Notes: generated by a model not told the origin, from the sequence alone. A DNA stretch of 64,000 nucleotides from an uncultured Ignavibacteria bacterium (GCA_937944105.1 CALDZP010000003.1:19163-83162), one strand, 5' to 3'; shown: positions 1-64,000, counted from the first letter of the stretch. Made by a program: numbers and translations.

Positions 1-666
1 TGCATCCGTTAAAAGATTTAGCAAAGTGGATTTACCTGCATTTGTATAACCAGCCAGAACTACTTTGAAAAATTTATCTCTTTGTTTTCGTTGAGTATTT
101 CTCTGGGTATCAATTTCTTTTAGTTTGTTCTGTAAAGTTGCAATTTTTCTTTTAATTATTCTTCTATCAGTTTCTATCTGAGTTTCTCCTGGTCCTTTCG
201 TTCCTATTCCCCCAAATTGTTTCGAAAGGTGTGTCCATTGCCTTGTTAACCTTGGGAGGAAATATTCGTATTGAGCAAGTTCAACCTGAGTTTTTGCTTC
301 ACGGGTTCGAGCATGAGAGGCAAAAATATCCAGTATAACTGCTGCACGATCAAGTACTTTACATTTAGTTAAGTTTTCAAGATTTCGAATTTGAGTTGGA
401 GTCAATTCATCATCAAAAATAACCGCACTTATATTATTTTCCTGAACAAATTGAGCTATCTCTTCAGCTTTCCCCTTACCAATTAAATAGGCTGGGTTTG
501 GTTGTTTTAAGTCCTGTATAAATATTTTTACAACTTCTCCTCCCGCTGTTCTACAAAGAAGTTTTAATTCTTCAAGGTGATCAAAAACCAGATTTTTATC
601 TTGTTTGGGAAAAATTACACCGACCAGAACAACTTTTTCTAGTTCAGTTGGTTTTAATTCTAACAT
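1..666 (-). CDS. hflX: GTPase HflX (partial, runs off the window start)
   Basis: Not in the ORF track. Manual translation from ATG at 666 gives MLELKPTELEKVVLVG...IFDDELTPTQIRNLE...QVELAQY...GGIGTKGPGETQIETDRR...LAGYTNAGKSTL (HflX signature and G1 motif). Confidence 0.96.
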   Translation of the reverse strand, partial: MLELKPTELEKVVLVGVIFPKQDKNLVFDHLEELKLLCRTAGGEVVKIFIQDLKQPNPAYLIGKGKAEEIAQFVQENNISAVIFDDELTPTQIRNLENLTKCKVLDRAAVILDIFASHARTREAKTQVELAQYEYFLPRLTRQWTHLSKQFGGIGTKGPGETQIETDRRIIKRKIATLQNKLKEIDTQRNTQRKQRDKFFKVVLAGYTNAGKSTLLNLLTDA

Positions 667-679
667 CTTTCACTTATTA

Positions 680-2803
680 TTATTTGTTAATTTGTTCAAT
701 TGTAATTAAATCTTTCTTGTTAGATCTTGCAATTATCATCTCCATAACCAACAATATAATCACAATAAAAAGAAAAAGTTTCCATAATTCTGTTCCATAC
801 CGTTCCTGTTTTATAACTTGAATAGGATCAATATCTGCTGAAAGAATTTTGATACTTCCACGAGGAAATGAATTGTTAGCAAAATCTTTCAATTTCGATT
901 CATCTAATTTCGTTAGATTTGACTCGCGGGTATCAATATTTACCGATATAATTCCAATAGTTTGATTGTTATTAATTAATTTGTAATTACCAATTTTTTC
1001 AAGGTTACCGAGATTAATTACCCCGGCAGGACTTTCATTTTTTGAAACTACCACTTCATTACCATCAGGATGAATTAAATGAATATCTGTAAATGTTTTT
1101 TTGAGCTTAATACTAACTTCGTCTCCTGCAATTGCAGAATAGTTAGTGTTTGACGAGCTTGAATAAAAGGCAACTCTATTAATTAGCGGGACAAAAAATG
1201 GCTTTAATGGGAACTCACTCCATTTTAAATCAAAAGCTGAAGTAAAAATTAAAACTGAACCTTCTCCTATTTTTTCTTCACTAAGAAAAGCATAATTATC
1301 TTCAAGCAAGATAATGTCTTTGCCTTTAAGAGTAGATTTGTAATTAAATGAATAAAAAATTTTAGGCGATTCAATTTTTCTTGTAGTTCTTTCAGCAAAT
1401 ATCCCTTCTAATATGGGATGATTAAAATCAATTTCCTTAAATCTTGTAAAAACATTTTGATTCTCTTTCGATCCTGTAACTCCAACTATATTATTCAATC
1501 CAAGTTCTTCAAGTGTTCTTCCAAATACTATTGGAGATGAATTGCTACCGGGAATTAAAATTGCCATACCTCCCTTTTCAATGTAACTTTTAAGTTGCTT
1601 TAAATTGAATAATTTCTCTGGAGAGGAAATTATGAGAACCTCAAAATCTTCAGGCTTATACGAATTAAAAAACTGAGGAGAAGTTTGAGTTATGGAAAAA
1701 ATCGGTTCTAAATTATCATCAAAACTTTGTGAAAGAACTATATTTACGAACATTAAATCGGCTGGATTTTCAGCAACCATTAAAACTTTCACTTTTTCAG
1801 GAACAAAGAAATTAAAATATCTTATATTATCTCTTAAAAAATCATCATCTTCCAATTCCAGTTTACCAGAATTAAATCCGTATTCTTTAATCTGACCATT
1901 AAAAGTGAAATTCCCAGTTGATTTTGAATTCAAATCAATTCCTTTCTGCGCAACTTTCTTGTCATTAAAGTAAAGACTGCTATTTATATTTGTTCCTCTT
2001 TCTTCGGAATAATTTGTAATTGATGCATTAATACTAATTTGTTTGTTTATTTCAAAAATTCTATTGCTTATCTCAAGGCTATCAATGGAAATGTTATATG
2101 CATCTTTTTCTCCAATTTTAAAAAAGTATATACGAGTATTACCATCTATAACTCGATCAAACTTTAAATCCTTATAGGAATTCTCTGGCAAATTTGATTT
2201 TTGAAAATCAGTAAGAATATAAACTTCTTTTGAAAAATTTTTTGATTGTTCAAGAATTCTGGAAAGAGAAATAAAAACATCGATGAAGTTTTTTGAGATA
2301 TCAGAGATTTCAAGATTCTTGATTTCCCTTTCCGCCAGACTTTTAGTTAATTGTTCAAAGTTATTTTTTTGAGAACTCAATTCAGAGAATCTGAAAAAAT
2401 AGATTTCATCGCCTTCTTCAGCTGATTCTAAAATTTTTAAGGCAAGTTTCTTAGCCTGTAAAAAATATTCTCCTTTTTTATCAGCAACTGCCATACTTGG
2501 TGTGTCATCAATTAATATCACTAATGTATTTTTTACTTCAGAGCCCAAACCGGCAAGATTTATATTCTTGATTGTCGGTCTTGAAAAAGAAAGAACAAGA
2601 AAAACAATAGCAAGTGTCCTGATTATAAGAAGTAAAATCTGTTTGATCTTCACCTTACGCATTTTATTTTTTTGCATCTCTTTCAGAAACTGAATGGAGC
2701 TGAATTGAACCACTTTCAACTTTCGAAGATTAAGTAAATGTATAATAATTGGAATTGATGCAGCAATTAATCCAATTAAAACCAAAGGGTTAAGAAATGT
2801 CAT
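680..2803 (-). CDS. BatA N-terminal/vWA domain membrane protein
   Basis: N-terminus MTFLNP...PIIIHLL...FSS...FL is the BatA double-TM domain; vWA MIDAS-like DDTPSM and ILTD; C-terminal TM ELWKLFL...EM. Confidence 0.85.
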   Translation of the reverse strand: MTFLNPLVLIGLIAASIPIIIHLLNLRKLKVVQFSSIQFLKEMQKNKMRKVKIKQILLLIIRTLAIVFLVLSFSRPTIKNINLAGLGSEVKNTLVILIDDTPSMAVADKKGEYFLQAKKLALKILESAEEGDEIYFFRFSELSSQKNNFEQLTKSLAEREIKNLEISDISKNFIDVFISLSRILEQSKNFSKEVYILTDFQKSNLPENSYKDLKFDRVIDGNTRIYFFKIGEKDAYNISIDSLEISNRIFEINKQISINASITNYSEERGTNINSSLYFNDKKVAQKGIDLNSKSTGNFTFNGQIKEYGFNSGKLELEDDDFLRDNIRYFNFFVPEKVKVLMVAENPADLMFVNIVLSQSFDDNLEPIFSITQTSPQFFNSYKPEDFEVLIISSPEKLFNLKQLKSYIEKGGMAILIPGSNSSPIVFGRTLEELGLNNIVGVTGSKENQNVFTRFKEIDFNHPILEGIFAERTTRKIESPKIFYSFNYKSTLKGKDIILLEDNYAFLSEEKIGEGSVLIFTSAFDLKWSEFPLKPFFVPLINRVAFYSSSSNTNYSAIAGDEVSIKLKKTFTDIHLIHPDGNEVVVSKNESPAGVINLGNLEKIGNYKLINNNQTIGIISVNIDTRESNLTKLDESKLKDFANNSFPRGSIKILSADIDPIQVIKQERYGTELWKLFLFIVIILLVMEMIIARSNKKDLITIEQINK

Positions 2804-2872
2804 ATTTCACTTTATTTTCTTTTTTGATTTTTTTACACAATGAAAAAATACAGGAAGTCATTAAAAAGCTTT

Positions 2873-3613
2873 TTACCTGAGAAAATCTCGAAGATAAAAC
2901 CAATTTTCTTTTAGCCATTCAATACTCTTTCTATAATCAGGTTGCAAACGACCAACTCTAAGCCAGAAAAATCGTTTATGATTTTTTATTTTCAAATGAA
3001 TCAATTCATGAATTACTATATAATCAATAACCTCAAGAGGTGCTTGAATAATTCTCCACGAAAAATTTAAATCACCTTTGGGTGAACAGGAACCCAAACT
3101 TTTCCTTCCATTGGTTAATTGAATTTTCCTGTAATTTAAATTAAAATCATAAATTTGATTAAGCTGATTGAGATACAAATTAACTCTCTCTTGAAGTATT
3201 TTTCTTGCTTCTGATTTATAAAACTTTTGAATTAAAGACGCAATTTTACCTGGATCCTTTTCCCTGACGGTAATAAAATCTTCATTGATTGTTATAGAAG
3301 GTAATTTTTTACTTAAAGGGAAAAATCCATCAATAATTTTTAGTTTTAATTTCTTACCAAGGAAAAGATATTCTTCCCCATCTTCAAACGAATGTACCTT
3401 CACTTGAGATTTTTTTGATTGAATCTCTTTAATCTTTTTTATAATCCAGGCACTATTTTTTTCAATAAATTCATTTATGACATTGTCTGAAACAAACTTA
3501 GGCACCCTTACTATCAATTCTCCATCTTCATTTATCTGAAGCGATAAAGTTTTTCTTTGTGATTTAATAATCTTTTTTGGTTTTATCATTTCCATTTTAA
3601 TAAATCCACTCAC
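2873..3613 (-). CDS. M48/YgjP-like (DUF45) zinc-dependent hydrolase
   Basis: SQRKTLSL N-terminus, GSCS, 'IDYIVIHELIHL...NH...FW' HExxH motif. The true start may be a few codons downstream. Confidence 0.85.
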   Translation of the reverse strand: MSGFIKMEMIKPKKIIKSQRKTLSLQINEDGELIVRVPKFVSDNVINEFIEKNSAWIIKKIKEIQSKKSQVKVHSFEDGEEYLFLGKKLKLKIIDGFFPLSKKLPSITINEDFITVREKDPGKIASLIQKFYKSEARKILQERVNLYLNQLNQIYDFNLNYRKIQLTNGRKSLGSCSPKGDLNFSWRIIQAPLEVIDYIVIHELIHLKIKNHKRFFWLRVGRLQPDYRKSIEWLKENWFYLRDFLR

Positions 3614-4068
3614 ACCGTATAAAATAATAAATCAGATTTAATTTTTTATTATATAAATTCTCAATGTTTATTAAAAAATCGAGCGGAACCAATTTTCACT
3701 AAATTCGGCTCGTAATCTAATCGATAAAATTTTGCTTTGAGTGGTAATAAAGCTTTAATAATTAAAATTTCCATTAAACAACGATTCAAAAATCAGTAAT
3801 TAGGGAACATAATTAATCAAATTTTTTTATCACTTTTATTGATATTTAGATTCAACTTAAATGTATCACAAAATAAATGATTCTGGAAGGATATCATTAT
3901 TAATTTACACTCATAATTTTAAGATATGAAACCATTTACCAGAAGAGAATTGTTATTAATTCAATTATTCTAATTTTGAGTTATCAACATTTAGTCTGCT
4001 CAAATGAAAATTATCTTAAAACTTTCAAAATTAAAGTCGTCATTTTTTATTCAACACAAAAGAAAAAC

Positions 4069-4076
4069 TAACTTTG
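4069..4076 (+). promoter_or_regulatory. Bacteroidota-type -7 promoter element (TAACTTTG) of the metallophosphoesterase gene
   Basis: Exact TAnnTTTG match 26 nt upstream of the ATG at 4103. Confidence 0.55.
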
Positions 4077-4102
4077 TAACTAAAATCTGGTGAAAAATAA
4101 TT

Positions 4103-5230
4103 ATGTTCTTCATAATATTCTTTTCGCTTTACACATTGATAAATGCTTATATATTTATTCGTGGTTGGCAATCTATAGCAATTTATCCACAACTTAGAAT
4201 TATATACTCAATTATCTTTGTAATCGCAGCAAGTTCCTATATCCTCGCAAAAGTTTTTTCAAATTATTTACCAGATATCACCTATAAAATTTTTATCTGG
4301 ATAGGTTCGTTCTGGTTTATGTTTTTATTTTATTTTTTCCTCTCTATAGTTTTAATTGATATTGTCCGACTTATTATAAAACTTATCAACTTTAAACCTC
4401 CTCTTTTATTTAATAACATTAATCAAACAAAATTTATCATAGCTTTATTTGTATTGTTGATAACTCTTGTTTCGGCAATTTATGGTTATTTTAACCGCTC
4501 AAATGTTAAAGTCAAAGAACTGGAAATCAATCTTTCAGAAAATCCTACAAAACAATATCATATAGTTTTTTTCTCCGATCTTCATATCTCAGTTGTTAAT
4601 GATCATTCATTTCTGAAAATGATAGTCGAAAAAATAAATTCTTTAAATCCCGACTTAATATTAATTGGCGGGGATCTTGTTGACGAAAAGGCAAGTAAAC
4701 TTAAAGAATTAAAGCTTGTTGAAGAATTAAAGGATCTTAAATCTAAATTTGGTATTTATTCAATCACCGGTAATCATGAATATATTAATGGGGGCGATCC
4801 TGTAATTGAATTTCTGGATAACATGGGAATTAAGTTTCTTCGTGATGAAGTAGTTCTTATTGACAACTCTTTTTATGTGATTGGAAGAGAAGATTTAAGT
4901 AAAAGGAACTTTACGGGGCAAAAAAGGAAATCACTTGATCAACTTGTTCAAAATCTGGACAATTCAATTCCGAAAATTTTATTAGATCATCAACCATTAA
5001 ATTTAAACGAAGCTGTTGATAAGTCAATAAACTTACAATTATCAGGACATACACATCATGGACAAATTGCACCTGCTAACATCATTACAAATCTTGTTTA
5101 TGAACTAAGCTGGGGATATAAAATCAAGAACAACACTCATTTTTATGTTTCATCTGGAATTGGAACCTGGGGACCACCTGTTAAAATTGGAAATGACGCT
5201 GAACTGGTCTTGATAAAATTGAAGATTTGA
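4103..5230 (+). CDS. Membrane-anchored metallophosphoesterase (YkuE-like)
   Basis: N-terminal TM helices; SDLH, GGDLVD, GNHE, HQP and LSGHTHHGQ motifs. Confidence 0.9.
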   Translation: MFFIIFFSLYTLINAYIFIRGWQSIAIYPQLRIIYSIIFVIAASSYILAKVFSNYLPDITYKIFIWIGSFWFMFLFYFFLSIVLIDIVRLIIKLINFKPPLLFNNINQTKFIIALFVLLITLVSAIYGYFNRSNVKVKELEINLSENPTKQYHIVFFSDLHISVVNDHSFLKMIVEKINSLNPDLILIGGDLVDEKASKLKELKLVEELKDLKSKFGIYSITGNHEYINGGDPVIEFLDNMGIKFLRDEVVLIDNSFYVIGREDLSKRNFTGQKRKSLDQLVQNLDNSIPKILLDHQPLNLNEAVDKSINLQLSGHTHHGQIAPANIITNLVYELSWGYKIKNNTHFYVSSGIGTWGPPVKIGNDAELVLIKLKI

Positions 5231-5271
5231 ATTACACTAAAATTAACTTTAATATTTGATAGGAGCTCAAA

Positions 5272-7965
5272 CTAAATTAATGGATAACCTATAGAAAAAT
5301 AAAACATATATGGTCCAAGACTCAGTGGCTTTCTAAACAATTCATTTCTAAAATAAAAACTTCTTCCAGCAGAAAAATCCGCCGGGCCAATCGGGGTATC
5401 AAAAGCAAGAGTAAAACCTACACCATGTCGAAGCTCATTAAACTTTATTGATGCTGGTGTTTTCCAGATTCCTCCCAAATCATATCGTATTTTTATATAG
5501 GTATCAAAAAATATTTTAATAGGTAAGTGATATTGATATTCAAGTGATGTAATTAAAATCTGGCGACCAATTAAATCGTCTTCTCTTAGTCCAAAGAAAG
5601 ATGATTGACCACCAAGCCTGAACTGTTCAAAAATTGGTAGCGTTTCATCACCAAAGCCAAAAGTAAGTTTTGTTGTTATGCGATGATGATTAAAATAAGT
5701 GGTGTTAGATTCATAATCGAAATAAATTCTTGAATAACCTAAATTACTTCCTAAAAACCTTAATGCCGATTCAAAAAACAAATTCATAAAAATTCCTTGA
5801 GCGGGAAAAGGATATTTATCTCTCGAGTCAAATAATGTACTGATTTTAATTACTGTAAATGCAAAATCACCTTTTTTTTCATCTGGAACCTTATCAGGAC
5901 TAAACCTGGCAAATTCATATCTTGTTTCGAGAAAGACCGTGCCAAGTTTTTCAACCTGTGAACCTATTGATAATTTTAAGCCAGTTTTTCTTAAATCATA
6001 TGAACCAATTTGAAGTCTCGACCATCTTGTATCTGAATTTTCAGGAGAATCTTCAAAGAAATAACGATTAATGAAAGAATAAAAGACATTGATTTTATAA
6101 TTAAGATAAGTATTAAAAATTCTGTTTGCACGGTGTTCAAGTCCAATAAATTGATTTCTTAATCCCCCAAAAAATTGACCACCGATTTCAGTTCCAGTTC
6201 CATTAAAATTTTCATCACGAATATCAATTGCTATCTGAACATTTCTTTCGTTGTCACTCCTTAAGCCGAATCGAGCTAAACCAGTATTTCTTTCTTTTAC
6301 CTTAAAAATTAAATTCTCCCTTTCACCATCTTGACGATAATAAGCAAATACATTCTCAAATAGATTAGTAGCTTCAAGATTTATTAGACTTTGTTTTAGA
6401 TCATCTATGTCAAAAACTCGATTTGGATTAACAAGTATTTCTCTCTTAATTATTTCTGGATCGGTTTTGATATTTCCAGTAATAATAACAGAATCAACTT
6501 CGCCGGATGTGAATATTACGCTTAAAACTCTATTCTTATCATCAAATTCAATTTTATCAATTGAAATAAGCGATAACTTTTTATTTCTTAACTTTCTCAT
6601 TACAGAAAGAAAATGATTGGTTATATCTTCTTCAATAAATTGCCATCCCTTTACTTTCACAACATCCTCATAAATTCCGATTTTCATTAATGATGCACTA
6701 TTATTAACAAATACCTCTTTTATTACTGGCTTTTCTTTCCACTTAAGTTTATATGTAAGTGAATTATCTTTTTCTATCAAAGACATTTCAATAAGGGAAA
6801 AATCTTTTTCACATAGTCTATAAAACTCTCGTAACAAGATTGAAGAATCAAATTGATCATATTTTATCAAATTTAATATTGCCATATCAATCTGATTATT
6901 ACCACTATATTCATATTTTATCTTTTTCAGATTCATTGACTTAGCATTAAGTCGATTAATAAATTCCTCTTCAATTTTTCGAGAGATAATTGGAGCGATT
7001 GATTTTGCATGTTCATATCCAATCATTATCAATGAATCTAATCCATTAAAATCAGTTGCCGAGTGATTTAATTGAGGCGTAATAACAAAATCAGCTTCCT
7101 TCAAATCAAGTTCTTCAAGTGTTTTTAAAGGGATACTAACAACTTGATCCGCAAGAAACCATGGAAACTTTAATTCTTCTTCGGTTCTTAAAGGACTTGT
7201 AGTATTTATTGCAATTACAATATCTGCTCCAAGTTGTTTTGCGATTCTAACGGGAATATTTGCGACTAAACCACCATCAGCAAGCAAAAATGAATCTTTA
7301 GGTATAGGAGATAAAAGAAACGACACACTTGAACTTGCTCGCATTGCTTCGCTTAAATCACCATCTGATATAACAACTGGCTTGCCCGTTAGCAAATCAG
7401 TACATACTGCACGAAACGATACAAGTAGATCATCAAAATTTTTTTTTGGATGAATTGGAGCTTGAATAATAAGCTGATTTAAAAAATTGACTAAATTTTG
7501 TCCTGTACTGACAGAAGTGGGAATTACTGGTCTTAATCCATCAAGTTCAAGAGTTAAAATACTTCTGTCTTCAGTAATCTTTTGTTCAACGAATAAATTT
7601 GCCCGACGATTTTTAGGAACTGCTGAAATTATATCTTCCCAATTTGTATTCGTAATAATTGAGTCAAGTTGTTCAACAGAATAACCACTTGCATAAAGTC
7701 CACCAACTATGGAACCAAAACTTGTACCAACAATTAAATCTGGTTTAATTCCTGCTTCAAATAATGCTTTTAAAACTCCAATTTGAGCAACGCCTCTTGC
7801 ACCACCACCGGATAAGACTAAAGCAACTTTAGGTTTTTCAACTGGAATTTTTTTAGTAAGTCCAAATGGAAGAGGATTTTCTCTAAATTCTGTTTTTATA
7901 ACTTGCTGAGCAAAACAAATATTACTGAAAAAAATAATAATTAGAATCTTAAAAACATTCCACAT
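5272..7965 (-). CDS. Patatin-like phospholipase with POTRA and Omp85 beta-barrel (PlpD/type Vd-like)
   Basis: Signal peptide, LSGGGARG, GTSFG (GxSxG), DGG; POTRA 'GNIKTDPEIIKRE'; C-terminal barrel with GGQSSFFGLR and 'FDTPIGP...YFSIGYPL'. Confidence 0.88.
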   Translation of the reverse strand: MWNVFKILIIIFFSNICFAQQVIKTEFRENPLPFGLTKKIPVEKPKVALVLSGGGARGVAQIGVLKALFEAGIKPDLIVGTSFGSIVGGLYASGYSVEQLDSIITNTNWEDIISAVPKNRRANLFVEQKITEDRSILTLELDGLRPVIPTSVSTGQNLVNFLNQLIIQAPIHPKKNFDDLLVSFRAVCTDLLTGKPVVISDGDLSEAMRASSSVSFLLSPIPKDSFLLADGGLVANIPVRIAKQLGADIVIAINTTSPLRTEEELKFPWFLADQVVSIPLKTLEELDLKEADFVITPQLNHSATDFNGLDSLIMIGYEHAKSIAPIISRKIEEEFINRLNAKSMNLKKIKYEYSGNNQIDMAILNLIKYDQFDSSILLREFYRLCEKDFSLIEMSLIEKDNSLTYKLKWKEKPVIKEVFVNNSASLMKIGIYEDVVKVKGWQFIEEDITNHFLSVMRKLRNKKLSLISIDKIEFDDKNRVLSVIFTSGEVDSVIITGNIKTDPEIIKREILVNPNRVFDIDDLKQSLINLEATNLFENVFAYYRQDGERENLIFKVKERNTGLARFGLRSDNERNVQIAIDIRDENFNGTGTEIGGQFFGGLRNQFIGLEHRANRIFNTYLNYKINVFYSFINRYFFEDSPENSDTRWSRLQIGSYDLRKTGLKLSIGSQVEKLGTVFLETRYEFARFSPDKVPDEKKGDFAFTVIKISTLFDSRDKYPFPAQGIFMNLFFESALRFLGSNLGYSRIYFDYESNTTYFNHHRITTKLTFGFGDETLPIFEQFRLGGQSSFFGLREDDLIGRQILITSLEYQYHLPIKIFFDTYIKIRYDLGGIWKTPASIKFNELRHGVGFTLAFDTPIGPADFSAGRSFYFRNELFRKPLSLGPYMFYFSIGYPLI

Positions 7966-7979
7966 CTCATTATTCGAAT

Positions 7980-9809
7980 CTAGAATTTTCCTTTTGCCAT
8001 TCTTTTTCTTCTTTCTTTAGCATTCTCTTCAGCTTGCTCCATCAATCTTTGCATAAATCCTTTTTTAGCTTTTCTATCAACTGGTTTCAGCTCAATTGGT
8101 TTTGAAAATTTATTTATGTAATACTGCTGAGCAATTGAAAAAAGATTGAACATAAAGTAGTAAAGATTTAATCCAGATGGAAAACTATTGAATAGTAAAA
8201 CAAAAAGAACTGGCATCATGTATATCATTGCCTTCTGTCGTGGATCAGTAATAGTCATCTTTTGCTGGATAAACATTGTTATCCCAAGCAAGAGAGCCAG
8301 TCCACTGATTTCATTAATGGCAAAAATTGGTAACCTGAATGGAAGATGTAGAATTGTGTCGGGTATTGAAAGATCGTTTATCCAGAAGGCAAATGGTTGT
8401 TGTCTGAGTTCAATGGTTGCTCTAAAAAGACCATAAAGTGCAATTAAAATTGGCATCTGAAGAAGAATCGGAAGACATCCACCTGCAGGATTAATTCCAT
8501 AAGTTTGATACAATTTCATCACTTCTTGATTCATCTTCTGCGGATCATCTTTGTACTTTTCTCTGATTTCATTCATCATGGGTTGAAGAAGTTGCATCTT
8601 CTTCATTGAATTCATACTTTGTTTAGTCAGAGGATGTAAAACGATTTTGATAATCAGAGAAAAGATTATAATAACAATTCCATAGTTCGGAATTACAGAA
8701 TGTAAAAACTTCAAAAGAGGAAGCATTATATATTCAGCGATTGGGCGTATTATAAATGTTAAACCGAGAAAAGAACCAAAATCGACAATAGATGTCATTG
8801 TAGGATTATGTTCTTTAAGGGTATTATATTCAATTGGACCAAAATAAAAATTGAAAGCATCAGACGCATATTTAAAATTTGGTAAATTCTTGCTAATTGA
8901 GATAGAATACTTATCAATAACACCGCCATTATTTAATGCTCGTTTCTCACCTTTTAATTCCAGCATTCCATCAGGATCTTTTTGAAGTGGAAGAATTGAA
9001 ATTGCAAAATATTTATTCCTGATAGCAACCCAATCGAAAATACCGCTGATCTTTTTCTCTATTTTTTCATTAAATGAAGTAGCATCAAAATTAAAAAGTT
9101 CGTCTGCCGCATAATAATCTACTTTTGCAAATGAAGCTTCATCAAAAGAATTTTTCTCAACGAATCGAATTCCATTTTCCCAATCGAGGCTATACCTATT
9201 TCCTGAGATAATGTTATCCATTCCTTTAAATTCTAAATCAACCTTCACGAAATATTTATTTTTATAGAATGTAAATTTCTTTCTGATTAATGCGGTGTCA
9301 TTAATTTTAAGCACAAAGCTTTTTACCAGCGAATCAGATTCAGTTAGATTCAAATAATTTTCAGAAAACTCAGGTTTAAATTCGAAGGGGGATGTATTAA
9401 TTAATTTCCCATCTTTGGTCACAAAAGAAAGATTTAAATCGCCACCATATTTTGTGTTAATCAGTTGAACCTGACCGCCATACCATTCTTTGTAATTTTT
9501 TAAGAATACTCTATAAAATTTACCACCTGTTGAATTAAGTTCAATTTTGTAAAGTGGAGTTTCAAATGTTATAATTTGATTCTTTCCTGTTTCAACTTTT
9601 GAAAAATAAATTCCAAGAGTATCTGTTTTCTCTTCCGATTGAGTTTTCGGTGGTATTGTTATATTCTCAACTTCTTTTTTGCTTAGCGTAACTTGAGTAG
9701 TGTCCTGATGTTTTCCTGGCATTTTACTCGGATCAGGAGTGTTTATCCAGAGCCAGATCATCAATACCAGACCAATTAAAATAAATGCTAAAACCGTATT
9801 TCGATCCAT
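7980..9809 (-). CDS. yidC: Membrane protein insertase YidC
   Basis: MDRNT..., NYGIVII...IKIVLHPL, NPAGGCLP.LLQMP, PSGLNLYY; located in the rpmH-rnpA-yidD cluster. Confidence 0.97.
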   Translation of the reverse strand: MDRNTVLAFILIGLVLMIWLWINTPDPSKMPGKHQDTTQVTLSKKEVENITIPPKTQSEEKTDTLGIYFSKVETGKNQIITFETPLYKIELNSTGGKFYRVFLKNYKEWYGGQVQLINTKYGGDLNLSFVTKDGKLINTSPFEFKPEFSENYLNLTESDSLVKSFVLKINDTALIRKKFTFYKNKYFVKVDLEFKGMDNIISGNRYSLDWENGIRFVEKNSFDEASFAKVDYYAADELFNFDATSFNEKIEKKISGIFDWVAIRNKYFAISILPLQKDPDGMLELKGEKRALNNGGVIDKYSISISKNLPNFKYASDAFNFYFGPIEYNTLKEHNPTMTSIVDFGSFLGLTFIIRPIAEYIMLPLLKFLHSVIPNYGIVIIIFSLIIKIVLHPLTKQSMNSMKKMQLLQPMMNEIREKYKDDPQKMNQEVMKLYQTYGINPAGGCLPILLQMPILIALYGLFRATIELRQQPFAFWINDLSIPDTILHLPFRLPIFAINEISGLALLLGITMFIQQKMTITDPRQKAMIYMMPVLFVLLFNSFPSGLNLYYFMFNLFSIAQQYYINKFSKPIELKPVDRKAKKGFMQRLMEQAEENAKERRKRMAKGKF

Positions 9810-10049
9810 ATTTCAAATCCTATTATATCTTTTTTGAATTAATATCTCGTTCATAAATTTAATTTTAACAAAACTTTTAAAATCATTTAAATTTAGAAAG
9901 TAAATTGAAATTTTTCTAATTGAAAACTATTCTCATCATCTTACAAGTTCTTACATTCACTTTGATTATTTGATCATTCAATAACATTTAATCATCTACA
10001 AAAAACAATCACAATCAATTAATTTTATTATTTACAATTCAAAGCAAAA

Positions 10050-10259
10050 TCATTCCAGTGGATCATATCCACCTTTATTAAACGGGTTGCACCTCAAAAT
10101 TCTCCATATCGATTTATAGAAACCTTTTATCACTCCATATCTCTGAAAAGCCTCAATTGAATATTGACTGCAAGTAGGATAAAAACGACAGGATGGTGGA
10201 AAAAGTGGAGAAATGAATTTTTGGTAGAATTTTATAATATAAATGAAAAAGTATCTCAT
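10050..10259 (-). CDS. yidD: Membrane protein insertion efficiency factor YidD
   Basis: YQKFISP...[10 protein letters not shown]...[13 protein letters not shown]. Confidence 0.97.
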
Positions 10260-10675
10260 CTTTTTTCAATTTCCTCTCTTATCATTTCAAACATCTCAAG
10301 AACATCACCTTCTAGATCACTATAACTTAGCTTTGGAAAAGTTTTCTGATTTAATTTATATGATAAAAAAATCAAATAAAGTTTTTTTGATTTTAAATTT
10401 AGAGCTTCAATCAACGAGTGTTTATTTAATCGATAAATTTCACGCAAAATCCTTTTTAATCGATTTCTCCAGACAGCTTTTCCACTTTTCCTGCTTACTG
10501 CAAAAGCAATTTGTATATAACTCTTTACTGGATTCTCAGAATTCAGATCTTCAATAATAAAAGAACATTTAAGTTTTTGACTTTTGGGAGATATTTTCTT
10601 TCCAGATAATAGTGTTCTTTCAAAAACTTTTTTAGACTTGATTTTTTCACTTTTGGGAAAGCGAAAATGATTCAA
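10256..10675 (-). CDS. rnpA: Ribonuclease P protein component
   Basis: [21 protein letters not shown] (RNR motif); lies between rpmH and yidD. Confidence 0.93.
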
Positions 10676-10680
10676 ATTTT

Positions 10681-10827
10681 TTATTTCTCGTCACTGACAG
10701 TTAATTTTTTTCTACCTTTGGCTCTTCTTCTTTTAAGTACCGCTCTTCCATCTTTTGATTTCATTCTTGCTCTGAAACCATGAGTTCTTCTTCGTCTTGT
10801 TCTACTCGGTTGATATGTCCTTTTCAT
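10681..10827 (-). CDS. rpmH: 50S ribosomal protein L34 (48 aa; below the ORF-track cutoff)
   Basis: Manual translation: [48 protein letters not shown]. Confidence 0.98.
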
Positions 10828-10917
10828 CGATTTCCTTTCTATTTAATTACTAATTACCACCTTTAATTAAAATGAGAAATATGCTTTATATTGATGAATT
10901 TTGTTAATAAGATACGA

Positions 10918-10925
10918 CAAAAATA
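10918..10925 (-). promoter_or_regulatory. -7 element (TATTTTTG) of the rpmH operon
   Basis: Exact TAnnTTTG match, correctly oriented, about 90 nt upstream of rpmH. Confidence 0.55.
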
Positions 10926-11120
10926 AAAATATTTTGATTGAGTAAAAAATTTGGTAATCGAAGTTATTTTTTCACAATTAAATTTCTATTCACTTTACTA
11001 GATACTCTTAGCAATTAAAAAATTCACATCTCCATTTATTTTAATTGAATTTAATTGGAACTTTTGAATCCAGTAACTTGAAAATCCTGATGAAGTTTCC
11101 TCATTTATCAATAAATTTTT

Positions 11121-12578
11121 TTAATGCTCAATTCTTTTAATTTTAATTATCTTCCCATTGACTATAATATACCTCACATTACTTTCTCTATCTTTCAAGA
11201 TAAAATTTGCAGAGTGTCCAAGTATATTTTTGGATTCCCTTAATGGATATTTTGTTGTGCTTATCATTAAATCAAGTAAAGAATTCTCTTCAATACTCTC
11301 AAAATTTCCTTGATAAATTATGGTTGTATAGCCTTGTTTCATAAGATCATCTGTTTTTAATTTTTTCAATTGAGAATAATCAGTTAATACCTTCTCATAA
11401 ATTTTTCCGATCTCAATCTTTAATTTTTGTGCGTCAAAAGTATCAAAACCTGAAAAAGTAGAAAGATCACCAATGTCAGTTACTGAATATTCTTTAATAT
11501 AACGATTTCTAAGTGAATCGAATTTCTCAGAATATGAGATCCCCAGATCAACTAAATATTCCACTGAATCTTTTTCAATGATTACATTTTTCACCAGTAA
11601 ATCGAAAAAGCGTCTTTCATTTTCAGGAATTTCAAAATAAGTATCGATTAATCTGGTTGAGAATAAATTATAAGCAATTGAATAAACTGAACCAATCAAA
11701 GCCAGAAAATTCATTTTGCGAATTTCTTGTTTTTCGAAATCATTAAAGTATCCACCTGATTCAATTAAAATTGTACTGCTTCCCCATTTCTGGAAATTAT
11801 CACCAAAAGCTCTTGGTTCAAACTCATCATCATAACGAGCTACTACACCTGGATAAAATTTTTCAATAATGTCTTTTATTTCTACACAAATTTGAATTGC
11901 CCTTTTTCTTACTTCATTAATGTTCCTTTCGTAATCATAAGCTGGAGCGAGCAAAGCAATTGCAGCAGGTTTACCAGTTTTTCCAACTGAATAATTTGAG
12001 TATTGATCATGAAGATTAAAGGCAAAATCAGGTTGAATGTCATCCCGAATTTTTTTGAGAAATCTTCCTTCAGGAGTTTGAAGTCGCAATGCATCACGAT
12101 TTATATCAATTTCCTGATAGTTTCTTCTCTCGAACTTTTTCGCTCCATCTGGATTTAAAATTGGAATGATATAAAGTGAGATTTTATTTCTTAAACTTTC
12201 AGCAAATTCTTTTTTTTGATTTAAATAATTTATTACATCAAGCAAAGCCAGTGAAGCAGTTGATTCATCACCATGCATTTGAGACCACATCAGAATTTTT
12301 GTTTTTCCATCGCCAAAACGAATTAGTTTTATTTCCTGTTTCTTAAATGATTTTCCTATTAATTCAGAACTAAATATTCCTTTACTTTCTACAATTAATG
12401 AATCTAAAATTTGATGATAAAATTGGATATCGAAACGTTTAGTTTGAATTTGCTTTATTTTGTATCTCGAGTAATTCGAGTAAAGATCAGTGATTAAATC
12501 TTTGAAAGATTTTTCATTTATTTGTGAAAATAAATTAATTCTCATGATTAATAGTGTGAAAATTATTAGTAATTTCAT
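11121..12578 (-). CDS. M14 family zinc carboxypeptidase, exported
   Basis: Signal peptide; MHGDE (HxxE), LNPDG, RRN...DINRD, NLHDQ and LIESGG motifs. Confidence 0.88.
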   Translation of the reverse strand: MKLLIIFTLLIMRINLFSQINEKSFKDLITDLYSNYSRYKIKQIQTKRFDIQFYHQILDSLIVESKGIFSSELIGKSFKKQEIKLIRFGDGKTKILMWSQMHGDESTASLALLDVINYLNQKKEFAESLRNKISLYIIPILNPDGAKKFERRNYQEIDINRDALRLQTPEGRFLKKIRDDIQPDFAFNLHDQYSNYSVGKTGKPAAIALLAPAYDYERNINEVRKRAIQICVEIKDIIEKFYPGVVARYDDEFEPRAFGDNFQKWGSSTILIESGGYFNDFEKQEIRKMNFLALIGSVYSIAYNLFSTRLIDTYFEIPENERRFFDLLVKNVIIEKDSVEYLVDLGISYSEKFDSLRNRYIKEYSVTDIGDLSTFSGFDTFDAQKLKIEIGKIYEKVLTDYSQLKKLKTDDLMKQGYTTIIYQGNFESIEENSLLDLMISTTKYPLRESKNILGHSANFILKDRESNVRYIIVNGKIIKIKRIEH

Positions 12579-12621
12579 TCTATACTTCTATTCAATATTT
12601 TCGTTACAAAATTAATCAATA

Positions 12622-13173
12622 ATGGAGTTTAATATGGCAACAGATAAATTAAAAATTGGAGATAAAGCACCTGATTTCAAGTTAATTGGAGTAGATGATA
12701 GATACTATACACTCGATTCATTTAATGATAAAAAATTACTTTGCATAATCTTCAGCTGTAATCATTGCCCATATGTAAAGGCTTACGAGAATAGAATAAT
12801 TGCAATTCAAAAAGAATTTGAAAATGATTTACAAATTGTTGCAATTAATTCAAATGATGAAATTAACTACCCAGAAGATTCGTTCGAAGAAATGAAAAAA
12901 CGAGCAAAGGAAAAGAGTTTTAATTTTCCATACTTAAGAGATGCTGATCAATCAGTTGCTGAGGCTTATGGTGCAACTCATACCCCAGAGATATTTTTAT
13001 TCGATTCTGAAAGAAGATTACAATATCATGGTAAGATTGATGACAACTGGAATTATCCAAATCAGGTGAAAGAACATTATTTAAGGAATGCAATTAAATC
13101 TTTGCTGGATGGAAAAGAAATAGAAACAAAGGAGACATATTCAATTGGTTGCACGATTAAATGGAAAGTATAG
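12622..13173 (+). CDS. Thioredoxin-fold AhpC/TSA-like protein
   Basis: GDKAPDF, CNHCPYV, INSND...YPEDS, FPYL.D..Q.VA..YGA..TP, C-terminal SIGCTIKW. Confidence 0.9.
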   Translation: MEFNMATDKLKIGDKAPDFKLIGVDDRYYTLDSFNDKKLLCIIFSCNHCPYVKAYENRIIAIQKEFENDLQIVAINSNDEINYPEDSFEEMKKRAKEKSFNFPYLRDADQSVAEAYGATHTPEIFLFDSERRLQYHGKIDDNWNYPNQVKEHYLRNAIKSLLDGKEIETKETYSIGCTIKWKV

Positions 13174-13286
13174 TGAAATCTAATTCATTAAACATTTCGA
13201 TAAAGATTTAATTGAGATTTAAATATCCTTCAAGCTTTTATAGAAAGGGAAAATAATTTTAATTAATTCTTGAATTGTTTCTGATC

Positions 13287-13892
13287 TTAAATTGTAAACC
13301 CGAAGTTTAATGTAATAAAAATTCCGCCGAGATCTTTTCGCTTAAATCCTTCGAGATTTTCAATACCGTTTTTGAAGAAATGAATGAATTGATATTTAAC
13401 AGTAATTCCAATGGGATTTTTTCTATCATAACCAAAATATGCACCTAAACCGACAGAACCACCCAGAGTAAATTTCGCCTGAGCATATTTGAAACTACTG
13501 AAAAATTCATATTTATACGGAGTTGTAATAGCCATAGCTGGACCAATGGAAAATTGAACAAAAGGTCTAAAGTTATCTAAAATATCATCTTTGAAAAGTC
13601 TATACTTCATTCCTAAGTTCAGTGGCATAATAAATACTCTATTTTTCTTTCCAACGACATAAACATTCCCCCAGTAATCATAATATTCAAACTCTTGAGC
13701 ATCTTTTGATTCTGAGAACATCAAATCGCTTGAAAAGGAAAGAGTTGGAGTAATTTCTTTATTGTAAGTTAGACCAATTCCCAGCCCGCCTTCAGAGAAA
13801 TGCAAATCAAAATACATATTTGTGTACAATCTTTCTTGAGCGTGTAAAGAAAAAAAGCTCAAGAGAATTAGAATAAAAATTAAACTTTTCAT
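13287..13892 (-). CDS. Hypothetical exported protein, probable small outer-membrane beta-barrel
   Basis: Signal peptide; alternating aromatic/Gly beta-strands; C-terminal strand GGIFITLNFGF. Confidence 0.6.
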   Translation of the reverse strand: MKSLIFILILLSFFSLHAQERLYTNMYFDLHFSEGGLGIGLTYNKEITPTLSFSSDLMFSESKDAQEFEYYDYWGNVYVVGKKNRVFIMPLNLGMKYRLFKDDILDNFRPFVQFSIGPAMAITTPYKYEFFSSFKYAQAKFTLGGSVGLGAYFGYDRKNPIGITVKYQFIHFFKNGIENLEGFKRKDLGGIFITLNFGFTI

Positions 13893-13973
13893 GATTAATT
13901 AACCTTTAGAATTTTGATTATCTCAAATCGAAAATACACAAAGATATATTTAACAACACATCTCAAACATAAG

Positions 13974-15155
13974 TTAATTAGTCACTCTCAGCAACATAAA
14001 TTTTAAGTATCGTGTTTCTGGCATTCTTGGATGAACAGGATGATCAATGGCTGGTCCACCGATTTTCAAAATTTGATACTGCCGCCCTGCTTTCAATGCC
14101 GCAGTTAAAACAATTTCCTGGAAATCACTCTCACTCATATGATGAGAACATGAAGATGTTAAAATGTATCCCCCCGTTTTAATCATGTGAAATGCATGAT
14201 TGTTTATAACATAATAACCTTTCTTTGCCTGAGGAACATTCTTTTTTGTTTTTGTAAAAGATGGTGGATCGAGATTAATAACATCAAATTTTTTATTTTC
14301 TTTTTTAAGCATCTTCAGGTAATCAAATGCATCATCTTTAACAAATTCAATTTTATCCAGATCAAAACCATTTAATTCAACATTTTCCTTAAACCTTTGA
14401 AGCGACTCCTGTGAAATATCAATTGAAGTAACTTTTTTTGCCCCACCGAGTAAAGCAGAAAGAGAGAAACCACCTTCGTTACAAAATACATCGAGCACTT
14501 CAGCATCTTTTGAAATATCAATTAAGAGATGCCGATTTTCAGTTTGATCAAGATAAATTCCAGTTTTCTGTCCTTTGAGTAAATTAACTTTCATTTTTAA
14601 TTTGCCATCAAAAATTATCTCCTCTACTTCTTCTCCAAACAAAACTTTAGTAAATCTTGGAAGTCCCTCGAGTTCTCTGGCAGTTGTATCATTTCTAAGT
14701 ATAATATTTTTAGCGTTATAATCCCTGACAAGTAAACTTGTTATTATATCAAGATAGTTTTCCATTCCTGCTGAATTTAGCTGTATTGAGAAACTGTCAT
14801 TGTACTTATCAATAACAAGTCCAGGGAGAAAATCACTTTCGCTATGCACCAACCTGTAGGCTGTTCTATTTTTACAAAGATTTTCTCTAATTTCATAAGC
14901 TGCTTTTAATCTCTTAGAGAAAAATTCCCTATCAATTGGCTCTTTCTTTTTTGTGAGCAATCGAACTACAATTAAAGAATTAGGATTATAAAAACCAGTT
15001 CCAAAAAATTCATTTTTTGAATCTACCAGATTAACCAAACAACCAACTGGCAAAGAAGTATTAACTTTTTCAAGTTCATTACTATAAACCCACAGATGAC
15101 CTGCTTTGACTCTCTTCTCATGTCCCTTTTTCAACTTAAGTACTGGATACTCCAT
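13974..15155 (-). CDS. rlmI: PUA-domain class I SAM-dependent rRNA m5C methyltransferase (RlmI family)
   Basis: GHLWVYSNE, RLVHSESDFLPGLVID, GQKTG.YLDQ, LDVFC..GGF, LDPPSF, SSCS, YLK. Confidence 0.88.
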   Translation of the reverse strand: MEYPVLKLKKGHEKRVKAGHLWVYSNELEKVNTSLPVGCLVNLVDSKNEFFGTGFYNPNSLIVVRLLTKKKEPIDREFFSKRLKAAYEIRENLCKNRTAYRLVHSESDFLPGLVIDKYNDSFSIQLNSAGMENYLDIITSLLVRDYNAKNIILRNDTTARELEGLPRFTKVLFGEEVEEIIFDGKLKMKVNLLKGQKTGIYLDQTENRHLLIDISKDAEVLDVFCNEGGFSLSALLGGAKKVTSIDISQESLQRFKENVELNGFDLDKIEFVKDDAFDYLKMLKKENKKFDVINLDPPSFTKTKKNVPQAKKGYYVINNHAFHMIKTGGYILTSSCSHHMSESDFQEIVLTAALKAGRQYQILKIGGPAIDHPVHPRMPETRYLKFMLLRVTN

Positions 15156-15298
15156 AATTCCTGCTCTCCTTTTGTTATTATGGATAGAGTTTAATAGATT
15201 TTACAGAACGAAAAATCTGAATCGTTCTATTAACTGGAATAATCGGTATCTTACAGGTAAGAATACCTGGGATACAGGAAAAATTTATCCAGTTTTTA

Positions 15299-15306
15299 CA
15301 AAATTA
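15299..15306 (-). promoter_or_regulatory. -7 element (TAATTTTG) of the rlmI-like gene
   Basis: Exact TAnnTTTG match immediately upstream of the structured leader. Confidence 0.5.
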
Positions 15307-15356
15307 ATTAATCTAAAATTCTTTAAGAAAATAAATTAAAAGGAGGTAAATATCTA

Positions 15357-15869
15357 ATGCCTGTAAATCTTGAAATTAAAGTTCCTGTCAAAAACCTTAA
15401 AAAATTAAAAATTTTAGTAGAAAAAGAAGGCGGGGAGTTGATTTATTCATCAAAACAAATTGATGTTTATTACAAACTAAACAACGGAAGATTAAAAGTC
15501 AGGGATTCATCTAAAGGAGAAAAATCTGTAATTTTCTATAGAAGAGTTGAAGATGGTTCTGAAAGATGGTCAAATTTTGAAGTAATTCCAGTTACTAATC
15601 CCAAAAACTGGATTAAATTTTTTGATAATTTTCTTGAAAGATTGGTGGTCGTTGATAAACATAGAACTCTTTATCACTTAAAAAATACTCGAATTCATTT
15701 CGATAAAGTTAAAGGATTAGGAAACTTTGTTGAACTTGAAACTAAAGTTGTCAATGGAAAATTAAAAGCTAAGAAAGAGTTTCAACAGATAATGAAATTA
15801 CTGAATTTAAATCACGATGAACAGATATTAAATTCTTATTCTGATTTACTTTTAATGAAAGGTCAATAA
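15357..15869 (+). CDS. cyaB: CYTH-domain protein (class IV adenylate cyclase CyaB-like)
   Basis: NLEIK (ExExK-like), QIDVYY, RLKVR, K.R..Y, IHFD.V.GLG.F.ELE, SY; AGGAGG RBS at 15341. Confidence 0.82.
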   Translation: MPVNLEIKVPVKNLKKLKILVEKEGGELIYSSKQIDVYYKLNNGRLKVRDSSKGEKSVIFYRRVEDGSERWSNFEVIPVTNPKNWIKFFDNFLERLVVVDKHRTLYHLKNTRIHFDKVKGLGNFVELETKVVNGKLKAKKEFQQIMKLLNLNHDEQILNSYSDLLLMKGQ

Positions 15870-18800
15870 ATGTATATTTACTCGAAAAGTTATGATCCTG
15901 ATTTAAATCCATTTTCAACGATAAATAATAGAATAAATAATGAAGATTACTTCTCTTTCATTTATGTCGTTCCTACAAGAAGAAAGGTTCGATATTTAAT
16001 TCGAGAATTAATTGAACTTTCGCCAAAAAGATTAATACCCGAATTACACTTATTTACAATTGGTGACCTTGCAGAGGAAATCTTTAAAGGAAAGTTTAAA
16101 AGTCTAACAAAAATTTCTTCTTCACTTCAATTTTTCTTAATTAAAAAACTTTTGAAGGAAATTGAATTAAAATATTTTTCCACAAAAGAGAAATACATTT
16201 CCAATGGATTGGTTGATTTAATTATCGCAGTTATTACAAGATTAAAAGAAATTGGAGTTTCAAATGTCGCATTTAAAAAAGAAATAGAACAGCTTCAAGG
16301 ATATAACCGACTCAAAGCTGAAGATATAAGCAATATATACGACTCTTACCAATTACTTTTACAAGAACTTAAACTTTACGAAACTGGCGATATTTACCTG
16401 AACATTAATCAATTTAATAACGACGAGATAGGTCAAATTTTCAGGGGCGTTTTTCCCGATGTAAACTATTTATTAATAACTGGATTTAATGAATTTACTC
16501 GACCCGAATTAATGTTAATAGGCTCTCTCTCTAAAGTCAAAAATCTTGAAATGATCATCACATTAGATTTTAATGAAGATAACAAAGAAATTTTCGGTAA
16601 CTTATTTGAAACTCACCAGCATTTAGTTGCAACTGGCTTTAATTTTTACACTACCGATAACTTCGAAAAAAAAGGAGAATTTCATCAACACATTAAAAAG
16701 AATTTATTTAAATCATCAAATGAAAATAAAATTGAGACAAAAAATATTTTTAAGTTTACAGGTTTAGACGCAAGAGACGAAATTGAAACAATTGCTAAAA
16801 TTATAAAACTCAAAGTGATTGAAAATCCAGAATTTGATTTGAGTAGAGTATGCATTGCTATAAAAGGTATTAAGGAATACGCTAATCTTATAAGAGAAAT
16901 TTTTTATAAATATGGAATTCCTGTAAATGTAACAGATCGTTATTATCTTAAAAATTCAGCACCTATAATCTCAATAATCAGATTACTCGATCTAATTCGA
17001 AAAGACTTTTTTTATGAAGATCTATTTTATGTTTTACGCTCTCCATATTTTGATTTTTCTTTCATTGATATAAAAAATCTCAGAAAATGCCTGGAGCTTA
17101 TAAAAATAACTCAAGGTAAAGAAAGAATCTTAAAATCAATAGATTCACGAGTAAATTATCTAATGAATATTGATGTTGAAGAAAAAGAAAATAGAGACAT
17201 TGAAATTCAGCAACTTTTAAGAGCAAAAGAAGATTTTGAATTACTTTTCAAGTTAATTGAACCACTCTCCGACAACCAAAGTCCAAAGGACTTTATTCAA
17301 AAATTAAATTCTATAATTCATCAACTAAGAGTGTATGAGAAAATTTTTGAAACACAGTTGCCATTGGACGAAGAAATTAATTTAATTACCTATTCAAAAG
17401 ATATTCGTTCATTAAATTTATTTGAATCCATACTCGAAGAACTCGATTACACATTTGAAAAACTCAATCTCCAGAATCAACTATTATCATTTGATCGATA
17501 TTATGATTTTATCACAACTGCAATATTTGGTACGAGGTATAACATTAAAGAACGATGGGGGTATGGCGTTCTGGTAACTTCTCCCGAAGAAATTAGAGGA
17601 CTTTCATTTTCAATTTTATTTCTTCCTGGACTTGAAAACGGATTATTTCCATCTCGTTACATCCCTTTAATTTTTCTTGAAGATAAATTCATAAGAAATG
17701 AACAGCAAAAATTGCTTGAGGATCGATATTTATTTTACCAGTGCCTTAATGCGTTTGAAAACGAACTCTATTTATCCTATCCCCGACAGGATGAAAAAAA
17801 AGAAAAAATAGTTTCCGATTTTTTAGTAGAACTCGAAAAACTATGTACAATTAAAGAATTGAACAGATCGGAACTTGATAGGTTTATTTTTTCTGAATCA
17901 GAATTATTTGAAAAATATTCTGTAAATGATCTTCTAGATTTATCACGTGAACGAAGAGAATTATTTGCAAAAATCTCGAGAGTTCAGGAAACCATTTTGC
18001 GCATCAAAAAAAGAATCGAAAATCAATTAAATGAAGAAGGAAACGAATATTGTGGAATTATCACCGACCCAATTTTATTAGAAAAACTTTATCTAAATTT
18101 CTCTAACAAATACTTTTCAATCACTGAACTTGAGACATACGCACAATGCCCCTTCAAATATTTTCTAAATTATATTATTCAACCGGAATTTGAAGAAAAA
18201 ATCGAAGAAGATATTCAAAGAAATGAGTTTGGGATAATAATACATCAAATTCTTTTTAGATTCTTGCAAAAATTAAAAACAGAAAACCGTAATTTTTATG
18301 AAGAATTGAAAAATAATCGTGAAAGATTATCTCAGGAACTTAAAGAGATTGCCCGAGACATTATCAAAATTTACGAGAGATTAAATCCATTCTTTTTCTT
18401 AACTGAAGAAATTATTTTAGGTGCAAGTAAAATTCCGTCAATTCTCGATCAATTTATTGAGCTTGAATTCAATCAAATAGATTCATCAAATAAACTTCTA
18501 CCTTCTTATTTTGAATTACCCATTGAAAAGGAAATTTCAGATCAAGAATTTGAATTAAGATTGAGAGGGAAAATAGACAGAATTGATATTGATAATACCA
18601 ACAATCAATTCAAAGTAATCGATTACAAAACAGGTGAGCCCCCTTCAAAAAGAGATTATGATGATAATATTTCGTTTCAATTACCCTTATATCTCATACT
18701 TGTTAGTTCACATTTAAAATCAATCAACGACAAACTCGAAATCCGAGATGCAGAGTTCATTAAACTTGCTCCAAAGAAAAAAGACAATGTAAAAAGAATT

Positions 18801-19022
18801 TCATTTCTAGAAAATTTTATTCAAGGAAGAGATATAAACTCAGAATTACAGAAAATTTTGAAAATAATTGCAGAATTAATTATAAAAATTAAAAATGGGA
18901 AGTTTAATCTTACTACAATTCAAAATTACGAGCAGAGAATTTGCAAACGATGTAACTATCAAAACATTTGTCGAATTGATATAATCAGGAAGGAAGCTAT
19001 AAATTCAACTGCTATTTCCTGA
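15870..19022 (+). CDS. AddB/RexB-like PD-(D/E)XK nuclease with inactive helicase-like region and Fe-S staple
   Basis: RGLSF..LFL.GL..G.FP; 'FSITELETYAQCPFKYF'; GKIDRID...VIDYKTG; QLPLY; C-terminal CKRCNYQNIC. Confidence 0.85.
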   Translation: MYIYSKSYDPDLNPFSTINNRINNEDYFSFIYVVPTRRKVRYLIRELIELSPKRLIPELHLFTIGDLAEEIFKGKFKSLTKISSSLQFFLIKKLLKEIELKYFSTKEKYISNGLVDLIIAVITRLKEIGVSNVAFKKEIEQLQGYNRLKAEDISNIYDSYQLLLQELKLYETGDIYLNINQFNNDEIGQIFRGVFPDVNYLLITGFNEFTRPELMLIGSLSKVKNLEMIITLDFNEDNKEIFGNLFETHQHLVATGFNFYTTDNFEKKGEFHQHIKKNLFKSSNENKIETKNIFKFTGLDARDEIETIAKIIKLKVIENPEFDLSRVCIAIKGIKEYANLIREIFYKYGIPVNVTDRYYLKNSAPIISIIRLLDLIRKDFFYEDLFYVLRSPYFDFSFIDIKNLRKCLELIKITQGKERILKSIDSRVNYLMNIDVEEKENRDIEIQQLLRAKEDFELLFKLIEPLSDNQSPKDFIQKLNSIIHQLRVYEKIFETQLPLDEEINLITYSKDIRSLNLFESILEELDYTFEKLNLQNQLLSFDRYYDFITTAIFGTRYNIKERWGYGVLVTSPEEIRGLSFSILFLPGLENGLFPSRYIPLIFLEDKFIRNEQQKLLEDRYLFYQCLNAFENELYLSYPRQDEKKEKIVSDFLVELEKLCTIKELNRSELDRFIFSESELFEKYSVNDLLDLSRERRELFAKISRVQETILRIKKRIENQLNEEGNEYCGIITDPILLEKLYLNFSNKYFSITELETYAQCPFKYFLNYIIQPEFEEKIEEDIQRNEFGIIIHQILFRFLQKLKTENRNFYEELKNNRERLSQELKEIARDIIKIYERLNPFFFLTEEIILGASKIPSILDQFIELEFNQIDSSNKLLPSYFELPIEKEISDQEFELRLRGKIDRIDIDNTNNQFKVIDYKTGEPPSKRDYDDNISFQLPLYLILVSSHLKSINDKLEIRDAEFIKLAPKKKDNVKRISFLENFIQGRDINSELQKILKIIAELIIKIKNGKFNLTTIQNYEQRICKRCNYQNICRIDIIRKEAINSTAIS

Positions 19023-19473
19023 CAATTGTCAACATCGTTTTATTTTCTTGCTTAGAAAGAATTACCGAAAGATCCTTCAATCCTTTCCAGTTAAACATAA
19101 CCATATTCCCAAGTTCCGCTTTTGAAAAATTCTTAGAAAATTTTTTCTCAAGAGCATTTAATAAAATTTCAAAAAGTAGATCAGCTTCTTTAGAATTTTC
19201 TTTCCCATTCATTATAACTTTCCCTTTTTGTGAACCATCAACATCAAATAGATAACCAACTTTAATTGAAACCGGGTTAAGATAATCGAAGTAAACAACG
19301 CTTTTGAATTTCAGAATTGTGGTCTCTTCTATCTCTTTATTTTTTAATTTCAAATGGATCGTCTTGTAATCATAATTAAAAGGTTCATCAAGAAATTGCT
19401 CAAGAGAAAATTGAGCCACTAAAGACTGATTAATAAAAAGACAGGTAATTGATATGATTAAAAATCTTAACAT
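19012..19473 (-). CDS. Hypothetical exported protein
   Basis: 153-aa ORF with signal peptide and a GAGG RBS; no recognisable motif. Confidence 0.65.
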   Translation of the reverse strand: MLRFLIISITCLFINQSLVAQFSLEQFLDEPFNYDYKTIHLKLKNKEIEETTILKFKSVVYFDYLNPVSIKVGYLFDVDGSQKGKVIMNGKENSKEADLLFEILLNALEKKFSKNFSKAELGNMVMFNWKGLKDLSVILSKQENKTMLTIVRK

Positions 19474-19560
19474 TTTTTCCTCAATGATTTATAAATTTTA
19501 ATTAGTTAAAAAAATATTTGTTCCTGGAATTTCATTTCTCCTAGCCTGTTAATTTTTTAA

Positions 19561-21225
19561 TTACTTAATCATTTCATATTCTGACAAACTTTTCAACTCT
19601 CTTTTCCCATTAACCAGCAATTGATAAGCTTTCAAACCAAGCATCACTGCAAGTATAAAAAGTAAACTTGAAATGAAAGATAGAACAAAATTATTCGAAA
19701 CAAAATTAGAATAAATTAACATCCCAAGAGCTGTAAGAGTCACACTAAACATAAAAAGCATTGGAATCATTACAAAAAGTCTATTTACTTTAAGATGTGT
19801 AACATAAACAGTTAGAGCCAGTAAAGCCAGTGCTGCAAGAAGTTGATTTGCACTTCCAAATACTGGCCAGATTGACATTGAGTGACCACTAAATGTTAGA
19901 GTAGCTCCAGCCGAAACAGTAACTGCAGTCGAAAAAAACCGATTGTGAAGAATCGACCTCTGACCATTATCATTTTCCCTCTGAATGCTCATTTCAAAAA
20001 ATTCCTGAAACATATATCGAGCAAGTCTTGTAGCAGTATCGAGAGAAGTTAGTGCAAAAGCTGAAACTGCTAAAGCAGAAAAAGTTTGACCTGCTTGAAT
20101 TGAAATACCAAGGAAAGGTATTGAATTTAAAAATTTTGCAACACCGATTGAAAATGCAGCTACCGCCCCCTTTGATTTAAGAATATCTATAAATTCTTCA
20201 TTAACCATTGATGCAACTGCAACCAGAGATAAAACAGCTAACAAACCCTCAATTAACATTCCACCATAGCCTACAATTTTAGCATCGCTTTCTTTATTTA
20301 ACTGCTTAGCAGTTGTTCCACTACCAACAAGTGAATGAAAACCACTAATTGCACCACAAGCAACTGTTACAAATAACGCAGGAAACAAAAATCCAACCTT
20401 TTCCAAACTAAAAGTACTGAAAGCTGGTAGATTGATAGAAGGATTGGTAAAAAATACACCAACCAATCCACCACCAAGTACAGCATAAAGCAAAAATGAA
20501 TTCAAGTAATCCCTGGGTTGAAGCAATATCCATACTGGAGTAACCGATGCAACAAATACATAACCCAGAAGAATAAATTGCCACAAAAACTTGTCTAATT
20601 TAATTGGATATATTATGCCAAAATAAATTGACAAAGCTATTAAAGCTAAACCGATAAGAGTTGCGAATGTGAGTTTTAATTTAAGTCTATATACCATTAA
20701 ACCAAAAATGATAGCAGAAATCATAAACAACATTGAAGATGTAGCTACCGTTGGAATATTTGCAAAAGTATCGGCGACAATAATAGTGAATACAGCAATT
20801 ACAAGAACCAATGTAGCCCAGGCAAAAAGCAAAAACAATCTTTTTCCACCAATGCCTATATAAGTTTCAATTACAAAACCTATTGATTTACTTTTGTGTC
20901 TAACAGATGCAATAATGGATGAAAAATCGTGAACTCCGCCAATAAAAATTGCTCCGAGAATAATCCAGAGATAAACCGGAAACCAGCCAAAACCTGCCGC
21001 AATTATGGGTCCTACAATTGGACCAGCTCCAGCAATAGATGCAAAATGATGACCAAGTAATACAGGTGCTTTAGCAGGAACATAATCCACACCATCGTAA
21101 AGAGTATGAGATGGCGTAATGTTATTATCGTTCACGTTGAACTTTTTAACTAAGTAATTGCCATAAAACCTGTATGAAATAATGTAAAGAATTATTGAAA
21201 GCCCGACAAGTTCAATACCACTCAT
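19561..21225 (-). CDS. cstA: Carbon starvation protein A family transporter
   Basis: DGVDYVP, GHHFASIAGAGPIVGP, LLQPRDYL, ACGAISGFH, TSLDTATR, WPVFGSANQLLA. Start moved to the ATG at 21225 after a GGAGG RBS. Confidence 0.95.
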   Translation of the reverse strand: MSGIELVGLSIILYIISYRFYGNYLVKKFNVNDNNITPSHTLYDGVDYVPAKAPVLLGHHFASIAGAGPIVGPIIAAGFGWFPVYLWIILGAIFIGGVHDFSSIIASVRHKSKSIGFVIETYIGIGGKRLFLLFAWATLVLVIAVFTIIVADTFANIPTVATSSMLFMISAIIFGLMVYRLKLKLTFATLIGLALIALSIYFGIIYPIKLDKFLWQFILLGYVFVASVTPVWILLQPRDYLNSFLLYAVLGGGLVGVFFTNPSINLPAFSTFSLEKVGFLFPALFVTVACGAISGFHSLVGSGTTAKQLNKESDAKIVGYGGMLIEGLLAVLSLVAVASMVNEEFIDILKSKGAVAAFSIGVAKFLNSIPFLGISIQAGQTFSALAVSAFALTSLDTATRLARYMFQEFFEMSIQRENDNGQRSILHNRFFSTAVTVSAGATLTFSGHSMSIWPVFGSANQLLAALALLALTVYVTHLKVNRLFVMIPMLFMFSVTLTALGMLIYSNFVSNNFVLSFISSLLFILAVMLGLKAYQLLVNGKRELKSLSEYEMIK

Positions 21226-21235
21226 ATTACCTCCA

Positions 21236-21619
21236 TTAATAAAAAGCATTAATAATATGATTTATTTTCAATTCATTCTCATTTTCTCCGACGATTGTTA
21301 TTACATCGAATCGACAAAGTTGTTCTTGAATTCCATTTACATAAAAATAAGCTTCCGCTATTTTTTTCAGCTGTCTTTGCTTGGATTTAGTTATTGAATA
21401 TTCTGGTTCACCATATAAATAATTCCTTCTCGATTTAACTTCTACAAAAACTATATATTCACCATCTCTAGCAATAATATCAATTTCACCTTTACCAAAA
21501 GTGAAATTCTTTTTTATGATTTCATAACCTTTCGAAATCAACAATTTCTCAGCAATTTCTTCACCTTTTTTACCCAGACTTTTAGAATTCGATTTTTTGT
21601 TGTTCTGTTCTTCGCTCAT
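21236..21619 (-). CDS. yraN: YraN family (UPF0102) endonuclease-like protein
   Basis: G..GE..A, GEIDII, VFVEVK.R, RFDV, HI.NAF; adjacent to rnhB. Confidence 0.92.
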   Translation of the reverse strand: MSEEQNNKKSNSKSLGKKGEEIAEKLLISKGYEIIKKNFTFGKGEIDIIARDGEYIVFVEVKSRRNYLYGEPEYSITKSKQRQLKKIAEAYFYVNGIQEQLCRFDVITIVGENENELKINHIINAFY

Positions 21620-22214
21620 ATATTTTTCTCAAAAATTTTTTTCTATGAATTTCGCATGGTCCAAATTCTAATATTGCTTTGATATGTTCCTTTGTTGGGT
21701 ATCCTTTGTTTTTATGAAATTTATAATGTGGATATATTTTTGAATATTCTCTCATTAATCTATCTCGGTAGGTTTTTGCTAAAATTGAAGCACCAGCAAT
21801 AGAAAAGCATCGAGAGTCACCTTTAATAACAGCTTTATTTTCAATTGATAAATCAAGTTTGAATTTCCCATCAACAAGAACATAATCGGGAGTTAAGCTT
21901 AACTTCATTATCGCATTTTTCATTGCAAATAAAGAGGCATTGAAAATATTTAATCTATCTATTTCTTTTTCATCTACCACAAATACTGAATAAGAAAGAG
22001 CTTTCTGCTTAATTTCAATTTCCAAAGCCTCTCTATTTTTTTGTGATAGCTTTTTGGAATCATTAATTCCTTCAATAAAGGTCTCGGCACTGAAAATTAC
22101 AGCAGCCGCAACAACCGGACCTGCAAGTGGCCCTCTGCCCGCTTCATCAACTCCAGCAATAAGTTTGTATCCTTTTGATAATATTTCTTTTTCTATCTTT
22201 TGAAAACTATTCAA
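21582..22214 (-). CDS. rnhB: Ribonuclease HII
   Basis: AGVDEAGRGPLAGPV, DSKKL, KGD, ASILAK..RD, KGYPT..H. Confidence 0.97.
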   Translation of the reverse strand: MNSFQKIEKEILSKGYKLIAGVDEAGRGPLAGPVVAAAVIFSAETFIEGINDSKKLSQKNREALEIEIKQKALSYSVFVVDEKEIDRLNIFNASLFAMKNAIMKLSLTPDYVLVDGKFKLDLSIENKAVIKGDSRCFSIAGASILAKTYRDRLMREYSKIYPHYKFHKNKGYPTKEHIKAILEFGPCEIHRKKFLRKIYERRTEQQKIEF

Positions 22215-23053
22215 TTTACACCAATGTAAATTGCAATTAAACCTATGATCATTTCATATTTAATTAAATCACTTAACTTTCTCAACTCTCTTCTCGAGGG
22301 ATTAGTAAGAATTTTTTTCACAACAAGGATTAGAACTAAATCTACTACAAACAGAATTATTAAGAAGTAGTAAATATTATAAATACCAGCAAAGTAAGGT
22401 ATAAATGTTAGAACAATTGTTAAAAGTATAAAAATAGCACTCATTCTTAATGACGCTTTTTCACCGTAAACAATCGGGAAAGTTCTCAGATTTTTTGTCT
22501 TATCTCCCTCAAGATCTTCGACATCTTTTAAGATCTCTCGAGAAAAATTAATCATAAATGCAAACAAAAAAGGGAAAATAAGGGGCTTAACATTTCCACC
22601 AATTATACCACCAAAAATGAATGATATACCTGTCATAAATCCAACAACAAAATTTCCAATGATGCCTTTATTCTTAAGAGAATAACTATAAAAGAAAATA
22701 ATCACAATTGAAATCATTGCAATAATTAATGCACATAGATCTGTAAAAAGTAATAGAACAATTGAGATTATATTCAAGATAAAATAATAACTCAAAGCAG
22801 CATTAAGTGAAATTAAACCAGAAGGAATAGGTCTCTCAGGTCGATTAACTCTATCAATTTCAAGATCAAAATAATCATTTATAACCATACCAGCACCAGA
22901 AATAACAGCACCAGCAAGAGAACCAATAAAAGATTTAAACGAAAGAAATAGATCTTTATCAGCAATAATTATTGCGAAATAAATTGAGAAAAAAGTTATT
23001 AAAAAATTTACAGGCCTTAGAATTTTAATGTAAGCTAAAAAAATTTTCATCAC
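22211..23053 (-). CDS. UbiA prenyltransferase, DGGGP synthase-like
   Basis: RP.N, INDYFDLEIDRVNRPERPIPSG, REILKDVEDLEGD; multiple TM helices. Confidence 0.85.
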   Translation of the reverse strand: MMKIFLAYIKILRPVNFLITFFSIYFAIIIADKDLFLSFKSFIGSLAGAVISGAGMVINDYFDLEIDRVNRPERPIPSGLISLNAALSYYFILNIISIVLLLFTDLCALIIAMISIVIIFFYSYSLKNKGIIGNFVVGFMTGISFIFGGIIGGNVKPLIFPFLFAFMINFSREILKDVEDLEGDKTKNLRTFPIVYGEKASLRMSAIFILLTIVLTFIPYFAGIYNIYYFLIILFVVDLVLILVVKKILTNPSRRELRKLSDLIKYEMIIGLIAIYIGVN

Positions 23054-24765
23054 TAAAAACCACTTACTATTCCAAAATGAATTTTACCTCTTGAAAAAGT
23101 ATCACCTTCACCAAGAGCAAAATTTACTTTTAATAATCCCAGAGGTGTATTAAAACCACCACCCACTCCATAGCCATATTTAAATTTACTCACTTTTTCA
23201 TTAAAGATATTTCTAAAATAATAACCATAATCAAAAAAAGCTGAGATATAATCAGTGTAATTAATAAGAAATCTATATTCCAGATTAGACCAGAATATTT
23301 TGCTACCTGAAAATTGGTTTTCTTCATAACCTCTCAATGTATTCATACCACCAAACCTAAATAAATCACTTAAAGCAATTCCACTGCCATCTATGACTTT
23401 TGCATTCAATGAAAGAAAAAGCAACTGATTTTTAAGAAAAGATTGAAAAACTGAAATTGACAGATCTCCTTTCTGTTGTTGATATTTTTTTGTTTCCAGT
23501 TCGAGATAATCTTTCTTTATTACTTTACTAATTTCAGTTCGAAACAATACCCCTGATTTAGTGAAAATTGGATTATCCCTTGAGTCGTAAATTATACCAA
23601 ATCCATATGAGAATGATGTGCTTTTATTAACATTGAGAACAAAATAATTTAATAAGGGGATCGTATTAACTGAAGAAAATCTAAATGTTAATCCAAAATT
23701 TTCAGATAAAAATGACTCTACTAAGCCAGAAAAAGTTCTTTGAATATAAACTGTATCTTGCTTTATTTGATTGAACACAGGACTAACATTTATTGGTAAT
23801 CCGAAAATCCAGGGCTCAAAATATTTTATTTCAAAATCTTGAGAATAACGATTTAATTTGTTCCATCTGAAAGAGAAAGCACGGAGAGTGCCAAATAAAT
23901 TTCTTAGAGAAATATTAACCTGACCTGTTAAGTATCCTTTTTCAACTGGATTTGTAGCTGGTACATAACCGATAATCCCATCGAAGAAATTTGTATTCCC
24001 TTCTTTAACTTCGATTTCAAAAATTCCTCTCATATCATCATCAAAGTAAAATTGAGGCTCTGAAACCGATGAAAAAATATTTAAACGATTTAAACGCCTT
24101 AAAACTTTTTTTGATAGTTCTGGAGTGAAAAATTCTCCCTGACTAATTCTCATTTCACGAATAATTACATTCTTATCAGTAAATTTATTACCAAAAATTT
24201 CAATTCTCGAAATCTGTGCTGGATGATTTTTATTTACTGAAAAAATAAGCTCAACAAATCTCTTATAATCTTTTTGCTCAATTGTCCTGTAACTTAAAAA
24301 TTTTACTTCTGCGAAAGGATAGCCTTTCGATTCGAGCATATTAACAATGTATAAAGAAATCTTTTCCGTGTTTTGCTGATTAAAGATCGCTTCATCAAAA
24401 ATTGACTTGATTTTAGATTGTTCTTCGAAGGAAAAACCTTCTATATTATTTATTGACTTGATTATAAATTGTTCGCCTTCTTTTACATTGATTGTAATTA
24501 TTTTAATTGAATCAAGAACTGTGGAATCTATATTCACCTCTGAATTAAGAAAGCCATTTGTTGTGAGGAAATCTTGAAGTTTAGATAAAATTGAGTCCAA
24601 CCTTAAGGAACTTTCGTTTATTTTATTTGAATCTTGATAAGTAAATTTTTTCTGAAGGGACAAATTTTGGAAGTGAACAACAAATTTTGATTGTGCAAGT
24701 GAATTTGAATTAATTGAAAGAATAATAATTGTTAATAATAGAATATTTATTATTGATTTAGTCAA
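23053..24765 (-). CDS. Omp85 (BamA/TamA family) outer membrane protein with POTRA domains
   Basis: GYPFA, GNKFTDKNVIIRE POTRA motifs; YDSRD; GGMNTLRGY (VRGY-like); TPLG; terminal Phe. Confidence 0.88.
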   Translation of the reverse strand: MTKSIINILLLTIIILSINSNSLAQSKFVVHFQNLSLQKKFTYQDSNKINESSLRLDSILSKLQDFLTTNGFLNSEVNIDSTVLDSIKIITINVKEGEQFIIKSINNIEGFSFEEQSKIKSIFDEAIFNQQNTEKISLYIVNMLESKGYPFAEVKFLSYRTIEQKDYKRFVELIFSVNKNHPAQISRIEIFGNKFTDKNVIIREMRISQGEFFTPELSKKVLRRLNRLNIFSSVSEPQFYFDDDMRGIFEIEVKEGNTNFFDGIIGYVPATNPVEKGYLTGQVNISLRNLFGTLRAFSFRWNKLNRYSQDFEIKYFEPWIFGLPINVSPVFNQIKQDTVYIQRTFSGLVESFLSENFGLTFRFSSVNTIPLLNYFVLNVNKSTSFSYGFGIIYDSRDNPIFTKSGVLFRTEISKVIKKDYLELETKKYQQQKGDLSISVFQSFLKNQLLFLSLNAKVIDGSGIALSDLFRFGGMNTLRGYEENQFSGSKIFWSNLEYRFLINYTDYISAFFDYGYYFRNIFNEKVSKFKYGYGVGGGFNTPLGLLKVNFALGEGDTFSRGKIHFGIVSGF

Positions 24766-25718
24766 TTCAGTTTATTAATGATTACTTTTTCTTTTAGTTT
24801 TTCAATATAGTCAAAATCAGCCTGGCAAACTTCAAACATTGAAGCGTTTGCAGCCCCACTTGCCGTTGCCCATCTTAAAATTTCTTCAAATGGTAGATTT
24901 TCATGTATTCCATAAATAAAACCTGCCATAAATGCATCACCACTACCTGTAGAATTAATTGTATTAATCACCGGTGGAATAACTTCATAAATAAATCCAT
25001 GATTGATTGCAAAAAATTTTTTACTTCCATCAGTGATTGAAAAAATTTTAATCCCCATCTTATACATTTCTTTCAGAATTTTAATCACTTCATCGTCTGA
25101 ATTCAGAGAAAAATTTAAAGAACATTTCAGCTCATCAGCATTTACATGAACAATATCCGGATTTAATTTCAAACAATCGGACAAATGTTTACCATAAGTA
25201 TCCAGCAGAGTAATCTTATCATTATCCACCGAGAACCGAATTAACTCTGAAAAAATTTTTATTCCATCAGAAGGATTTTCAAATTCGGGAGAACTACCAG
25301 AAAAGATTACCATTTCACAATTGAGAATTGCTTTCTTGGTTTTTTCGATAAATGAATCCACTTCATTTGACTTTACAACGGGATCCGGGCAAAAATAACT
25401 TTCTCGTAATTTTGAATTCTCAATAATTACAAACCCTTCTCTGGTTTCATCTGAAATTTGAACAAAGGAATTTTTAATATTTTCTTTGTAAAGAATTGAT
25501 TTTAATCTTTTCCCATTTTCTCCACCCAAAAAACCAGTAGCAAGATTATCAAGATTAAACTTATTTAATTGGCGAGAAACATTAATTCCTTTGCCACCAG
25601 CGTTTATTTTATAAGACTTAGAACGATTGACTTTATTACTTTCTATCTTATCAAAGAAAAGAACTTTTTCAAGTAATGGATTAAGAGTTATTGTTAAGAT
25701 CATAAATTTTTTGCTCAA
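24762..25718 (-). CDS. 1-phosphofructokinase-family (PfkB) hexose kinase
   Basis: ILTITLNP, AGGKGINVS, GFLGG.NG, TGSGDAF. Likely start is the ATG at 25703. Confidence 0.88.
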   Translation of the reverse strand: MSKKFMILTITLNPLLEKVLFFDKIESNKVNRSKSYKINAGGKGINVSRQLNKFNLDNLATGFLGGENGKRLKSILYKENIKNSFVQISDETREGFVIIENSKLRESYFCPDPVVKSNEVDSFIEKTKKAILNCEMVIFSGSSPEFENPSDGIKIFSELIRFSVDNDKITLLDTYGKHLSDCLKLNPDIVHVNADELKCSLNFSLNSDDEVIKILKEMYKMGIKIFSITDGSKKFFAINHGFIYEVIPPVINTINSTGSGDAFMAGFIYGIHENLPFEEILRWATASGAANASMFEVCQADFDYIEKLKEKVIINKLN

Positions 25719-26649
25719 TAATATTCTTTAATTCAGTATCGCTTAATTTATTTAATGCTTTGGTTGATCCATATTCAGTTGTAACAATCGCACCCAGATA
25801 ATTACCTATTAAAGCTGACTCGTAAAGACTTTTACCTTTTAAGATTCCGTATAAAAATCCACCTGCAAAAGAATCACCTGCCCCTGTTGAGTCTCTTGAT
25901 TTAACTTTAAAAGGTGGAATTTCTTCTAAATAAAAATCCTTCGAGACAAGAGAACCCTTTCCACCAAGTTTCACAACGATAATTTTAACACCTTGATCGT
26001 GCAACTTTTTCAAAGAATTCTTCAATTTTTTTTCTTTTGTTAATGCTTTAATCTCATCTTGATTTCCCATAAGAATATCAATATAAGGAAGAGAATTTTT
26101 CAAGTTTTTCATCCATCGATTTTTTGTGTCCCAGGCAAGATCAATCGATGTGATAACATTCTTCAATTTAAATTTTTTCAAGATTTTTAGAAGCGGTTCA
26201 CCATCAATTGAAGGAAGGAGATTAACACCACCGATGTGAAAAATTTTTGAATCGAAAATAGTTTTAAGTTCTTTTGAAGGGAACCGAATATCTTTACTTG
26301 CACCGATGGAATGAAAATAACTTCTTTCATTTTTTTTATCAATAAAAAGAATAGAACTTGATGTTGGTTCTTTATTTGAAACATAAACTAATGAAGTATC
26401 GATTTTATTTTCATTTAAATAATCGAGAATGTATTTCCCGAACAAATCATTTCCTACCGAACCAATCAACAAAACATTTACACCAAGTTTTGCAAGTGTG
26501 ATAGCAGTGTTTGCTCCACATCCACCGGTAAAAATTGGAAAAGATGCTACATCAATAGCTTGACCTGAGCGAGGAAATTTCTTTATGTGAGGAATGAAAA
26601 TATCAAAAACAATCGTACCAAGAACTGTTATATCAGGATTTTTAAACAT
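25681..26649 (-). CDS. PfkB/ribokinase family carbohydrate kinase
   Basis: GGCGANTA..LAKLG, G.VG.D.FG, VKLG.KG, DSTGAGDSF. Confidence 0.9.
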   Translation of the reverse strand: MFKNPDITVLGTIVFDIFIPHIKKFPRSGQAIDVASFPIFTGGCGANTAITLAKLGVNVLLIGSVGNDLFGKYILDYLNENKIDTSLVYVSNKEPTSSSILFIDKKNERSYFHSIGASKDIRFPSKELKTIFDSKIFHIGGVNLLPSIDGEPLLKILKKFKLKNVITSIDLAWDTKNRWMKNLKNSLPYIDILMGNQDEIKALTKEKKLKNSLKKLHDQGVKIIVVKLGGKGSLVSKDFYLEEIPPFKVKSRDSTGAGDSFAGGFLYGILKGKSLYESALIGNYLGAIVTTEYGSTKALNKLSDTELKNIIEQKIYDLNNNS

Positions 26650-26652
26650 AGT

Positions 26653-27939
26653 TTAACGATACTTGAACCATTCGGAAAAATCTCGATTGATAAGTCTGTA
26701 ATCTCCAAATCCAGTATAATCAACAAAGATAAATCTTCTATTCAACGAATAATATTCCCAGATTTCATATGCTGGAGTATCATAATTAAATGGTCTTCTT
26801 TCTACATTATTTGGAGGACCAAGTATAATGAATACCATTCCCATATCAGTTTTCCATCCTTCCTGATATGTAGAAAAATGTTGATTAGCATATTCAACTC
26901 TTCCGTAGTATTCATCCATCAATTCGTTTTCTTCTGTTCCAGGAGTCGGATCTTTGGCTCTCCAGAATTCCATAAATTTTTCATACTTAGCTTGTTCATC
27001 TTCAATTTTCAAAAGCTCATTAATTCGGTCGCGATTTGTGATGTAAATCATCTGCTCAATGGCTTTATTTAAATTAGAAATACTTCGTGGGATACCTACC
27101 CACCTTGAAAAAACTCTTTTCGATACTGAGTAAGAACCTTTAACAGTTGAATCGAGTGATTTTGCTGTAATTGTAAGAATATATTCACCTATACTGAAAT
27201 CAGATTTCTCGACCTTTAGAAATATAGGTGTCCGTGATGATGTTAGCTGGTATGGAGTATTAAATTCTAAGATAGACTTTCCTTTAGAATTGGTGATTTT
27301 ACAATTAAGACTGAAGTTTGTATCAGGTGAGTGATTATAAAATTCCAGGAACACATAAAAACCACTTTCATTGAATATTATGTTGTTCGTAATATTTGGA
27401 ATTACTTCTTTCCTTGAATCGATTTCCGAATATCTTGTAACCAGAAGCAAATCACTTAAAGCGAATGGTTCATGAAATGCACGGACATTCAATTCAGTTG
27501 TAGCACTCGCATTTTTTTTCGATTCTTGATCCTGTACAAATATTTTCAATCGATAATTTCCCGGGACTAATCTGAATGATCTTGAACTTATATTGCTACC
27601 ATTTCTTGAAATTGCTTCTGAATAAGAACCAAGAATAATTTTTTCTGTCCAGATTTTTTCAGTTACAAGTCTATCTGTAGAATCATACACACCAGCAGTG
27701 ACTTCGTATGTTGCCACAAAAAGATTTCCTTCTTTGACAAAACTTAATTGAGTGTAAGGTATCTGAATATAAAGATCGACTCTGGTAAATTTCGGATCAT
27801 CCCCTTTGAAATTTAAAGCATTAAAATAAAAAAATGGTATTAAAGTTCTGACACCAACTGAGTTTAAGTTTTCTACTTGAGAATAGCTCAATCGAGCTAA
27901 AATCAAACCAAAAACAATAAAAATAACTTTGGTTTTCAT
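26653..27939 (-). CDS. GWxTD domain-containing exported protein
   Basis: FW...DPTP.T..NE...EYY.R..YAN..F....EGWKTDMG...I..GPP. Confidence 0.9.
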   Translation of the reverse strand: MKTKVIFIVFGLILARLSYSQVENLNSVGVRTLIPFFYFNALNFKGDDPKFTRVDLYIQIPYTQLSFVKEGNLFVATYEVTAGVYDSTDRLVTEKIWTEKIILGSYSEAISRNGSNISSRSFRLVPGNYRLKIFVQDQESKKNASATTELNVRAFHEPFALSDLLLVTRYSEIDSRKEVIPNITNNIIFNESGFYVFLEFYNHSPDTNFSLNCKITNSKGKSILEFNTPYQLTSSRTPIFLKVEKSDFSIGEYILTITAKSLDSTVKGSYSVSKRVFSRWVGIPRSISNLNKAIEQMIYITNRDRINELLKIEDEQAKYEKFMEFWRAKDPTPGTEENELMDEYYGRVEYANQHFSTYQEGWKTDMGMVFIILGPPNNVERRPFNYDTPAYEIWEYYSLNRRFIFVDYTGFGDYRLINRDFSEWFKYR

Positions 27940-29237
27940 TCTACTATTCCTATTAAATCAAATTCAAGTGCATCAATTATATTTACTCTTGAAAATTCAC
28001 CAGGTTCTAATTTTGAATGAGAATTTATAATCACAGAATTATCAACTTCCGGAGCATCCCATTCGGTTCTACCAATGTAAGTTCTCTCATCAATTTTTTC
28101 ATCAATTATAACTTTTAAGTTCAAATCCACCTTTTCCAAATTTTTTTCTCGGGATATTTCCTGCTGAATCTGATAAATCTTTAATTTTCTATTTTCTTTT
28201 TCATCTGCTGGAATTGGATCCCCAAGTTCAAAAGCTTTTGTATTTTCTTCCTGTGAGTATGTAAAAATACCAAGACGCTCAAATTTAACTTCCTTAACAA
28301 AATCAATTAGTTCCTGAAACTCATTCTCTGTTTCTTCAGGATATCCAACTATCAAGGTAGTTCTCAATGCAATATTTGGGACTTTTTTTCTAATCAATTC
28401 AATTAATTCATAAGTTCTTCTTTTTGAAATTCCTCTTTGCATTGATTTCAAAATTTTATCCGAAATGTGCTGAAAAGGGATATCAATATACTTACAGATT
28501 TTTTCTTCTTCAGAAATTACATCAAGAATTTCCTCAGGAAATTTTGCAGGGAATGCGTACAACAACCTGATCCATTCAATGCCATCAACTTTCACGAGCT
28601 TTTTTAATAATGTTGCCAGTTCTCTTTTGCCATATAAATCAAGACCATAATAAGTTGAATCCTGGGCAATTAAGATCAGTTCTTTTGTTCCATTTTCAGC
28701 AAGGTATTTTGCTTCATTAATTATCTGTTCAATTGGTTTTGAAATATGCCTACCTCTAATAAGTGGAATTGCGCAGAAAGAACAGGGATTATCGCATCCT
28801 TCAGAAATTTTTAAGTAAGCATAATGTTTAGGAGTTGTAATTAATCGTTCACCAAGAAGTTCTTTCTTCAAATCCAAACCCAATTCATTCAATACACCTT
28901 TATAATCTGTTACACCAAAATAAGCATCTACTTCCGGGATTTCTTCTACAAGTTCATTTTTATATCTTTCAGATAGACAACCCATTACAACAACTTTTTT
29001 TACCTTGCCCGACATTTTCAAATTAATTGCTTCTAAAATTGCATTAATTGATTCATCCTTTGCATCGTTAATGAAACCACATGTGTTGATAACGATATAG
29101 TCAGCTTCTTTAAAATTATTTATTATTTCAAGACCATTAGCCTGAAATTGTCTTAATAAAACTTCTGAATCAACAAGATTTTTACTACATCCCAAAGAGA
29201 CAAGATTTACTTTTTTATTTCCATTTTTAGTATGCAT
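27936..29237 (-). CDS. rimO: Ribosomal protein S12 methylthiotransferase RimO
   Basis: SLGCSKNLVDSE, NTCGFI, YAYLKISEGCDNPCSFCAIP, DAPEVD (TRAM domain). Confidence 0.96.
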   Translation of the reverse strand: MHTKNGNKKVNLVSLGCSKNLVDSEVLLRQFQANGLEIINNFKEADYIVINTCGFINDAKDESINAILEAINLKMSGKVKKVVVMGCLSERYKNELVEEIPEVDAYFGVTDYKGVLNELGLDLKKELLGERLITTPKHYAYLKISEGCDNPCSFCAIPLIRGRHISKPIEQIINEAKYLAENGTKELILIAQDSTYYGLDLYGKRELATLLKKLVKVDGIEWIRLLYAFPAKFPEEILDVISEEEKICKYIDIPFQHISDKILKSMQRGISKRRTYELIELIRKKVPNIALRTTLIVGYPEETENEFQELIDFVKEVKFERLGIFTYSQEENTKAFELGDPIPADEKENRKLKIYQIQQEISREKNLEKVDLNLKVIIDEKIDERTYIGRTEWDAPEVDNSVIINSHSKLEPGEFSRVNIIDALEFDLIGIVE

Positions 29238-30045
29238 AACTCAAATAAAAATAAATAAATGGTGAGACAAATAATAAACTATCAAATCTATCCAATATTC
29301 CTCCATGACCGGGTAAAATGTTTGACGAATCTTTACAATTAACATCTCTCTTAAACATCGATTCAACAAGGTCACCAATCTGACCTATAATACCAACTAC
29401 TAAACCCATATAAATTACATCATACCAATTTAAGAAATTTAGAAGCAAGAATTTACCAGCCACAAAGGTTAAGATTGCAAAAACAAATCCAAAAATTGCA
29501 CCTTCAATACTTTTTTTAGGACTGATTCTTTCAAGTAATCGATGTTTTCCAAAGGCTGTGCCTCCAAAATAAGCAGCTGAATCACATATCCAGATTGCAG
29601 CAAGCATTACCATTATAATGTAAGCACCATGAGTGTAATCCTGTTCAAATTTTTCTCTTATTCCAATTAATGTAGAATAGAAAAGACTCAAAAAAATTGC
29701 ACCAAAAACAGTCATACCCACATTTAAAAAAGAATTATTCTGAACTCTGGTTAAATTAAAAATTGCAACAAATGCAATAAATAAAAAAGTAATCGGTAAG
29801 AATAAACTAATTTGTTTTGAGTAAAAAATCCATATAATCAAAATAGAATAGATAAACCCTGAAAGGTAATCTGGATTAGCACTTTTTTGCTCAGCCAATT
29901 TGTAAAATTCGTAAAGAGTTAAAAGTACAATAGCAGTTACAAAAAGAGTAAAATAAATTTTTCCGAGATAGACAAGTAATAATATGAGTGGTATTGCAAT
30001 AACACTCACAAGAACTCTTTGAAATAAATCCGGGAATCTGTTCAT
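29227..30045 (-). CDS. cdsA: Phosphatidate cytidylyltransferase
   Basis: W.CDSAAYFGG, ISPKKSIEG, GDL.ES.FKR...KDS..ILPGHGG.LDRFDS. Confidence 0.96.
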   Translation of the reverse strand: MNRFPDLFQRVLVSVIAIPLILLLVYLGKIYFTLFVTAIVLLTLYEFYKLAEQKSANPDYLSGFIYSILIIWIFYSKQISLFLPITFLFIAFVAIFNLTRVQNNSFLNVGMTVFGAIFLSLFYSTLIGIREKFEQDYTHGAYIIMVMLAAIWICDSAAYFGGTAFGKHRLLERISPKKSIEGAIFGFVFAILTFVAGKFLLLNFLNWYDVIYMGLVVGIIGQIGDLVESMFKRDVNCKDSSNILPGHGGILDRFDSLLFVSPFIYFYLSYAY

Positions 30046-30395
30046 TCATTGTCCTCAGAATAATCTTCTTTTTGATTTCCTATTTTTTCAATAATCATAC
30101 GAGCTTCTTCCTCACGATATTCCGGGACAAGAACTTTGATTTCTCCAAGTTCTCCTCCTAGTGGAAAAGAAGTATCTTTTTGCTCAAGAATTACACTCTC
30201 AATCCCAGCAGTTTCAAGATTAGTTTTTACCATTTCTGCCTCATATAACTGAGGTGTAGAAAAAACCTCAATCCAATTTTTATATTTCTCTTCTAATTTT
30301 TCAGATTCTTCTTTTAATATCAATTCGGCTCCACAATCAGAACAATATTCTATTGAATCCTCATATTCAAATCCACAGTTAGGACAAATCTTCAT
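30042..30395 (-). CDS. Zinc-ribbon/DUF2007 domain protein
   Basis: CPNCG...CSDCG; EAEMVK..LE.AGI...; V.VP....EA. Confidence 0.8.
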   Translation of the reverse strand: MKICPNCGFEYEDSIEYCSDCGAELILKEESEKLEEKYKNWIEVFSTPQLYEAEMVKTNLETAGIESVILEQKDTSFPLGGELGEIKVLVPEYREEEARMIIEKIGNQKEDYSEDNE

Positions 30396-31314
30396 CTTTA
30401 AACTCCTCTAAATTTTTTCGTTTGTTTACCTGATGTTTCAATATTAGTAAAGTAAACCATAATAAAAAAGCAGAAAAGATAAATACAAAATATAATGAGC
30501 TTACAGGATAATTTAGATCAGGTTTTGCAGAAATTACATCTTCGGTTTTATACAAGGCATAAATCGTAATAGTGAAGAAGTTATTAATAAAGTGTAAAAT
30601 TACTGAATTAAAAATTGAATCGGTCAAATATACTACATAAGAAAAATAAGCACCCAGCGCAAAGAGTGGCAAGATTGCGAATGGATTAAAATGAAAAAGC
30701 GCAAAAATTAATGCGGTTATAAAAATTGTCCAGAAAATATTTAATCTTTTTTCAAAACTACTTTGAACAAATCCTCTAAAAAGAAATTCTTCACAAAATG
30801 CTGGAACAATAGCAATACTTATAACTATCGATAAATAATCAAAAAAATTATCCATCGCTAAAAGTTCGAGGTAAGATTTCTGTACCAATTTATCAATGGA
30901 ATCAAATATTTCGAATATCTTTCTGAAAGCGGGGTAGTTTGTTTTTAAAATTTCGATATAGTGTGATTGAATATAAAGATAAACCTGAGACGCAAAAAGA
31001 ATTATTATAAGCCCAACAATTGAAATCATTAATTCAACATAGTTCGGTTTTCGAATTCTAAATGTATTAATAAAATCATTGTAAATAATTTTTGCAAAGA
31101 GAATGCTTAAAACAAGCATAAAAATTATTTGACTTATAGAAGTAAAAAGCCGAACATAACCTGCATTTTCTTTAGTTATCTGCAATCCTACAAATTGAAA
31201 AGTTAATAATCCCCCAACTAATTGATAAAGAAAAAACGAAACAAATAAAACCAGAAAGGCTGCACCAATTGGTGAGATACTGTATTGCTGATAATTTCTA
31301 TTAAATTTGATCAA
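30379..31314 (-). CDS. CPBP family intramembrane metalloprotease
   Basis: PAFCEEFLFRG, FALFH, HFINN motifs. Confidence 0.9.
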   Translation of the reverse strand: MIKFNRNYQQYSISPIGAAFLVLFVSFFLYQLVGGLLTFQFVGLQITKENAGYVRLFTSISQIIFMLVLSILFAKIIYNDFINTFRIRKPNYVELMISIVGLIIILFASQVYLYIQSHYIEILKTNYPAFRKIFEIFDSIDKLVQKSYLELLAMDNFFDYLSIVISIAIVPAFCEEFLFRGFVQSSFEKRLNIFWTIFITALIFALFHFNPFAILPLFALGAYFSYVVYLTDSIFNSVILHFINNFFTITIYALYKTEDVISAKPDLNYPVSSLYFVFIFSAFLLWFTLLILKHQVNKRKNLEEFKDEDLS

Positions 31315-31328
31315 AGAAACCTCCGTAT

Positions 31329-32276
31329 TTAAGCATAATATTTTACCATTGCTGCAAGAAGCGGAATCATTAATTCATGATGTCCTGTAAACATAAATCC
31401 CTTACCACCATCCTGTGTGGGTCGCTGAACAACATTAACACGCGGTCGATAGTGTTGAATGAAATCGAAATTTGCTGTGGTGAAATTAAAGACCTTATGA
31501 CCGAGATTTCTTGCTACTGTAAGTGCTTTTAAAAATACTTCCGGTAAAATTACATTTGAACCGATATTAGCAACAACGCCACCGTTCCTTAATTTTGAAA
31601 CTTCATTACAAAATATTTTGAAATCGTTCATGCTCAATTCTCCAATTGCTGCACCATTTACATCAGGATGCTGATGAGTAATATCAGTTCCAATTGCTGC
31701 ATGAACCGTAATAACTTTATCGAGTTCAAAGGCATTATAGATCAAACTTAAGTTTTTATTCTTTGCTTTGCGTAATTTAATTTCGATTGCCAGAGCTTCC
31801 CCGTAACCAAGATTTGAATGTTCATACTTCGAAAGAGTGGAATTAATAAATTCTCCTGTTTCCCTTGCCATCCCAAAAGAGCCATCTGTAATTCCAGCAG
31901 CTACATCTTCAGATGTTTTACCAAAAAAAGCCAGTTCAGAATCATGGATTGCCCCGGCACTATTCATCGCAATTGCAGTTATAAAATTATTTTTCATTAA
32001 ATCTATTAAAATAGGACTCAAACCAACTTTTATAACATGAGCACCAATCATGAATATGATTGGTTTATTTTTCTTTCTTGCTTTTACGATCAATTGAGCA
32101 AATTCCTTAAGATCATTAACAGCGAGAAATTTTGGTAATGAATTAATATAATCACCAAAGGAATCTTTTTCAGGATCAAAGGTTTTTGCAAGTAAATTTA
32201 ATTCAACTTTACTTTTTCTTTGTTTGATCGAGTATGTTTTAACTTTTGACAGATCAATTTTTTTATACTTCGACAT
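31329..32276 (-). CDS. Conserved protein, deoxyhypusine-synthase-like fold (GSU2086-like family)
   Basis: GAHVIKVGL, HD.E.A..G.TSEDV...G.FGMA.ET, H.AIGTDI.H.HP, GS.V.LPEVFLKA, GHHE.MIPLL. Confidence 0.65.
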   Translation of the reverse strand: MSKYKKIDLSKVKTYSIKQRKSKVELNLLAKTFDPEKDSFGDYINSLPKFLAVNDLKEFAQLIVKARKKNKPIIFMIGAHVIKVGLSPILIDLMKNNFITAIAMNSAGAIHDSELAFFGKTSEDVAAGITDGSFGMARETGEFINSTLSKYEHSNLGYGEALAIEIKLRKAKNKNLSLIYNAFELDKVITVHAAIGTDITHQHPDVNGAAIGELSMNDFKIFCNEVSKLRNGGVVANIGSNVILPEVFLKALTVARNLGHKVFNFTTANFDFIQHYRPRVNVVQRPTQDGGKGFMFTGHHELMIPLLAAMVKYYA

Positions 32277-33064
32277 TATAATTTTGCCTTAAGTGGTGAC
32301 TTTAAATTTTCGTAACTCGTAAGTTCACTATCAATTGCTCCAATAATCACTTTAGTTTTTACCTTAACGGGCATCTTATTATCATCGTCAGTTAACCAGA
32401 TTAAAATGCTCCCTTCAGATTTAAATAAACCTCCTTCCTGAACAAGAGGTTCAACAACAATACATCGAAATTTTCCAGCTTTTACTGATACAACTTCTTT
32501 CCCATGGTATAAAACTTCGAGATCATAGGTTTTATCTTTATAGAAATTCTGCAATTTAATTTTATCACCTTTTTTCATTTTAGAAAAATCGAGAGTTCGC
32601 ACATAAAAGAAAGCAGAAACAATATCGTGAACGTAAGGCGGGACTTTGAATACTCCTTCTGAAGTTTTTGCAAGATTTCTTCTCTGATCAAAAAATGCAC
32701 TGAAATCCCTTGAATATTTTCCTTCACGGATGTGTTGTTCAAATCTCCAGGGAAAAATTCCTTCTACATCCAGATAAGTTTCATATCTGTCTCGCACTTT
32801 AAAGAATGGATCGAAGGCTGGAACAGTGTTAACTTCAAATTTAATTCTGTAAACTTTTCTGCCTGCAATGGTTTTGATCTCAGGAATAGAAAAGGTTGCA
32901 ATGCCGGCTGTTACAAAACCGTAATTGACATCAAAAGTTAACTTTTCATTTAGTCCAAATGCTTTGTTTTCAACATTTCTGAATTCAGCTACACCAAATG
33001 CTAAAAATGACAATGAAATAATTATTAGAAAAAGATTGAAATTTAAATAAACCAACTTTTTCAT
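32276..33064 (-). CDS. DUF3108 domain exported protein
   Basis: E.LTFDV.YG...AG, D..SAFF.VR, V.AGKF.C, IW.TDD..K.PVK. Confidence 0.8.
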   Translation of the reverse strand: MKKLVYLNFNLFLIIISLSFLAFGVAEFRNVENKAFGLNEKLTFDVNYGFVTAGIATFSIPEIKTIAGRKVYRIKFEVNTVPAFDPFFKVRDRYETYLDVEGIFPWRFEQHIREGKYSRDFSAFFDQRRNLAKTSEGVFKVPPYVHDIVSAFFYVRTLDFSKMKKGDKIKLQNFYKDKTYDLEVLYHGKEVVSVKAGKFRCIVVEPLVQEGGLFKSEGSILIWLTDDDNKMPVKVKTKVIIGAIDSELTSYENLKSPLKAKL

Positions 33065-33253
33065 AGAAGATTTCCTGTAAACTTTATTTTAATGTATTAA
33101 ATGAATTGAGACAAACATAAATTCAAAAGAACTATTACTCTCTAATTTATATTAAAATGATTTTTCTTTTGTTATTAAAAAATCTCTCAGAAATAACAAA
33201 GAGTTTTTGATTTTTTATGCTGTTCACTTCGAGTCTTTTATTGAAATTTTGTC

Positions 33254-34282
33254 TTAAATTTTTTTCAAAAATTCCAGATTTATAATTTTTTCAATTTCTT
33301 TATAAACCTTGAAAACATCAATTGAATCCATACAATTTAATCTTTTGCATTGTTCAGGGGTACAATCGAGACAATCAATTTCTGGTTCAAATATAATTCT
33401 TTTTTTTGTAATTGGACCCCATCTAATTAGAGAAGCAACTTTAATTTTTGGATAAAATGAAATTACCCAACAATTAGCAATTGCGGCTAAATGAGTTGGT
33501 CCCGTGGAATTTCCTACATAAACACTTGCAATTGAAAATAGATTAAATAATTCAGGAAGATTTAATTCCCCCGCAAAATTGTGCACCTTAAAATCAAAAT
33601 CATTAAATAATTCATAAAGAAAAAGGAAATCCTTTTGAGTACCGGTTAAAATAATTTCTACATCCAGATTCTGCTTAATAAGTCTTGCGAGTTCTTTAAA
33701 ATTTAAGTAGCTCCAATCAACAGCAGATCCCCCACTGGAAATATGCAAAACAATTAAAGGTTTGCTTAAATCAACATTATACTTTAATAATTTATTGTAA
33801 ACTTTTCTTCGAAATTCTTCGTCGGGTTTTAAACCAAACTTAATTCCTAATAAATTATTCTCATTTTTTATTCCAAGCGGTTCAAGTAAATCTAAATTAT
33901 ACAATGCTTCATGTTTAATACTCTCTTTTCTGTGATGCGCCACTCTTTTATTAAATAAAAATGAATAGGCTCTATATTTCGTGCCGATTCGAATTTTTAT
34001 CCCCGCAAAAAATACAACAAGGGCATTTCGAAATGTCGGTCGAGCTACAATTGCATAATCAATTTTTTTTCTTCTTAATATTTCAACAAGTTCAAAAAAT
34101 CCTACTTTGTCTATAGATATAACATCGTCAACTGCTTCAGATTTAGAAATTATTGGAGCGGTATATGAATTTGCCAGAAAATAAATCTTAGAATCAGCAT
34201 AATTATCCTTTATCTTTACGGCTATCGGTAAAGTTAAAAGTGCATCACCAAGTCTATCTGTTCTAACTATTAAAAATTTCAT
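33254..34282 (-). CDS. Glycosyltransferase family 9 (LPS heptosyltransferase-like)
   Basis: LIVRTDRLGD.LL..P, VGNSTGPTHLAA, RWGP. Confidence 0.92.
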   Translation of the reverse strand: MKFLIVRTDRLGDALLTLPIAVKIKDNYADSKIYFLANSYTAPIISKSEAVDDVISIDKVGFFELVEILRRKKIDYAIVARPTFRNALVVFFAGIKIRIGTKYRAYSFLFNKRVAHHRKESIKHEALYNLDLLEPLGIKNENNLLGIKFGLKPDEEFRRKVYNKLLKYNVDLSKPLIVLHISSGGSAVDWSYLNFKELARLIKQNLDVEIILTGTQKDFLFLYELFNDFDFKVHNFAGELNLPELFNLFSIASVYVGNSTGPTHLAAIANCWVISFYPKIKVASLIRWGPITKKRIIFEPEIDCLDCTPEQCKRLNCMDSIDVFKVYKEIEKIINLEFLKKI

Positions 34283-34291
34283 TGTGTAATT

Positions 34292-34879
34292 TTACTTTTT
34301 AGAGACAAATTTGTTTTCTTTTATGTAAAATCTTAAAGGTAGATCTTTAGATTTTTCGATACCAATTCTTGTTGTTCTTACAATTTCAAAAGTTGAGTTT
34401 GAAATTGATTCTGCTATAAATAAATCAGGTGAGGTTTTAAGATCAACACCATTAAATTTTTTATCAATCTTCAAAGCCTGACATAGTTTAGCAGGTCCAT
34501 TAGTTAAATTAACAATATCACTTTTATTTCTGAATTTTTTCATCAATTCAATTCCTTCAATTGGCTCAAGAGCACGAATCAAAACAGCAGAACCTTTTCC
34601 TTTTTCACCTGTCACAACATTGAAGCAATAATGCATACCATAAGTGAAATAAACATAAGCAAGTCCAGGCTCTCCAAACATAACTTTATTTCTTTCCGTC
34701 ATACCAATAGCAGAGTGCGAAGCAAGATCATTATCATCAAGATATGCTTCTGTTTCAACAATTTTTCCTGCCAGTATTTGACCTTTAAAAACTCTAACGA
34801 GAATTTTTCCAAGTAAATTTTTTGCAACCTCTGGAGTAGAATCTTGAAAAAAATTATTCTTAACCTTTGTGTATTTCAT
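34292..34879 (-). CDS. mpg: DNA-3-methyladenine glycosylase (MPG/AAG family)
   Basis: LLGK.L, IVETEAY, YVYFTYGMHYCFNVV, AVLIRALEP, NGPAKLCQAL, RIGI. Confidence 0.95.
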   Translation of the reverse strand: MKYTKVKNNFFQDSTPEVAKNLLGKILVRVFKGQILAGKIVETEAYLDDNDLASHSAIGMTERNKVMFGEPGLAYVYFTYGMHYCFNVVTGEKGKGSAVLIRALEPIEGIELMKKFRNKSDIVNLTNGPAKLCQALKIDKKFNGVDLKTSPDLFIAESISNSTFEIVRTTRIGIEKSKDLPLRFYIKENKFVSKK

Positions 34880-34929
34880 TTAGCGCATTATAAAATTTGG
34901 ATTATAAAAATTGTAAGCTCGAAATTGCC

Positions 34930-35580
34930 TTAATCAGATTTGATTTTCGATTTCAAGAACTCCATTTGTTTTTCATAGTAATCTTTTCGTGAAGGATTTT
35001 TATGGATTAATTTTTGAAGAATTTTATATGCTTTTTCAAATAAACCCTGATTAACTAAAATATGATACATCGTTTCAGTAATTACTTCTGGAGTTTCATT
35101 TGGTGGCTCGTAAAGTTTATCAAAATTTGGATCTGCTTTTATTATTAACGAATTAGCATTCTCTAATTTTTCCATAATCTGTTCAATTTCAGATTTTTCT
35201 ACCATTTTTCTTTTCCTGAGAATAGACTCCGAATGTGAAAAAGATTGTTCCCCTTTTATTCTAAATAAAAACTGTTTATTTAATATCCTATCAATCAAGA
35301 ATTTAGCTGTTTGGCAATTCGGGCTAAGAGTTAGTACTTTTTGAAGATTTTCTAGAGCTTCTTTATCTCTACCTTTTTGAAATAAAATTTTTGCGTAAAC
35401 AAGATAAGCGGTTGTATACAATTTATGTTTCTTTAAACCACTCTGAACTACTTTTAATGCTTCATTAATCATTCCTTTTTTCAAAAGTAAATCGGCGTAT
35501 CTTGCAAAAAGAGGAGAATCTGGATTTCGTTCTATAATTTCTCTGATCCGATTTAAATCAAGATCATAAGATATTTTCAC
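34930..35580 (-). CDS. Tetratricopeptide repeat protein
   Basis: NPDSPLFARYA..TPR helices; C-terminal 'ITETM..I.V.QG...KA..I...L...P' motif. Confidence 0.75.
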   Translation of the reverse strand: MKISYDLDLNRIREIIERNPDSPLFARYADLLLKKGMINEALKVVQSGLKKHKLYTTAYLVYAKILFQKGRDKEALENLQKVLTLSPNCQTAKFLIDRILNKQFLFRIKGEQSFSHSESILRKRKMVEKSEIEQIMEKLENANSLIIKADPNFDKLYEPPNETPEVITETMYHILVNQGLFEKAYKILQKLIHKNPSRKDYYEKQMEFLKSKIKSD

Positions 35581-37043
35581 TTTTTACTCTCCAGTGCATG
35601 TTTGATTGACATAATTGCAATCACTCCATATCCAAGAAAATACATTGAAAGGAAAGGGATTGCCGCTATTTCTGCATAAAAAGAAGCCATTCCTATTCCA
35701 AACAAAGCCCATAGTGCAAATATCAGTTCAAGTAAAATCATCGGGCTAATTTTCGTTACAGCATACTTTTTTCTCTTCGGATGTGGATTGTTTAAATTTG
35801 ATTCAATTCTGAATTTAGGTGTTCTTACGAACTCACTTTTTTTATTAAGCAAACCTTCTATAACTGCACGAGTATTATTTAAGGCAAATCCCATACTACC
35901 AGCCATAAAAACAGGGAAGAGATAAATTCGTCTTTTCCAATCGGGATAAACGTCTTTTTGAGAATACATATACATCAAAAATGAAGAAATGAAAGCAAGC
36001 GTAAAAATGGACATAAACGCAAAGTATTCATCATAATTTCCTGTATTTTTAACATAAACAAGAGGAACATTGAGCAAACCAGCCATAACAATCAATGGAA
36101 AAACAATATTCATAGTTAAATGAAATGTTGAATAAAGTTTAATTTTGAGCGGGACTTTAGATTTCCAAACAAGTGGGAGTATTTTCTTTGCTGTTTCAAT
36201 TGCGCCTTTTGTCCAACGAAATTGTTGATTCTTTAAGGCATTGATTTCAATCGGTAATTCAGAAGGAGAAGTGAAATCATTCAAGAAAATGAATTTCCAT
36301 CCTTTAAGTTGTGCACGATAACTTAAATCAAGATCTTCTGTTAAAGTATCCGGTTGCCAATTACCAGCATCGAGAATACACGACTTACGCCAGATACCAG
36401 CTGTTCCATTAAAGTTGATAAAAAATCCAGCTTTATTTCTAATTTGTTGTTCCATCACAAAATGCCCATCCAGCGCAAGAGCTTGTGCTCGAGTTAATAT
36501 TGAATATTCAGCATTCATATGTTCCCAGCGAGTTTGAACCATTCCAATTTTTGGATCTGTGAAATAATGGATAGTTCGATTTAGAAATTCAGGATTTGGA
36601 ATAAAATCAGCATCAAAGATTGCAATAAATTCTGCATCTGTTTTTTCAAGACCTTCTTTCAAAGCGCCAGCTTTAAAACCATACCGATTATCTCTATGAT
36701 AATAAGTAATATTAAAACCAAGTTTCTTTTTCTCTTCTACTATCTTCTTCAATACATCTTGAGTTTCATCAGTTGAATCATCCAGAACCTGAATTTCCAT
36801 TTTATCTTTTGGATAATTGATTTTGCATACAGCTTCTATTAATCTATCGACAACAAGTGCTTCATTAAATGTTGGTAGTTGAATGCAAACCTTTGGTAGT
36901 TCTTTAAAATATTCTTTTGGTTCAAACTTAACATCTTTGAATTTATTGTATAAATAAACTAAAAAGAATCCGTGCATTCCATAAAAAAATAAAATAGAAA
37001 GTGTAATTAAGTATGCTGTCAAAATTGCATCTTCTGTCGCCAA
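35577..37043 (-). CDS. Processive GT2 glycosyltransferase (cellulose-synthase-like)
   Basis: QLP.FNE, QVLDDSTD, KAGAL, IFDADF, TEDLDLS, QQFRW (QxxRW), F.RTPK. Confidence 0.92.
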   Translation of the reverse strand: MATEDAILTAYLITLSILFFYGMHGFFLVYLYNKFKDVKFEPKEYFKELPKVCIQLPTFNEALVVDRLIEAVCKINYPKDKMEIQVLDDSTDETQDVLKKIVEEKKKLGFNITYYHRDNRYGFKAGALKEGLEKTDAEFIAIFDADFIPNPEFLNRTIHYFTDPKIGMVQTRWEHMNAEYSILTRAQALALDGHFVMEQQIRNKAGFFINFNGTAGIWRKSCILDAGNWQPDTLTEDLDLSYRAQLKGWKFIFLNDFTSPSELPIEINALKNQQFRWTKGAIETAKKILPLVWKSKVPLKIKLYSTFHLTMNIVFPLIVMAGLLNVPLVYVKNTGNYDEYFAFMSIFTLAFISSFLMYMYSQKDVYPDWKRRIYLFPVFMAGSMGFALNNTRAVIEGLLNKKSEFVRTPKFRIESNLNNPHPKRKKYAVTKISPMILLELIFALWALFGIGMASFYAEIAAIPFLSMYFLGYGVIAIMSIKHALESKK

Positions 37044-37061
37044 TTTGACCTCTATATTTTT

Positions 37062-37556
37062 TTACCAATCAGAAACTGTTGCTATTAAAATATCTTCAGT
37101 TAAATTATCAATTGCTTTTTGAATTGCCTGCTGCTTTGCTGCCAATCCAACATCAACAGCATAATCGCTGTATTGTGAGAAATTTTTTTCCCAGATTTGT
37201 CTTTTTGTTCTCTGATCAATGAATTTAACTTTAACTTGAATCACAATTCGTCTGGAATTGACCTGTTCATTTCCTGTAATTACAAATGGTTCATCTCTTA
37301 AAGCTGTTATAATTCCTTCGAGTATTGTATCAGAATATTTTTTATCGACCACCTGAAGAGAATTATCCTGAATAAATTTTTGAATTAAAGAGTTAGTTAA
37401 AATTTCTCTTAATCCAGCTTCGGTATAACCACTGATATCATCAAAAACCGGTATTGCAACTGTTCTCATATCAGCTGGAATTGAGGCTCCAGTGAAGGAG
37501 TAGCTACATCCAGAAATTATTAAAATAAATAAAAAATAAAATATATGTTTAATCAT
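37062..37556 (-). CDS. lptE: LptE-family lipoprotein
   Basis: Lipobox ISGC followed by YSFTGASI, typical of FCB-group LptE; located after the sigma-54 activator. Confidence 0.8.
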
Positions 37557-38661
37557 CCATTTGTAATTCTTTTAGTCGTCTATATAGTGTTCTTAAACTA
37601 ATACCTAAAAGCTCAGCTGCTTTTTTTTTATCAAACTTAGCTTGAATCAACGCATTTTTTATAGCTTCTTTTTGTTGTTCTTTATACGATGTTATAGAAT
37701 AATTTTCTGTTTCAGGAATAATATCTTCAATCTTGTTAGAACGATTTAAAATTGCTTCCTTAATTTCCATCAAATCTTTTTTTATTTCAAATAAAGCCTT
37801 GTAAATAAATTCGCGGTCAGCTACCTCAGCTGACTTATTAACGAAAATAGGAAGATTTCTTTCTCTTTCATCAAACTGTAAAGGCGTTAGATATTTTTCA
37901 AAATCCTCAATTCGCAAAATGCCTGTTTTGTTTAGTGCCGCTGCCGATTCGATAATATTCTTCAACTCTCGCACATTACCAGGCCAGGAGTAATCCATCA
38001 AAAATTCGTAAGCCTCTGAAGCAATTTCAATTTTGGAAATTTTATTTCTTTCACAGAAGTCTTCAAGAAACTTATCAGCCAGAATCGGTATATCTTCTTT
38101 TCTTTTTCTCAAAGGTGGAATTTCAATCATTACAGTTCGAAGTCTATAGTATAAGTCCTCACGGAATCTTTTTTTGTAAACTTCTAATGCAAGATCCTTA
38201 TTTGTAGCGGTAATAAAACGTACGTCAACTTTAATAACAGTTTCGGCACCAAGTCTTAAAATCTCTTTAGTTTCAAGTACTCTTAAAAATTTCACCTGAA
38301 GTGGTAAAGGTAAATCACCAATTTCATCTAAAAAGAGCGTACCACCATCTGCAAGTTCAAAATATCCTTTTCTTGATTCCACTGCACCAGTAAAAGCCCC
38401 TCTTTGATGACCAAACAATTCACTTTCAATTAAACCTTCAGGAATTGCACCACAATTAACACTGAACAATTTTTTGTTTGCTCTTGGACTTAGACCATGA
38501 ATTGCCTTTGCTACGAGTTCCTTTCCTGAGCCACTTTCTCCTTGAATTAATACAGTTATATCAGTTGGTGCAACCTGGTGAATAACCTCAACCATTTCCT
38601 TCATTATTTGTGAACGATAAAAAATCCCGAATCTATTCTGAAACTCTTTATGATCAATCAT
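37549..38661 (-). CDS. Sigma-54-dependent AAA+ transcriptional activator with Fis HTH, no receiver domain
   Basis: [50 protein letters not shown]. Confidence 0.93.
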
Positions 38662-38789
38662 ATATTATAGTTTTAATATTTTCCTTCATCTCAATCTTAA
38701 TCTATTAAAATGCTAACAAAATTAAATAAATTGGAAGTAAAATTCTCTTTTAATGTCTAATTCGGTAGGAACATTATAAGTAATAAAAA

Positions 38790-39527
38790 CTATTCTGATT
38801 TTACAACAATTCCATCAATATTGAATTTGTTTTTTATCACTAATGCTTCATTCCTTGCAGATGCTTCAGAATCAAAATTACCAATCAGAACAATAAAGAG
38901 TTTTTTACCATTTACGAATTTTTCTTTTATTCGGGATTCATATCCCGAAAATTGTGAAGCAAATTTTAAGGCATTTGTTTCAGTGGAAAACGCTCCAACC
39001 TGGATGGTAAAATTTTTTGAGGAGTGTGATTCTAAATTATCACTTTGAGTGTTAGTTTGATTTGTATTACTTAGATGTTTCTGCTCAAATTTTAGTGAAG
39101 TCTCAAATCTGGAGGATGTATTATTCTCTCTCTTAATTAAATTTAAAAACTCCGAATCAGGGAAAGATTCTCTTAGCATTCTAGCATATTTATCAGATTC
39201 ATTGAAATCACCACGAGAATAATAATATTGATAAAGTCTAAACAAAGCATCGTCTTTAAATTCAGATTCATCACTAGAAAAGGCAACCTCCCGATAAAGT
39301 TTTGATGCTTCATTACCATCTTCACTTAGAACAGCTTTTAGAAATTTTACAGAAGGTGAGTTAGGATTATCTTTCTCAAGACTCATTAAAATGATACGAG
39401 CTTTATCCACCTCCCCTTTTTCAATATCTAAAATTATTTTTTTTAAATCGATATTTTGTGCAAAAACCAAATTATAAGCGCAAAATGTGATGGTCAGAAA
39501 AAAAATTAAAAAATTAATTTTGTTCAT
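38790..39527 (-). CDS. TPR + SPOR domain exported protein
   Basis: Signal peptide from MNKINF (ATG at 39527); C-terminal SPOR 'FTIQVGAFS...NA...V.IG.F.S...A'. Confidence 0.82.
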   Translation of the reverse strand: MNKINFLIFFLTITFCAYNLVFAQNIDLKKIILDIEKGEVDKARIILMSLEKDNPNSPSVKFLKAVLSEDGNEASKLYREVAFSSDESEFKDDALFRLYQYYYSRGDFNESDKYARMLRESFPDSEFLNLIKRENNTSSRFETSLKFEQKHLSNTNQTNTQSDNLESHSSKNFTIQVGAFSTETNALKFASQFSGYESRIKEKFVNGKKLFIVLIGNFDSEASARNEALVIKNKFNIDGIVVKSE

Positions 39528-40872
39528 ACAGATTTTGTAAGGAAGGATTTTTTTCAATTTTTTCAACTTCATCAGCAAATAAAGTTGCTGAATTTGCGCG
39601 TACAATTTTGGCAGAACAATAATCACCAATTTTCAGATTTTCCTTTGGTAAAATAACTATTTTATTAGTATCAGTTCTTCCCATATAAAAATCTCTTGAT
39701 TTTTTACTATAATCCTCAACCAATACCTCAACTTTTTGACCAATCATTTTTTGATTTATTTCGTAAGAGATTTTTTGCTGCAATTCAATTATTTCGTTTA
39801 ATCTCCTGGTTTTGATATCATCTGGAACATCATCTCCCATTTCCCAGGCTTTGGTTCTTTCACGAGGAGAATACTTAAACATAAAAGCTCCATCATATTT
39901 AACTTCACGTAAAACTTCCAAAGTCATTTTGTGATCTTCTTCTGTTTCAGTAGGAAATCCAGCAATAATATCAGTTGAAAAACTAACGCCAGGAATAACT
40001 TTTCTAGCTTTTTCGATTCTTTCCAGATAATGTTCGACAGTATAAGTTCTATTCATAAGTTTTAATATACGATTTGAACCAGATTGAATTGGAAGATGAA
40101 TATAATTACAAATATTATCGTGCTCTGCAATAGTATAGATCAATTTATCTGAAAAATCTTGTGGATGTGATGTGGTAAATCTAACCCTCATATCTGGAGC
40201 AGCTTTAGCAACTGCTGATAGTAAATCAGCAAAATCATAATCACCATCGCGATATGAATTAACATTCTGTCCTAGTAAATTAACTTCTCTAAAGCCTCTT
40301 TGATGAAGAGCTTTTACTTCATTAACAATGCTCTGAAGTGGTCTGCTTCGTTCTCTTCCTCTGGTAAAAGGAACAACACAAAAAGTACAAAATTTATCAC
40401 AACCTCTCATAACAGCAATCCAGGCAGAAATCCCATCCTCTCGATAAGGTTCAATATCATCGTAAGTCTCTGTCTTACTTAATCTAACAGCAATTCCTTT
40501 CTCGCCAATCAATGCATTATCAATTAATTCTGGGATTCTTCTATATTCATCAGGACCAACAATCAAATCAACGATTTTTTCTTCTTCAATAAGTTTTGAT
40601 CTTAATCGTTCAGCCATACAACCAAGAATTCCGACAACGAGATTGGGGCGATATTTTTTTATTGCTCTAAATGACCCAAGACGACCATAAATTCTTTCCT
40701 CTGCATGTTCACGTATTGCACAGGTGTTAATCAAAACGATATCAGCTTGATCAGCATCATTAATTAATTCATAACCATTTTTTAATAAAACTCCTTGTAC
40801 AATTTCTGTATCAGCGAGGTTCATCTGACATCCGTAAGTCTCTATATAAATCTTTTGCTTATTCATCGTCAT
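39514..40872 (-). CDS. miaB: tRNA-2-methylthio-N6-dimethylallyladenosine synthase MiaB
   Basis: TYGCQMN, NTCAIRE.AE, GCMAE, RGCDKFCTFCVVP.TRG.ERSR, HLP.QSG. Start moved to 40872 (or 40866). Confidence 0.96.
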   Translation of the reverse strand: MTMNKQKIYIETYGCQMNLADTEIVQGVLLKNGYELINDADQADIVLINTCAIREHAEERIYGRLGSFRAIKKYRPNLVVGILGCMAERLRSKLIEEEKIVDLIVGPDEYRRIPELIDNALIGEKGIAVRLSKTETYDDIEPYREDGISAWIAVMRGCDKFCTFCVVPFTRGRERSRPLQSIVNEVKALHQRGFREVNLLGQNVNSYRDGDYDFADLLSAVAKAAPDMRVRFTTSHPQDFSDKLIYTIAEHDNICNYIHLPIQSGSNRILKLMNRTYTVEHYLERIEKARKVIPGVSFSTDIIAGFPTETEEDHKMTLEVLREVKYDGAFMFKYSPRERTKAWEMGDDVPDDIKTRRLNEIIELQQKISYEINQKMIGQKVEVLVEDYSKKSRDFYMGRTDTNKIVILPKENLKIGDYCSAKIVRANSATLFADEVEKIEKNPSLQNLYEQN

Positions 40873-41175
40873 TTTTTTATAATATTCCTTATTATTTAGT
40901 GGGATAAATGATTCTTGATTAGCAAATTTAATTCTTTGAAGATACTTTAACAAAGCAAAAAAGTTTCTATTAATATAAGCTTTAATTCTTAAAAATTCCT
41001 TTGAAAACCTAAAACTGTCAAAAACTCTGCTAATAAAACAATTAAAGAAAAACTTTATAATTTTAATTTCTTCAAGTGACTCATTAATTCATACTCTTAC
41101 AGTTAAAATTTGATTTATGATGGGGTTTAAAAATGAAAAACTAAAACTAAAAAATAACTATGAAAATCATTAATT

Positions 41176-41205
41176 AAAAAAAGTCCCGCCAACGGCGGGA
41201 CTTTT
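41176..41205 (-). terminator. Rho-independent terminator of the multiheme cytochrome gene
   Basis: AAAAGTCCCGCC-AAC-GGCGGGACTTTT perfect stem, with a U-tract on the minus strand, 22 nt after the stop at 41228. Confidence 0.9.
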
Positions 41206-41227
41206 AGATCTAACCTCCCCACAAGGC

Positions 41228-50938: not shown

Positions 50939-52795
50939 TCACATTGTATAAAACTCTTCATCACTTAACATTTTAAATACAGCCTCTATTCTACCAAGAG
51001 GAGCTGAAATTTGTACTCCATTTACTTCAGAACGAATGTAATCGTAAGTTTCTTTTGCTATTTTAACTCCTTCATCGAAAGCTGCTTCTTTGGATATCTC
51101 TTGAGCTTTTTTCATTCGGTTCATAATTTCAATTGGCACCGAAGCGCCCGGAACTTCATTATTCATAAACTCAGCATTTCGATAAGATACCAAAGGCCAT
51201 ATTCCAACAATAAGTGGCAATTTGTAATGTTCAACTTTTTTCATAAAGTTTTCGAGTATTCTAATATCAAAGACAGGTTGTGTAATCATATATTCAGCTC
51301 CAGCCTGTACTTTCCAGTCTAATCGTCTCAATTCTTCATCAAGATTTATCGCTCCAGGATTCACTCCAACACCAATTGAAAAACCAGTTGCTTCCCCAAT
51401 TGGATTTCCTGCAAGATCAAGTCCATGATTCAAGCGATTCAATAAATTCACCAAGCCAATAGAATCAACATCAAATACGGCAGTTGCATCTGGATAATTT
51501 CCAAGTTTAGGCGGATCACCCGTGATTGCCAAAATATTTCTTATACCAAGTGCCCAGGCACCGAGTAAATCTGATTGCATACCGATTACATTTCTATCAC
51601 GACAAGCGAAATGTAAAACCGTTTCAATACCCACTTCTCTTTGGATTAAAACTGCCATTGCAAGAGCTGACATACGAGCCATTGCTCTTGGCCCATCAGG
51701 AATATTAATAGCATCAATACCAAAGTGATAAAGTTTTCTTGCTTTTTCAATTTCTTTTTTCGCAGAAACTCCTTTTGGAGAAACAATTTCAACCAATGTC
51801 ACAAATTCGTCTCTCAATAACTTATTTGAAAGCCTAGATTTTTCGTGGAGTTTGTAAACATAAATATCCTCTGTCTGTTCAACTTTTAACTCTTCGATTT
51901 TAATATCAAATTTTTTCCCTGGTTGTAGTGCCTGAACTGCTCTTCTAATTGCTTTTATATGGGATGGATTAGTTCCACAACATCCACCTACAATTACAGC
52001 ACCAGTTTGAATGAATCTTTTTGAATATTCAGCTATATATTCGGGCGATGTCATATAAATATTTCTACCACCAACATTCACAGGATAACCAGCGTTTGGC
52101 TGCACTGATAATGGTAATTCTGTTAATTCTCTCAGTTTTTCTAATGCATCGAGCATGGGTTTCGGACCAACACTGCAATTGAATCCAATTACATCAGGAT
52201 TATAATGAGAGATTTTTTCGACAAATTTCTCAAGATTTTCGCCGCTTAATAATTTACTTTCTTCGTTTACTGTTACTTGAGCAATCACTGGAAACTCTGG
52301 ATCAATTTCCTTTACTGCTCTCAACGCTTGAATAATTTCATCGGTTAATGTAAATGTTTCCAATATGATTAAATCAACACCACCATCAATTAATGGTTTA
52401 ATTTGTTCTTTAAAGAAATCTTTTGCTTCATCGTAACCAATTTTACCAAGAGGTTCAATTTGAACACCCAATGGACCAACTGAGCCAGCGACAAAAATAT
52501 TATCACCTGCAACTTCCCTTGCAAGTTTAGCTCCTGCAAAATTAATCTCATAAACTTTTTCATTCAGTCCATGTGGGGCTAGTTTGAAACGATTTGCTCC
52601 AAAAGTATTGGTTTCAATTACATCAGCACCAGCAAGTACATAATCACGATGCACCTGTTTAACAAGATCAGGATTTGTTAAATTTAACTCCTCAAAACAT
52701 CGATTAATATAAATTCCTTTTTCGTAGAGATATGTACCTGTTCCTCCATCGAAAACAATTATTTCTTTGCCAAGTCTATTTTTAAAATTTCGCAT
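50939..52795 (-). CDS. yitJ: Bifunctional homocysteine S-methyltransferase / methylenetetrahydrofolate reductase (YitJ-like)
   Basis: DGGTGT, ETNTFGAN, GFNCS.GP, PNAG.P, GGCCGT.P.HI; MTHFR part with H..CRDRN, TGDPP, TQPVFD. Confidence 0.93.
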   Translation of the reverse strand: MRNFKNRLGKEIIVFDGGTGTYLYEKGIYINRCFEELNLTNPDLVKQVHRDYVLAGADVIETNTFGANRFKLAPHGLNEKVYEINFAGAKLAREVAGDNIFVAGSVGPLGVQIEPLGKIGYDEAKDFFKEQIKPLIDGGVDLIILETFTLTDEIIQALRAVKEIDPEFPVIAQVTVNEESKLLSGENLEKFVEKISHYNPDVIGFNCSVGPKPMLDALEKLRELTELPLSVQPNAGYPVNVGGRNIYMTSPEYIAEYSKRFIQTGAVIVGGCCGTNPSHIKAIRRAVQALQPGKKFDIKIEELKVEQTEDIYVYKLHEKSRLSNKLLRDEFVTLVEIVSPKGVSAKKEIEKARKLYHFGIDAINIPDGPRAMARMSALAMAVLIQREVGIETVLHFACRDRNVIGMQSDLLGAWALGIRNILAITGDPPKLGNYPDATAVFDVDSIGLVNLLNRLNHGLDLAGNPIGEATGFSIGVGVNPGAINLDEELRRLDWKVQAGAEYMITQPVFDIRILENFMKKVEHYKLPLIVGIWPLVSYRNAEFMNNEVPGASVPIEIMNRMKKAQEISKEAAFDEGVKIAKETYDYIRSEVNGVQISAPLGRIEAVFKMLSDEEFYTM

Positions 52796-52931
52796 TTACA
52801 TTCACCATTTTATTGTAATAAATTTATAATAAAAGTTTATACTTGTCAAAATTTTTTCTTTTAATAAACAAATGAATCATCATTAAATTTTAAGCATCAA
52901 ATTAAAATAAAAACAAAAAAAGGAAAAGATC

Positions 52932-53360
52932 ATGGCAGTAAAAAAAGCTTATATGAAGCAAATAAAAGGTATTACTTTTGCAGGAAAGACAGATTCAAAT
53001 ATCTGGATTACAATGGATGGACCGGAGGAATTTGGTGGTAGTAATGCCGGAGTCCGCCCGAAAGAACTTGTTTTACTTGCTCTGGCAGGTTGTACTGGTA
53101 GTGATGTTGTATCAATTTTGCAAAAGAAAAAAGCAAAGCTTGAAGATTTCGAAATAAACATTAATGCGGAAACTCGAGAGGAACATCCTCAAGTATTTAC
53201 AAAAATTCATATTGAATATGTTTTCTATGGAAATGAATTGAAAAAAGAAGATCTTGAAAGGGCAATTGAGCTATCATCAACCAAATATTGTTCAGTTCAA
53301 GCAATGTTGAAACCTTCTGTAGAAATCACTCACTCTTACAGAATTGAACAAAAAAATTAG
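52932..53360 (+). CDS. OsmC family protein (YhfA-like)
   Basis: RPKEL.L..LAGCTG.DV, AIELS..KYCSV. Confidence 0.92.
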   Translation: MAVKKAYMKQIKGITFAGKTDSNIWITMDGPEEFGGSNAGVRPKELVLLALAGCTGSDVVSILQKKKAKLEDFEININAETREEHPQVFTKIHIEYVFYGNELKKEDLERAIELSSTKYCSVQAMLKPSVEITHSYRIEQKN

Positions 53361-53487
53361 TATAATAAATTTTTCAATGATGGATTTATATTCCTTTGAA
53401 ATATAATTAGCTATTTTTTATAGATCACTATTTTATTAAATAAACTAAACGAGTTGTTGGATTGGAAATATGTGAGTATTAAATATT

Positions 53488-53563
53488 TGGCTGCCCCGCC
53501 AGGGCTCGAACCTGGAGTCTTCTGATCCAGAGTCAGACGTGTTGCCAATTACACCACGGGGCA
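53488..53563 (-). tRNA. tRNA-Gln (anticodon CTG) with encoded CCA
   Basis: Reverse complement TGCCCCGTGGTGTAATTGGCAACACGTCTGACTCTGGATCAGAAGACTCCAGGTTCGAGCCCTGGCGGGGCAGCCA folds as a cloverleaf: anticodon stem TCTGA/TCAGA, loop CT-CTG-GA, T-loop GTTCGA. Confidence 0.97.
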
Positions 53564-53590
53564 AAGTGTAAAATTACTAACAAGCCAAAG

Positions 53591-53598
53591 CAAATTTA
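53591..53598 (-). promoter_or_regulatory. -7 element (TAAATTTG) of tRNA-Gln
   Basis: Exact TAnnTTTG match 27 nt upstream of the tRNA 5' end. Confidence 0.6.
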
Positions 53599-53741
53599 TC
53601 ATATTAAGTAAAATTCTCAAAAATTATCTATTCAACGATATTTGAAAACAATATGATTAATAAATCATGAGAAAAAATTTTTCTCAAATGGTAAAAAATT
53701 TGATTAAAAATTTTTAGATTAAATTAAAAAACAAACTAAAA

Positions 53742-54599
53742 ATGAATTTTATAATCCAATCGATACTTTACACATTAATATCATCTATTTTGTTAGTGAG
53801 TGTAGATTCCCATGAATTTTTTGTTGAGAAGTTTATTCCCTTAAAAATCTCGGTTGATGGTTTTTCAATAAACGAGAATAAAAAATTTATTTTCCTTATT
53901 TCACAGGAAAGAAATGAACTAATTAAGATTGATCTGGATGGTGTTGTCATAAGGAATGTTGGTGGATTCGGATGGAATAATGGCCAATTTGATTTTCCGT
54001 CGAGTATCGTTTCAACCGCATTAGATATCTATGTATCAGATTATAATAATCATAGAATTCAGAGATTTGATAGTAATTTAAATTTCATTTCATCGCTTGA
54101 GCGCTCAGATCAGATAAATTTTGAATTTCCAATTTCAATTTCACTCTCCACTAAAGGTGATTTATACATTCTTGATTCAAGGAATAAAAGAATTTTAAAG
54201 ATTAATGAATTTAATAGACTCGAAAGAATTTTTGGAAATTATGAAACAGGTAAAACTCTTTTCTCAAATCCAACATTGATTAAAGTAGACAATGAACAGA
54301 AAGTTTATGTCCTTGATAGAAAAAATATTTTCATATTTGATCAATTTGGAATCTATTTGAAGACTATCACACTACCAGAAAACTTTAAAGAAAATTTAGT
54401 TGATTTTTATCCAGATCAAAACAAATTCATCTTATTAACTTCAAAAAATTTATACAAATTGAATAATAATGAGATTGTAAAGATAAACTTAACAGAATAT
54501 CAAAACCTGGAATTATCATTTAAGAGAATTGAATTTAAATTGGGGAGATATTTTATATTGACTTCAGAAGGTATTTTAATTTGTAAAGAAAAAAATTAA
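53742..54599 (+). CDS. NHL-repeat beta-propeller protein
   Basis: GQFDFPS, IYVSDYNNHRIQRFD, G.LYILDS.N.RI repeats. Confidence 0.82.
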   Translation: MNFIIQSILYTLISSILLVSVDSHEFFVEKFIPLKISVDGFSINENKKFIFLISQERNELIKIDLDGVVIRNVGGFGWNNGQFDFPSSIVSTALDIYVSDYNNHRIQRFDSNLNFISSLERSDQINFEFPISISLSTKGDLYILDSRNKRILKINEFNRLERIFGNYETGKTLFSNPTLIKVDNEQKVYVLDRKNIFIFDQFGIYLKTITLPENFKENLVDFYPDQNKFILLTSKNLYKLNNNEIVKINLTEYQNLELSFKRIEFKLGRYFILTSEGILICKEKN

Positions 54600-54626
54600 A
54601 AGCCGCAAGATCAAGCGGCTTTTAAT
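54595..54626 (+). terminator. Hairpin terminator between the convergent NHL gene and rpmB
   Basis: ATTAAAAGCCGC-AAGATCAA-GCGGCTTTTAAT 12-bp inverted repeat; the right arm overlaps the last rpmB codons. Confidence 0.7.
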
Positions 54627-54802
54627 ACTTTCCCGGATTTTATACAATTTGTACACACTTTAATTGTTTTTACAGATTTACCAACTTTAGCCCTTACTTT
54701 TTGCAAATTTGGTAACCATCTTCTTCTTGTTCTATTATGCGCATGAGATACATTGTTACCATACATGGGCTTTTTACCACATATTTCACATATTCTAGCC
54801 AT
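54611..54802 (-). CDS. rpmB: 50S ribosomal protein L28
   Basis: [31 protein letters not shown]...[11 protein letters not shown]. Confidence 0.97.
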
Positions 54803-54828
54803 AAATTTTTTCCTTTCATTTTGAAAAG

Positions 54829-54836
54829 CAAATTTA
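54829..54836 (-). promoter_or_regulatory. -7 element (TAAATTTG) of rpmB
   Basis: Exact TAnnTTTG match 26 nt upstream of the rpmB ATG. Confidence 0.6.
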
Positions 54837-54902
54837 TGAACTGATTTTTTTTATTCCAAATAAAAAATCTCTATTAACTTTCTTAATTTCAATTAAGAAA
54901 TC

Positions 54903-55364
54903 ATGAAAAAGTCAACAAAAATAAATTTAATTTATCTACTAATTACAATTTCAAGTTTTATTTTTCTATCATTAACTTTTTCTTTCGTTTTTATAAAAGA
55001 TTTTTACATGATTTCCTTTCTAAAAAATTTTTACGGTCAGATTTGCCATCAAATAGAAAAAAGGTCATTTTTTGTTTTTTCCAAGCCGATGTTAATCTGC
55101 TCAAGATGTTCAGGAATTTTTGGAGGTTTCTTAACTCTATTTCTATTCGTTACTTTCTTTTCATCATTAAGAAAATGGTTAGATAAATTGAACTATAAAA
55201 TAATATTATTATTTTCATTACCTTTATTAATCGATTGGATTTTGAATTTTATTTTCAAAGTTGAATCTACTAATTTCGTGAGGTTTTTAACTGGTTTTTT
55301 ATTTTCAATTATACCAGTTTATTTCATTAATAATTTAATATTGCAACAAGAAAGAGATGATTAA
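54903..55364 (+). CDS. DUF2085 family membrane protein
   Basis: ICHQ...RSF...ICSRCSGI..G, P..ID, STN..R..TG. Confidence 0.85.
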   Translation: MKKSTKINLIYLLITISSFIFLSLTFSFVFIKDFYMISFLKNFYGQICHQIEKRSFFVFSKPMLICSRCSGIFGGFLTLFLFVTFFSSLRKWLDKLNYKIILLFSLPLLIDWILNFIFKVESTNFVRFLTGFLFSIIPVYFINNLILQQERDD

Positions 55365-55845
55365 AAAAGAAAAATTTTTACCAGCATTAGTTTCTGGATT
55401 TAGCCTCGCTGTTATAAGTATTGTCCCAATAATCCAAGTTGCTACTTGCTGTTTATTTGCTCCACTCGCTGGGATGATTGGATTCAATATGTACTATTTA
55501 CAAGTGAAAAATCGAGAAGGATTCAAGCTGAAAAATTCTGATGGTTTTCATATCGGTATTCTTATTGGAATAATTTCAGGTTTTTTCGAGTCTATTTTTC
55601 AAACTTTACTCATCATGGTCTCAAAAGAAAATCCTGTTTATGATTCAATTATTTTAATCCAGAAATATCTTCCTGACATGTATATCCCTGAAACTATCTG
55701 GAATATTTCAAAAGAAATTGATGAAAAAAGATTTTCACTAATACTAACAACTACTATATTTTTTAATGTATTTATTGTTAACTCAATTTTTGCAACTATA
55801 GGTAGTATGTTAAGTATCTCAAGTTTAAGAAAGAAACTTTCATGA
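55357..55845 (+). CDS. Hypothetical membrane protein
   Basis: About 4 TM segments; overlaps the upstream stop, consistent with an operon. Confidence 0.7.
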   Translation: MIKKEKFLPALVSGFSLAVISIVPIIQVATCCLFAPLAGMIGFNMYYLQVKNREGFKLKNSDGFHIGILIGIISGFFESIFQTLLIMVSKENPVYDSIILIQKYLPDMYIPETIWNISKEIDEKRFSLILTTTIFFNVFIVNSIFATIGSMLSISSLRKKLS

Positions 55846-55887
55846 AATTTATCATTTTAAGAGAAAAAATTTTTAAAAAGTAGAGTA

Positions 55888-56160
55888 ATGATCGCAATTT
55901 TTCTTTTTTACATCCATTTCATTTTCGGTTTGTATGTTTTCACTAAAAGATGGCAAGAAGAAGGTTTGGGGGCAGCAATTTTAATTCTAATTTTTATCGG
56001 AATTATTTTTTCTGTTGGATGGACAATTTCTTATTTACTTGCATCATTAATTTTTCCCCCTGAGGGATTCGGTAAATTTTATAATAGAGATACAATTTCT
56101 TTGACAATAGTCACCATATTTGAATATTTCTTTTACAGAACTTATTTCAAAGTTTTATAA
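55888..56160 (+). CDS. Small hypothetical membrane protein
   Basis: 90 aa, 3 hydrophobic segments, motif IIFSVGWT. Confidence 0.65.
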   Translation: MIAIFLFYIHFIFGLYVFTKRWQEEGLGAAILILIFIGIIFSVGWTISYLLASLIFPPEGFGKFYNRDTISLTIVTIFEYFFYRTYFKVL

Positions 56161-57300
56161 AATATTTTTAATACAAAAAGGTCGAAAAAAATTTCCCCCT
56201 GAAGTTAGAAGCAATAATCGAAAGATTAAATAAGTTTCATTACTATATAATCACAATGAAATGACAGTAAGAGTTCAAACTGTAAATCCTTTTTAAAAAA
56301 AATCTCACCTTAGAATCTGAAAATCCTGTAGATGTTAACCCAAATTTATCCACAAAAAAGAGGGTATACCTGAATATTCTCTATAAATTATTTGAATGAA
56401 AATTATATTTAATAAGGTTAAAAAAGTCAAATGTAGATCTAAAACCAAAGTAGGTGACAACAAATATCAAAATGTTACTTCATTGAATAAACAAAATGTG
56501 GAATATTGACCAATGTCACAGTTTGGATATTTATCAGATCATTTTAATAAAATACAACTTTAAATGAATGAATCTTTGAGAAGATAGATTTGCTTTATAA
56601 AAAATATCAATCATAAATAAGAATTAAATGGCAATTACAGAAAACTTTAATGATATCGAAACATTGGTTAAGAAAGTTCGGATACTAAATTAAATCTGGC
56701 GATAAATTCTTGAAATATCTGAAGGAATGATCTAAGAATTACTCCCCGTCTCCAAATCAATAATCAATCAAGGTGATCCGAGTAACAGATCAAATACACA
56801 TAATTTGAAAATCAATTAAGCGAAAAAGTTAAAGTTATAATCATTGGATCAAATGAATAAGAAATTCAAACAAAAATATACGCATAACCAATTTATTGGC
56901 AATTTGGAAGCACATGCAAAATAAAACAAAGATAAAAATAATTTGAACTTCACAATCACTTTGAAATTTTAGTAAATACTGCAAATTGGTTAATAAAAAA
57001 GAAAGATTTATTATTCTCATTATCGCAATAACAGATTTTTGAGATTATCCTAATTAAAGAAGAATTCTTCAATTCATTTGCAATGACTTGCTCATTTAAT
57101 AATTATTTCTAAAAACTCTTTCTATTAGCACCATTTTATTAAAATAACTTGTATTAGTTCTTTAACCAAGATCTTGATATTTAATGAGATTTTCATGAAA
57201 AATATTAAACGAGAAAATAGGATTTTAACAATCTAAATAAGAAAGGAACTAAAAAGATTTCAAGTAAATCGAACAATAAGAAAACATAGGAAGGAATGAT

Positions 57301-57537
57301 TCAATCTTGATTATCATCAGGCGGTGTAATCATAAAAAGTTTAGAACACATTTCTCCTTTGAACTTACCTGTTTTTTTACAATTATGGAAATTTTTAATA
57401 ACAGCATCGAGATCTTTAGCATCTTCAGATACAGAAAAATTCTCGAGAGCTTCTCCGCATTCGGTACAAAATATTATATCAGATTTTTCTTCTTGAAGTT
57501 CAAGTTCAAACTTCTTTTTGTTTATTTTCTTTTTCAT
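57301..57537 (-). CDS. Small Cys-containing hypothetical protein
   Basis: 78 aa; CTEC plus two more Cys; 10 nt downstream of the previous gene. Confidence 0.65.
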   Translation of the reverse strand: MKKKINKKKFELELQEEKSDIIFCTECGEALENFSVSEDAKDLDAVIKNFHNCKKTGKFKGEMCSKLFMITPPDDNQD

Positions 57538-57547
57538 CTTGTTTCTC

Positions 57548-57859
57548 TTAGTTTTTAGGTTCCCATTCTAATCCACCACAAGGAACATAGTTTTCAGTCG
57601 GATGTTCATCAAGTTTTGTACAAAGAACTGCTGTTTCATCAAAATAAAAACAACTGCTACAAAGTGTAGAATTAATAATCGGCGATGATTTTTCTTTAAA
57701 TATATCATATTGAATCAAAGCTGGATGAATCACCACGACATAAATAGAAACAATTCCCAGTACCCACCAAGTTCCATAATCTATGTAGTAAAACAAAATC
57801 CACAATCCAGTAATTGTCAAAGCAAGGCGAACAAGCGCCCAAAAAACAATGTGTCCCAT
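57548..57859 (-). CDS. Small membrane protein with Cys-rich C-terminal domain
   Basis: Two TM helices then CSSC..C..C; GGAG RBS; TAnnTTTG motif at 57905-57912. Confidence 0.7.
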   Translation of the reverse strand: MGHIVFWALVRLALTITGLWILFYYIDYGTWWVLGIVSIYVVVIHPALIQYDIFKEKSSPIINSTLCSSCFYFDETAVLCTKLDEHPTENYVPCGGLEWEPKN

Positions 57860-57945
57860 CTCAGCTCCAATCTCTTATTCAAAAATTTGAAAGCTCTTTG
57901 CTAGCAAAAATAAGCTTAATGCAGTTTAAATATCCACATTAAAAT

Positions 57946-59586
57946 TCATCTTAAATAGATCATTTTCTTGATTTTGCTCATTGCACCCAATTGTAATTTA
58001 TAGTAATAAATTCCACCACTTAAATTATAATCTTCTGCATCAAACACTATTTCATATTTTCCTGCTCTTGCAATTTGATCGAGAACTTTTACTATTTCTT
58101 TACCGAGTAAGTTATAAATACTCAAAGAAATATTCTTTGAATCTTGCTGATCTACGATAGATTGTGGGATTGTAAAAACAATTTTTGTTCTTGAATTAAA
58201 TGGATTAGGAAAATTCTGAAATAATTCAAATTGTATAGGTAATATTTCATTCTCAACTGATGTTAATAAGATGTTAAGTTTACGATGTGAACTTGGTAAG
58301 CCCCAACCCAAACCATTATGTGCGGTTACTCTCCAAAAATAATCACCGCTCAAGTTATACCTTATAACATTTAGATTTAAGACAGTATCAACTAAAGTAG
58401 TATCAATTATTTTGTAAATAAAACCAGAATCAGATGCAATTTCCAGCCTATAAAGATCAACATCAGGAATTGATTTTGACCATACAAAACTTATATCAAC
58501 TGGATTAACCAGAATTGCTTGATCTTGAGGATAAATTAATTGTACCTGCGAAGGTAAATTCAGCGGCAAAGTTTTAAATTTATTTATGTTTGACCATTCA
58601 CTAGCAGCATAACTTGAAATTGCTTTTACTCTCCAATAGTACCATGTTTCTCTAGCTAATTTCACCAGCGATTTAAATGTATCTACTAATGTAGTGTCAG
58701 AAAATATTTTATTTGCAAAAAGACTATCAGTTGCTACTTCCAAGCCATAATTGGTAGCGTTGGAAATTCTATTCCAGCTTAAATTTAAATTAACTGGTTG
58801 GTTTGTAGAGTTATCTGGAGGATACAATGGTGAGGGTGTTGCTAAAAATATATTTGCCTTTCTAATGGCAGCCTGGTAAACCTCTTTTGTGCTTTGATTC
58901 TGAATAAAGACGACAACATGAGAATTATAAAGTTTCCATGACGAATTCCAGTTGAAAATTCTTGTGAATGTCTTTGTTTCATTTGGATTGATTGTAAATA
59001 CTTCACCAGTATGATTAGGATACATCTTTCTCATAACAAAATTATGAATCGGATCTCCATTTGTACCAGTATAATTAATATTAGATTCCACAATTGCAGT
59101 ATGTAACACAAGATTTCCTGCGGGAATAGAATTATTATCTGCTGTAACCCTTATCGTTAAATTACCACCTTGCACAGAATCAACATTACCAAGGATTTTA
59201 ATTTCGAACTGACTGGTAGTTATGATTGAATTTTGAATCAGAACAATCCAGTTACCGGCTGAAGAGGAACCATCAGCAATACCATTTACAATTCCTCTTG
59301 GTACATAGTTAGTGGAGTAATAATTTGTTCGTCCCTGATTTTCGGTGACATTTGCATGATAAAATGGATCATTACCTGGAGAAGGCCACCAAACATGATA
59401 TTTAATAACCGCCACTCTGTCTTTATTATTGTAATTTTTTAACCAGTTATCAAAATATGGATTTTGAGATGCACAGGGTGGACACGTTGTGCTTGTAAAA
59501 ATTTCGGCAAGAACTGTTCTTTCGAACGCATTTAAATTCAAGTGAACTAAAAACAAAAAAAATAGTGCAGTAAAAATTATTTTCAT
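57946..59586 (-). CDS. Omp28-related thioredoxin-fold protein with FN3-like modules and T9SS sorting domain
   Basis: VLAEIFTSTTCPPC, YH.WWP...DPF, YVP (cis-Pro-like), HNFVMRKM, VVVFIQ...KEVYQA; C-terminus QNFPNPFN...KKMIYLR. Confidence 0.88.
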   Translation of the reverse strand: MKIIFTALFFLFLVHLNLNAFERTVLAEIFTSTTCPPCASQNPYFDNWLKNYNNKDRVAVIKYHVWWPSPGNDPFYHANVTENQGRTNYYSTNYVPRGIVNGIADGSSSAGNWIVLIQNSIITTSQFEIKILGNVDSVQGGNLTIRVTADNNSIPAGNLVLHTAIVESNINYTGTNGDPIHNFVMRKMYPNHTGEVFTINPNETKTFTRIFNWNSSWKLYNSHVVVFIQNQSTKEVYQAAIRKANIFLATPSPLYPPDNSTNQPVNLNLSWNRISNATNYGLEVATDSLFANKIFSDTTLVDTFKSLVKLARETWYYWRVKAISSYAASEWSNINKFKTLPLNLPSQVQLIYPQDQAILVNPVDISFVWSKSIPDVDLYRLEIASDSGFIYKIIDTTLVDTVLNLNVIRYNLSGDYFWRVTAHNGLGWGLPSSHRKLNILLTSVENEILPIQFELFQNFPNPFNSRTKIVFTIPQSIVDQQDSKNISLSIYNLLGKEIVKVLDQIARAGKYEIVFDAEDYNLSGGIYYYKLQLGAMSKIKKMIYLR

Positions 59587-59596
59587 AAAACCTCCA

Positions 59597-61228
59597 TTAA
59601 ATATTTGAACTTAATGAAAGACGAAAGCCATCGAATGGTAAAACCTGTCGGCAGATTCCGTTTGAACAAACTGTTCCACCCCTCTCTTTGCCATAAGTGA
59701 TAATAAGAGTATGATTTGTACTAATTCTCATACCTCCTTCTACAACTAACCAATTTTTTCGGTTTTCTTCTTCAAATTTATTAGTTGTAAACTCAAAACG
59801 AAATCCAAAAGTAATCATAGAATTAAGTGTTGTCGATGCTGCTAAAAGATGATTATAATATTTTTCAGATTGTGGAAAATGAAACACCCATTGTGATTCA
59901 GAGATTAATTTCGAGCTTATCTTATCACTCCAAACATATTGAATTTCCAGTGGAAAAGTTGTCAATCGCAATGGTTGAATAGGATTGTAAAAATTCATTT
60001 GATCATTTGTTGTTTCGCTTCTTCTATTTATTCCAAATCTCAAATACGAATCTGAATTATTCGGGAAGAAATATTCCAGTTCAAGATATATTTCCCAGAA
60101 AGGTGAACGCAATTTGTTTAATGATGGAACTAAATCGCTACCTATTTTTTTCTTTTCATATTGAAAAGTTGTTTGGTTTAATTCAAAATCAAAATGTCTT
60201 GATGCCATTGCAAAATTTGCATTGAGATTTACTCCATCGGAGAGATTAAAAAAAGCATCAAATTGAAAACCAACTTCATCATTAAAATCAACAACATGAG
60301 GATTTCGTTGCGTCAGGGAAAAAAGATGTTCTTTATGAACAATCGGTGGATTTTGAAATGGTAATGTTCGGGTAGGTCTAAATGGATCTGATTTTCTTAA
60401 AGGATCAACAATATCAAATCTATAATCTTTGAATTCAAAAGTTACTCCAAATCCTTCATTTGAATAAGATAATGATGTATATAAACCTGAACCTTTCGCA
60501 GTATCTTTGCCTCCCAGACTTGTTCTTTTAATTGCATAAGAGACAAATAAATCTAATGACCCCAGTCTTGACTTGATAAAAAATTCTGGGATGTTTACCT
60601 CAATCGTATCAAATTGTGAAATCAAACCTGGCAATTTTCCTTCTGACCATACATAGTTTGTTCCCAGAGTTAAATTCTTAACAGGAGAAATTTCAATTGA
60701 ACCAGCACGAATTTTATATTTCTCAATCCTGTTAGTTAACAAATAAAGACTTAATGGTTCAAAGAAATTTAAGTCGCCTCCAACTAATTGAGCCCTTAAA
60801 AAATCGTTTTCATACTTAACTCTGATACCCTCCATTCCATTATCAAATGCAAGATTACGATTCTCAAAAAGATTAAGAGAGAGACCCCTTGCAAAAAGAG
60901 TATAAAAATCACCTGCACGAAAATTTAATCCATAAGATTCAAACTCAACATATTTCTTTTTTAGTCCAACAAAATCAAGTCCATATTCAGGAGGTTTACT
61001 GTATTCAATTCGAAAGCCTACTGTTGTTTTTGGAATAAAAATTCTGACATCTGAAAAATTTTCGAAATATTCTTTCTTCTGTTTTTTTCTGCTTTCACCA
61101 ATAAACTCAAAACCCTTACCAAATTTCAAAGAGTTAAAGATAGAAGTAGCTATCTCTTGAGATAATAAAAACTTTGATGAAATTAATAAGAAAAATAAGA
61201 TGAATTTTAATTTTAGATTGAACAACAT
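59597..61228 (-). CDS. DUF6029 family outer-membrane beta-barrel protein
   Basis: GDFY..F.RGL, D....G.R, E.KDY, NPP, E.G.Q, C-terminal YG..RGG.VCSNG.CR....F.G. Confidence 0.75.
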   Translation of the reverse strand: MLFNLKLKFILFFLLISSKFLLSQEIATSIFNSLKFGKGFEFIGESRKKQKKEYFENFSDVRIFIPKTTVGFRIEYSKPPEYGLDFVGLKKKYVEFESYGLNFRAGDFYTLFARGLSLNLFENRNLAFDNGMEGIRVKYENDFLRAQLVGGDLNFFEPLSLYLLTNRIEKYKIRAGSIEISPVKNLTLGTNYVWSEGKLPGLISQFDTIEVNIPEFFIKSRLGSLDLFVSYAIKRTSLGGKDTAKGSGLYTSLSYSNEGFGVTFEFKDYRFDIVDPLRKSDPFRPTRTLPFQNPPIVHKEHLFSLTQRNPHVVDFNDEVGFQFDAFFNLSDGVNLNANFAMASRHFDFELNQTTFQYEKKKIGSDLVPSLNKLRSPFWEIYLELEYFFPNNSDSYLRFGINRRSETTNDQMNFYNPIQPLRLTTFPLEIQYVWSDKISSKLISESQWVFHFPQSEKYYNHLLAASTTLNSMITFGFRFEFTTNKFEEENRKNWLVVEGGMRISTNHTLIITYGKERGGTVCSNGICRQVLPFDGFRLSLSSNI

Positions 61229-61246
61229 ACTCCTCCTGTTAAAAAA

Positions 61247-61741
61247 TTAATTCTTTTTGCTGAGAATGTTTTCCCAATCCTTTATTATTTCCTTTTCATC
61301 ACCAGGTACATAACTATTTCTAATTTTTACTATTTCACCTTTTTGATTAATCAATAAAGAATAAGGCAAGTTTTTACCATTAAACTTTTGAAAAACCTCC
61401 GAATTAGGATCTAACAAAACATCAAACGAAAATTTCTGTGAAGCTACGAACGATTTTACTTTAGCCATACTTTTAGGAGAATCGATATTAATTGCAAGTA
61501 ACTTAAGCCCCTTAAGTTTATACTGCTCATAAATCTGATTCAATACTTTCAATTCAGCACGACATGGTGCACACCAGATAGCCCAGAAATTTAAATAAAC
61601 AGGACCTTCTTTTAATAACTCGTAGAGCGAAACTTTTTCACCATTTATAGATTCGAGCTTAAAATCTGGAACAACTTTTTGTTGACCCCTTAAAGATAAC
61701 GAGAAGAATATAAAAGAAAGAAAAAATATCATAAGTTTCAT
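61247..61741 (-). CDS. TlpA-family exported thiol-disulfide oxidoreductase
   Basis: Signal peptide; PDF.L, LNFWAIWCAPCRAE, LLDPN, LP (cis-Pro). Confidence 0.92.
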   Translation of the reverse strand: MKLMIFFLSFIFFSLSLRGQQKVVPDFKLESINGEKVSLYELLKEGPVYLNFWAIWCAPCRAELKVLNQIYEQYKLKGLKLLAINIDSPKSMAKVKSFVASQKFSFDVLLDPNSEVFQKFNGKNLPYSLLINQKGEIVKIRNSYVPGDEKEIIKDWENILSKKN

Positions 61742-61769
61742 GTATCACCTCATTTTAATACAAGTATTT

Positions 61770-63176
61770 TCATTTCAAATAAACCATTTTTTTTATTGCC
61801 GAAAAATTTTTTGTCTTCAAATGATAAAAATAAATTCCGCTCGGTAAATCACTTTTTGAGGTTAATTCTGAAAAATTTAAATGATGTTTGTAAACTCCTG
61901 AATCTAAACTTTCGAAGTTAATCTTATAAATTATCTCACCAAGAAAGTTATATACACTTAATTCAACAATTGAATTTTCTGCTACACCATAAACTATAGT
62001 TGTGATTGAATTAAATGGATTGGGAAAATTTTGAGATAAAAAAAATCCATCTGTTTGAATGTGTGAATCTGAAACATCTGTTATTAATGTGGTAAAGTAC
62101 CATATTTCAGATGAAGAACTCAATCCAGAAAAACTATTAGCCATCACTTTCCAGAAATAAGTTTTATTTGGAAATAAATTATCGGAGACATAAAATGTGT
62201 CAAAAATTGTTTGATTTACTACAGGATTAGAAAAGCTTGAATCTTCAGCAACTAACAATGAATAATTTTCAGCACCTTGAGAAACAAACCACTTAAACTC
62301 AACAGGCAACGAAACACCCGAAGCCCCCTTTGGCGGGGAATTCAAAACTGGTGGCAATGGAGGATTTGACTTTGTGGTAAAACTCCAAATTTGAGAAAAT
62401 AAACTCCAGCCAGCATTGTTTTTTGCTCGTACTCTCCAGTAATATTTTGTTTGAGATTGTAGTTGAACAGTTTTTTGATTTGTTTGAATTGTTGAATCAT
62501 TTAATACTAAACTGGAAAAATTTGAATCAGTTGAAATTTGAAGATGATAATTTGTAGAACCATTAACCTGTGTCCATTTAAGTAGCGGATTTATCACTAC
62601 ATTAACTGAACCATTTGCTGGTAAAATTAAATCTGGTGGTGAGGGTGGAAGTTGACCTGTAAGATTATAGGTAATTATCATTTTCAGTTTATTTATGATG
62701 TTAGGATTTGTTACAACTAAACTATCTTTACCAATCATATTTTTATTGACGACAATTCCCCCAAAAAAATCCTGGAGAAGTCCAGAGACGCCCGAAGGTA
62801 AATTCCATGAGATTGTAATTGTTGTACCACTTCCAATTTGATATCTTAATTCATGAATTCGTTGTCCTTTTGTTGTATCTGTTCCATTTCTATAATCTTT
62901 TAATACACCTTCACCGAGTTCTGGAATATCTATATCATAACCTACAAATCGTGCATCAAAAATACCTGAGGGTGGAATAGGAGGTTGTTCCATTTCATCA
63001 AGATGGGTATCTATTCCGTTTGTTGCTGTTGGATCAAGTCCGAAATACAAAACCCTGCTACGAAATCCATCAGAAACATTTAATGGAATATTTATTTGTG
63101 GTATTATTTGAGCAATCAAGTTAGCAGATAAAAAGAAAATAACCAGAAAAATATATTTCAGTTTCATGACTTCCAT
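61770..63176 (-). CDS. T9SS type A cargo protein with two FN3-like modules
   Basis: Signal peptide; P.L..P.NG...YYWRV.A modules; C-terminus LSQNFPNPFN...PSGIYFY...KKMVYLK. Confidence 0.85.
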   Translation of the reverse strand: MEVMKLKYIFLVIFFLSANLIAQIIPQINIPLNVSDGFRSRVLYFGLDPTATNGIDTHLDEMEQPPIPPSGIFDARFVGYDIDIPELGEGVLKDYRNGTDTTKGQRIHELRYQIGSGTTITISWNLPSGVSGLLQDFFGGIVVNKNMIGKDSLVVTNPNIINKLKMIITYNLTGQLPPSPPDLILPANGSVNVVINPLLKWTQVNGSTNYHLQISTDSNFSSLVLNDSTIQTNQKTVQLQSQTKYYWRVRAKNNAGWSLFSQIWSFTTKSNPPLPPVLNSPPKGASGVSLPVEFKWFVSQGAENYSLLVAEDSSFSNPVVNQTIFDTFYVSDNLFPNKTYFWKVMANSFSGLSSSSEIWYFTTLITDVSDSHIQTDGFFLSQNFPNPFNSITTIVYGVAENSIVELSVYNFLGEIIYKINFESLDSGVYKHHLNFSELTSKSDLPSGIYFYHLKTKNFSAIKKMVYLK

Positions 63177-63212
63177 TGTTATTTATTTATGCTAAGATAA
63201 AAGATTTATTGA

Positions 63213-63881
63213 TTACTTTCCCGATTTATTTAATAAGCTTCTAAATAATATTTTTAACTCACTTAAATTATTCAAAACAGGAACTCTACATTTATCAAGT
63301 TCTTTTTTTGATTGATGCCCTGAAGAAACTAAAATACAATCACAACCAAGTGCAAGGGATACTTCATAATCATGAACTGTATCGCCAATTAATATCACTT
63401 CATCTGAATTCAAATTAAGAATTTTCATCAATTTTTTGCCAAGGTTTATTTTACTTTCAGCATAAATATTATCAAGTCCAACGATATTCTTAAAATACTT
63501 ATCAAGGTTATATTCTTTCACAATTTCAATTAAAGTGTTTTGAGAATAAGCTGAAAGGATTGATTGTTCGATTCCTGTTTCATAAAAATAATTAAGAATC
63601 TCAATTGCATTTTCAGCTAAACCAGCCTCATATTTTTTACCCTCATATCTCTCCATCCATTCCTTACCAATTTTGAAAAAATCCAGCTTATTTAGATCAA
63701 ATCCTACCCTTCGATAATATTCGACGACAGGGAAAGTAAAAATTTCACGATACCTATCTTTTGTAATTCTCTGAAGTCCATATTTCTCAAGTAACCAATT
63801 TATATTATCAACACACAGATCAACATCATCCAAAAGAGTTCCATTCCAGTCCCAGATTATGTGATTCACATTTTTAATCAT
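63213..63881 (-). CDS. HAD-superfamily phosphatase (phosphoglycolate phosphatase-like)
   Basis: IIWDWNGTLLDD (DxD-like motif I), LSA, K, IGDT.HD, GHQ. Confidence 0.88.
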   Translation of the reverse strand: MIKNVNHIIWDWNGTLLDDVDLCVDNINWLLEKYGLQRITKDRYREIFTFPVVEYYRRVGFDLNKLDFFKIGKEWMERYEGKKYEAGLAENAIEILNYFYETGIEQSILSAYSQNTLIEIVKEYNLDKYFKNIVGLDNIYAESKINLGKKLMKILNLNSDEVILIGDTVHDYEVSLALGCDCILVSSGHQSKKELDKCRVPVLNNLSELKILFRSLLNKSGK

Positions 63882-64000
63882 CAGTTCAATTATTTATTTA
63901 ATGTTTTATCCCTTTTTGATGATCATTGCAACTTCTCTTGCCACATTTGAATTGTATTCAAAAGCAAGTTTTTTATGATTTATTAAATCTATTATCGTTC

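Follow-up and report, generated by a model that had tools for sequence, protein, structure and literature searches.

A conserved tlpA-DUF6029-omp28 gene trio as a candidate thiol-redox module of the bacterial outer membrane

Three adjacent genes encoding a TlpA-type reductase, a DUF6029 protein and an Omp28-like protein, located on the minus strand of a 64,000-nucleotide stretch of DNA from an uncultured Ignavibacteria bacterium (the window), form a real and deeply conserved unit, as supported by their recurrence across related loci and genomes. Alignments, structure models and genome comparisons established what the trio consists of, the folds of its members, which residues are invariant and that the genes are inherited together. 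That the trio constitutes a thiol-redox module spanning the outer membrane, and thereby brings thiol-disulfide chemistry to the cell surface, is a reading to which we give just short of an even chance. A narrower version, in which reducing power would cross the outer membrane by way of a thiol-based conduit formed by the trio, with TlpA reducing surface thioredoxins through DUF6029, is put forward more tentatively.

The trio lies within a run of four open reading frames, all on the minus strand and separated by intergenic gaps of 28, 18 and 10 nt, in agreement with the original prediction for this locus. The first encodes an accessory T9SS cargo protein of 468 residues (61770..63176) and is followed by tlpA, which encodes a 164-residue ResA-like thioredoxin-fold reductase with predicted export (61247..61741), by the DUF6029 gene, which encodes a 543-residue barrel protein of ∼24 strands (59597..61228), and by the gene for a 546-residue Omp28-like T9SS cargo protein (57946..59586). 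Inspection of the translated sequences confirmed that TlpA (C57 and C60), the DUF6029 protein (C521 and C526) and the Omp28-like protein (C35 and C38) each contain exactly two cysteines, and the predicted motifs WCAPC, CSNGIC, TCPPC and YVP were all present, the last containing P96. Between positions 57300 and 64000, promoter-like sites (35 versus 32.9 expected) and terminator-like sites (3 versus 2.5 expected) did not inform the limits of an operon.

The product of the first gene consists of an N-terminal head of no known family, two FN3-like repeats and a CTD, with Pfam matches to fn3 and to Por_Secre_tail (31.1 bits against a cut-off of 27) and a TIGR04183 match of 35.8 bits against a cut-off of 23. 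Searches of the PDB with this protein matched the FN3 repeats only and not the head domain, and matches of the head in a protein atlas were all below 0.9 and had no family attached. The head domain was seen only in loci of the same genus or family (L029-L035). The proposal that all four genes form one functional unit was rejected, given that the cargo gene is conserved at the genus level only, and was reduced to the tlpA-DUF6029-omp28 core. Lacking cysteines and confined to the genus in its conservation, the cargo protein is not regarded as part of the relay.

Related loci were sought with two patterns, both taken from loop 271-317 of DUF6029, and 137 non-redundant loci were pooled from three samples; the sampled genomes are mutually related, so that the counts overstate independence. 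In 126 of the 137 loci, a tlpA gene lay upstream of DUF6029 at a distance of no more than 1 kb (on the same strand in 120), and an Omp28-domain gene followed on the same strand in 99, bearing out the co-occurrence that had been proposed. Adjacent tlpA was absent from 11 loci, and 30 of the 137 had no thioredoxin-fold partner beside the barrel within the examined flank; among these partnerless loci, genomes G016, G028 and G038 carried 3 to 7 Omp28 matches elsewhere. The two families DUF6029 and Omp28 were distributed alike over 41 relatives, being present in an identical set of 26 genomes and absent from an identical set of 15. The T9SS translocon protein SprA was matched in all 41, and the presence of a T9SS therefore does not explain this co-inheritance. 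Of 301 genomes surveyed in the phylum, 50 gave an Omp28 match above the cut-off and every one of these fell among the 80 with DUF6029, and the module was represented in ∼1,400 sequence clusters at E ≤ 1e-10. Given that the gene order recurs in most of the 137 loci and that the barrel cysteine pair is kept in every intact member that was examined, the association is beyond chance.

A substitution was observed at the third position of the trio. In family f36, TlpA-like CPHC proteins occur downstream of the barrel in the place of Omp28; of five such loci retrieved, all had a lipoprotein form after the barrel, and four had a further form that carries a T9SS CTD. The neighbours recognized in the 137 loci with four query profiles or by reading open reading frames comprised tlpA, omp28, genes for CTD proteins, HAD hydrolase and RNase G/dnaN/recF. 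Linkage to a HAD hydrolase was considered and rejected, as the upstream HAD genes found here and in a distant clade were not detectably of one family.

The TlpA protein matched AhpC-TSA (1.3e-24, 86.9 bits) and Redoxin (5.8e-21, 75.3 bits) in Pfam, and its nearest solved relative is ResA (1st9, 5.3e-22), with P. gingivalis PG2175 (2m72) matched at 5e-17. A thioredoxin-like fold, the WCAPC motif, whose C57-A-P-C60 active site (61562..61573) holds the only two cysteines of the protein, and a putative export signal, with the signal peptide judged by eye, are those of the TlpA/ResA/CcmG family. Scores were below the NCBIfam equivalog cut-offs for the ResA subfamily (100.1 against 170 bits), TlpA (58.9 against 230) and DsbE (41.2 against 123), so by sequence TlpA is classed as a family member and not as the equivalog of any named enzyme. 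Two DsbD_TM matches in the host genome supply the DsbD-type membrane electron donors that had been anticipated. The window protein belongs to the thioredoxin-fold group of the reductases served by DsbD/CcdA in the TlpA/ResA/CcmG cascades, and we infer that it is recharged in the same way.

The Omp28-like protein matched PF11551 at 6.5e-18 (65.6 bits against a cut-off of 34.9) and scored below the NCBIfam cut-offs for lipoprot_Omp28 (53.8 against 150 bits) and Omp28_seleno (58.5 against 200). Its architecture comprises a signal peptide, a head of thioredoxin fold plus beta-sandwich (residues 22-250; 58837..59523), two FN3/Ig-like repeats and a type A CTD (residues 459-543; 57958..58212) that scored 31.1 bits with Por_Secre_tail (cut-off 27) and 25.3 with TIGR04183 (cut-off 23). 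In the model of the head (pLDDT 92.6), a strand at 25-31 precedes a helix at 36-51 that is opened by C35 and C38, and P96 stands directly before strand 97-100; a CxxC at the N terminus of helix 1 and a cis-Pro-type loop are hallmarks of the thioredoxin fold. C35, C38 and P96 were invariant in 56 aligned Omp28 domains, and CxxC was present in 109 of 112 non-redundant Omp28-domain open reading frames. Of these 112, 52 carried a T9SS CTD and 53 a lipobox, after which E or D stood in most cases. Both this protein and the first-gene cargo thus have CTDs above the cut-offs in a genome with a T9SS (SprA at 794 bits), as expected of type A cargo.

The nearest solved fold to the Omp28 head model is HBP35 of P. 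gingivalis (5y1a; E 1.2e-13, TMq 0.74). A single-sequence PDB search with the head gave no match below E 0.27, and a profile search returned P. gingivalis Omp28 PG2173 (2r2c, 9.6e-14), 2axo (5.7e-10) and 5y1a (5.8e-8). In both the window protein and HBP35, a thioredoxin domain with CxxC stands at the N terminus and is accompanied by a beta-sandwich and a T9SS CTD, but identity is 15% in the fold alignment and the window protein has two additional FN3-like repeats. P. gingivalis Omp28 differs in being a lipoprotein, in contrast to the CTD protein of the window. These data support a thioredoxin fold with CxxC and cis-Pro for the Omp28-like protein, together with its targeting to the cell surface, and the anticipated T9SS-exported thioredoxin is upheld to that extent by modelling and profile matches.

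The protein encoded between the two redoxins matched DUF6029 (PF19494) at 2.8e-38 and 132.3 bits against a cut-off of 27, with residues 48-542 aligned to positions 49-537 of the 538-position profile. This was the only Pfam domain found; TonB box, plug and usher periplasmic domains were not detected. The AlphaFold2 model (pLDDT 93.0, pTM 0.87) has 24 long strands, in which connections of 2-7 residues alternate with connections of 2-47 residues, and the sequence ends in ...LSSNI. A closed antiparallel architecture, an even strand number, short periplasmic turns and a hydrophobic C-terminal residue are characteristic of outer-membrane barrels, and the best fold matches were the 24-strand ushers FimD/PapC and 22-strand TonB-dependent barrels (E about 1e-9), which are of similar size. 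The matches reach a TM of only ∼0.45 at 7-10% identity, and DUF6029 is without the plug, TonB box or usher periplasmic domains of those proteins. It is confidently predicted from the model to be a large outer-membrane beta-barrel, as originally proposed. The longest and most conserved loop (residues 271-317, QNPPIVHKEH...DFNDEVG; 60278..60418) is nearly invariant at Q292, P295, K299, H301, R308, P310, H311, N316, D317 and E318, is modelled without regular strands, and would by topology be extracellular or lumenal.

The two cysteines of the barrel, C521-S-N-G-I-C526 (59651..59668), are placed by the alignment and model at the tip of the hairpin between the penultimate and last strands. Conservation of this C-x4-C pair, on which the earlier proposal depended, was close to complete: it was kept in 61 of 62 aligned DUF6029 sequences, in 136/137 loci and in 140/143 distant representatives, the exceptions among the loci and representatives all being broken or truncated sequences. 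The hairpin motif derived in this analysis is RGGxxCxxGxC[RKQY], for which the window form is ERGGTVCSNGICR. DSSP assigned strands 518-522 and 525-529 on either side of N523-G524, and across the family the pair flanks a tight [N/G/S]-G turn. The pair is predicted to cap the final extracellular hairpin, on the side of the membrane opposite TlpA and beyond the direct reach of a periplasmic TlpA.

These features can be accommodated by the following model. A soluble periplasmic TlpA would act as the reductase, an Omp28-like CxxC enzyme would stand on the outer face, with T9SS export in this genome and lipoprotein forms in many relatives, and the DUF6029 barrel would link the two redoxins in one of two ways. 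The barrel may serve as a sheath in which TlpA and Omp28 meet, as MtrB does for MtrA and MtrC, or its invariant cysteine hairpin may act as an intermediate carrier in the manner of the hairpin of the DsbD N-terminal domain. Surface thioredoxins of the HBP35/Omp28 type would in this way be kept reduced for the reduction of extracellular or surface substrates. We infer the location of each part, the direction of electron flow, the physical contact and the substrate from the family assignments and topology. In complex predictions of DUF6029 (24-543) with the Omp28 head (22-259), run with alignments for both and without controls, the scores were 0.62, 0.22 and 0.01, giving a median of 0.22 against a mark of 0.32, a result that weighs neither way on binding.

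Both options have partial precedents. In DsbD, thioredoxin folds take turns as electron carriers with a beta-hairpin cysteine pair of the all-beta N-terminal domain; by analogy, this alternation would recur in the succession of TlpA, barrel hairpin and Omp28. The membrane domain of DsbD is, by contrast, helical with a cysteine pair in mid-membrane, whereas the DUF6029 pair is modelled at the outer rim of a beta-barrel; on this geometry, one outer-rim pair cannot alone bridge the membrane as the DsbD pair does. Of the transmembrane thiol relay first envisaged, the conserved unit, the barrel, the invariant cysteines and the surface thioredoxin are supported, and the passage of electrons through the hairpin pair is kept as a tentative option. 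To our knowledge, reducing cascades described so far end in the periplasm, and none includes an outer-membrane barrel or a surface acceptor. The MtrCAB system of Shewanella has one redox protein in the periplasm and another exposed at the surface, together with a large outer-membrane barrel that serves as the sheath. Its likeness to the trio is confined to this three-part layout and is by analogy, given that MtrCAB is built on heme rather than thiols, that the two are unrelated in sequence and family, and that the module contains no cytochrome gene.

The hairpin geometry also suits a different role. The C-x4-C pair could be a permanent disulfide staple, with DUF6029 anchoring or docking Omp28-type surface proteins at the outer membrane or assisting in their assembly, in the way of barrel-lipoprotein pairs such as LptD/LptE. 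No electrons would then cross the outer membrane, and TlpA would only set the state of the partner CxxC or of the barrel cysteines during transit through the oxidizing periplasm. We regard this as unlikely. A pair flanking a two-residue x-G turn between short strands occupies, in the model, the classic position of a cross-strand staple, as in a purely structural disulfide. The barrel cysteines are invariant, and replacement of either by selenocysteine was not found in the sequences sampled from one phylum; such a replacement would have marked catalysis, and its absence was counted against the redox reading. An in-frame TGA in G137 (L139) was mid-gene and not at a barrel cysteine, and a TGA flagged near the omp28 gene of L133 lay upstream of its start. 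Pairing of DUF6029 with Omp28 is strict in inheritance and deeper than that with tlpA, in that L002, L003, L116, L124, L126, L129 and L134 contain Omp28 but lack adjacent tlpA. Against a staple, consecutive cysteines would need no dedicated reductase to pair correctly on oxidation, and tlpA is nonetheless a neighbour of the barrel gene in nearly all of the pooled loci. The T9SS-exported forms, almost half of the Omp28-domain open reading frames, need no other barrel for export, and the exchange of Omp28 for an unrelated thioredoxin fold in f36 points to redox chemistry and not to a docking surface.

The similarity of the Omp28 head to HBP35 raises the prospect of reductive nutrient capture, which we consider improbable. 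The surface protein would bind or reduce an extracellular nutrient, for instance heme, a metal, or a compound containing a disulfide or selenium, the barrel would serve as the channel for its uptake, with specificity set by the conserved His/Asp/Glu loop, and TlpA would handle cargo or proteins in the periplasm. HBP35, a surface-exposed thioredoxin exported by the T9SS and active in vitro, is surface-attached, reduces insulin in a manner dependent on C48/C51, binds hemin and is required for growth when hemin is scarce (PMC2907840). The barrel is of the size of TonB-dependent transporters and its K/H/H/D/E loop is strongly conserved, and for the T9SS and lipoprotein thioredoxins of Muribaculaceae, roles related to iron have been proposed in a 2026 preprint (PMC13404670). 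An uptake channel is difficult to reconcile with a barrel that has no TonB box or plug and no Pfam match other than DUF6029. Transporter, heme and metal genes were not conserved beside the trio in the loci examined, and the residues that never vary in Omp28 correspond to those of a thiol oxidoreductase.

That DUF6029 is instead a Wzi- or AlgE-like channel for polysaccharide export, with the redox genes as unrelated neighbours, is highly improbable: PMC9603273, the sole published suggestion for DUF6029 that was found, reports an HHpred link from barrel-only Wzi homologues, and AlgE is a beta-barrel that appears at rank 32 of the fold matches, but those matches are to generic large barrels (TM about 0.4 to 0.5), the conserved neighbours are tlpA and omp28 with no polysaccharide gene recognized among them in the 137 loci, and the co-inheritance of DUF6029 with Omp28 is left without explanation.

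If the thiol-conduit reading is true, the trio represents a novel mechanism for transferring reducing power through a bacterial outer membrane and a sulfur counterpart of the porin-cytochrome conduits, and would account for the continued activity, beyond the cell, of thioredoxins that are exported by the T9SS or made as lipoproteins, HBP35 and Omp28 among them. No publication assigning an outer-membrane thiol-redox function to the trio was found, and no route for re-reducing a surface thioredoxin outside the outer membrane is described in the portions of the literature searched; three genes with three invariant cysteine pairs make the trio a concrete candidate for such a route. DUF6029 and Omp28 are widespread families without an assigned function, and work on the trio would provide one for them even if the conduit reading were wrong.

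The 5.2-kb stretch had no RNA run listed among its matches, and it was matched in five DNA metagenome runs from two studies. A PorA-like gene was not recognized within the window. In P. gingivalis, which is amenable to genetics, the module also seems to occur, next to porA, a regulator gene of the T9SS. We know of no described function for PG2172-PG2175 other than that of porA. In published work these are named PorA (PG2172), Omp28 (PG2173), an uncharacterized vesicle protein (PG2174) and a thioredoxin-domain protein (PG2175).

Four head-to-tail open reading frames (ORFs) on the minus strand of the window encode, in order, a T9SS cargo protein of 468 residues (63176..61770), a TlpA-like protein of 164 residues (61741..61247), a DUF6029 protein of 543 residues (61228..59597), and an Omp28-like protein of 546 residues (59586..57946), separated by gaps of 28, 18, and 10 nt. 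Pfam searches matched the second protein to AhpC-TSA (1.3e-24) and Redoxin (5.8e-21), the third to DUF6029 over nearly its full length (2.8e-38), and the fourth to Omp28 (6.5e-18), and type A T9SS sorting domains were placed on the proteins of the first and last genes by both Pfam and NCBIfam. By NCBIfam, the TlpA-like protein is ResA-like, yet under the equivalog cut-offs. The cargo protein contains no cysteine, and those of the other three are C57/C60 in TlpA (WCAPC), C521/C526 in the barrel (CSNGIC, codons 59668..59651, minus strand), and C35/C38 in the Omp28-like protein (TCPPC). ORF analysis, Pfam/NCBIfam, and this recount confirmed the layout, coordinates, gaps, families, and cysteine counts of the original prediction. 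The names carried by close homologues indicate an Ignavibacteria-type member of the Bacteroidota as the host; profile searches of its own genome returned one DUF6029 match, one Omp28 match, the T9SS protein SprA, and two DsbD_TM matches.

Gene order was surveyed in three samples, comprising 41 relatives, the best 80 of 220 relatives in species-representative genomes, and a spread of 301 genomes from the phylum. Stop-to-stop ORFs were annotated by iterated profile searches seeded with the window's own proteins, and 137 DUF6029 loci were left once duplicates had been removed. A tlpA gene lay within 1 kb upstream of DUF6029 at 126 of these, with a shared orientation in 120; among the remaining 11, two have too little flank to judge. 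An Omp28-domain gene followed on the same strand at 99 of the 137 loci and was present anywhere in the locus at 102. No partner was found inside the available flank at 30 loci, in four of which the flank was <500 nt. In many of these 30, RNase G, dnaN, and recF come after the barrel gene, and three genomes with partnerless loci (G016, G028, and G038) carry 3 to 7 Omp28 matches elsewhere. A higher-GC clade (loci L014, L016, L020, L058, L060, L061, L066, L082, L092, L097, L098, and L106) shows the order HAD-like hydrolase, tlpA, DUF6029, RNase G, dnaN, recF with no adjoining Omp28 gene; several of its loci have a sorting-domain protein of >1,100 residues slightly further upstream.

DUF6029 and Omp28 occurred in the identical 26 genomes of the 41 relatives and were both absent from the other 15. 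Given that SprA was matched in all 41, this co-occurrence is not merely an effect of T9SS distribution. In the 301-genome sample, DUF6029 was present in 80 genomes, against 56 for Omp28 (E <= 1e-5), and every one of the 50 genomes whose Omp28 match exceeded the cut-off fell within the DUF6029 set, although the relatedness of the sampled genomes means that such counts overstate independence. DUF6029 occurred without Omp28 in one family, f36 (26 of its 27 genomes), and in two singletons. Five f36 loci were fetched (L139-L143, from genomes G137, G148, G204, G272, and G160), in which tlpA lies upstream of a diverged DUF6029 gene of ∼505 codons with the motif GGPACTSGICYE. Downstream are TlpA-like CPHC proteins, in lipoprotein form at all five loci and with a paralogue bearing a T9SS sorting domain at four. 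A different thioredoxin fold, likewise directed by either a lipoprotein signal or a T9SS sorting domain, thus substitutes for Omp28 at these loci. In our view, no other single finding speaks so strongly for a role of the unit in thiol chemistry at the outer membrane. The DUF6029 gene of L139 (G137:C1, 2504-4042) has one in-frame TGA mid-gene, away from the cysteine motif, and may be a pseudogene or reflect a sequencing error.

The DUF6029 protein was modeled with AlphaFold2 from a 62-sequence alignment, giving a barrel of 24 long strands with very high local confidence and high overall confidence. Its top matches among solved structures were the 24-strand ushers FimD and PapC and 22-strand TonB-dependent barrels, the resemblance being generic (E about 1e-9, TM about 0.45). 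Counted from the signal peptide, one set of alternate connections spans 2-7 residues (periplasmic turns), whereas the other spans 2-47 (extracellular loops), and the last residue is hydrophobic; the predicted topology is of the usual outer-membrane kind. On that topology, the cysteine pair is located in the last extracellular connection, where N523-G524 is bracketed by short strands 518-522 and 525-529, which would set C521 and C526 opposite each other, one step off a two-residue turn. The expectation that the C-x4-C pair is conserved held: the motif RGGxxCxxGxC was retained in 61 of 62 aligned sequences, 136 of 137 loci, and 140 of 143 further cluster representatives (<50% identity to each other), the sequences without it all being frameshifted or truncated. 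Among the representatives, the central residue pair was GG (74), NG (50), SG (15), or TG (1), and in 76 of the 143 the motif pair supplied the sole cysteines. Further stretches of strong conservation are likewise predicted long extracellular loops, chiefly residues 271-317 (window 60278-60418, minus strand). This 47-residue loop, where conservation within the barrel is highest, has K299, H301, H311, D317, and E318 nearly invariant and could bind a metal or ligand or have a catalytic role.

The head of the Omp28-like protein (residues 22-250) was modeled with very high confidence as a thioredoxin fold with a beta-sandwich on its C-terminal side. C35/C38 lie at the beginning of helix 1 and P96 directly ahead of a strand; all three residues are invariant in 56 sequences. 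The closest solved fold was Porphyromonas gingivalis HBP35 (E 1.2e-13, TMq 0.74), ahead of the DUF1223 protein 2axo and a crystallised Omp28 fragment, and a sequence profile of the head recovered the same three. Of 112 non-redundant Omp28-domain ORFs at the surveyed loci, 52 have a T9SS sorting domain and 53 a lipoprotein signal, the remaining 7 being broken; 109 of the 112 contain CxxC. A T9SS tag denotes a surface or secreted protein. In the lipoprotein forms, mostly E or D follows the lipid cysteine (ESND in 20), reminiscent of the Bacteroidota lipoprotein export signal; these forms, too, would presumably be surface-exposed. Three Omp28-family matches elsewhere in the genomes of relatives, with one in-frame TGA each (G016:C2:133186-133602, G233:C14:27926-28342, and G130:C41:85208-85687) could be selenocysteine forms or broken genes; NCBIfam includes an "Omp28-related selenoprotein" model.

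The module comprises three co-inherited proteins with invariant cysteine pairs, at predicted sites in the periplasm, the outer membrane, and the cell surface. It is real and widespread (1,392 clusters at E <= 1e-10) and has no described function, and any mechanism is at present hypothetical. In the redox reading, reducing power would come from TlpA, itself recharged through a DsbD-type protein, the surface thioredoxin would be the sink, and the barrel would connect them; we favor this tentatively, at slightly less than an even chance. The usher-sized barrel might act as a meeting place for both redoxins, by analogy with the sheath-type layout of the MtrCAB porin-cytochrome complex. Alternatively, as originally predicted, its hairpin cysteine pair might itself carry electrons, as does the beta-hairpin pair of the DsbD N-terminal domain in passing them between thioredoxin folds. 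The original interpretation is supported in part: the tlpA/DUF6029/omp28 unit is conserved (126/137 and 99/137 loci), but a relay through the pair is considerably less probable than the general redox reading, since the predicted topology places the two cysteines at the outer rim, where they resemble a cross-strand staple, and periplasmic TlpA could reach them through the lumen only.

The same staple-like geometry would suit a structural disulfide, with the barrel helping surface thioredoxins to dock or assemble and TlpA chaperoning cysteines in transit, an explanation that we consider rather unlikely. Reductive nutrient capture, as proposed for HBP35, is more doubtful still. HBP35 is a T9SS cargo tethered to surface polysaccharide, reduces insulin in vitro in a manner dependent on C48 and C51, and aids growth under scarce hemin (PMC2907840). 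A polysaccharide porin, the single published idea on DUF6029, draws on similarity to Wzi barrels detected with HHpred (PMC9603273); the gene context speaks against it, and it is highly improbable.

A full-text literature search found one work alone that mentions DUF6029 by name, and searches of article records and main text on Omp28 and thioredoxin, HBP35 and thioredoxin, the P. gingivalis locus tags, and outer-membrane thioredoxins yielded no description of the module. In published papers on P. gingivalis, PG2172 is PorA, PG2173 an Omp28 lipoprotein, PG2174 an uncharacterised vesicle protein, and PG2175 a thioredoxin-domain protein; no PorA-like gene was recognised in the window. Solved structures matched by the window's proteins include 2m72 (TlpA) and 2r2c (Omp28). 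A 2026 preprint on Muribaculaceae independently notes T9SS-tagged and lipoprotein thioredoxins and speculates that they protect the surface or handle iron (PMC13404670).

The first cargo gene is treated as a local addition because its head domain was seen again solely in the closest loci (L029-L035) and it lacks cysteine. This head (residues 1-175 of the protein encoded at 61770-63176, minus strand) belongs to no family, and no solved or atlas relative of it was found; the FN3 stalk and sorting domain that follow have similar counterparts in the Omp28-like protein, which gives the impression of one scaffold underlying both. An ORF of 103 residues (57548-57859, minus strand) lies 86 nt downstream of omp28 and combines a hydrophobic N-terminal half with a four-cysteine tail (CSSC...C...C); it has no Pfam or NCBIfam match and is kept at the same position in three same-genus loci only (L029, L030, and L035). 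On the opposite strand, upstream of the region (54903-56160, plus strand), lie three successive small ORFs of 153, 162, and 90 residues with hydrophobic stretches.
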